Notes under the pieces: model-generated
What the model saw: the letters and a program-made list of their open reading frames with translations, nothing else
What the model was told of the DNA's origin: nothing
The model's database searches: none
Made by a program: the position numbers and the translations under genes
Part shown: one piece after another, positions 1 to 11,687 of the stretch
How the letters are laid out: each line of letters starts with the position of its first letter
Numbering within the stretch: position 1 is the first letter of the stretch
Assembly: GCA_037969395.1 (NCBI GenBank)
Contig: JBBKXJ010000094.1
Location: 1-11,687, forward strand
From: Pseudomonadales bacterium
GTDB lineage: Bacteria; Pseudomonadota; Gammaproteobacteria; Pseudomonadales; JAUIET01
Direction of reading: 5' to 3'
Length of the DNA stretch: 11,687 nt

Positions 1-363
1 TTTGAAATTGTCTTTGACGACTGAGGCACCGTAGTCGACCATGTTGCGGCCGTCGGGTAACTCTTTGCCGTCATACAAACGGGTTAGCACGGCGATATGG
101 CCGGCCTTGACCAGGTACAGAATATACTCCCGGGCCCAGTACAAAAATCCTGACGCCCCGACGAAACCGATAAGGGCACCGTAAACACTACCAACACCTT
201 CGCCATCACCGAAGGAAGTAAAGCCATAGCCAATTGCGCCACCCCCGCCGGTGGCAACGATGTAAAGCAGGGCGATGCCAAAATACACCAACATGCGTAC
301 CACAATGTAGGGCAGGGTGCGCCGCATGGCACCGAGAGCGTTGGTAATGCTGAAATCCCACAT
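1..363 (-). CDS. Partial (C-terminus off the left edge) small membrane protein with glycine-zipper-like segments; family not identified
   Basis: Reverse-strand ATG at 363-361 is preceded by AAGGGAA (revcomp of 366-372). The frame stays open to position 1 and reads MWDFSITNALGAMRRTLPYIVVRMLVYFGIALLYIVATGGGGAIGYGFTSFGDGEGVGSVYGALIGFVGASGFLYWAREYILYLVKAGHIAVLTRLYDGKELPDGRNMVDYGASVVKDNFK... Hydrophobic and Gly-rich stretches (GxxxG-like) indicate transmembrane helices. The track ORFs 84..332 and 206..430 are alternate frames of this same locus. Confidence 0.55.
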   Translation of the reverse strand, partial: MWDFSITNALGAMRRTLPYIVVRMLVYFGIALLYIVATGGGGAIGYGFTSFGDGEGVGSVYGALIGFVGASGFLYWAREYILYLVKAGHIAVLTRLYDGKELPDGRNMVDYGASVVKDNFK

Positions 364-641
364 AATAATTCCCTTGTGGTCGGAGTGACGTTAAACCTTC
401 ATGGGTAAAGGAGGGTCGTTGTGATTGCAAAGAATTGTGGATGAAAATGCGCAGCAGGTAAATTCCACTGAAGTGCTAGTACTTTCGTGTTATCAGCCTA
501 TTTCTGCCGGGGCTTCGCACGCCTCTGGTTTAAGCGGGGCTGGTGCAAGGCGATACTCCAGATTGGCAGCCATGGCTTGGGTTTTTTCTGCACTGCCTGA
601 ACAATTAAGCGCGCTGTAGAGATAACGCTGTTTTTTTGCAC

Positions 642-710
642 TCTTCTCGCCATCTATAGTTTTAAAAAGCCCATTCGCACGTCTTCTCAGCATCTATAGT
701 TTTAGAAAGC
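642..710. repeat. Two copies of a 29-bp imperfect direct repeat (26/29 identical, 40-bp period) upstream of the cluster
   Basis: 642-670 is tcttctcgccatctatagttttaaaaagc and 682-710 is tcttctcagcatctatagttttagaaagc. Each copy contains the small palindrome CTATAG. The repeat sits about 80-150 bp upstream of the first cluster gene. Confidence 0.45.
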
Positions 711-738
711 TCAATCACACATCAATCAGTCACGATTA

Positions 739-776
739 TATTACATGTAATAAATGTTTACATATTACATGTAATA
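739..776. promoter_or_regulatory. Twin identical 14-bp perfect palindromes (TATTACATGTAATA x2, centres 24 bp apart); candidate operator/promoter of the cluster
   Basis: 739-752 and 763-776 are both TATTACATGTAATA, and each is perfectly self-complementary. The spacer is aatgtttaca. The first copy overlaps a possible -10 (TATATT 737-742), with a weak -35-like ATCACA at 714-719. The second copy ends 16 bp before the ATG at 792. Confidence 0.45.
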
Positions 777-791
777 AGATATATTTTTACC

Positions 792-1415
792 ATGAATAAA
801 AAATCATCCGCATATTACCAGCGCGAATTCCGTAAACGACTACGCGAACAAGGGCTTGTGAAGAAGGAAGTGTGGATCCATCCCGACCACGCCAAACAGC
901 TACATGCGCTCGAAAAGCAGCTGCGCACTCGGTCGGGGCCCAAAGGCACAGATGGAGGTAATACCATGAATGACAAAATCAAAACCTGGAACACCGTGGA
1001 TTTGCACCAAGCTCTGCAGGGCTCAGAACTGTTCACTTCCGGCAGCGCAACAACAGAGCTTATCGATGGTGTAGAACCCAGCATCCACATCGTGATGCGC
1101 GAATTTGGTGATCTCCCCATTTTTCTCACCGTGGTCGGTGAGCAAATCGTCGCCGAATCGGTGCTGTGGTCGATTAACGAGGTAAAGGATGTTGCGGCAT
1201 TTAACGACACGGTATTGCGCACCCACAAATATTTCCCGCTGTCGACCATTAGCCTGGATAACGTCGGCGGCATCGACTACTACCATATGTTCGGCGCGCT
1301 CAGTGCGTCATCCATTCTGGAAAATATTGTTTTTGAAATAGAGGTGCTGGCGGCAAACGTGATTCACGCGACAGAAGCATACAGCGAATTTTTGACAATC
1401 CCCGTGGAATCCTGA
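792..1415 (+). CDS. yjfI: DUF2170 / YjfI-family protein with an extra basic 58-aa N-terminal segment (alternative internal start at 966 with a strong SD)
   Basis: The ORF is 207 aa. Residues 59-207 (MNDKIKTWNTVDL...LPIFLTVVGEQIV...FPLSTISLDNVGGIDYYHMFGALSASSILENI...) match my recollection of the E. coli YjfI / DUF2170 family (LPI..T, PLST.SL and GAL motifs). GGAGGT at 954-959 lies 7 nt before ATG 966. No SD is visible before ATG 792. The stop TGA at 1413-1415 overlaps the SD of the next gene. Confidence 0.75.
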   Translation: MNKKSSAYYQREFRKRLREQGLVKKEVWIHPDHAKQLHALEKQLRTRSGPKGTDGGNTMNDKIKTWNTVDLHQALQGSELFTSGSATTELIDGVEPSIHIVMREFGDLPIFLTVVGEQIVAESVLWSINEVKDVAAFNDTVLRTHKYFPLSTISLDNVGGIDYYHMFGALSASSILENIVFEIEVLAANVIHATEAYSEFLTIPVES

Positions 1416-1425
1416 GGAGTACAAC

Positions 1426-2127
1426 ATGAATATTTGGGCGAAAATGATCACTGCATTACGCGGTGGAGTTAACGAAGCCGGCGAAGCGATCATAGACACG
1501 CAAGCCTTGCGTATTCTGGATCAGGAGGTGCGCGATGCGGCCGAAGAGCTGAAGGCATCGAAAGACAGCCTGGCGACAATCATCGCCAGACAAAAGCTGG
1601 GCGAAGAGAAAGTGGTCAATCTCAAAGCCGAAATCGATGCGCACGAAGGCTATGCCGTAAAGGCGTTGGAAAAGAAAAACGAGGCACTGGCGCTGGAAGT
1701 GGCGGGCAAAATCGCCAACTTCGAAGCAGCGTTGCATACCGAGGAGTCCGCCACCCAGGGCTATAAGGCAAGCGCAGACAAGTTGAAGGCCGCAATCAAA
1801 CAGGCTGAGTCAAATATTCGCCGCCTGAAGCAACAGGTCGACACGGTCAAAGCCACTGAAAGCGTGCAGCGCGCGCAAGCCGCAGTGTCGGCACGCCACA
1901 GTGGCTCCAATTCAAAAATGCGAACCGCGATGGATTCGCTGGAGCGTATCAAGGAAAAGCAGGCGCTAAGCGCAGCGAAAATGAATGCCGCGGCGGAGCT
2001 TAGCGATGAGCTTGCCGAATCGTCATTGCAAACTAAACTCGAAGAGGCCGGTATCGTTGCCTCGGGCAGAAGTGCTGATGAGATTTTGGCCAAACTAAAA
2101 CAAAAGACGCAGCCGCCTGCAGAGTAG
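1426..2127 (+). CDS. yjfJ: PspA/IM30 (phage-shock protein A / Vipp1 / ESCRT-III-like) family protein, YjfJ-type paralogue
   Basis: The 233-aa protein is helical and coiled-coil throughout. The N-terminus MNIWAKMITALRGGVNEAGEAIIDTQALRILDQEVRDAAEELKASK... is typical of PspA/IM30. The block VDTVKATESVQRAQAAV resembles the YjfJ block VVKATEAMQRAQQAV as I recall it. SD GAGGAG at 1414-1419 sits 6 nt upstream of the ATG. The gene is translationally coupled to the yjfI-like gene. Confidence 0.88.
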   Translation: MNIWAKMITALRGGVNEAGEAIIDTQALRILDQEVRDAAEELKASKDSLATIIARQKLGEEKVVNLKAEIDAHEGYAVKALEKKNEALALEVAGKIANFEAALHTEESATQGYKASADKLKAAIKQAESNIRRLKQQVDTVKATESVQRAQAAVSARHSGSNSKMRTAMDSLERIKEKQALSAAKMNAAAELSDELAESSLQTKLEEAGIVASGRSADEILAKLKQKTQPPAE

Positions 2128-2203
2128 ATGCGGCAGCTTGCCTCAGCGGTTCGAATTAACCCACTCAGCGCAGGCTAAATAAAACAACAAAAGGAGGCCA
2201 GTG

Positions 2204-2905
2204 ATGTTTGCAATTCTTCTAACTGAAGGCATGGATCCTTTCTACCAGAACATCGCGTCTTTCCCAACCGCTGTTTTTACGTTGTTGCTGGCGGTGTGCG
2301 TGCTGTATTGGCTATCCGCGGTGCTGGGTCTGGTCAGTGTTGACGTGCTCGATTTTGACATACCCGAATCGGTTGGCGCGGAAGACCTGAATGCTGATAG
2401 TGGCGCGTCGGGTCCCGATGTACTGGCGGGATTAATGCTGAAATTCGGTTTGTACGGTGTGCCGGTGACCATCATCGTTTCCATTTTGTCGTTGGTCGGC
2501 TGGCTGCTCTGCTACTACCTGGTGCACTTCAGTCTTGGCTACGCTCCCGAGTGGCTGGCTGCAAGCTGGGCGCGCTATGTTATTGGCTTGCCGCTGCTGG
2601 TGGGAAGTTTATACGTTGCAGTGCTGATCACAGCGCAACTCATCAAACCCCTGCGCCCGTTGTTTCTCAAGTCAAGCCAGGAAACCGTGAAGTATGTGCT
2701 GGGGCAGACAGCCATCGTGCGCACCTCAAGGGTGGATAACGACTTCGGTGAGGCGACGCTGGATGACGGCGGTGCCGGCTTGATACTAAAAATCCGCACT
2801 GCGGGCGATGTGCGATTCGTTAAAGGCGACCGCGTTGTCGCGATAGAAAAAATTGCGGGCACGGATTATTACCGCGTGGTCTCCGAACAAGAGTTTGCCA
2901 GCTAG
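2204..2905 (+). CDS. yqiJ: YqiJ/DUF1449-type NfeD-like inner-membrane protein (N-terminal TM helices plus C-terminal OB-fold beta-barrel)
   Basis: The protein has hydrophobic TM segments (FPTAVFTLLLAVCVLYWLSAVLGLV; VPVTIIVSILSLVGWLLCYYLV; VIGLPLLVGSLYVAVLITAQLI). Its C-terminus (GQTAIVRTSRVDNDFGEATLDDGGAGLILKIRTAGDVRFVKGDRVVAIEKIAGTDYYRVV) is typical of the NfeD/YqiJ OB-fold. AAGGAGG at 2191-2197 lies 6 nt before ATG 2204. The GTG at 2201 offered by the track is too close to the SD. The gene is immediately upstream of a flotillin, as in E. coli yqiJK. Confidence 0.8.
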   Translation: MFAILLTEGMDPFYQNIASFPTAVFTLLLAVCVLYWLSAVLGLVSVDVLDFDIPESVGAEDLNADSGASGPDVLAGLMLKFGLYGVPVTIIVSILSLVGWLLCYYLVHFSLGYAPEWLAASWARYVIGLPLLVGSLYVAVLITAQLIKPLRPLFLKSSQETVKYVLGQTAIVRTSRVDNDFGEATLDDGGAGLILKIRTAGDVRFVKGDRVVAIEKIAGTDYYRVVSEQEFAS

Positions 2906-2972
2906 AGAACAGCAATCCGCACCAATACGACACTTATACCAATAGATATTACAAAAGGAAAAGGAGAGAGAA

Positions 2973-4853
2973 ATGGCTGATTTAACGGTATTAATGCCCA
3001 TTGTCACCGGGGTCGCAATATTCTTTGTGATTCTGCTAGGCCTGGCTGGCTTGTTCAAAGCCTTTTACTACAAGGTTGAACAAGGCACTGCGCTAATCGT
3101 CAACGATATGAGCGCCACGCCGAAAGTACACTTCACCGGCGCGCTGGTATACCCGATTATCTACAAAAAAGAGCTGATGAAAATTTCGCTTATCACGCTT
3201 GAGGTAGACCGGCGGGGAAAAGACGGGTTGATCTGCCTCGACAATATGCGCGCCGATATTACCGTGGCATTCTACTTGCGAGTCAACGAAACACCGGAGG
3301 ATGTGTTGAAAGTCGCCAAGTCCATTGGTGCCACAAGGGCCTCCGACAAGGAAGCCGTGCATGACCTGTTTGCCGCCAAGTTTTCCGAGGCGCTAAAAAC
3401 GGTGGGCAAGCTTATTGAATTCGTGCAGTTGTTCGAAAATCGTCAGCAATTCCGCGAGAAGATAATTCAAGTGATTGGTGAAGACCTTAACGGCTATGTG
3501 CTGGAAGATGTCGCCATAGATTACCTGGAGCAAACGCCTAAAGCCGCGCTCGATTCCAGCAATATTCTCGATGCTGAAGGTATCAAGAAAATTACCGAAT
3601 TGACCGCCGAACAGAACGTGCGCACCAATATTCTGGAGCGTGACGAACAGCTGGCGATCAAAAAGAAAGACGTAGAAACCGTGGAAGCCATGCTGGAATT
3701 GGAGCGCCAACAAGCGGACGCCGAAGCACGGCAAGAGCGGGAAGTGCTCACCATTCGGGCACGCGAGGAAGCAGAAACCAAGAAAGTTCAGGAAGAGGAA
3801 CGCTTGAAAGCGGATGCGGCAACCATTCGTGTTGACCAGGACCTTATGGTGCAGACCGAAAATCAGCAGCGCGAGATCGAAGTAGCAGGGCAGAACCGTG
3901 AGCGCGCAGTCGCCGTTGAGCAGGAGAAAGTCACGCGGGCGCGCGACCTGGAAATTGTGTCACGCGAACGCGAAGTGCAGGTGGAGCGTGTGCTCGCCGA
4001 GAAAGCCGTTGAGGTTGAGAAGAAAGAAATCGCCAATGTGATTCGCGAGCGTGTGGCGGTAGACAAAACCGTTGCTATCGAAGAAGAGCGCATCAACGAA
4101 GTGCGCGAAGTGTCGGATGCGGACCGCAAGAAACAAGTACAGGTGTTGGCCGCAGAAGCCAATGCGGAAGAGCTGAAAGTCAAGGAGGTGACTGCAGCGG
4201 CAGCAGAAGAAGCGGCGGCGAAGCACAAAGCCACCGAAATCACCACGCTTGCCGAAGCTAATCTGGAAGCGGCGGATAAGGATGCCAAGGCGCAGATCAG
4301 GCTGGCCGACGCCATGCAGGCAGAGAAAGCCGCACCTGGATTAGCCGACGCCCAGATTCAACTCGCCAAAGCCGATTCCTTGCAGAAGGAAGGCTTGGCT
4401 GAAGCGCATATCATTACTGCCAAAGGTGAGGCTGAGGGTAGCGCCGCGAAACAAATCGGCATGGCCGGTGCTGAAGTGACGCGCGAGCAGTTCAAGGCTG
4501 AAGCCGACGGCTTGGTCGACAAATTCGAAGCAATGAATTCAATGAGCAGTCAAGCGCGCGAACACGAAGAATTCCGAATGACGCTGGAGACTGCCTTCAA
4601 GGAAGCGATTGCCACCATCGAAGCCGGTAAGGAAATCGCCAAGGAAAATGCGGAAGTGCTCGCCACCGCGCTCGAGAAAGCCAAGATCGATATCGTTGGC
4701 GGCGAAGACCACTTCTTCGACAACTTCGCCAAATCCTTGTCTATCGGCAAGGCGGTCGATGGTCTGGCCAACAAGAGTGAAACCATCAGCAGACTGCTGG
4801 ATAAAGTGATGACCAAAGACGCGGGCGAGGATAAGGCTGCAAATCAGCCCTAA
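2973..4853 (+). CDS. yqiK: Flotillin-family SPFH/band-7 protein (YqiK-like): N-terminal TM anchor, SPFH domain, long Glu/Ala-rich coiled coil
   Basis: The 626-aa protein has an N-terminal TM helix (LMPIVTGVAIFFVILLGLAGLF). The SPFH region (GTALIVNDMSATPKVHFTGALVYPIIYKKELMKISLITLEVD...ICLDNMRADITVAFYLRVNE...) is followed by an EA-repeat-like coiled coil (ERQQADAEARQEREVL..., AAEANAEELKVKEVTAAAAEEAAAKHKATEI...). SD AAGGAG at 2961-2966 sits 6 nt before the ATG. Confidence 0.9.
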   Translation: MADLTVLMPIVTGVAIFFVILLGLAGLFKAFYYKVEQGTALIVNDMSATPKVHFTGALVYPIIYKKELMKISLITLEVDRRGKDGLICLDNMRADITVAFYLRVNETPEDVLKVAKSIGATRASDKEAVHDLFAAKFSEALKTVGKLIEFVQLFENRQQFREKIIQVIGEDLNGYVLEDVAIDYLEQTPKAALDSSNILDAEGIKKITELTAEQNVRTNILERDEQLAIKKKDVETVEAMLELERQQADAEARQEREVLTIRAREEAETKKVQEEERLKADAATIRVDQDLMVQTENQQREIEVAGQNRERAVAVEQEKVTRARDLEIVSREREVQVERVLAEKAVEVEKKEIANVIRERVAVDKTVAIEEERINEVREVSDADRKKQVQVLAAEANAEELKVKEVTAAAAEEAAAKHKATEITTLAEANLEAADKDAKAQIRLADAMQAEKAAPGLADAQIQLAKADSLQKEGLAEAHIITAKGEAEGSAAKQIGMAGAEVTREQFKAEADGLVDKFEAMNSMSSQAREHEEFRMTLETAFKEAIATIEAGKEIAKENAEVLATALEKAKIDIVGGEDHFFDNFAKSLSIGKAVDGLANKSETISRLLDKVMTKDAGEDKAANQP

Positions 4854-4867
4854 AACAGCGCGCTCAA

Positions 4868-4901
4868 CGCTGGCAGGCGGTTGATCCTGTCAGCGCTTTT
4901 T
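4868..4901 (+). terminator. Candidate intrinsic terminator/attenuator between the flotillin gene and the giant ATPase gene
   Basis: CGCTGGCAGG (4868-4877) pairs with CCTGTCAGCG (4886-4895) as a 10-bp GC-rich stem with one G-U wobble in RNA and an 8-nt loop. It is followed by C then TTTTT (4897-4901). It lies 15 nt after the flotillin stop and 26 nt before ATG 4927. The U-run is short (5), so termination is probably partial. Confidence 0.5.
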
Positions 4902-4926
4902 GTCATCTGGTTTATGGGAGATTGCA

Positions 4927-7900
4927 ATGGCTGAACAGCCTGGCAAAGACGCGCTTGTTGAAGCGGCCGTCGCGGAGGGTGGCGCGTACGACGTCATTAG
5001 AAAGCGCCTTGAAGAGCACGGTCGCCAGCTCGAGGAAAAGACACAACAAGTGAATGCAGCGCGTATTGCCGAAATTGGCAGTACCGATATGCAAACCGTT
5101 GCGCGTGTGAGAGTCAGAACGGAACACAACAGCGTGGCGCGCGATATCGTTCAGGTGGGCGATTATCTGCTGTTCGGTTACAACGTATTTATTGGTTTAA
5201 AAAAAGAAGTCAAAGTGGAAGATGTTTTTTCACTGTTTGCGTTAACCGAGAGCAACGGTGAATATACTATCGAAGCTGCGCCCGCCGAAGTAGATTTTTT
5301 GCAACAGCAGCGCTTCAGTTCGGATTTTCGCGAGCTGTATCAATACTACAAGCATACCCGCTTGATCCAGCTGACGGTTAATAACGGCAAGTTATTGGCC
5401 GGTTTTCAGATTGGCGAAAAACTGGAAGATATTCGTGTGTTTCGCTGGTCGGTATCTCCTGACGGTAAACAGGTTGAATATATTGATAACCGCGGCGAAC
5501 GCGACATTCAATTGCCGCCTGCCTTTGACTTCGAATGGCAAGCGGCAGGCAGGGAAGACTTTGTCAATGGGCGTCACCCGCATATCAATATTTTGGACCG
5601 TCTGTTTGTTGATACGCTGGGTGGCACTTTATCCATAAAAGTCGAGGATAACACCGAGTCCGGCCAGGGCATTTATAGTGAGCCGGTGGAAGAGCAAAAC
5701 CAGTCGCTGGATGATGTTGACGTGCAGTATGCGCTGGTTGGCGACCTTGTTCTGTTGCGCGTATTGCCGTATCGCGAGCAGCAGTGGCGGCATTTTGTGT
5801 TCAATACCAATAGTGAGCAGATTAATCGCATCGACGCGATTGGTGAATCGTGCGTTCAGCTGCCGGAAGATCACGGCATCATATTTCCTGGCGGCTATTA
5901 CTTACAAAATGGCGAATACAAGTCCTTCGATGAAGACATAGTCGGGCTGAAGTTCAAGCGCATGCTTAAATCGCCTAACGGCGAGGATGTGCTGTATATT
6001 TTTTATGAACCGGCAGATGGCGTGGTCGCGCTGCTGCCGTATAACCTGATTAATCGGAGCCTGCAAAACCCTATTATCAGTCATGGTTACGCGCTGGCGG
6101 AAGACGGCAGGCTGGTGGTATTCACCTCGGAAGAAGAGCCAACCCGGGTACATCCGATGCAGGTATGGCAAACGCCGTATACCTCGCAAGACTTTGCCGA
6201 TCGCATGCCGGTACAGCAAACTTTCTTCGGCCGCATCGGCAATTCGGCCATGGTGCGCGGTGTCTCCGATCTGTTTAGTATCGCTCGCCAGATACGCGAG
6301 CAAAATGTCTCCGTCGCACACTATGAGAAACTGGGTAAAGCGGTGGCGCGCGCCTTCGACGCCTACTACTGGTTAGACAGCCCGGAGCTTGATGATATCG
6401 ACGCAACGCTTAAAGAGGTTGCGCAAACATCAGAACTGGTCATCGACGAGTTTGAAAAAGTCGATGCGATTCGGCGTCAGTCCGCCACGGCGATGGCCGA
6501 GGCAGAGCAGGCACAACAAGCGATTATTACCGGTATAGGCACGGCCACCTGGGAAAAAGTTGCGGATTTCGTCGAGTCTCTTGATCGCGTTCGCCACCAG
6601 CGTGGCCATCTGGCAACCATCAGCGAGTACCGCTATATCGATACCAACCGTATCGCGGAGCTGGACGCGGAGCTGGTTGCAAGCGCGGATGAGCTGGGTA
6701 CAAAAACCGTCGAATTCCTGGCCGACGAGCAATCGCTGGCGCCTTATTTGCAGCAGATCGCCGAGCTGGACCAGCAAATCGAGGCGGCAAACTCGGTTGC
6801 ATTGTTAAAGCCGTTGATTGAAACCATGGATGCGATTGCCCGCGGCCTGGATTTACTGTCGGAGTTAATGGCGACGCTTAAAGTCGATGACGCCACGGTA
6901 AGAACCCGTATCATTGACGCCATCTCTGCGGTTTACGCCAAGCTGAATCAAACCCGGGCCAGTGCGAAACATCGGCAGGCAAATCTTGGCTCGGCCGAAG
7001 CGGTTGCGCAATTCTCCGCCCAGTTCAAACTGTTTTCACAAAGTATTAACAACGCGCTCGGCTTGGCCACTGATCCGGACCGCTGCGAGGAGCAGCTGTC
7101 GCGACTGTTGGTGCAGCTGGAAGAACTCGAAAGCCAGTTTGGCGAGCACGAACAATTCCTCGCCGATATCATTGAGAAGCGTGAGGAAATCTATGACACC
7201 TTCGAGTCGCACAAACAAACGCTGATTGAGCAGCAACAGCGCAAGGTGCAAGTGCTGGTCGATGCAGCCCAGCGGATGTTAGGCAGCATTGAAAAGCGCA
7301 GCAATAAATTTACCGCAGCGGATGATCTGAATACCTATTTCGCCGCTGATGCGTTGGTGCTGAAGATCAAGGAGCTAACCCAGCAACTCGGGCAACTCGG
7401 CGGCAATGTGCAGGCCGATGATATTGGCTCGCGCTTCAAAATGATCAAGGACCAGGCCTTGCGCTCGCTGCGCGACAAAAGCGATATCTTTATCGAGGGC
7501 GGCAAGGTCATCAAGCTCGGTCCCAGGCATCGCTTCAGTGTCAACACCGATGAACTCGATCTATCCATCGTGCCGTATCAGGAGGGGCTGGCCGTGCATT
7601 TGGCCGGCACGCAATACTTCGAAGCCATTAACCATCCAGACCTGCTGGCGCTAAAAGACTACTGGAACCTGTCGCTGGAGTCGGAGAGCGACGTCGTCTA
7701 CCGCGCCGAATACCTGGCCTTTCAATTTATTCAAGCGCTGCGTGCCAACGATGCCGGTGTGGATCAGGCAGACGTTGAAAACGCCCTGCAGTCCGAGCAG
7801 CAAATGTATGACCTGGTTCGCGCCTTCGCTACCCCCCGCTACAAAGAGGGTTACGAAAAAGGTATTCACGACTACGACGCAGCCAAATTACTGATGGCGT

Positions 7901-10185
7901 TATTACCCTTGCTGAACACCGCCGGGTTGCTGACCTATCTACCTCGGCAGCGCGCCCTTGCCCAGGTATTCTGGGTGGCGTTCAGTAGTGCTACAGAGAA
8001 CAAGGCCAGGGTGGAAAGCTGGCCGCAACGCGCGGCATCGGCTTATGCTATGCGCGAACTATTGCACAGCTCAGCCAGCATTTCCCTGGTGGAGAACGAA
8101 GTTGTACAGGCGATAACGCAATTCAACGAACAACATGCTTTGGTGAGTAGTGAGCTGGATTTGCAGCAAGCGGCTGTTTATCTGGTTGGCGAACTGCAGC
8201 AAGGCACAGCGGAATTTGTCACCACCCAATACGCCACACAGTTGCTCGATATGTATCGACTCGCCCTGGATGAGCACACGATAGCAGAGCATCAGCGATC
8301 ACTGCGCAACTTACAGGGCAACTATGTGCAGCAGTGGCGACTCAGCGAGGCTTGGTTAGAAGCGCTGTTGAATAAAGAGGAGAAAGAAGGCAAAAACCTA
8401 GAGCTGGTGAATGTCTTAAGGCATTACGTTCCCGAGGCCGTTGCTGTGCTGAATCTCGGCGAGGCAATAGTGCGTCGCCACGCAGACATAAAACTACACC
8501 TTACGGTGGACAATCTAATGGGCGCGCATGCGCGCATTCAGAACCGCAGCATTTTGCTTGCCGTGGATACTTTCATGCAGCGCCTGCGCCAGCATGTGCA
8601 AATTGTTGTGCCTGCTTACCAGCACTACCTGCGGCTCAAGCATGAGATTGCCAACCACGAACGCGAGGCCTTGCGGCTTGAGTCGTTCAAAGCGCAACCA
8701 TTAAGCTCTTTCGTTAGAAACAAGCTTATCGATCAGGCGTATCTGCCGATCATCGGCGATAATCTCGCCAAGCAAATCGGCACGGTTGGCGACAGCAAGC
8801 GTACCGATCTCATGGGCTTGCTGATGATGATCTCGCCACCCGGATACGGCAAGACAACACTAATGGAATACGTGGCGAACCGACTTGGTCTGATCTTTAT
8901 GAAGATCAACTGTCCGGCGCTGGGCCACAACGTGCTGTCGCTGGACCCCGAGCAGGCACCCAATGCGACCGCGCGGCAGGAACTGCAGAAGCTCAACCTT
9001 GGGTTGGAGATGGGCAATAACGTGATGTTGTATCTGGATGATATACAGCATACCAATGCCGAATTTCTGCAAAAGTTTATCTCCCTGTGCGACGCCACCC
9101 GGCGTATCGAAGGGGTGTGGCGCGACAAGGCAAAAACCTACGATATGCGCGGCCGGCGGTTTTGCGTTGTTATGGCCGGTAACCCGTACACCGAATCGGG
9201 CGAAGCGTTCAAGGTGCCGGATATGCTGGCCAACCGTGCGGACATTTATAACCTTGGCGACATCCTCGGCGGCATGGATGAGCAGTTCGCGCTTAGCTAT
9301 ATAGAAAACAGCTTGACCTCGAACGCCGTATTGGCGCCGCTGGCGGTACGCGAAATGGGTGATGTGTACAAGCTGGTGGATATGGCCAAGGGTTTAAATG
9401 TACCCACAACCGACCTCAGCCACTCCTACAGCAGCGCCGAAATCAATGAGATTACCGGTGTGTTGAAAAAACTGTTTGTGATTCAGGACGTAGTGCTAAA
9501 AATCAATCAGCAATATATTGCGTCTGCCGCCCAGGACGATAAGTACCGGGTAGAGCCAGCATTTTTGCTGCAAGGTAGCTACCGTAATATGAATAAAATG
9601 GCGGAGAAAGTCTCTGCCGTGATGAACGATGCAGAGCTGGCGCAATTGATAGACGACCACTACCAGGGCGAAGCTCAGTTGCTGACCTCGGGTGCCGAAG
9701 GTAATTTGCTCAAGCTGGCCGAACTCAGAGACGAACTGAGCGAGCAGCAGGCAGCGCGTTGGCAGCAGATAAAAACTGATTTTCTGCGCAATAAGGCTAT
9801 GGGTGGTGATTCTGATGACATTGGCGGCAAGATCAACGCGCAGCTTGCCGATCTCGTGCAAAGCGTTCAGGCTCTGAATGTTAATCGAGACGGCGCGGCA
9901 GGGGAGGCGGCAAACCAATCGAACGCGGCACTAGCTACCAGTATCGAAAAGCTGCTGTCAGGCTTGCAGGAAGCACGACCGAAAATCGAAGTCATCAATC
10001 AACCGGTGCCGGAAATGGCCGCCGTGCTTTCCGTGTTGAACGAAACCATCGACAACACGTTGTTTCCTATTTTGCGCGCGATGGATAAAAAGATCGACAT
10101 AGACCTGCGCACGCAGGAGAAAATGCATTCTATATCCGAGCAGTTGCGAGTCTTGCAAAGTAAAATAGATCCCGGCGATATTTAG
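4927..10185 (+). CDS. Giant 1752-aa multidomain protein with one MoxR/AAA_5-type AAA+ ATPase module (aa ~1290-1480) set between a beta-rich N-terminal region, a long helical region and a helical C-terminal tail; likely the type often auto-annotated as 'DNA repair ATPase'
   Basis: The ORF is uninterrupted from 4900 (TTG) to the TAG at 10183-10185. ATG 4927 is the preferred start, with GGGAG at 4915-4919 at 7-nt spacing. Walker A is ISPPGYGKTT (nt 8842-8859). Walker B is MLYLDDIQH (DD at 9037-9042). Sensor-1 is VVMAGNPYTE (9175-9186). The arginine-finger-like motif DMLANRADIY matches the MoxR/RavA/McrB/dynein-type AAA_5 signature (xxQNP ... LLDRF). No VWA/MIDAS motif, nuclease motif or second AAA module is seen. 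The N-terminal ~460 aa are beta-rich (repeated G..L..G/DG-type turns). About 800 aa are predicted helical or coiled-coil. Confidence 0.88.
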   Translation: MAEQPGKDALVEAAVAEGGAYDVIRKRLEEHGRQLEEKTQQVNAARIAEIGSTDMQTVARVRVRTEHNSVARDIVQVGDYLLFGYNVFIGLKKEVKVEDVFSLFALTESNGEYTIEAAPAEVDFLQQQRFSSDFRELYQYYKHTRLIQLTVNNGKLLAGFQIGEKLEDIRVFRWSVSPDGKQVEYIDNRGERDIQLPPAFDFEWQAAGREDFVNGRHPHINILDRLFVDTLGGTLSIKVEDNTESGQGIYSEPVEEQNQSLDDVDVQYALVGDLVLLRVLPYREQQWRHFVFNTNSEQINRIDAIGESCVQLPEDHGIIFPGGYYLQNGEYKSFDEDIVGLKFKRMLKSPNGEDVLYIFYEPADGVVALLPYNLINRSLQNPIISHGYALAEDGRLVVFTSEEEPTRVHPMQVWQTPYTSQDFADRMPVQQTFFGRIGNSAMVRGVSDLFSIARQIREQNVSVAHYEKLGKAVARAFDAYYWLDSPELDDIDATLKEVAQTSELVIDEFEKVDAIRRQSATAMAEAEQAQQAIITGIGTATWEKVADFVESLDRVRHQRGHLATISEYRYIDTNRIAELDAELVASADELGTKTVEFLADEQSLAPYLQQIAELDQQIEAANSVALLKPLIETMDAIARGLDLLSELMATLKVDDATVRTRIIDAISAVYAKLNQTRASAKHRQANLGSAEAVAQFSAQFKLFSQSINNALGLATDPDRCEEQLSRLLVQLEELESQFGEHEQFLADIIEKREEIYDTFESHKQTLIEQQQRKVQVLVDAAQRMLGSIEKRSNKFTAADDLNTYFAADALVLKIKELTQQLGQLGGNVQADDIGSRFKMIKDQALRSLRDKSDIFIEGGKVIKLGPRHRFSVNTDELDLSIVPYQEGLAVHLAGTQYFEAINHPDLLALKDYWNLSLESESDVVYRAEYLAFQFIQALRANDAGVDQADVENALQSEQQMYDLVRAFATPRYKEGYEKGIHDYDAAKLLMALLPLLNTAGLLTYLPRQRALAQVFWVAFSSATENKARVESWPQRAASAYAMRELLHSSASISLVENEVVQAITQFNEQHALVSSELDLQQAAVYLVGELQQGTAEFVTTQYATQLLDMYRLALDEHTIAEHQRSLRNLQGNYVQQWRLSEAWLEALLNKEEKEGKNLELVNVLRHYVPEAVAVLNLGEAIVRRHADIKLHLTVDNLMGAHARIQNRSILLAVDTFMQRLRQHVQIVVPAYQHYLRLKHEIANHEREALRLESFKAQPLSSFVRNKLIDQAYLPIIGDNLAKQIGTVGDSKRTDLMGLLMMISPPGYGKTTLMEYVANRLGLIFMKINCPALGHNVLSLDPEQAPNATARQELQKLNLGLEMGNNVMLYLDDIQHTNAEFLQKFISLCDATRRIEGVWRDKAKTYDMRGRRFCVVMAGNPYTESGEAFKVPDMLANRADIYNLGDILGGMDEQFALSYIENSLTSNAVLAPLAVREMGDVYKLVDMAKGLNVPTTDLSHSYSSAEINEITGVLKKLFVIQDVVLKINQQYIASAAQDDKYRVEPAFLLQGSYRNMNKMAEKVSAVMNDAELAQLIDDHYQGEAQLLTSGAEGNLLKLAELRDELSEQQAARWQQIKTDFLRNKAMGGDSDDIGGKINAQLADLVQSVQALNVNRDGAAGEAANQSNAALATSIEKLLSGLQEARPKIEVINQPVPEMAAVLSVLNETIDNTLFPILRAMDKKIDIDLRTQEKMHSISEQLRVLQSKIDPGDI

Positions 10186-10233
10186 TTCTATTGTGTTAAC
10201 TCGACCAGCGGCACAGAAAGGGGCAGAGAGGGG

Positions 10234-11301
10234 CTACGCTAGTGAATACCATGTACCACGCCCAGCACCATGCCGTGCAATAAACCCATTTTCCTGCAGA
10301 GTTTTCATGTGGTCTTTGATCGTGTTTCGACTTTTTCCTGTTGCTGCTACAGCGTCGCTAATTGTGACCCTGCTGTGTTCACGGGCAATTTCCAGAATTT
10401 GAACTGACAGCTGCGGCAAATCGCCGAAAATCAGGCGTTCACGTTCTATTTTTACTGCAAGTTTTTCTTTTTGCGTGGTCAGTGACAGGAGGAAGTAAGT
10501 TACCCACGGTTGCCAATCAGGAGAATCGGTTCGAATAGTAGCTTGTGTTCGGCGTAGTGCCAGATAGTAGGATTCTTTGCCTTGCTCAATCACGCTTTCC
10601 AATGAGCTATAGGGCACAAAGACATAACCGGCTTTCAGCAGTAGCAGCGTGGTCAATATGCGCGATAGCCTTCCATTGCCGTCCTGAAACGGATGGATCT
10701 CTAAAAAGACAACAGTGAAAATAGCGGTAATGAGCAGCGGGTGCGGGTGCTTTTCAGAGTGGGCTTTATTTGTCCATGCGATCAGTTCGTCCATTAAGCG
10801 CGGCGTATCAAAAGGCGTTGCGGTTTCAAAAATCACGCCGATGCTTTTTCCGTCTGGTGAAAAAGCCTCAACGCTATTGGATAGTGTCTTGTATTGCCCG
10901 CGATGTCGTGAATCTTTGTCAGAATGTTGCAATAGCTCAGCATGGAGTTGTTTGATGAAATTTTTCGTCAGTGGTATGTTCTGCCAGTGCTCGATCACCG
11001 TTTCCATCGCGGCGGCATAACCAGCCACTTCCTGCTCGTCCCGACTTTCAAAAGATTGAATTTCCAGGTTTGATAACAGTTTTTCAATGTCGCGATTTGA
11101 GAGCTTTGCGCCCTCTATTCGAGTGGAAGAACCAATGCTTTCAATTGTTGCAACATGCCGCAAGTTGGACAGACGCTCCGGCGCAATTCGCCCAATAGCC
11201 TGCCAAGCGCCCTTGAATTGATCCAGTTCGGAGATGAGCGACAATGTATGATGAGTGATTGCAAGCGTTTCAATATTCACTTCTGCATTAGCATATGACA
11301 T
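10234..11301 (-). CDS. Fic-family (AMPylator-type) protein, class II with an N-terminal inhibitory helix motif, and a C-terminal winged-HTH-like tail
   Basis: The catalytic Fic motif HPFQDGNGRLSR is encoded at 10660-10695 (revcomp reads CAT CCG TTT CAG GAC GGC AAT GGA AGG CTA TCG CGC). The (S/T)xxxE(G/N) inhibitory motif STRIEG is encoded at 11110-11127. ATG at 11301 is the preferred start. The track uses an upstream in-frame TTG at 11313. The gene is convergent with the giant ATPase gene, leaving a 48-bp gap. Confidence 0.88.
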   Translation of the reverse strand: MSYANAEVNIETLAITHHTLSLISELDQFKGAWQAIGRIAPERLSNLRHVATIESIGSSTRIEGAKLSNRDIEKLLSNLEIQSFESRDEQEVAGYAAAMETVIEHWQNIPLTKNFIKQLHAELLQHSDKDSRHRGQYKTLSNSVEAFSPDGKSIGVIFETATPFDTPRLMDELIAWTNKAHSEKHPHPLLITAIFTVVFLEIHPFQDGNGRLSRILTTLLLLKAGYVFVPYSSLESVIEQGKESYYLALRRTQATIRTDSPDWQPWVTYFLLSLTTQKEKLAVKIERERLIFGDLPQLSVQILEIAREHSRVTISDAVAATGKSRNTIKDHMKTLQENGFIARHGAGRGTWYSLA

Positions 11302-11487
11302 GCTGATATCCAATTAGCCATCCATTCTCATCCGTTTAATGATGGCATGACAATACCCGATTGTCCACCCGTTTCCATCCAATTAAACCGAGTCGAAAAA
11401 CGCAGATCGGAACAGCTTTCAATGGGCATGATCTGTTTATTCACTTTGAAACGAAAACCATGGCCTGTCTCTGGCTGTGTTGTTGCA

Positions 11488-11493
11488 TATAAT
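11488..11493 (+). promoter_or_regulatory. Perfect TATAAT -10 hexamer, candidate sigma70 promoter for the downstream + strand oxidoreductase gene
   Basis: ttgcaTATAATgg sits about 26-41 nt upstream of the candidate ATG starts at 11519/11534. A TG lies 2 bp upstream (near-extended -10). The -35 is weak (CTGTCT at 17-bp spacing). Confidence 0.3.
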
Positions 11494-11518
11494 GGCCTTC
11501 ACCTTAATACGTCTTGCC

Positions 11519-11687
11519 ATGCGGAATCTTGTCATGCCCATTTCGCCACCAACCGCAACAAACAAACCCCTAAAACCCAGCACCGTACGCGTAGGCCGTC
11601 GCTACCGCCCAACCCGCGTAGACGACCATTACGACGCCATCGTCATCGGCTCCGGCATTGGCGGCATGACCAGCGCGGCGTGCCTGG
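11519..11687 (+). CDS. Partial (N-terminal) FAD/NAD(P)-binding oxidoreductase (phytoene-desaturase / amine-oxidase-like Rossmann N-terminus); continues beyond the window
   Basis: The frame is open to the window end and reads (MRNLV)MPISPPTATNKPLKPSTVRVGRRYRPTRVDDHYDAIVIGSGIGGMTSAACL. DAIVIGSGIGGMTSAA is the canonical GxGxxG dinucleotide-binding motif. The start is ambiguous between ATG 11519 and ATG 11534, which are in frame with each other. Confidence 0.65.
   Translation, partial: MRNLVMPISPPTATNKPLKPSTVRVGRRYRPTRVDDHYDAIVIGSGIGGMTSAACL

What the first reader, a model, noticed from the sequence alone, without database searches (positions are those of the whole stretch)
739..776. Two identical perfect 14-bp palindromes (TATTACATGTAATA) immediately upstream of the cluster
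Each copy is perfectly self-complementary. The centres are 24 bp apart (about 2.3 helical turns). The copies straddle the likely -10/transcription-start region and end 16 bp before ATG 792. This is the classic layout for a dimeric repressor or activator operator, for example a small HTH/RHH regulator, possibly the basic N-terminal domain of the first gene. The exact duplication of a 14-mer is very unlikely by chance in 11.7 kb.
Basis: seen in the sequence. Interest (0 to 1): 0.55.

Follow-up and report, generated by a model that had tools for sequence, protein, structure and literature searches.

The report
Conserved bacA operator pair, likely autorepressor
The two identical palindromes are a deeply conserved pair of repressor-binding sites flanking the -35 element of the promoter of a PspA-type stress/biofilm operon (bac), and the likely binder is an overlooked small DNA-binding domain at the N-terminus of the operon's first protein, BacA, which would explain how BacA represses its own operon in Pseudomonas aeruginosa.

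Summary
TATTACATGTAATA occurs exactly twice (739-752 and 763-776), and nowhere else in the window even with 3 mismatches.

The copies flank the -35 hexamer of a sigma70-type promoter (TTTACA 757-762, 17 nt, TATATT 780-785). The proximal copy fills the spacer.

In 80 orthologous loci from many gammaproteobacterial families, the core T[TC]ACATGT[AG]A occurs 180 times in the 150 nt upstream of the first gene. It occurs once in the other 491 kb. Spacing and distance to the ATG are fixed.

The first gene is BacA (PA3732 family). Its 46 N-terminal residues are the best conserved part of the protein and resemble the IncQ-type plasmid repressor F (UrfF). Repressor F's own promoter in plasmid pBR1.1 also carries two dyad sites 24 bp apart.

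The published P. aeruginosa annotation and crystal structure (8q8o) start at an internal Met and lack this domain. A bacA mutant over-produces BacB-F. The TSS mapped in strain PA14 is the A of the long-form ATG, so the mRNA is leaderless.

Best reading: this is an autorepressor operator pair. Binding itself is inferred, not shown.

The parts
739..752 (.). Distal operator O2: perfect palindrome TATTACATGTAATA, at -53..-40 relative to the predicted TSS at 792, immediately upstream of the -35 hexamer
   Evidence: The orthologous site is conserved in 77 of 80 loci, in close relatives despite divergent flanks, and in P. aeruginosa and Lysobacter.
757..762 (+). -35 hexamer TTTACA, lying between the two operators
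   Evidence: Promoter scan gives 10 of 12 consensus positions with a 17-nt spacer. TTGAC is conserved at the same position relative to the proximal site in 73 loci.
763..776 (.). Proximal operator O1: identical palindrome TATTACATGTAATA, at -29..-16, filling the -35/-10 spacer
   Evidence: The proximal core ends 15-19 nt before the start codon in 73 of the 78 loci that have a site.
780..785 (+). -10 hexamer TATATT
   Evidence: A conserved TAnAnT lies 4-5 nt after the proximal core in the orthologues.
792..794 (+). Start codon of long-form BacA and predicted transcription start (leaderless mRNA)
   Evidence: The ATG lies 7 nt after the -10 hexamer. There is no SD sequence here, and an SD-like 4-mer is present in only 14 of 80 orthologues. 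In P. aeruginosa PA14 the mapped TSS lies 177 nt upstream of the annotated short start, which is exactly the position of the long-form ATG.
792..929 (+). Coding region of the N-terminal UrfF/repressor-F-like basic domain of BacA (residues 1-46), the candidate operator-binding domain
   Evidence: NCBIfam BacA model positions 1-49 are matched. UrfF E=3e-5 and MazE-like E=0.05, both below their cutoffs. hhalign to UrfF gives 79% probability, E=1.6e-5. 21 invariant residues. Codon-position identity is 0.77/0.86/0.45. AF2 predicts helix 6-19, an extended stretch 20-30 and helix 31-45.
930..965 (+). Variable, disordered linker containing a conserved internal Shine-Dalgarno sequence (GGAGG, 954-958)
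   Evidence: pLDDT is below 50 for residues 47-62. An SD-like motif precedes the internal Met in 76 of 78 orthologues.
966..1415 (+). DUF2170 / CesT-like chaperone-fold domain of BacA, which starts at the invariant internal Met59 and is a possible short isoform
   Evidence: Pfam PF09938, E=2e-52. PDB 8q8o (P. aeruginosa BacA, 146 aa) aligns to residues 63-201 only. M59 is invariant in 20 aligned homologues.
1426..2127 (+). bacB homologue (PspA/IM30 family), the first downstream gene of the regulated operon
   Evidence: Pfam PF04012, E=5e-43. The same gene order is seen in all related loci inspected.
2201..10185 (+). Rest of the operon: a 234-aa protein with a weak YqiJ-like match (putative membrane protein), a 626-aa protein, and a 1761-aa DUF3686/DUF7902/AAA+ ATPase (bacC-, bacD- and bacE/F-like)
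   Evidence: The synteny is conserved in the 96%-identical relative. The neighbourhood type is described in PMC11237479.

Best explanation
The two palindromes are tandem operators of the bac (bacA-pspA-like) operon promoter, and BacA most probably binds them itself. Long-form BacA has three parts. The first is a 46-residue basic N-terminal domain related to the IncQ-type plasmid repressor F (UrfF). The second is a disordered linker. The third is a dimeric CesT-like DUF2170 domain. A BacA dimer would place two N-terminal domains on each 14-bp dyad, with half-sites TTACA/TGTAA. One site lies just upstream of the -35 hexamer (-53..-40). The other lies in the -35/-10 spacer (-29..-16). Occupancy of both would exclude sigma70 RNA polymerase and shut off the leaderless bacABCDEF transcript, which is negative autoregulation. 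Shown here: the sites, their conservation and geometry, the promoter and TSS position, and the existence, conservation and repressor-F similarity of the N-terminal domain. Taken from the literature: the negative genetic effect of bacA in P. aeruginosa. Inferred: that this domain is the binder, the stoichiometry, and how repression is relieved. Relief presumably works through the DUF2170 domain binding BacB (PspA-like) or another partner under membrane stress.
For: 1. Exact duplicated palindrome, unique in the window.
2. The sigma70-type promoter has its -35 between the sites and the proximal site in the spacer.
3. In 80 orthologous loci, the core T[TC]ACATGT[AG]A occurs 180 times in 11.9 kb of upstream DNA and once in 491 kb elsewhere. 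77 of 80 loci have at least 2 copies. The spacing is 21-24 bp in 71 of 77 loci. The proximal core ends 15-19 nt before the ATG in 73 of 78 loci. The consensus is TATTACATGTAATA, with conserved TTGAC and TAnAnT around it.
4. The same layout holds in high-GC P. aeruginosa and Lysobacter and on plasmid pQBR103.
5. In an 89%-identical relative the intergenic region has diverged, but both sites and the promoter are intact.
6. The N-terminal domain is the most conserved part of BacA and shows a third-codon-position wobble signature. It matches UrfF at E=3e-5 and at hhalign E=1.6e-5. 9 of 10 small homologues also match UrfF.
7. The urfF operon promoter in pBR1.1 has two identical GTTA-N4-TAAC dyads 24 bp apart flanking the -10. 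The RSF1010 F repressor autoregulates the E-F-repA-repC operon (PMC2200642).
8. E. coli yjfI lacks the domain and has no site upstream of the gene.
9. A P. aeruginosa bacA mutant accumulates BacB-F 6- to 13-fold (PMC10948618).
10. The PA14 TSS mapped by dRNA-seq is 177 nt upstream of the annotated start, which is the long-form ATG. This confirms the promoter assignment.
11. No other conserved DNA-binding gene is linked to the operon in the four neighbourhoods inspected, the window and three related loci.
Against: There is no direct binding or footprint data. The similarity to UrfF (24 bits against a cutoff of 100) and to MazE-like (14 bits against 22) is below the curated thresholds, so homology is probable but not certain. 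The AF2 model of the isolated domain has only moderate confidence (pLDDT 67) and finds no PDB fold match. PDB sequence searches gave nothing significant. The predicted helix-extended-helix topology is not a textbook HTH or RHH. Protein and site are both nearly invariant, so there is no clean specificity covariation. The hint that hydrophobic residue 12 goes with TCACA half-sites rests on one clade and is confounded by GC content. Wallart et al. proposed a sigma54 promoter and an indirect protein-protein mechanism instead. The nature and polarity of their mutant were not examined here. An unlinked, dedicated transcription factor cannot be excluded by sequence alone.
Confidence: 0.8

Rival explanations
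1. The palindromes are a genuine operator pair, but the binder is a different, unlinked transcription factor, for example a dedicated regulator encoded elsewhere. BacA would then act only indirectly through protein-protein contacts, as Wallart et al. proposed.
For: No binding data exist. The N-terminal domain matches no Pfam DNA-binding family above threshold and has no structural match. BacA's DUF2170 fold resembles T3SS chaperones that regulate by partner switching. AF2 predicts a BacA-BacB interaction (PMC13092808).
Against: The site co-occurs with the N-terminal domain in every lineage examined and is absent upstream of E. coli yjfI, which lacks the domain. The site is essentially absent from 491 kb of flanking DNA, so there is no sign of a wider regulon. 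No conserved neighbouring regulator was seen in the four neighbourhoods inspected. The domain resembles a plasmid autorepressor that has the same two-site promoter layout.
Confidence: 0.12
2. BacA binds the sites as an activator or dual regulator, for example by recruiting RNA polymerase from the distal site, rather than as a simple repressor.
For: The distal site, centred near -46.5, is at a position compatible with class I-type activation. 24 of 80 loci carry extra upstream copies, 23 with a third and 1 with a fourth.
Against: The proximal site occupies the -35/-10 spacer, which is a classical repression position. The promoter hexamers are near consensus and should not need activation. A bacA mutant over-produces the operon proteins.
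Confidence: 0.05
3. The duplicated palindrome is non-regulatory: a chance duplication, a dispersed repeat or MITE fragment, a restriction/methylation site cluster (ACATGT), or an RNA or DNA hairpin element.
For: The two copies are mutually complementary and could in principle form a 14-bp stem (I1). ACATGT is, from general knowledge, a type II restriction site.
Against: There are only two copies in the window. The position is conserved across families whose GC content ranges from 44 to 67%. The sites lie upstream of the mapped or predicted TSS, so they are not transcribed from this promoter. There is no Rfam match. Background frequency is at the chance level.
Confidence: 0.02

Closest known systems
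Repressor F of IncQ plasmids (RSF1010 gene F; NCBIfam NF041430 'UrfF, plasmid repression protein F') and its operators in promoter P4
   Same: It is a small basic domain with the same residue pattern (S..Q..Y..R.R..G..K...W..P[DE].A.Q....E..LR), with hhalign E=1.6e-5. It autoregulates the operon that encodes it (PMC2200642). In the IncQ-like plasmid pBR1.1 the promoter carries two identical dyad sites 24 bp apart that overlap the promoter hexamers. That is the same spacing as in the window.
   Different: F is a free-standing protein of about 65-68 aa that controls plasmid replication genes. Here the domain is fused through a linker to a CesT-like DUF2170 domain and controls a chromosomal PspA-type operon. 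The operator sequence differs: GTTA-N4-TAAC against TTACATGTAA. The score is far below the UrfF family cutoff, so this is a distant relative and not a member. That RSF1010 F binds two operators is recalled from Maeser et al. 1990, which could not be read here.
BacA / PA3732 of Pseudomonas aeruginosa (bac operon; Wallart et al. 2024; PDB 8q8o)
   Same: It is an orthologue, with a full-length match to NCBIfam NF050185 above the cutoff, and the operon has the same gene order. The P. aeruginosa promoter has the same two sites, TTACATGTGA twice, around TTGAAA. BacA negatively controls BacB-F.
   Different: The published work uses the 146-aa short form that starts at the internal Met. It proposes a sigma54 promoter and a protein-protein mechanism, and mentions no DNA-binding domain or operator. 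The present analysis indicates a longer protein, a sigma70-type leaderless promoter and direct operator binding.
Type II antitoxins with an N-terminal DNA-binding module and a C-terminal partner-binding part (Pfam PF11455 MazE-like/DUF3018)
   Same: There is weak similarity over the basic helix plus the GL..(V/I)W(V/I)P motif. The logic is the same: a DNA-binding N-terminus autorepresses the operon while the rest of the protein binds a partner, which would allow conditional repression.
   Different: The scores are below the Pfam gathering threshold. There is no toxin gene here, and the C-terminal part is a folded chaperone-like domain rather than a disordered toxin-binding tail.
E. coli Psp system (PspF/PspA, sigma54)
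   Same: The regulated operon encodes a PspA/IM30 protein. The regulator may be controlled by interaction with the PspA-like protein (predicted BacA-BacB contact).
   Different: There is no PspF-type AAA+ activator upstream and no sigma54 promoter consensus. Control here is repression at a sigma70-type promoter.

Membership tests
BacA (NCBIfam NF050185, biofilm formation regulator BacA; PA3732 orthologues) | Full-length match to the equivalog model above its curated cutoff (300 bits) | tested here: met
   312.5 bits, residues 1-202 against model positions 1-203 of 206.
BacA (NCBIfam NF050185, biofilm formation regulator BacA; PA3732 orthologues) | First gene of an operon followed by a PspA/IM30 gene and the bacC-F-like genes | tested here: met
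   The gene order is DUF2170, PspA, 234 aa, 626 aa, DUF3686/AAA+. The P. aeruginosa locus begins with the same order: DUF2170, PspA, 213 aa, then a 688-aa gene that runs off the locus.
BacA (NCBIfam NF050185, biofilm formation regulator BacA; PA3732 orthologues) | Negative control of the operon by the protein | not testable with these tools
   Shown only for P. aeruginosa PA14, by proteomics (PMC10948618).
UrfF / IncQ repressor F (NCBIfam NF041430) | Sequence match above the curated cutoff (100 bits) | tested here: not met
   24 bits, E=3e-5, for residues 6-51. hhalign gives 79% probability. This is a distant relative only.
UrfF / IncQ repressor F (NCBIfam NF041430) | Free-standing protein of about 68 aa in a plasmid replication operon | tested here: not met
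   Here it is the N-terminal domain of a 207-aa chromosomal protein.
UrfF / IncQ repressor F (NCBIfam NF041430) | Two adjacent dyad operators overlapping the promoter of its own operon | tested here: met
   In the window, two dyads 24 bp apart flank the -35. In pBR1.1, two GTTATCTCTAAC sites lie 24 bp apart.
Ribbon-helix-helix (Arc/MetJ/CopG) repressors | An N-terminal beta-strand followed by two helices, and a match to RHH family profiles | tested here: not met
   No RHH Pfam or NCBIfam hit at E<=10. AF2 predicts helix 6-19, an extended stretch 20-30 and helix 31-45. The model is a monomer of moderate confidence, so a strand-mediated dimer cannot be excluded.
MazE-like antitoxin (Pfam PF11455) | Score above the gathering threshold (22 bits), with an adjacent toxin gene | tested here: not met
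   14 bits, E=0.05. No toxin gene is adjacent.
Classical sigma70 promoter-occluding operator | Sites overlapping core promoter elements of a mapped promoter | tested here: met
   The -35/-10 prediction is conserved in 73 loci. The mapped TSS in P. aeruginosa PA14 coincides with the predicted +1.
Classical sigma70 promoter-occluding operator | Demonstrated protein binding and repression through the sites | not testable with these tools
   This needs EMSA, footprinting and reporter mutagenesis.
PspF/sigma54-controlled psp operon | A -24/-12 (TGGCAC-N5-TTGC) promoter and an upstream enhancer-binding protein | tested here: not met
   No match with 2 or fewer mismatches near the promoter in the window or in P. 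aeruginosa. Matches overall are fewer than chance expectation. No PspF-like gene is present.

The most novel reading that the evidence does not exclude
One leaderless transcript encodes two BacA isoforms. The first is a scarce long form, made by leaderless initiation at +1, that carries the operator-binding domain. The second is an abundant short form, made from the conserved internal SD and Met59, that has only the dimeric chaperone-like domain. Mixed dimers would carry one DNA-binding domain instead of two. The short form would then act as a built-in anti-repressor, and the long:short ratio would set operon expression. In Pseudomonas that ratio could be tuned by RsmA acting at the internal SD, and by BacB/PspA binding to the DUF2170 domain. 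This would be a self-titrating repressor/anti-repressor pair linking membrane-stress sensing to transcription without a sigma54 activator.
Probability: 0.3. Interest if true: 0.75.

Novelty: new variant of a known kind. Interest (0 to 1): 0.6.

Why it matters
BacA/PA3732 is described in the literature as a 'possible regulator' of P. aeruginosa biofilm formation, rhamnolipid secretion and virulence, with an unknown mechanism. This analysis gives a concrete, directly testable mechanism. It also indicates that the gene start used for the published crystal structure is too short by 59 codons. The promoter is sigma70-type and leaderless, not sigma54. The conserved operator is TTACATGTAA, present two to four times. 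In addition, the analysis defines a compact, widespread regulatory module for the YjfI/YjfJ class of PspA operons across Pseudomonadales, Cellvibrionales, Oceanospirillales and Xanthomonadales. It also ties a small, poorly characterised DNA-binding domain family (IncQ repressor F-like) to chromosomal stress operons.

Tried and rejected
1. Regulon search. The core motif is absent from the rest of the window. It occurs once in 491 kb of flanking DNA in the related loci, which is about the chance level. There is therefore no evidence for targets beyond the bac promoter. The source genome itself could not be scanned.
2. Fold assignment of the N-terminal domain. A PDB profile search gave nothing significant. 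The AF2 monomer model reached pLDDT 67, and Foldseek against the PDB gave no hits. The fold remains unassigned.
3. tblastn of the domain against plasmids found only BacA-like genes on Pseudomonas megaplasmids. RSF1010 itself is not in the plasmid collection under NC_001740 or M28829. Maeser 1990 and the IncQ review are not held. An IncQ-like plasmid, pBR1.1, was used instead.
4. Stand-alone homologues as an independent test of the domain-site linkage. P0160 and P0172 turned out to be broken BacA genes (an N-gap and a 3x-coverage assembly), and they still carry the motif upstream. The truly free-standing ones (P0181, P0189, P0201) sit in phage- or plasmid-like modules, and their operators could not be identified.
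5. Specificity covariation. Loci with residue 12 = I/V/L (one further locus with R12 was excluded) have TCACA half-sites in 12 of 20 cases, against 52 of 344 in E12 loci. The contrast rests on one high-GC clade and is not conclusive.
6. The 40-nt tandem repeat at 642-721 was considered as a further conserved regulatory element. Its TCTATAG core is retained only in close relatives and is absent from the wider family.
7. Sigma54 promoter: no consensus match.
8. Known RNA families: none.
9. Literature search for the motif sequence found nothing relevant.

Full report
**Observation.** The window contains TATTACATGTAATA at 739-752 and again at 763-776. Each copy is perfectly self-complementary, and the centres are 24 bp apart. 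No other match exists on either strand, even with three mismatches. Dinucleotide-preserving shuffles give a mean of 0.19 matches. The identical stretch is 16 nt long, ATATTACATGTAATAA.

**Local anatomy.**
- A sigma70-type promoter is predicted: TTTACA at 757-762, a 17-nt spacer, and TATATT at 780-785, matching 10 of 12 consensus positions.
- The -35 hexamer therefore lies between the palindromes, and the proximal palindrome fills the spacer.
- ATG 792 lies 7 nt after the -10 hexamer and has no Shine-Dalgarno (SD) sequence.
- With +1 taken as A792, the sites occupy -53..-40 and -29..-16.

**Gene context.**
- ORF 792-1415 (207 aa) matches NCBIfam NF050185, 'biofilm formation regulator BacA', over its full length and above the cutoff (312.5 bits).
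- Residues 65-201 are a DUF2170 domain.
- The next gene is a PspA/IM30 homologue (1426-2127).
- After that come a 234-aa protein with a weak YqiJ-like match, a 626-aa protein, and a 1761-aa DUF3686/DUF7902/AAA+ ATPase.
- This is the bac operon type of P. aeruginosa (PA3732-PA3729 plus two further genes; PMC10948618). It is also the CesT-like/PspA neighbourhood described in PMC11237479.

**Comparative test of the sites.** A scan of one genome per species returned 227 stretches that encode relatives, and the best 80 loci were kept.
- The loci come from Cellvibrionaceae, Spongiibacteraceae, Oleiphilaceae, Oceanospirillaceae, Saccharospirillaceae, Hahella, Endozoicomonas, Pseudomonas, Arenicella and Thiotrichaceae.
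- When the upstream regions are lined up on the start codon, the motif is visible by eye in almost every locus.
- The core T[TC]ACATGT[AG]A occurs 180 times in the 150 nt upstream of bacA (11.9 kb in total). It occurs once in the remaining 491 kb of these loci.
- By copy number, 53 loci have two copies, 23 have three and one has four. The three exceptions have either a truncated upstream region or degenerate copies.
- The two promoter-proximal copies are 21-24 bp apart in 71 of 77 loci.
- The proximal core ends 15-19 nt before the ATG in 73 of 78 loci.
- The site consensus is TATTACATGTAATA. A conserved TTGAC lies 3-4 nt upstream of the proximal site, and a TAnAnT lies 4-5 nt downstream of the proximal core.
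- In a relative whose BacA is 89% identical, the intergenic region has diverged, but both palindromes and the promoter hexamers are intact.
- The same layout is found in the high-GC genomes of P. aeruginosa (TTACATGTGA twice around TTGAAA) and Lysobacter. It is also found in other Pseudomonas and Lysobacter loci. Related sites, but not this spacing, lie upstream of a diverged copy on plasmid pQBR103.

This is the signature of a dedicated cis-regulatory site. It is not a dispersed repeat.

**Promoter and TSS.** An independent experimental anchor exists.
- The dRNA-seq map of P. aeruginosa PA14 lists a TSS at 1374599 for the PA14_16140-16150 operon. The annotated start is at 1374776, which gives a 5'UTR of 177 nt (PMC3460626, supplementary file 4).
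- In the P. aeruginosa locus retrieved here, the long-form ATG and the annotated internal ATG are exactly 177 nt apart, at 2501 and 2678.
- The mapped +1 is therefore the A of the long-form ATG, so the mRNA is leaderless. The sigma70-type hexamers identified here are then at the expected distance from the mapped +1.
- No sigma54 consensus lies near the promoter, either in the window or in P. aeruginosa. This contrasts with the suggestion in PMC10948618.

**Candidate binder.** The first 46 residues of BacA (KSSAHYQREYRKRLREQGLVKKEVWIxPExAxxLxxxEKQLR) are the most conserved part of the protein.
- 21 positions are invariant in 25 divergent sequences.
- Mean pairwise identity at codon positions 1, 2 and 3 is 0.77, 0.86 and 0.45. 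The region is therefore translated and under purifying selection.
- AF2 predicts a basic helix (6-19), an extended segment (20-30), a second helix (31-45), a disordered linker (47-62), and then a confident DUF2170 domain.
- The domain matches NCBIfam NF041430, 'UrfF, plasmid repression protein F', at E=3e-5.
- hhalign against a UrfF sequence gives 79% probability and E=1.6e-5 over 43 columns.
- Nine of ten small homologues found with a profile search also match UrfF.
- Similarity to Pfam MazE-like (DUF3018) is weaker.
- All of these scores are below the curated family thresholds. I call this a distant relative, not a member.

**The UrfF analogue.**
- In the IncQ-like plasmid pBR1.1, urfF sits in a mobQ - small ORF - urfF - replication-initiator arrangement.
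- The promoter upstream of that operon carries two identical GTTATCTCTAAC dyads (GTTA-N4-TAAC), 24 bp apart, flanking a TATGAT hexamer.
- PMC2200642 states that the RSF1010 P4 promoter of the E-F-repA-repC operon is autoregulated by the F repressor.
- The primary paper, Maeser et al. 1990, could not be read. My recollection that F is a dimer binding two adjacent operators is therefore marked as memory.

**Negative control and genetics.**
- E. coli YjfI is 133 aa, has no N-terminal extension, and no site lies upstream of its gene.
- In P. aeruginosa PA14, a bacA mutant accumulates BacB, C, D, E and F 6- to 13-fold (PMC10948618).
- The crystal structure from that study (8q8o, 146 aa) aligns only to residues 63-201 of the window protein. 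The published work therefore used the short form, and it mentions no DNA-binding domain or operator.

**Mechanism proposed.** Long-form BacA dimerises through its DUF2170 domain, and its two N-terminal domains bind one dyad. Two dimers then occupy the sites on either side of the -35 hexamer and block sigma70 RNA polymerase, which gives negative autoregulation of the leaderless bac transcript.
- Shown: the sites, their geometry and conservation, the promoter and TSS, and the conservation and repressor-like character of the domain.
- From the literature: the negative genetic effect.
- Inferred: the identity of the binder, the stoichiometry, and the inducing signal.
- The signal plausibly acts through the chaperone-like domain binding BacB. 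An AF2 interaction is predicted in PMC13092808.

**Rivals.**
- An unlinked transcription factor cannot be excluded without binding data. It is disfavoured by the strict linkage of the site to the domain, by the absence of a regulon, and by the absence of any conserved neighbouring regulator.
- Activation is disfavoured by the spacer-located site, the near-consensus hexamers and the mutant phenotype.
- Non-regulatory readings (repeat, MITE, restriction site, hairpin, RNA element) are refuted.

**Novelty.** Tandem dyad operators over a promoter are classical, and BacA is a named protein. I found no paper that describes this operator, the N-terminal domain, or the leaderless long form. The fusion of a repressor-F-like domain to a CesT-like chaperone fold, controlling a PspA-type operon without sigma54, is a new variant of a known kind. 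It also revises the published model for P. aeruginosa BacA.

Noticed in passing
window 954-968 (SD GGAGG 954-958, ATG 966-968); also L090 2660-2680: An in-frame internal start with a strong Shine-Dalgarno sequence lies in the variable linker of bacA. Met59 and Gly55 are invariant in 20 aligned homologues. An internal Met is present in 78 of 81 sequences, and an SD-like 4-mer precedes it in 76 of those 78, against 14 of 80 before the first ATG. This suggests two isoforms, with and without the DNA-binding domain. It is also the start codon used in the P. aeruginosa annotation and in PDB 8q8o.
   Followed up: partly
window 792 (and L090 2501): The bac mRNA appears to be leaderless. The -10 hexamer ends 6-7 nt before the ATG in most orthologues, with no SD sequence. 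The PA14 dRNA-seq TSS coincides with the long-form ATG. Conserved leaderless initiation is unusual for a gammaproteobacterial chromosomal operon.
   Followed up: yes
L090 2655-2680 (P. aeruginosa): PA3732 is cited as a direct RsmA target with multiple binding sites around its SD sequence (PMC4066749, citing earlier work). That SD (GGAGAAGGAGGA) is the internal one, and it lies inside the coding region of the long form. RsmA would therefore affect the short isoform specifically.
   Followed up: no
window 642-721: A 40-nt tandem direct repeat (two copies, 83% identical; core CATCTATAGTTTTA) lies just upstream of the distal operator. One copy of the core is retained in the 89%-identical relative, but the element is absent from the wider family. 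Its function is unknown. It could belong to the divergent upstream gene or be a lineage-specific regulatory site.
   Followed up: partly
window 10234-11313 (- strand): A Fic/DOC-domain protein with a C-terminal winged-helix domain is encoded convergently after the large AAA+ gene. It was not among the genes called in the related loci inspected, most of which stop short of this position, and it is unlikely to be part of the bac system.
   Followed up: no
L085 (pQBR103, NC_009444.1 84437-87611): A diverged bacA-pspA pair on the Pseudomonas megaplasmid pQBR103 is followed by rhomboid, DUF2491 and DUF350 genes (the E. coli yjfK and yjfL families) instead of the bacC-F type. It has variant half-sites upstream (TTCATGTAA and TTACATGAA, plus one TTACATGTAA) and a normal SD sequence.
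   Followed up: partly
L094 2501-2704, L097 2501-2659, L096 1449-1625: Free-standing 52-67-aa homologues of the BacA N-terminal domain occur in phage- or plasmid-like clusters of small ORFs, in one case (L094) next to a DnaB-type helicase with an SSAP_Sak gene about 2.4 kb upstream. This echoes the position of repressor F upstream of IncQ replication genes. Their operators were not identified.
   Followed up: partly
L075, L090, L091, L099, L100 versus the other loci: In the Pseudomonas/Lysobacter clade, residue 12 of the domain is I/V/L instead of E, and the half-site is more often TCACA than TTACA (12 of 20 against 52 of 344). This may be protein-DNA co-variation, but it is confounded by clade and GC content.
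   Followed up: partly

Follow-up and report, generated by a model that had tools for sequence, protein, structure and literature searches.

A bac-type operon in an uncultured gammaproteobacterium, with a candidate operator pair and a conserved basic N-terminus in BacA

The closest described system is the biofilm-associated cluster bacABCDEF of Pseudomonas aeruginosa (PA3732-PA3727 / PA14_16140-16200), a membrane-stress operon. In strain PA14 the bac genes are co-transcribed and become de-repressed in a bacA mutant, where BacB to BacF rise 6- to 13-fold (PMC10948618); that mutation is a transposon insertion, which might itself account, as an artefact, for part of the increase in downstream proteins. 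Osmotic shock induces BacB, and bac mutants have defects in biofilm formation, swarming, rhamnolipids and virulence (PMC2587700; PMC10948618). The same work proposed a sigma-54 promoter for bacA (PMC2587700; PMC10948618). Ravi et al. 2024 (mSystems, PMC11237479) described an operon class of CesT/Tir-PspA, TM-band-7-flotillin, YqiJ/YuaF and a novel AAA+ protein, and found abbreviated flotillin-YqiJ-ATPase operons to be more widely spread.

The window, an 11,687-nt stretch from an uncultured gammaproteobacterium that is kin to the Cellvibrionaceae, encodes this same cluster. Five co-oriented open reading frames (g1 to g5) lie on the + strand between 792 and 10185, as the earlier note had read them, and are separated by gaps of 10, 76, 67 and 73 nt. 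They match the first five P. aeruginosa bac genes in order and orientation and have components identical to those of the Ravi et al. class. The arrangement had been taken for a distinct one outside any characterised system; it is instead the named bac operon (PMC2587700; PMC10948618), with an architecture already on record (PMC11237479). The features of the locus are:

738..777, no strand: candidate operator pair for long BacA, the 16-nt sequence ATATTACATGTAATAA in two exact copies (738-753 and 762-777)
757..785, + strand: sigma-70-like promoter TTTACA-17 nt-TATATT, top promoter hit of the window (10/12)
792..1415, + strand: bacA-like gene (g1), 207 aa, Pfam DUF2170 177 bits, NCBIfam BacA equivalog
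954..968, + strand: internal Shine-Dalgarno GGAGGT (954-959) and in-frame ATG 966 (Met59), at the linker/DUF2170 boundary
1426..2127, + strand: bacB-like gene (g2), 233 aa, PspA/IM30 (ESCRT-III superfamily) of the YjfJ subfamily, Pfam PspA_IM30 148 bits
2204..2905, + strand: bacC-like gene (g3), 233 aa, YqiJ/YuaF-type short NfeD, full-length alignment with E. coli YqiJ
2973..4853, + strand: bacD-like gene (g4), 626 aa, YqiK-type flotillin, BLASTP to E. coli YqiK E=7e-40
4868..4903, + strand: terminator-like hairpin between bacD and bacE, 10-bp stem with 7 G-C pairs, tail CTTTTTGT
4927..10185, + strand: bacE-like gene (g5), 1752-aa ATPase with DUF3686-DUF7902-AAA+ layout from Pfam profiles

Profile searches (Pfam, NCBIfam) and BLASTP against E. 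coli YjfI, YjfJ, YqiJ and YqiK bore out the gene identities assigned in the earlier note. The five proteins are collinear with those of a P. paraeruginosa locus at 43-61% identity, and there a PLD gene follows directly. P. aeruginosa likewise has bacF (PLD/HKD), whereas the window has no bacF and carries a convergent Fic gene instead. In E. coli the homologues of g1/g2 (yjfIJ) and of g3/g4 (yqiJK) are unlinked and there is no giant ATPase. The earlier note was right that yjfKLMC follows yjfIJ and that no such ATPase stands beside yqiJK.

BacB aligns over its full length with YjfJ (36% identity, E=7e-36). BacC has a predicted topology of three TM segments followed by a C-terminal OB-like domain. 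It found no Pfam match above threshold (YqiJ_N, E=0.03), and the YqiJ_N profile matches 5 of 15 members of its family. Its C-terminus matches that of YqiJ (BLASTP 9e-5), and BacC can also be aligned over its whole length with a DUF1449-annotated protein from Hymenobacter. The gene starts at ATG 2204, with a GTG alternative at 2201. The P. aeruginosa orthologue PA14_16160 has been named a short NfeD (PMC13086221).

BacD comprises an N-terminal TM segment, an SPFH domain, a long coiled coil and a highly conserved C-terminal region of ~130 aa. A Pfam search returned zero matches, and its homologues, named YqiK or flotillin at source, carry no precomputed Pfam domain. Alignment with E. coli YqiK (29% identity over 463 aa) includes the TM and SPFH part, and the earlier call of a flotillin is correct. 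By synteny, BacD is PaFlo3 (PA14_16180). Deletion of paFlo3 in PA14 lowers biofilm by only ~20% (PMC13086221), which gives the flotillin arm a small phenotypic weight under the conditions tested. The hairpin that follows bacD is the best terminator-like site in the window and a possible attenuator. Only ~12 of 81 related loci have a comparable one, and the bac system as a whole therefore does not conserve it.

BacE starts at ATG 4927 behind a GGGAG Shine-Dalgarno, within a frame that opens at TTG 4900. Pfam places DUF3686 (660 bits) at nt 5029-6369 and DUF7902 (99 bits) at 6733-6981; AAA (28.3, cutoff 21.2) and AAA_5 (27.0, cutoff 22) mark an AAA+ core at ~8821-9192. The Walker A motif PPGYGKTT (aa 1304-1311, nt 8836-8859) and the Walker B motif LYLDD (aa 1368-1372, nt 9028-9042; DD instead of DE) are invariant. 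An AlphaFold model of aa 1230-1752 (mean pLDDT 67) retrieved NorQ and CbbQ of the MoxR family as top PDB hits in Foldseek (E=5e-4), then RuvB and MCM. As modelled, the AAA+ fold is nearest to MoxR-type NorQ/CbbQ and not to the classical Vps4/p97 clade. BacE contains no protease domain and no HExxH motif.

A neighbourhood survey of the kind the earlier note had proposed covered Pseudomonadota, Actinomycetota, Deinococcota and Bacteroidota. Of 79 informative loci, 78 have a YqiJ-like gene, then a flotillin gene, directly upstream of the ATPase gene; a co-oriented DUF2170-PspA pair also lies upstream in 53 of the 79, with a variant form in three more. The ATPase and flotillin/NfeD occur with no PspA nearby in Streptomyces, Nonomuraea, Deinococcus and ~22 proteobacterial loci. 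The constant partner of the ATPase is the flotillin pair, not PspA: the YqiJ-like/flotillin/ATPase triad is almost obligatory over four phyla and DUF2170-PspA is a frequent add-on. The survey reproduces both the component list of Ravi et al. and the wider spread of abbreviated operons. The linkage also shows in Deinococcus, Streptomyces, Nonomuraea, Hymenobacter, Proteus and Vibrio and on plasmid pQBR103, where a single array of ten genes joins the bac type of operon with the E. coli type. One Bacteroidota locus has PspA with a different CesT-like chaperone upstream of the triad. We conclude that the five genes form a real and strongly conserved operon. Their adjacency is not sporadic, as the earlier note had expected of a true module, and the PA14 orthologues are co-transcribed and co-regulated (PMC10948618).

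Elsewhere the operon is often longer, with added rhomboid and PLD genes that the window lacks; a rhomboid gene is present in 38 of 87 loci. Mitochondria possess a hub of SLP2 (SPFH), PARL (rhomboid) and YME1L (AAA+), which the rhomboid genes of many bac relatives may echo by analogy only. In the main text of Ravi et al. (PMC11237479) there is no mention of the rhomboid gene, of the BacA operator or of the N-terminal module of BacA.

This module is a conserved basic region (aa ~4-46) of the 207-aa BacA, joined by a variable linker to the DUF2170/CesT-like domain (aa 63-201). BacA scores 312.5 bits against the NCBIfam equivalog 'biofilm formation regulator BacA' (cutoff 300). E. coli YjfI aligns from residue 65 on (32% identity) and has no such module. 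The crystallised P. aeruginosa BacA (PDB 8q8o, 146 aa) covers residues 63-201 only and is without the strongly conserved basic ~45 aa that all long-form orthologues encode. Codon-position entropy of the N-terminal part (0.58/0.38/1.35) shows that this part is translated and that purifying selection acts on it. The module gave no significant match to known DNA-binding families in Pfam, NCBIfam or the PDB; its non-significant matches are PF11455 MazE-like (E=0.05) and NCBIfam UrfF (E=4.5e-4), with none in the PDB, and its monomer model has pLDDT 30-56. It is likely the DNA-binding end of BacA, a reading that draws on the sites upstream of the gene.

At the centre of each ATATTACATGTAATAA copy stands the perfect palindrome TTACATGTAA, at 741-750 and at 765-774, the two being offset by 24 bp. 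Among the 48 long-BacA loci, the pattern T[TC]ACATGT[AG]A has 93 promoter-zone sites, spread over 46 loci, and one site elsewhere; loci without long BacA (769 kb) contain ~2, the chance level. Perfect palindromes number 51 in 1.75 Mb, all upstream of bacA, where ~1.7 would be expected by chance. Palindromic sites are thus confined to loci whose BacA carries the N-terminal module. P. aeruginosa shares the palindrome, at -27, and E. coli has no TTACATGTAA upstream of yjfI. A common layout recurs over the 48 loci: one operator, the -35 element TTGAC, a second operator within the spacer, the -10 element TAnnnT and, ~7 nt on, the ATG. In the window, ATG 792 comes 6 nt after the end of the -10 element, so the bacA mRNA would be leaderless, and 45 of the 48 loci have no Shine-Dalgarno before the first bacA ATG. 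The bacA promoter thus looks sigma-70-like and apparently leaderless, in contrast to the published sigma-54 proposal. The position of palindromes within such a promoter in 46 of 48 long-form loci points to direct repression by long BacA of its own operon via these candidate operators.

In 41 of 48 long-BacA loci an internal Met follows a Shine-Dalgarno that is 5 nt or longer, despite the variable protein sequence of the linker. In the window, the internal Shine-Dalgarno with ATG 966 suggests the candidate start of a short BacA isoform lacking the module; a start at Met59 matches P. aeruginosa BacA as annotated and as crystallised.

We propose that a sigma-70-type promoter yields a leaderless mRNA, and that long BacA, dimerised through its CesT-like domain, binds both TTACATGTAA palindromes, one beside the -35/-10 spacer and one inside it, and represses the operon. 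The CesT-like domain may also bind the PspA-like BacB; AlphaFold2 predicts a BacA-BacB complex with a probability of 0.98 (PMC13092808). If BacA binds both BacB and its operators, BacB that is not membrane-engaged could feed back on transcription, like PspA on PspF. Short BacA, made from the internal Shine-Dalgarno without the DNA-binding end, would be a pure chaperone or modulator. BacC and BacD could form an SPFH-NfeD cage or microdomain at the inner membrane. BacE, MoxR-like with a large N-terminal region (DUF3686, DUF7902), would act on this platform in ATP-driven assembly, disassembly or client extraction, and PspA may be recruited there as a membrane-sealing polymer. In B. subtilis an SPFH protein is reported to connect PspA to the membrane (PMC8581546).

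Like classical Psp (pspF-pspABCDE) and ESCRT-III/Vps4, the operon has a PspA/ESCRT-III polymer gene beside an AAA+ gene, and feedback of free PspA on transcription, known from Psp, is plausible here too. However, bac has no PspF, PspB or PspC, its AAA+ protein belongs neither to the NtrC-type enhancer-binding proteins nor to the Vps4-type MIT-AAA proteins, and control apparently lies with a repressor, BacA, and not with an activator. By analogy only, bac resembles the SPFH cages (HflK/C-FtsH, QmcA-YbbJ, FloA-NfeD) in encoding SPFH protein, NfeD partner and AAA+ together; BacE, however, is MoxR-like and has no protease domain.

The earlier note had likened BacE to Vps4, which would remodel or disassemble BacB polymers with ATP while flotillin and NfeD served as a mere membrane platform. 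In favour of this, PspA is an ESCRT-III superfamily member, the DUF2170-PspA pair or its variants and the Bacteroidota PspA accompany the triad in the loci counted above, Ravi et al. suggested ATP-dependent membrane remodelling for PspA-AAA+ associations (PMC11237479), and a 2025 review knows no Vps4-like regulator of bacterial PspA, leaving the role vacant. The analogy nevertheless appears unlikely: the ATPase keeps its flotillin pair where PspA is missing, its fold is closest to NorQ/CbbQ, and Pfam profiles detected no MIT-like domain in BacE. The name 'DNA repair ATPase' on most database records of g5 can hardly be credited. It is solely inherited with Pfam DUF3686 and NCBI records; Pfam detected no nuclease, helicase or DNA-binding domain, a PDB sequence search returned no repair protein, g5 is strictly syntenic with membrane-protein genes, and DUF3686 is mentioned in no full-text paper within the literature searched.

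An anti-phage or anti-toxin defence module, also raised earlier, is very improbable; such an assembly would detect attack on the membrane and set off protection or abortive infection. A convergent SoFic-like Fic gene lies directly downstream of g5 (PADLOC 173 bits) and the closest relative has a different Fic gene (54% identity) there in opposite orientation, a hotspot-like pattern; megaplasmid pQBR103 carries a copy of the module. Yet the SoFic-like gene occurs in none of 80 genome loci, PADLOC found nothing in g1-g5 beyond coiled-coil or P-loop noise, and IMG/VR viral contigs contained no relative. The suspected defence-island location did not hold either: at 20 spread loci the neighbouring genes are mainly for housekeeping (LysR regulators, amino-acid biosynthesis, AhpC, MscS), with defence genes at ~2 of them, and published phenotypes are biofilm, swarming and osmotic stress (PMC2587700; PMC10948618). 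Mere adjacency of an independent yjfIJ-like pair, yqiJK-like pair and ATPase would fit the separate pairs of E. coli, the 67-76 nt gaps and the strong hairpin before g5, but it is quite improbable. Order and orientation persist over families and phyla, RT-PCR in PA14 spans every junction and all downstream products rise in the bacA mutant (PMC10948618), and the hairpin is rare among relatives.

We therefore favour, as reasonably probable in its entirety including the proposed mechanism, bacABCDE as a five-gene member of the bac-type envelope-stress operons. The membrane-stress or membrane-remodelling role put forward in the earlier note agrees with the consensus reading of the bac module. To this the locus adds a candidate short BacA isoform, and a conserved basic BacA N-terminus and a likely repressor site through which long BacA may directly repress its own operon.

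The window carries five plus-strand ORFs that fill positions 792-10185, with intergenic gaps of 10, 76, 67 and 73 nt. We name them after the bac genes of Pseudomonas aeruginosa and list them with a second start in the first gene and a downstream neighbor.

792-1415, plus strand: bacA-like gene (g1); Pfam DUF2170, 177 bits; NCBIfam equivalog "biofilm formation regulator BacA", 312.5 bits (cutoff 300)
954-968, plus strand: internal start of bacA at the linker/DUF2170 boundary; Shine-Dalgarno GGAGGT at 954-959, in-frame ATG at 966
1426-2127, plus strand: bacB-like gene (g2); PspA_IM30, 148 bits; 36% identity to E. coli YjfJ
2204-2905, plus strand: bacC-like gene (g3), a YqiJ/YuaF-type short NfeD; full-length alignment to YqiJ and strict synteny
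2973-4853, plus strand: bacD-like flotillin gene (g4); E. coli YqiK, E = 7e-40 over the TM, SPFH and coiled-coil regions
4927-10185, plus strand: bacE-like gene (g5), 1752 aa; DUF3686 (660 bits), DUF7902 and one AAA+ module (AAA and AAA_5 above cutoffs)
10234-11313, minus strand: Fic-wHTH (SoFic-like) gene; PADLOC SoFic match

The earlier note had described a DUF2170-PspA pair, an NfeD-flotillin pair and a giant ATPase, and had remarked that E. coli has the order yjfIJKLMC and a separate yqiJK. Pfam, NCBIfam and E. coli comparisons bear out the five-gene description, and the remarks on E. coli are correct. The g1 protein matches the BacA structure (PDB: 8q8o, E = 1.8e-40). Nothing in Pfam matches g4 and g3 has a sub-threshold match only; comparing the two directly to YqiK and YqiJ of E. 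coli settled their identities. The sequence signals of g3 are weak but mutually consistent (9e-5 to YqiJ, YqiJ_N below threshold, whole-length alignment also to DUF1449-annotated proteins). The ATPase g5 shares 55% identity over its full length with the P. paraeruginosa protein at the equivalent position. A promoter scan of the window predicts a single strong promoter before g1 and none within the operon. The window comes from a metagenomic contig at NCBI; its closest relative is a 55-kb contig of GCA_003704775.1, with 96.6% identity across window 1-10185. The next relatives (50-65% identity) come from Cellvibrionaceae, Oceanospirillales-type gammaproteobacteria and Pseudomonas. A partial glycine-rich membrane protein gene, cut by the left end, lies on the minus strand at window 1-360, divergent from the bac operon.

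The arrangement had been taken for an uncharacterized system. It is instead that of the published bac operon (PMC2587700, PMC10948618, PMC11237479), and the window operon is a further member of this named class, so that the arrangement itself is no discovery. Macé et al. 2008 (PMC2587700) described the P. aeruginosa bac ("biofilm-associated cluster") genes PA3732-PA3729, the counterpart of the first four genes. Wallart et al. 2024 (PMC10948618) extended the cluster to bacABCDEF, obtained RT-PCR products over every junction in PA14, the one strain for which co-transcription and BacA-dependent co-regulation are documented, and solved the BacA structure deposited as 8q8o. Ravi et al. 2024 (PMC11237479) described the same CesT/Tir-PspA-flotillin-YqiJ-AAA+ class with an optional PLD gene, reported that abbreviated flotillin-YqiJ-ATPase operons are more widespread, and are the source of the beta-propeller description of the DUF3686 region. 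A 2026 study (PMC13086221) equates BacD with PaFlo3 and BacC with a short NfeD, and reports only a mild biofilm defect upon deletion. A BacA-BacB complex has also been predicted (PMC13092808). All components from BacA to BacE of the P. aeruginosa cluster are matched in order in the window, whereas bacF, the PLD/HKD hydrolase gene, is missing, and no PLD or rhomboid remnant was found within the window. The operon also differs from the classical Psp regulon, whose sigma-54 enhancer-binding AAA+ protein PspF and PspB/PspC sensors are absent here; none of the six window proteins has a Pfam or NCBIfam match to PspF, PspB or PspC.

We surveyed 80 genome loci encoding ATPase relatives and seven more distant loci from PLSDB records. 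All 87 were scanned with HMMs built from the window families, and those in which 2.8 kb or more precede the ATPase gene (79 loci) were considered informative. YqiJ-like and flotillin genes lie directly upstream of the ATPase gene in 78 of these 79 loci, and a co-oriented DUF2170-PspA pair is also found upstream in 53, with variants of the pair in three more. The earlier note had called for such a survey and had held that sporadic adjacency would speak against the module. The linkage is kept rather than sporadic, and because adjacency is conserved we conclude that the module is real. The sole exception is a Methyloprofundus MAG (L014) with no YqiJ-like or flotillin gene near the ATPase gene (10 kb upstream). 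The triad of YqiJ-like protein, flotillin and ATPase occurs without PspA in Streptomyces, Nonomuraea, Deinococcus, Proteus, Vibrio and others. The full five-gene order is found on a Hymenobacter (Bacteroidota) replicon, where the first protein is annotated as "molecular chaperone Tir".

The genes added to this core are variable. Downstream of the ATPase gene, the 87 loci encode a rhomboid and a PLD/HKD protein together (20 loci), a rhomboid only (12) or a PLD protein only (6); examples of these variable 3' genes are L001 13449-14012, L049 (P. paraeruginosa) 15228-15935 and L002 15307-15840. With a few further loci that have the gene at another position within or next to the operon, rhomboid proteases (PF01694) are encoded in 38/87 loci; PLD/HKD hydrolases (PLDc_2) are encoded in 29/87. 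Ravi et al. (PMC11237479) do not bring up the rhomboid link in their main text. A zinc-ribbon protein of ~180 aa follows in five loci. The five-gene form without added genes, as in the window, is shared by 14/87 loci. The P. fluorescens plasmid pQBR103 (L082; NC_009444.1 84464-105611) carries a ten-gene array in which yjfIJKLMC-like genes are joined to the triad: YjfI, PspA and a rhomboid, whose gene follows the PspA gene, then homologs of yjfK, yjfL, yjfM and yjfC (polyamine-linked), and finally the triad. An MvaT-family gene comes next after the array on this megaplasmid.

The first reading of the locus included a role in defense, for which we found no backing. A PADLOC-DB 2.0 search with g1-g5 gave no meaningful match, yielding for g2 and g5 the coiled-coil proteins LmuB and JetC (E at least 1.8e-4) and the P-loop protein IetA (E = 6e-4). 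We examined 136 ORFs flanking 20 spread loci; defense genes occur at about two of the loci (an Nsn set; an AriA/Old/GajA-type ATPase) and the others are ordinary metabolic and regulatory genes. No relative was found among IMG/VR viral contigs. The adjacent Fic-wHTH gene, which matches SoFic, is the only defense-like feature at the window. This Fic gene occurs in 0/80 genome loci and is therefore a local neighbor outside the system. Similarity to the 96.6%-identical relative ends exactly at the ATPase stop codon and restarts at window 11483; the relative carries a different Fic gene (L086 17275-18327) with 54% protein identity and the opposite orientation. The Fic gene is thus a swapped cassette (swap region 10186-11482). 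We consider defense the weaker reading of the operon. A 21-codon Fic relic (GDTPDWQPWLGFFLHCLNN, then a stop) lies on the plus strand at window 543-605, ~190 bp upstream of bacA, and is 76% identical to the C-terminal part of the relative's Fic protein. With this relic upstream and the Fic gene downstream, the bac operon is bracketed by Fic-derived sequence in this lineage.

The earlier note also likened the module to ESCRT-III polymers remodeled by the AAA+ ATPase Vps4. The part of this idea that stands is a real, conserved module that is most plausibly membrane-related; the Vps4-type ATPase is its weaker part. Walker A (GYGKT), Walker B (LYLDD) and the sensor residues of g5 are invariant among relatives. 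In Walker B (nt 9028-9042, aa 1368-1372), an invariant Asp occupies the usual position of the AAA+ catalytic Glu. A profile of the whole ATPase gave no matches to PDB sequences, and the match of the AAA region alone to p97/Cdc48 was confined to ~35 aa spanning Walker A (E about 1e-3). An AlphaFold model of aa 1230-1752 (mean pLDDT 67) gave weak best Foldseek hits to NorQ and CbbQ of the MoxR family (E = 5e-4, target TM-score about 0.4), followed by RuvB and MCM. Together with the AAA_5 match (27 bits, cutoff 22), this similarity lends weak support to the earlier "MoxR/AAA_5-type" label. No VWA domain, the adjacent MoxR partner, was found by Pfam in any window protein. No MIT, VWA, nuclease or DNA-binding domain is detectable in g5, nor is a protease, the HExxH motif being absent. 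"DNA repair ATPase", the widespread database name of g5, finds no support. Unlike an ESCRT-III/Vps4 system, the window proteins lack MIT and Vps4 matches, and the NorQ/CbbQ-like fold predicted for BacE speaks weakly against a classical AAA protein of the Vps4 type, leaving a Vps4-like BacE the weaker reading. Because the triad is nearly invariant and PspA is optional, we see in BacE above all a machine associated with flotillin/NfeD, often coupled to the PspA-chaperone pair; a disassemblase dedicated to PspA fits less well. By analogy, SPFH cages organize partner proteins including AAA+ proteases (PMC13086221 among the sources), and a Bacillus subtilis SPFH protein is reported to recruit PspA (PMC8581546).

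The bacA gene appears to encode more than the crystallized protein. PDB 8q8o aligns to g1 residues 63-201 only, and E. coli YjfI begins at the equivalent of residue 65. Across 48 loci from several families, no other part of the protein is as conserved as the first ~45 residues of g1 (KSSAHYQREYRKRLREQGLVKKEVWILPENA..L..EK.LR). Variation in this N-terminal module is codon-periodic (entropy 0.58, 0.38 and 1.35 at codon positions 1, 2 and 3), which shows that it is translated and that selection acts on it. Searches for a family gave Pfam PF11455 at only E = 0.05 and, in a PDB profile search, nothing better than E = 0.23; its likeness to the MazE-like and UrfF repressor modules stays below threshold. 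The AlphaFold monomer is unreliable over the module (pLDDT 30-56). Neither the 146-aa P. aeruginosa BacA as published nor the crystal structure contains this strongly conserved basic module. Where the linker meets DUF2170, 41/48 loci have an in-frame Met behind a Shine-Dalgarno of 5 nt or more, although the linker is otherwise variable, and this Met is the start of the annotated, crystallized P. aeruginosa BacA. This pattern in the sequence suggests that one bacA gene gives rise to two isoforms.

Two exact copies of ATATTACATGTAATAA, 24 bp apart, lie immediately upstream of bacA (window 738-777). The perfect palindrome TTACATGTAA occurs at 51 sites in 1.75 Mb of related loci, all just upstream of bacA, with ~1.7 expected by chance. 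The degenerate form T[TC]ACATGT[AG]A occupies 93 promoter sites in 46 of 48 loci encoding long BacA, the form with the N-terminal module, and only one site elsewhere in those loci. It is at chance level in loci without long BacA (769 kb). Aligned at the start codon, these promoters share one layout: a site, the -35 TTGAC, a second site in the 17-nt spacer, the -10 TAnnnT, and the ATG ~7 nt later. No Shine-Dalgarno precedes the first bacA ATG in 45/48 loci, and this absence and the promoter layout bear the signature of a predicted leaderless mRNA. The unit of operator and sigma-70-like promoter (window 738-791; L001-L080) co-occurs only with the BacA N-terminal module (window 792-940). Within Pseudomonas, co-variation of the operator variants TTACATGTAA/ATCACATGTGAT with N-terminal residues showed no simple pattern. 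Just 5' of the operator region, at window 642-721, is a tandem pair of 40-nt direct repeats with 83% identity. An Rfam scan was negative. Three loci with DUF2170 and no module (L054, L073 and L074) have another palindrome, TGACATATTATGTCA / (T)GACATAWTATGTC(A), overlapping a TTGACA -35, and this difference implies a separate regulator in that branch.

We infer that long BacA could bind DNA at the palindromes and act as a direct autorepressor. Such a role would agree with the behavior of a bacA transposon mutant, in which BacB to BacF accumulate 6- to 13-fold (PMC10948618). The short isoform would be a chaperone-only form. BacA may be bifunctional, a DNA-binding autorepressor and PspA chaperone with two isoforms from one leaderless gene. 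The bac papers PMC2587700 and PMC10948618 propose a sigma-54 promoter and are silent on the N-terminal module. In P. paraeruginosa, a search for a sigma-54 site (TGGCAC-N5-TTGC type) ahead of bacA gave loose GG-N10-GC matches only, one of them inside the N-terminal coding region. We suggest re-examining the bacA gene model of P. aeruginosa and the sigma-54 promoter proposed for it.

The strongest terminator-like hairpin of the window lies between the flotillin and ATPase genes, ahead of g5 (4868-4903). A conserved attenuator at this position was rejected, as a comparable hairpin occurs in only ~12/81 related loci. The hairpin may be an attenuator specific to this lineage, one that reduces expression of the ATPase.

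Four regulatory features are new: the N-terminal module, a palindromic operator found only at loci that encode it, an apparently leaderless sigma-70-type promoter, and a second isoform that is probable. With them, what had been a vague "possible regulator" becomes open to specific experiments. We consider it possible, if rather unlikely, that a single ATP-driven machine repairs or remodels membranes and is built from the PspA polymer, the cage of flotillin and NfeD, and the giant MoxR-like ATPase, joined by rhomboid and PLD proteins in relatives. Its expression would be set by a bifunctional, two-isoform BacA. The flotillin-rhomboid-BacE set of relatives resembles, by analogy only, the mitochondrial SPFH-rhomboid-AAA+ hub. 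According to a 2025 review, bacteria have no known ATP-driven regulator of PspA/ESCRT-III polymers. The obvious candidate is a giant AAA+ protein that is linked to flotillin, and in many loci to PspA as well, over four phyla, and the system bears on how bacterial ESCRT-III-like and flotillin assemblies are controlled by ATP. If the proposal is true, BacE would be the missing energy-dependent regulator, acting on a bacterial ESCRT-III-like system or on a bacterial counterpart of the mitochondrial hub.

Follow-up and report, generated by a model that had tools for sequence, protein, structure and literature searches.

The gene at positions 792–1415 of the 11,687-nt stretch of Pseudomonadales DNA analysed here (the window) raises the question of where its protein begins and what its first residues do. 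The product is a YjfI/DUF2170 homologue whose core starts at Met59 (ATG 966), and the frame stays open for a further 58 codons, up to ATG 792. An initial annotation proposed three readings of the additional segment: a fused DNA-binding domain through which the protein autoregulates its gene cluster, two isoforms produced from alternative starts, or an over-extended ORF call. We therefore compared the locus with its orthologues, from the protein and its operon to the promoter, the putative operators and the internal start.

The ORF (792..1415, + strand) encodes 207 aa. It scored 312.5 bits on the NCBIfam equivalog NF050185 ("biofilm formation regulator BacA"), for which the cutoff is 300, and aligned end to end (aa 1–202 versus profile positions 1–203 of 206), and the 58-aa segment alone aligned to positions 1–49 with 82 bits. 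Since this match lies above the cutoff, the gene is assigned by sequence as the orthologue of Pseudomonas aeruginosa BacA (PA3732/PA14_16140), the first gene of bacABCDE. The crystallised chain (PDB 8q8o) matched aa 63–201 (E 1.8e-40). A genome-wide search with patterns from the DUF2170 core alone (THKYFPLS, DYYHMFG) recovered 80 loci, including Cellvibrionaceae, Oleiphilaceae, Hahella, Oleispira, Cellvibrio and others, all of which aligned from query position 1. The pair bacA–bacB was collinear in 80/80 loci, and the order bacA–bacB–C–D–E was maintained as far as contigs extended. The 234-aa and 626-aa proteins of the operon had no family match in Pfam, PADLOC gave no defence-system match beyond noise for the operon proteins, and no match emerged when the whole window was compared by megablast with E. 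coli genomes and with plasmids. A gene at the end of the bac operon and convergent with it (10234–11313, − strand) encodes a Fic-domain protein with a C-terminal winged helix, which matched the PADLOC SoFic model with 173 bits. The features discussed below are listed in Table 1.

Table 1 Coordinates of bacA, its predicted control elements and the remainder of the operon within the window.
Feature	Position	Strand	Basis
Distal operator (predicted), palindrome TATTACATGTAATA (core TTACATGTAA at 741–750), abutting the upstream side of the -35	739..752	.	Equivalent in orthologous loci
-35 hexamer TTTACA of the bacA promoter	757..762	+	Promoter scan (10 of 12), 17-nt spacer
Proximal operator (predicted), palindrome TATTACATGTAATA (core at 765–774), filling the -35/-10 spacer	763..776	.	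Register in orthologous loci
-10 hexamer TATATT, ending 6 nt before ATG 792	780..785	+	Promoter scan
Long-isoform start codon and predicted transcription start	792..794	+	Promoter geometry; PA14 transcription start in the orthologue
N-terminal basic alpha-beta-alpha domain (aa 1–46), predicted operator-binding head	792..929	+	Conservation, NF050185, hhalign
Hypervariable, predicted-disordered linker (aa 47–62)	930..977	+	pLDDT < 50; 13% aa identity
Internal Shine–Dalgarno GGAGG, 7 nt before ATG 966	954..958	+	GGAG at -12 in 72/79 distinct orthologues
Short isoform ORF (predicted), 149 aa, Met59 to stop, DUF2170/CesT-like chaperone domain only	966..1415	+	Start conservation; 8q8o; 16-kDa annotation
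DUF2170 domain (aa 65–201)	984..1394	+	Pfam PF09938, 176.8 bits (gathering score 27); AlphaFold confident throughout
bacB, PspA/IM30 homologue, likely partner of the DUF2170 domain	1426..2127	+	Pfam PF04012; collinear in 80/80
Rest of operon: 234-aa, 626-aa and 1761-aa (DUF3686 + AAA ATPase) proteins	2201..10185	+	Pfam; collinearity

The additional N-terminal segment behaved as coding sequence in every locus. The head (aa 1–46) was in frame with the DUF2170 core in 80/80 loci, although the linker that joins them differed in length by 15 codons and placed the internal Met anywhere from residue 56 to 71. In the ortholog alignment the head was the best-conserved portion of the protein, with a mean pairwise identity of 76% (aa 5–45) compared to 67.5% for the core, and its invariant residues were S6, Y9, Q10, R11, R14, R16, L17, R18, G21, K24, E26, W28, P31, L37, E41 and R45. 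Identities at the three codon positions were 0.76/0.86/0.44 in the head, a pattern that indicates purifying selection on the protein, compared to 0.35/0.36/0.35 in the linker (13% aa identity). The comparison across loci thus confirms the extension as a real, translated protein domain. The ORF, its sequence and the count of 12 Lys/Arg in the first 46 residues given in the initial annotation were all reproduced (the last by direct count), and its third option, an over-extended ORF call, is refuted by the open frame in 80/80 loci. Rather than starting uniformly at the equivalent of Met59 behind a drifting upstream stretch, the orthologues kept the extension and its basic residues in 80 loci. A split gene in which head and DUF2170 form separate ORFs (L228) was discounted as a likely frameshift, its contig being named 3x (taken as low coverage) and its other genes being fragmented; P0135 ends at a contig edge.

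ATG 792 lacks an SD-like tetramer, as the initial annotation had noted, and the likely reason, which it had not considered, is a leaderless transcript. Because the -10 hexamer ends so close to the start codon, the bacA mRNA is predicted to begin at the A of ATG 792, and there would be no leader in which a Shine–Dalgarno (SD) sequence could lie. This arrangement was conserved. A sigma70-like -10 ending 5–8 nt before the long-form ATG was present at 76/81 loci, compared to 3.3% of random positions, with TTGACA-like -35 hexamers at the same register, whilst just 7/81 loci had an SD-like tetramer before this ATG. In P. aeruginosa PA14, differential RNA-seq by Wurtzel et al. (PMC3460626, supplementary file 4) places the transcription start at 1374599 and the annotated start at 1374776, with a listed 5' UTR of 177 nt. 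In the P. aeruginosa locus of our set (L084), the distance from the long-form ATG to the internal ATG is exactly 177 nt, and anchoring on the upstream gene equates position 3001 with 1374599 and 3178 with 1374776. As spacing and anchoring coincide, the start mapped in PA14 is, by sequence correspondence, the A of the long-form AUG. It lies 7 nt past a TAGTGT -10 that is paired with a -35 of TTGAAA, a sigma70-type arrangement. The RpoN promoter proposed for PA3732 in 2008 (L084 2940–3003) fits neither the mapped start nor these -35/-10 boxes.

The twin palindromes that had been reported at 739–776, just 5' of ATG 792, were found, and proved perfect and unique in the window. Each copy of TATTACATGTAATA is a perfect 14-nt palindrome, the second ending 15 nt before ATG 792, and the core TTACATGTAA (≤1 mismatch) occurs at only these two places in the 11.7-kb window, where 0.22 would be expected by chance. 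One to four TTACATGTAA(T)-like palindromes were present just 5' of the long-form ATG in 80/80 loci, and at least two in 77/80. Counted with up to one mismatch, TTACATGTAA had 183 sites in the 80 × 110 nt (8.8 kb) of upstream sequence compared to 14 in the remaining 1.37 Mb. The register was also fixed: the centre of the proximal site was 20–24 nt from the ATG in 73/80 loci, and one copy lay within the -35/-10 spacer and one directly upstream of the -35, with a centre-to-centre distance of 21–24 bp. In P. aeruginosa (L084), the region reads ATTACATGTGA-gctg-TTGAAA-tc-TTACATGTGA-cctcg-TAGTGT-gagtcc-ATG. On sequence grounds, this fixed register of putative operator and promoter is the classic geometry of repression. 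Just 5' of the palindromes in the window is a 40-nt tandem direct repeat (642–681 and 682–721, 83% identical, core CATCTATAGTTTTAraAAGC), which is conserved in L085 and L086, two relatives that are 96% identical, and could be the site of a second regulator or an UP-like element.

An AlphaFold model from a 99-sequence alignment had a helix at residues 6–19, a low-confidence segment at 23–28, a second helix at 31–46, a disordered linker at 47–62 and a confident core. The helix–strand–helix layout predicted in the initial annotation therefore stands, segment 23–28 being uncertain, but its likening to ribbon-helix-helix (RHH) modules does not: the order is alpha-beta-alpha rather than beta-alpha-alpha, and no Pfam RHH family matched the head even at E values up to 10. 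A head-profile search of 1.84 billion representative proteins returned just 158 relatives, namely BacA/YjfI fusions and standalone proteins of 44–60 aa located in phage-like gene arrays. The standalone heads gave sub-threshold matches to PF11455 ("MazE-like antitoxin"), NF041430 ("plasmid repression protein F") and phrog_536 ("transcriptional regulator"). In three such loci (L091, L092 and L094), the standalone heads of 46–54 aa are encoded within arrays of small genes on one strand, as is typical of phage early regions, and one is close to a Phage_P1_Gp16 gene. The window head itself scored 14.5 bits against Pfam PF11455 (E 0.036, profile positions 6–29 only), below the 22-bit threshold. In profile–profile comparison with hhalign, the head-family profile (A5) matched a profile of bona fide PF11455 proteins (A7) at 95.7% (E 9.9e-9, 37 columns), from helix 1 through the strand into the first part of helix 2, and A4 matched A7 at 67%. 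By these profile comparisons, the head shares homology with the MazE-like antitoxins of PF11455 (formerly DUF3018) over their N-terminal half. In type II systems, the N-terminal halves of antitoxins are the DNA-binding parts. When the head, the A5 profile and PF11455 members were searched against PDB sequences, all matches were insignificant (eL19, uL30 and the KorA C-terminus, E 0.12), and we regard the similarity to the KorA C-terminal dimerisation segment purely as a lead.

The same palindrome recurred with this domain in other gene contexts. In L090 and on Pseudomonas megaplasmids, a head-bearing YjfI is the first gene product of polyamine-type operons (yjfIJKLMC), and these operons have TTACATGTAA sites or TTAC-NN-GTAA variants upstream; no TTACATGTAA site was found upstream of the head-less E. 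coli yjfI. Twelve PF11455 plasmid loci chosen by protein similarity (L215–L226) had GTTACATGTAAC, GTTGCATGTAAC or GTTGCATGCAAC upstream in 12/12 cases. Site variants (central CG, TT or GA; GTTGCATGCAAC) occurred where the head sequence diverges. PF11455 genes (those of L215–L226 together with L095, L096, L130 and L162) come from Alpha-, Beta- and Gammaproteobacteria and Mycobacterium, and nearly all have a GTTACATGTAAC-type palindrome 23–60 nt before the start, including the variants GTTGCATGTAAC, GTTGCATGCAAC and TATCATGTAAC; a family-wide PF11455 operator was not described in the literature searched.

A metagenome scan that used DNA only (TTACATGTAA-N11-14-TTACATGTAA) returned 120 loci (L095–L214). 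The domain adjoined the sites in 17/120, comprising 13 bacA genes and 4 PF11455–PemK/MazF modules, and in these 17 the domain gene begins 9–62 nt past the sites. About 100 of the 120 had no BacA or PF11455 gene nearby, and formed a heterogeneous group of chance or AT-rich-looking matches and tandem arrays, so that in such a large collection the twin site alone is not diagnostic. L180, L183 and L195 contain tandem site arrays with a 21–23-nt period and an iteron-like look. The strongest argument that the head reads this palindrome is thus that domain and site occur together in three mutually unrelated settings, namely bac operons, yjf polyamine operons and MazEF-type modules, and from this co-occurrence we infer the recognition. 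The proposal of a fused, autoregulating DNA-binding domain is consequently strongly supported as a prediction of binding, on the basis of domain conservation, promoter-overlapping operators in every orthologue, PF11455 homology and the published derepression of bacB–F.

The GGAGG that the initial annotation placed 7 nt before ATG 966 is present and, across 79 distinct genes, AGGAG-N8-ATG was the sole conserved motif in an otherwise random linker. GGAG occurred 72 times at -12, the next commonest position having 18 occurrences. The codon four positions before the internal Met was GGA in 72/79 genes, whereas at other places in these genes GGA makes up 12% of Gly codons; the base after the codon was G in 77/79 and that before it A in 64/79. 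The internal start was ATG in 73 and GTG in 4 genes (77/79), at a fixed 8-nt spacing. The glycine was followed by V, E, A, G or D, residues encoded by codons with only a first-position G in common. The motif was also kept where the encoded peptide is different, as in TTGGAGcggtttATG (LERFM) of the Pseudomonas megaplasmids and GAGAAGGAGGAAGACATG (KEEDM) of P. aeruginosa, and gggaggg/tggagg was present in distant homologues. As the motif persists where the peptide differs, selection here acts on the DNA and not the protein, and the motif is best read as a conserved ribosome-binding site. A second, head-less isoform is therefore probably made from ATG 966, and the suggestion of alternative starts gains support from this DNA-level conservation. 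In two Methylococcales/Crenotrichaceae orthologues (L031 and L056), the internal GGAG/ATG was absent (linkers ELINTM and ELIDTT) and no DUF3686–AAA gene was detected in the locus; this lineage may have lost the short isoform.

By its predicted start, the short product corresponds to E. coli YjfI, to the annotated PA3732 of 16 kDa and to the crystallised chain 8Q8O. PA3732 has been cited as being targeted directly by RsmA, at sites around "its" SD. We take this to be the internal SD, because the annotated start of PA3732 is the internal ATG.

Against a second product, it could be argued that only the long protein is made and that AGGAG-N8-ATG binds CsrA/RsmA, makes ribosomes pause or is a relic, left over from the ancestral yjfI start after its fusion to an upstream regulator. 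The ancestral origin is plausible because the start of E. coli YjfI (MTWNP...) corresponds to it in position, and the internal GGAG could in principle serve as a CsrA/RsmA site alone, given that PA3732 is reported to be an RsmA target with several GGA sites around this SD. A relic, however, would have decayed in a linker randomised to ~0.35 identity per codon position, and yet GGA (72/79), ATG/GTG (77/79) and the spacing are retained and the motif outlasts changes in the encoded residues. Moreover, RsmA normally occludes a functional SD, so that its binding would itself imply a start there. For these reasons, we consider a long-only gene rather unlikely. The opposite reading, in which Met59 is the true start, following the original PAO1/PA14 annotation, and 792–965 is a 5' untranslated leader, is hardly credible. 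The original 16-kDa P. aeruginosa annotation, the crystallised construct, the 177-nt 5' UTR listed by Wurtzel et al. and the missing SD at ATG 792 would fit it, but an untranslated leader would not hold its frame in register across 80/80 loci despite the variation in linker length, or combine 76% aa identity with third positions near saturation. Nor would it have a transcription start exactly at the ATG (P. aeruginosa), homologues among standalone proteins and PF11455 antitoxins, and an NCBIfam BacA model of 206 positions that includes it.

It is also conceivable, but quite improbable, that the head is real and does not bind the palindrome, being instead a dimerisation, RNA-binding or membrane-binding module, and that another regulator uses the TTACATGTAA sites. 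The weak similarities to the KorA C-terminal dimerisation segment and to ribosomal proteins, together with the many metagenome twin palindromes that have no domain nearby, would be compatible with this. The accompaniment of the domain by the palindrome in bac, yjf polyamine and MazEF-type contexts argues against it, as do the site variants that track head divergence and the lack of a site at the head-less E. coli yjfI. The general DNA-binding role of type II antitoxin N-terminal halves points in the same direction.

We therefore favour, as the likely reading, a bacA that encodes two in-frame products, namely a long repressor translated from a leaderless mRNA and a head-less, chaperone-like short form. 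As the first gene of a PspA-type membrane-stress operon, bacA would give a long product (207 aa) from an mRNA that begins with the A of ATG 792, and in this product a flexible linker would connect the 46-residue basic alpha-beta-alpha head to the DUF2170 (CesT-like) dimer domain. Head dimers would occupy the two TTACATGTAA palindromes, one upstream of the -35 and one in the -35/-10 spacer. RNA polymerase would thus be blocked, and BacA would in this way repress its own operon, bacABCDE. The short product (149 aa), initiated at ATG 966 behind a canonical GGAGG, would act as a head-less chaperone-like partner of BacB. Binding of BacB to the DUF2170 domain may tune repression, by analogy with toxin–antitoxin and PspA/PspF circuits, and mixing of short and long subunits may do likewise, the short form possibly diluting the long.

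The published P. aeruginosa bacA mutant is reportedly an insertion mutant, so that up-regulation of the downstream genes could be partly polar read-through. In that mutant, BacB–F were up 6- to 13.5-fold. The same body of work concerned a short, 16-kDa, DUF2170-only protein and proposed regulation via protein–protein contacts; a BacA–BacB complex was predicted (p = 0.981) and an interaction was reported as unpublished data. The biofilm, rhamnolipid and swarming phenotypes of BacA come from work in P. aeruginosa only. More tentatively, and with considerable doubt, the locus may be a self-contained stress switch. A scarce leaderless long form would repress, whilst the abundant SD-driven short form and BacB would titrate it via the DUF2170 domain. 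The short form would possibly be under CsrA/RsmA control and the long:short:BacB ratio would set induction. Toxin–antitoxin-style conditional repression would thus have been re-used for a PspA/ESCRT-III-type membrane system, and PF11455 heads would represent a DNA-binding fold that had so far gone unrecognised and whose GTTACATGTAAC site is nearly universal.

The BacA family and its regulatory phenotype are already known, and the RefSeq model spans the long form. What is offered here is a concrete and testable mechanism for the negative control of the bac operon, a biofilm/virulence locus of P. aeruginosa, by BacA, together with a correction, since the gene model behind the crystal structure and the mutant work lacks the regulatory head. 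For a family widespread in Gammaproteobacteria and in two PspA-linked operon types, the analysis specifies an operator and a promoter, along with a leaderless start and a second isoform that are both probable, and the PF11455/standalone phage–plasmid module gains a putative recognition site and an evolutionary link. The components (an autorepressor, a leaderless mRNA and an internal start) are all of known kinds, which makes this a mechanistic advance rather than a new principle.

Among known systems, the closest is P. aeruginosa BacA itself, an orthologue that is likewise first in the same operon, is followed by a PspA homologue, and shares the promoter/operator layout and the internal SD/ATG. 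It differs in its published gene model, which is the short form without the head (8Q8O and the mutant work); the literature searched made no mention of a DNA-binding head, of an antitoxin ancestry for it, or of operators, a leaderless start, a conserved internal start or dual isoforms. With the PF11455 antitoxins, BacA has in common a homologous helix/GL/strand/helix module, a GTTACATGTAAC palindrome in its own promoter and an autoregulatory layout. However, BacA has neither a PemK/MazF toxin partner, the next gene encoding a PspA homologue, nor the toxin-neutralising C-terminal tail, the place of which behind the head is taken by a fused CesT-like chaperone domain (DUF2170). Most BacA promoters are also predicted to be leaderless, whereas the antitoxin genes have SD leaders.

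E. coli YjfI (yjfIJKLMC) shares the DUF2170 core and a neighbouring PspA-family gene, and its start (MTWNP) corresponds to the internal Met59, but it lacks both the head and an upstream TTACATGTAA. On the Pseudomonas megaplasmid pQBR103 (L082, 5947–12126), the first gene of a yjfIJKLMC-type polyamine operon encodes a YjfI with the head, and behind this operon come homologues of two proteins of the window, those of 234 aa and 626 aa (SPFH-annotated); as judged by homology, parts of the two PspA-linked operon types lie here side by side.

By analogy, the proposed circuit resembles PspA–PspF feedback and the partner switching of ExsC in type III secretion, where an effector or client is linked, by binding to a regulator, to transcription of the operon that encodes it. 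The cited authors on BacA also read it by coupling of the PspA–PspF or ExsC type. In contrast to both, BacA would be a sigma70 repressor with its own chaperone domain, with no sigma54 activator or anti-anti-activator cascade. Two further parallels concern proteins unrelated to BacA. In Tn5 Tnp/Inh, initiation at an in-frame internal codon yields a protein without the N-terminal DNA-binding part that can mix with the full-length form, a precedent by which antagonism between short and long BacA may be conceived purely as a hypothesis, and in phage lambda the cI repressor made from PRM is translated from a leaderless mRNA, as is predicted here for the long form of BacA.

Follow-up and report, generated by a model that had tools for sequence, protein, structure and literature searches.

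A giant BacE-type AAA+ ATPase at the end of a PspA, NfeD-like and flotillin-like operon: a putative remodeller of bacterial membrane scaffolds

The analysed window comprises 11,687 nucleotides of contig JBBKXJ010000094.1 from a Pseudomonadales bacterium (assembly GCA_037969395.1) and contains an operon of five genes on the forward strand, the last of which encodes a giant ATPase (4927..10185). The first gene, bacA (792..1415), encodes a DUF2170/CesT-Tir-like chaperone-regulator (Pfam DUF2170, 2e-52), which also matches the NCBIfam BacA equivalog (312 bits; cutoff, 300). It is followed by the bacB equivalent (1426..2127), encoding a PspA/IM30 protein of the ESCRT-III superfamily (Pfam PspA_IM30, 5e-43), and by the bacC equivalent (2201..2905), encoding a YqiJ/short-NfeD-type membrane protein. 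The latter was assigned from synteny, a weak match to Pfam YqiJ_N (E 0.031, model positions 7-114 of 116) and its hydropathy profile, with three to four transmembrane (TM) segments and a soluble C-terminal domain. The fourth gene, equivalent to bacD/PaFlo3 (2973..4853), encodes an SPFH/flotillin-like protein with one N-terminal TM segment (aa 1-35) and a long charged helical region. Its assignment derives from the TM pattern, synteny and matches of orthologues; the window copy itself has no Pfam match, and Band_7 was matched in three of 17 orthologues (best 2.7e-10) and Flot, weakly, in one. Its C-terminus carries a conserved EEFR...IVGG...F block. Searches of two unassigned neighbour proteins against the PDB with single sequences and profiles returned nothing useful. 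This operon context, absent from an earlier sequence-only reading of the giant gene, is the most informative fact about it. Downstream, the giant gene is followed by a convergent Fic-wHTH gene of the SoFic type (PADLOC 2e-51), and this downstream region differs between strains.

Just 5' of bacA, the 16-nt palindrome ATATTACATGTAATAA occurs twice without mismatch (738-753 and 762-777). The pair (738..777) overlaps the best sigma70-like promoter (757-785) and is probably an operator pair, while no sigma54 (-24/-12) promoter site above chance was found upstream of bacA. A terminator-like hairpin with a 10-bp stem (4868..4895, forward strand; dG -16.5 kcal/mol), directly followed by CTTTTTG, lies between the flotillin-like and giant genes, and 23 of 70 relatives have a similar hairpin between these two genes. 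It is possibly an attenuator that reduces expression of the ATPase.

As the sequence-only reading had stated, positions 4927-10185 form a real open reading frame of 1752 aa, with an ATG start and a GGGAG motif 5' of it. According to hydropathy, the giant protein is soluble and lacks TM segments, in contrast to its NfeD-like and flotillin-like upstream partners, and it is strongly acidic along its whole length (net charge approximately -77). A single AAA+ module with the only P-loop of the protein is located at about 75% of its length, again in agreement with the sequence-only reading. The flanks of this module had been described as unassigned, which does not hold: parts of them are covered by the Pfam families DUF3686 and DUF7902, and the whole architecture has already been described in the literature (Ravi et al. 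2024, PMC11237479).

DUF3686 (PF12458) matches aa 35-481 (5029..6369; E 2.2e-198, model positions 2-448 of 448) and is almost entirely confined to the N-terminal end of proteins 1500-2036 aa long. The domain consists of an N-terminal helix followed by approximately 27 strands, which the structure model places within aa 56-415, consistent with the proposed beta-rich N-terminus. Foldseek searches with the N-terminal model returned propellers (probability ~1, E 1e-5 to 1e-4, TM-scores of just 0.25-0.41). Together, the strand-rich model and these matches agree with the suggested propeller-like fold, and the modelled region is consistent with a divergent, roughly 7-bladed beta-propeller. The middle of the protein, previously read as an 800-aa coiled coil, is indeed helical; it is divided, however, into three separate pieces. 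The first is a helical-bundle stalk (aa 421-848, 6187..7470) with helices of at most 58 residues, which includes DUF7902 (PF25472; aa 603-685, nt 6733-6981, E 2e-28). This is followed by a small conserved beta unit (aa ~858-900, 7498..7626), which contains invariant columns with a GGxVIKLG-xH-F-VN block and strands in both models, and by a compact, mostly helical domain directly N-terminal of the ATPase (aa ~906-1250, 7642..8676). The latter is modelled with pLDDT >90 (aa ~879-1249 at its widest), yet these approximately 345 residues (aa 906-1250) have no Pfam family and no PDB match in the fold search, despite the very high predicted confidence. Sequence and profile searches of the full-length protein against PDB sequences returned P-loop-level matches only, and sequence, profile and fold searches revealed no homology of the flanks to a well-characterised family. 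The protein ends in a helical tail (aa ~1626-1752, 9802..10182) that is variable and of low pLDDT and poor conservation, the latter dropping to ~0.09 past aa 1650.

The ATPase motifs are located where the sequence-only reading had placed them. The AAA+ alpha/beta core, delimited by motifs and model (aa ~1295-1445, 8809..9261), contains Walker A PPGYGKTT (aa 1304-1311, nt 8836-8859), Walker B LYLDDIQH (nt 9028-9051; LYLDD at aa 1368-1372), sensor 1 AGNPYTE (nt 9175-9195; AGNP at aa 1417-1420) and PDMLANRAD (nt 9217-9243; PDMLANRADIY at aa 1431-1441) with the candidate arginine finger R1437, although part of the core (aa 1420-1450) is modelled with pLDDT <50. A conserved lid and post-ATPase helical region (aa ~1446-1625, 9262..9801) carries an invariant QGSYRNM (nt 9571-9591), whose arginine, judged from motif resemblance, is a candidate sensor 2. 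The window protein contains all family motifs (PPGYGKTT, DDIQH, AGNPYTE, PDMLANRAD and QGSYRNM). The ATPase motifs are identical in all 80 related loci and nearly invariant in 69 full-length proteins (the window protein and 68 representatives) down to 31% identity. A degenerate active site among homologues, which had been named as a reason to doubt the ATPase, was thus looked for and the site proved invariant to ~31% identity. Furthermore, as noted before, neither the giant protein nor its neighbours in the window contain a VWA domain or MIDAS motif; the one DxSxS string (aa 1496) lies in the lid region outside any VWA fold, and the recurrent downstream gene clusters of related loci likewise include no VWA/MIDAS gene.

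Membership of the module in the MoxR/AAA_5 clade, as originally proposed, is plausible. With 27-30 bits, the match to Pfam AAA_5 exceeds the cutoff of 22 (model positions 2-125 of 139), but Pfam AAA (PF00004) is likewise above its cutoff, so that the AAA_5 match does not separate the clades. In the AF2 model, a hairpin precedes sensor 1 (strands aa 1393-1398 and 1401-1406, pLDDT ~72-84, between helix 3 and strand 4). The AAA_5 match and this predicted hairpin (aa 1393-1406) are shared with RavA, CbbQ and NorQ and, more distantly, with midasin and dynein, and the spacing after sensor 1 (NP-x5-...-P-[DE]-x-L-x-x-R) presumably resembles the MoxR consensus. In contrast to MoxR/AAA_5 proteins, the giant protein is about five times larger, carries 1290 aa of N-terminal domains, has no VWA/MIDAS partner and aligns better with classical AAA proteins around the P-loop. 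There, a core-only profile searched against the PDB favours Rix7, NVL and p97 (E 2.7e-7 to 2e-5). In the model, aa 1329-1346 (CPALGHNVLSLDPEQAPN) form an invariant loop without a regular hairpin, and a helix-2 insert is not evident; as read from the sequence, this segment contains no aromatic-hydrophobic-Gly pore-loop motif after strand 2. A threading or unfolding mechanism is therefore not evident. An RPGRFD-type second region of homology is also absent, as PDMLANRAD contains a single arginine, R1437. Judged by these two features, the second region of homology with two arginines and the aromatic pore loop, the module would not be a member of the classical AAA clade of Vps4, p97 and FtsH. Five of 16 family members match MoxR-proper AAA_3, all weakly, in a per-member Pfam scan, and hhalign aligns 82 columns with E. 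coli RavA at 19.5% probability and 35 columns with FtsH at 89.6%. These clade comparisons are indecisive because single-sequence templates are too weak.

At 90% identity, the family falls into at least 4,400 clusters with a common architecture and lengths of 1.6-1.9 kaa, and occurs in at least 583 reference species of at least five phyla, including P. aeruginosa, Stenotrophomonas, Proteus, Xenorhabdus, Vibrio and Streptomyces. In two sets of homologues, lengths range over 1739-1882 aa and 1648-1896 aa, and the window protein (1752 aa) falls within both. Every related locus that extends far enough upstream contains the flotillin-like gene (76 of 76) and the NfeD-like gene (71 of 71); this NfeD-flotillin-ATPase triad recurs in at least five phyla, and synteny of the giant ATPase with the two membrane proteins is obligate. 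The gene order is repeated in annotated Streptomyces, Hymenobacter and Deinococcus, with the label 'flotillin family protein' in Streptomyces. Of 68 loci for which 8 kb or more of upstream DNA is available, 48 (~70%) contain the BacA-PspA dyad, and the other 20 have a short flotillin-YqiJ-ATPase form; with the dyad missing from ~30% of loci, PspA cannot be the universal substrate of the ATPase. Downstream of the giant gene, relatives encode a rhomboid protease (18 loci) or a PLD-type hydrolase (18 loci), often overlapping its stop codon; these recurrent genes, too, are directed at the membrane. The module is chromosomal, with plasmid-borne copies in just 13 of 72,556 records, mostly on megaplasmids or chromids.

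Operons with a CesT/Tir-PspA-YqiJ/YuaF-Band-7/flotillin order and a 'beta-propeller + coiled-coil + AAA+ ATPase' protein are known from the purely computational work of Ravi et al. 2024 (PMC11237479), which gives no AAA+ clade, structure or mechanism. Architecture and operon are identical to those of the window, with no substantive difference, and their abbreviated flotillin-YqiJ-ATPase form corresponds to the 20 short loci found here. In P. aeruginosa, the operon is known as bacABCDEF, the 'biofilm-associated cluster', with BacE being PA14_16190/PA3728 (Wallart et al. 2024, PMC10948618). In PA14, bacABCDEF forms one co-regulated transcript, and mutation of bacA raises BacB-BacF 6- to 13-fold. 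The short NfeD of this cluster is PA14_16160 and its SPFH protein PA14_16180, while a paFlo3 (flotillin) mutant has only a mild phenotype. Furthermore, PA3728-PA3732 are induced by phage infection in all infected samples. The window shares the gene order of this cluster (BacA, PspA-like BacB, BacC, BacD/PaFlo3 and giant ATPase), but lacks bacF (PLD), in whose place the convergent Fic-wHTH gene is found, and has the sigma70-like promoter with two palindromes instead of a sigma54 -24/-12 site upstream of bacA. By gene order, the giant gene is equated with bacE/PA3728 and would thus encode a BacE-type AAA+ ATPase; the comparison was made through the P. paraeruginosa locus, which has the same gene order and a giant gene 55% identical to that of the window, and through the BacA equivalog match. 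The window gene is an ordinary orthologue of this catalogued family, and its features are not new to the window.

Homologues of the giant protein are commonly named 'DNA repair ATPase' in source databases, as the sequence-only reading had assumed, and its doubt about such a role was justified, as no support for it was found. The annotated function, a DNA-repair ATPase with an SMC/Rad50-like coiled coil, is barely credible: the name goes back to the description line of Pfam DUF3686 and to names propagated from that line, and to nothing else. Pfam and NCBIfam scans of the giant protein detected no nuclease, kinase or DNA-binding family, and the searches returned no SMC, Rad50, nuclease or DNA-binding match. 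The lone P-loop at aa 1306 has AAA+ topology, without an ABC head, and the helical region consists of short bundles rather than a long antiparallel arm with a hinge. The same topological features, a single P-loop and helices in short bundles, led to the rejection of both the SMC-like coiled coil and the speculative dynein-like lever or stalk of the sequence-only reading. The protein is acidic throughout (net charge ~-77), its conserved neighbours are all membrane or membrane-stress proteins, and a literature search for DUF3686 found no paper. As the family is always located beside membrane-scaffold genes (flotillin/NfeD, often PspA), 'DNA repair ATPase' is almost certainly a misnomer; since the family is systematically mislabelled in this way, the correction is useful in itself.

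The neighbouring BacA, PspA, NfeD-like and flotillin-like proteins indicate a membrane role for the giant ATPase. On balance, we favour the reading that it is a putative remodeller, powered by ATP, of the membrane assemblies formed by flotillin/NfeD and PspA, as operon content, synteny, the invariant ATPase site, the TM pattern and the literature agree. The mild phenotype of the paFlo3 mutant, the lack of an obvious aromatic pore loop, the low pLDDT of part of the core and the loci without BacA and PspA (~30%) speak against it. The YqiJ/short-NfeD membrane protein, the SPFH/flotillin-like scaffold and the BacE-type ATPase would form a conserved membrane-stress module, in which the ATPase would be the ATP-consuming component; in ~70% of loci, including the window, the DUF2170 regulator (BacA) and PspA/IM30 precede this triad. 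By analogy with AAA+ proteins in general, the giant ATPase may form a ring. Its propeller and helical stalk could bind flotillin/NfeD, and PspA where present, and thereby anchor the ATPase at the cytoplasmic face of the inner membrane. During membrane damage, ATP hydrolysis might then drive the assembly, disassembly or recycling of oligomeric scaffolds or, alternatively, pull client proteins out of them. Such a function would parallel that of Vps4 on ESCRT-III or of FtsH in the HflK/C cage, with homology limited to the AAA+ fold.

Two other roles take up the same genes differently, and we consider each of them improbable. The giant ATPase could be a MoxR-type maturation chaperone without a VWA partner that activates or loads a partner enzyme, such as a downstream rhomboid or PLD protein; the above-cutoff AAA_5 match over model positions 2-125 of 139, the modelled hairpin before sensor 1 and the rhomboid and PLD genes (18 loci each) located directly 3' and frequently overlapping the stop codon would fit this function. 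Yet no VWA/MIDAS gene was found in the window or in the recurrent downstream clusters of relatives, the clade assignment itself is uncertain, and, unlike the universal flotillin and NfeD genes, rhomboid and PLD genes occur neither in the window nor in most of the related loci. A membrane-protein quality-control extractor is suggested by analogy with FtsH-HflK/C, in which an SPFH cage encloses an AAA+ machine, and with Erlin1/2 (SPFH), which act with Cdc48 and Derlin/rhomboid proteins in ERAD; here, a flotillin cage would corral damaged membrane proteins, and an AAA+ ring would pull them out to be cleaved or degraded. The co-occurrence of SPFH, AAA+ and rhomboid genes and the resemblance of the P-loop half to Rix7, NVL and p97 (profile search, E 2.7e-7 to 2e-5) are in line with this role, for which FtsH-HflK/C is a precedent, but rhomboid genes are present in only about one quarter of loci and no aromatic pore loop is evident from the sequence. 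Like FtsH-HflK/C, the system combines an AAA+ ATPase with an SPFH scaffold at the inner membrane, here linked by genes alone; unlike FtsH, the giant protein has neither a protease domain nor a TM segment, and the scaffold, compared with the HflK/C cage, is of the single-TM flotillin type with a cytoplasmic body.

An anti-phage or abortive-infection defence triggered by membrane perturbation is a still more remote prospect. The increase of PA3728-PA3732 in all phage-infected samples, the SoFic-type defence protein encoded after the giant gene in the window (PADLOC 2e-51) and the variability of the downstream region between strains would fit such a system; Fic adjacency, however, is found in only one of 80 related loci, and the module, which shows synteny across phyla, is located on chromosomes (plasmids, 13 of 72,556 records). 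The PADLOC match of the giant protein, IetA, is confined to the P-loop (E 6e-4), and the four upstream partners have no meaningful PADLOC match, with PspA weakly matching LmuB and JetC in the manner of coiled coils.

Within the favoured remodeller role, a more specific and clearly tentative proposal is that the BacE-type ATPase would be the hitherto missing functional equivalent of Vps4 in bacteria, an ATP-driven motor that would disassemble and recycle PspA polymers and flotillin/NfeD cages. With the same reserve, we suggest that it would be recruited to the damaged inner membrane by its propeller and stalk and would have originated independently from a non-classical AAA+ lineage. As in the Vps4/ESCRT-III system, an AAA+ ATPase gene is located beside a gene of the ESCRT-III superfamily (PspA), but the giant ATPase has no RPGRFD region, aromatic pore loop or MIT domain, and PspA is missing from ~30% of its loci. 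According to a review, a Vps4-like ATPase appears to be absent in bacteria, and the turnover of their PspA/ESCRT-III and flotillin assemblies without such an enzyme is an acknowledged question, for which the giant ATPase is an obvious candidate energy source. The P. aeruginosa operon has already been linked to biofilm formation, virulence and the phage response.

The giant gene of the window (4927-10185, + strand) comprises 1752 codons and starts with an ATG preceded by GGGAG. It belongs, as an ordinary orthologue, to a family that is known, widely distributed and not yet characterised by experiment. The sequence-only reading, which had described one MoxR/AAA_5 ATPase module between unassigned flanks, was correct in its observation but incomplete. 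All quoted motifs were recovered in place (PPGYGKTT, aa 1304-1311; LYLDD, 1368-1372; AGNP, 1417-1420; PDMLANRADIY, 1431-1441), and the whole 1752-aa protein contains no second P-loop. The flanks, however, are not unassigned, as the Pfam families DUF3686 (aa 35-481, E 2e-198, full model length) and DUF7902 (aa 603-685, E 2e-28) cover parts of both the beta-rich and the helical sequence. Pfam matches to the ATPase region are weak and near-equal (AAA, 28 bits; AAA_5, 27 bits, spanning model positions 2-125 of 139), and no NCBIfam model matched the giant protein.

Among 5.8 billion proteins searched, more than 4,400 matched; the best 120 of these are all 1739-1882 aa long, share the Pfam architecture of the giant protein and carry source names including 'DNA repair ATPase', 'AAA family ATPase' and 'MoxR-like ATPase'. 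Searched by itself against 1.84 billion clusters at 50% identity, DUF3686 yields 695 representatives and forms the N-terminus of a 1500-2036-aa protein in every complete match, while shorter matches look like contig-truncated fragments. With one genome scanned per species, Longimicrobium and the Gamma-, Beta- and Zetaproteobacteria together contribute at least 583 loci; plasmid records searched by tblastn extend the range to Streptomyces, Nonomuraea, Deinococcus, Hymenobacter and Vibrio. Whether homologues always have the same length had been raised earlier; they are similar rather than identical, with 1648-1896 aa in 78 of the 80 related loci fetched (of the other two genes, one is truncated to 1558 aa by the end of its contig and one was not recovered).

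The giant gene, encoding DUF3686, DUF7902 and AAA/AAA_5 (Pfam), closes a run of five genes on the + strand, with intergenic gaps of 10, 73, 67 and 73 nt. It is preceded by a DUF2170 protein (792-1415) scoring above the cutoff of the NCBIfam equivalog model for BacA (a biofilm regulator of P. aeruginosa), a PspA/IM30 protein (1426-2127, Pfam), a 234-aa protein with three to four transmembrane (TM) segments and a weak full-length YqiJ_N match (2201-2905), and a 626-aa flotillin-like protein with one N-terminal TM segment and a long charged helical body (2973-4853). The latter has no Pfam match of its own in the window; its orthologues (54-81% identical) match Band_7/SPFH (best 2.7e-10), and the Streptomyces copy is annotated 'flotillin family protein'.

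This exact operon, as well as a commoner abbreviated form without the BacA-PspA dyad (the DUF2170 and PspA/IM30 proteins), was described by Ravi et al. 2024 (PMC11237479). The six genes bacABCDEF of P. aeruginosa PA14 (PA14_16140-16200; Wallart et al. 2024, PMC10948618) form one co-transcribed unit, a bacA mutant shows 6- to 13-fold upregulation of BacB to BacF, and PA14_16190 was named bacE without functional analysis (PMC10948618). PA14_16160 has been classed as a short NfeD and PA14_16180 as the SPFH protein PaFlo3, and deleting the latter affects biofilm only mildly. Induction of PA3728-PA3732 has been seen on phage infection and also in an arginine-auxotroph suppressor. In the literature searched, no paper mentions DUF3686 and no study addresses PA3728 itself. 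From gene order, the BacA equivalog match and the P. paraeruginosa locus, we infer that the giant gene is the bacE orthologue.

A flotillin-like gene is present in 76 of the 80 related loci, the other four having less than 400 nt of upstream DNA, and an NfeD-like gene in 71, the other nine all lying on truncated contigs. Of the 68 loci whose upstream sequence reaches at least 8 kb, 48 include the BacA-PspA dyad. The operon order is annotated likewise in three other phyla, as Tir chaperone, PspA, DUF1449, hypothetical protein and 'DNA repair ATPase' in Hymenobacter and as small protein, flotillin-like protein and ATPase in Streptomyces and Deinococcus.

AlphaFold2 predictions were obtained as two overlapping models on 63-sequence alignments, with mean pLDDT values of 81.6 (aa 1-900) and 76.9 (aa 840-1752). 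The models place an N-terminal helix (aa 7-50) before about 27 beta-strands (aa 56-415), helices of up to 58 residues (aa 421-848), a small conserved beta unit (aa about 858-900), a compact, mostly helical domain with pLDDT >90 (aa about 879-1249), the AAA+ core (aa about 1295-1445), a lid and conserved helical region to about aa 1625, and a poorly conserved helical tail beyond. Within the modelled core, strand 2 (1323-1328), helix 2, the Walker B strand (1366-1371) and helix 3 are followed by a beta-hairpin (1393-1406), strand 4 and sensor 1; aa 1420-1450 are invariant in sequence, yet their pLDDT is below 50. Foldseek matched the N-terminal model to WD40 and other propellers (DCAF1, Ski8, trilobed protease, prolyl oligopeptidase, LGI1 and PON1) with a probability of about 1 and E of about 1e-5; as TM-scores reached only 0.25-0.41, we term this domain propeller-like and divergent rather than a canonical propeller.

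The ATPase motifs are intact in all 80 loci without degeneration: GYGKTT, IQH after the Walker B DD, YTE, PDMLANRAD, R1392-R1393 and R1408 are identical throughout, the Walker B strand varies solely among L, V and I before an invariant DD, and sensor 1 reads AGNP or SGNP. These motifs are also nearly invariant in 69 aligned full-length proteins (the window protein and 68 representatives, down to 31% overall identity), and identity to the query is highest in the ATPase core (0.6-0.7), about 0.5 in the propeller and lowest in the tail (about 0.09); strong purifying selection therefore acts on the ATPase site. The P-loop, SPPGYGKTT (window 8833-8859, aa 1303-1311), has an invariant serine in place of the first G/A of the usual [AG]xxxxGK[ST] pattern. 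The proposed MoxR assignment is tentative. AAA_5 coverage is longer than that of AAA, the modelled hairpin precedes sensor 1, and the spacing after sensor 1 resembles the MoxR consensus. Against it, the best matches of a core-only profile, confined to the P-loop half, were to Rix7, NVL and p97 (E 2.7e-7 to 2e-5), with midasin at E 4e-5, the MoxR-proper model AAA_3 matched only 5 of 16 family members, hhalign gave RavA 19.5% probability over 82 columns and FtsH 89.6% over 35 columns, and no VWA partner was found. The RPGRFD-type double arginine and aromatic pore loop, hallmarks of the classical clade, are both absent from the giant-protein sequence.

SPFH and NfeD membrane proteins form SPFH-NfeD cages in other systems. 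Since the giant protein lacks TM segments and invariably follows two membrane proteins, often together with PspA, we propose this protein as the energy-consuming part of a flotillin/NfeD (and PspA) module. Beyond its observed anatomy, conservation and gene linkage, it would be a ring-forming AAA+ remodeller docking, through propeller and stalk, on the cytoplasmic flotillin/NfeD assembly as well as on ESCRT-III-type PspA polymers where these occur, and it would drive their assembly or disassembly, or the extraction of clients, during membrane stress. According to a recent review, a Vps4-like ATPase 'appears absent in bacteria'; the giant-ATPase family, rather than the window instance itself, bears on this apparent gap as a natural candidate for such a role.

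Alternatively, the giant ATPase might be a VWA-less MoxR-type maturase for linked proteins: a rhomboid protease (~185 aa, Pfam 4e-18) and a PLD/HKD-type hydrolase (~229 aa, Pfam 1e-29) are each encoded downstream of the giant gene in 18 of the 80 loci, frequently overlapping the ATPase stop codon, and both are absent from the window. An ERAD-like extractor of membrane proteins, by analogy, or a defence system might also be considered. DNA repair is very unlikely, and the label appears to derive only from the Pfam description line of DUF3686 ('ATPase involved in DNA repair'). The earlier doubt about this role was borne out: Pfam, NCBIfam and PDB sequence searches matched the giant protein to no DNA-repair, nuclease or DNA-binding family, the protein is acidic in every segment (net charge about -77), and its conserved neighbours are all membrane or membrane-stress proteins. 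Nor did the suggested SMC-like coiled coil hold, as the single P-loop has AAA+ topology without the split head of an SMC/Rad50 reading and the helices form short bundles instead of a long antiparallel arm.

Directly 5' of bacA, a 16-nt palindrome, ATATTACATGTAATAA, occurs in two exact copies (window 738-777, spacing 24 nt). They overlap the best sigma70-like promoter of the window (757-785, TTTACA-17-TATATT), an arrangement that suggests paired operator sites bound by a dimeric repressor. Whereas a sigma54 -24/-12 element has been proposed for the P. aeruginosa bac operon, none was found upstream of bacA in the window. The promoter region is preceded, at 642-721, by two tandem 40-nt direct repeats that share 83% identity. 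The strongest terminator-like hairpin of the window (4868-4895, 10-bp stem, dG -16.5, then CTTTTTG) is located inside the operon, at the junction of the flotillin-like and giant ATPase genes. Of 70 related loci, 23 have similar hairpins at this junction, and the window hairpin may act as an attenuator holding the ATPase below scaffold levels.

Further genes downstream of the giant gene encode a zinc-ribbon protein (~180 aa) in nine loci and, in Comamonas, a large ORF (~1150 aa) that appears MscK/MscS-like by sequence alone. In the window, the position of the relatives' rhomboid and PLD genes is occupied by a convergent Fic domain and winged-HTH gene (10234-11313, - strand), whose product is recognised by PADLOC's model for the anti-phage defence protein SoFic (E 2e-51). 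A close relative (GCA_003704775.1, RCMY010000202.1) shares 96.6% identity from window position 1 exactly to the giant-gene stop codon and no nucleotide similarity past 10185; it also carries a Fic-family gene there, a different one in opposite orientation. The region at the operon 3' end (window 10186-11687; 13260 onward in the relative's locus, L086) is thus a variable island. At ~11590-11687 (+ strand) an ORF begins whose product has a dinucleotide-binding motif, GSGIGG; in the relative, a gene for an FAD-dependent oxidoreductase (FAD_binding_2/Amino_oxidase) lies two genes downstream of the giant one. At the left edge, an ORF of at least 120 aa (1-360, - strand) runs off the window divergently from the operon and, being Gly-rich and hydrophobic, probably encodes a membrane protein.
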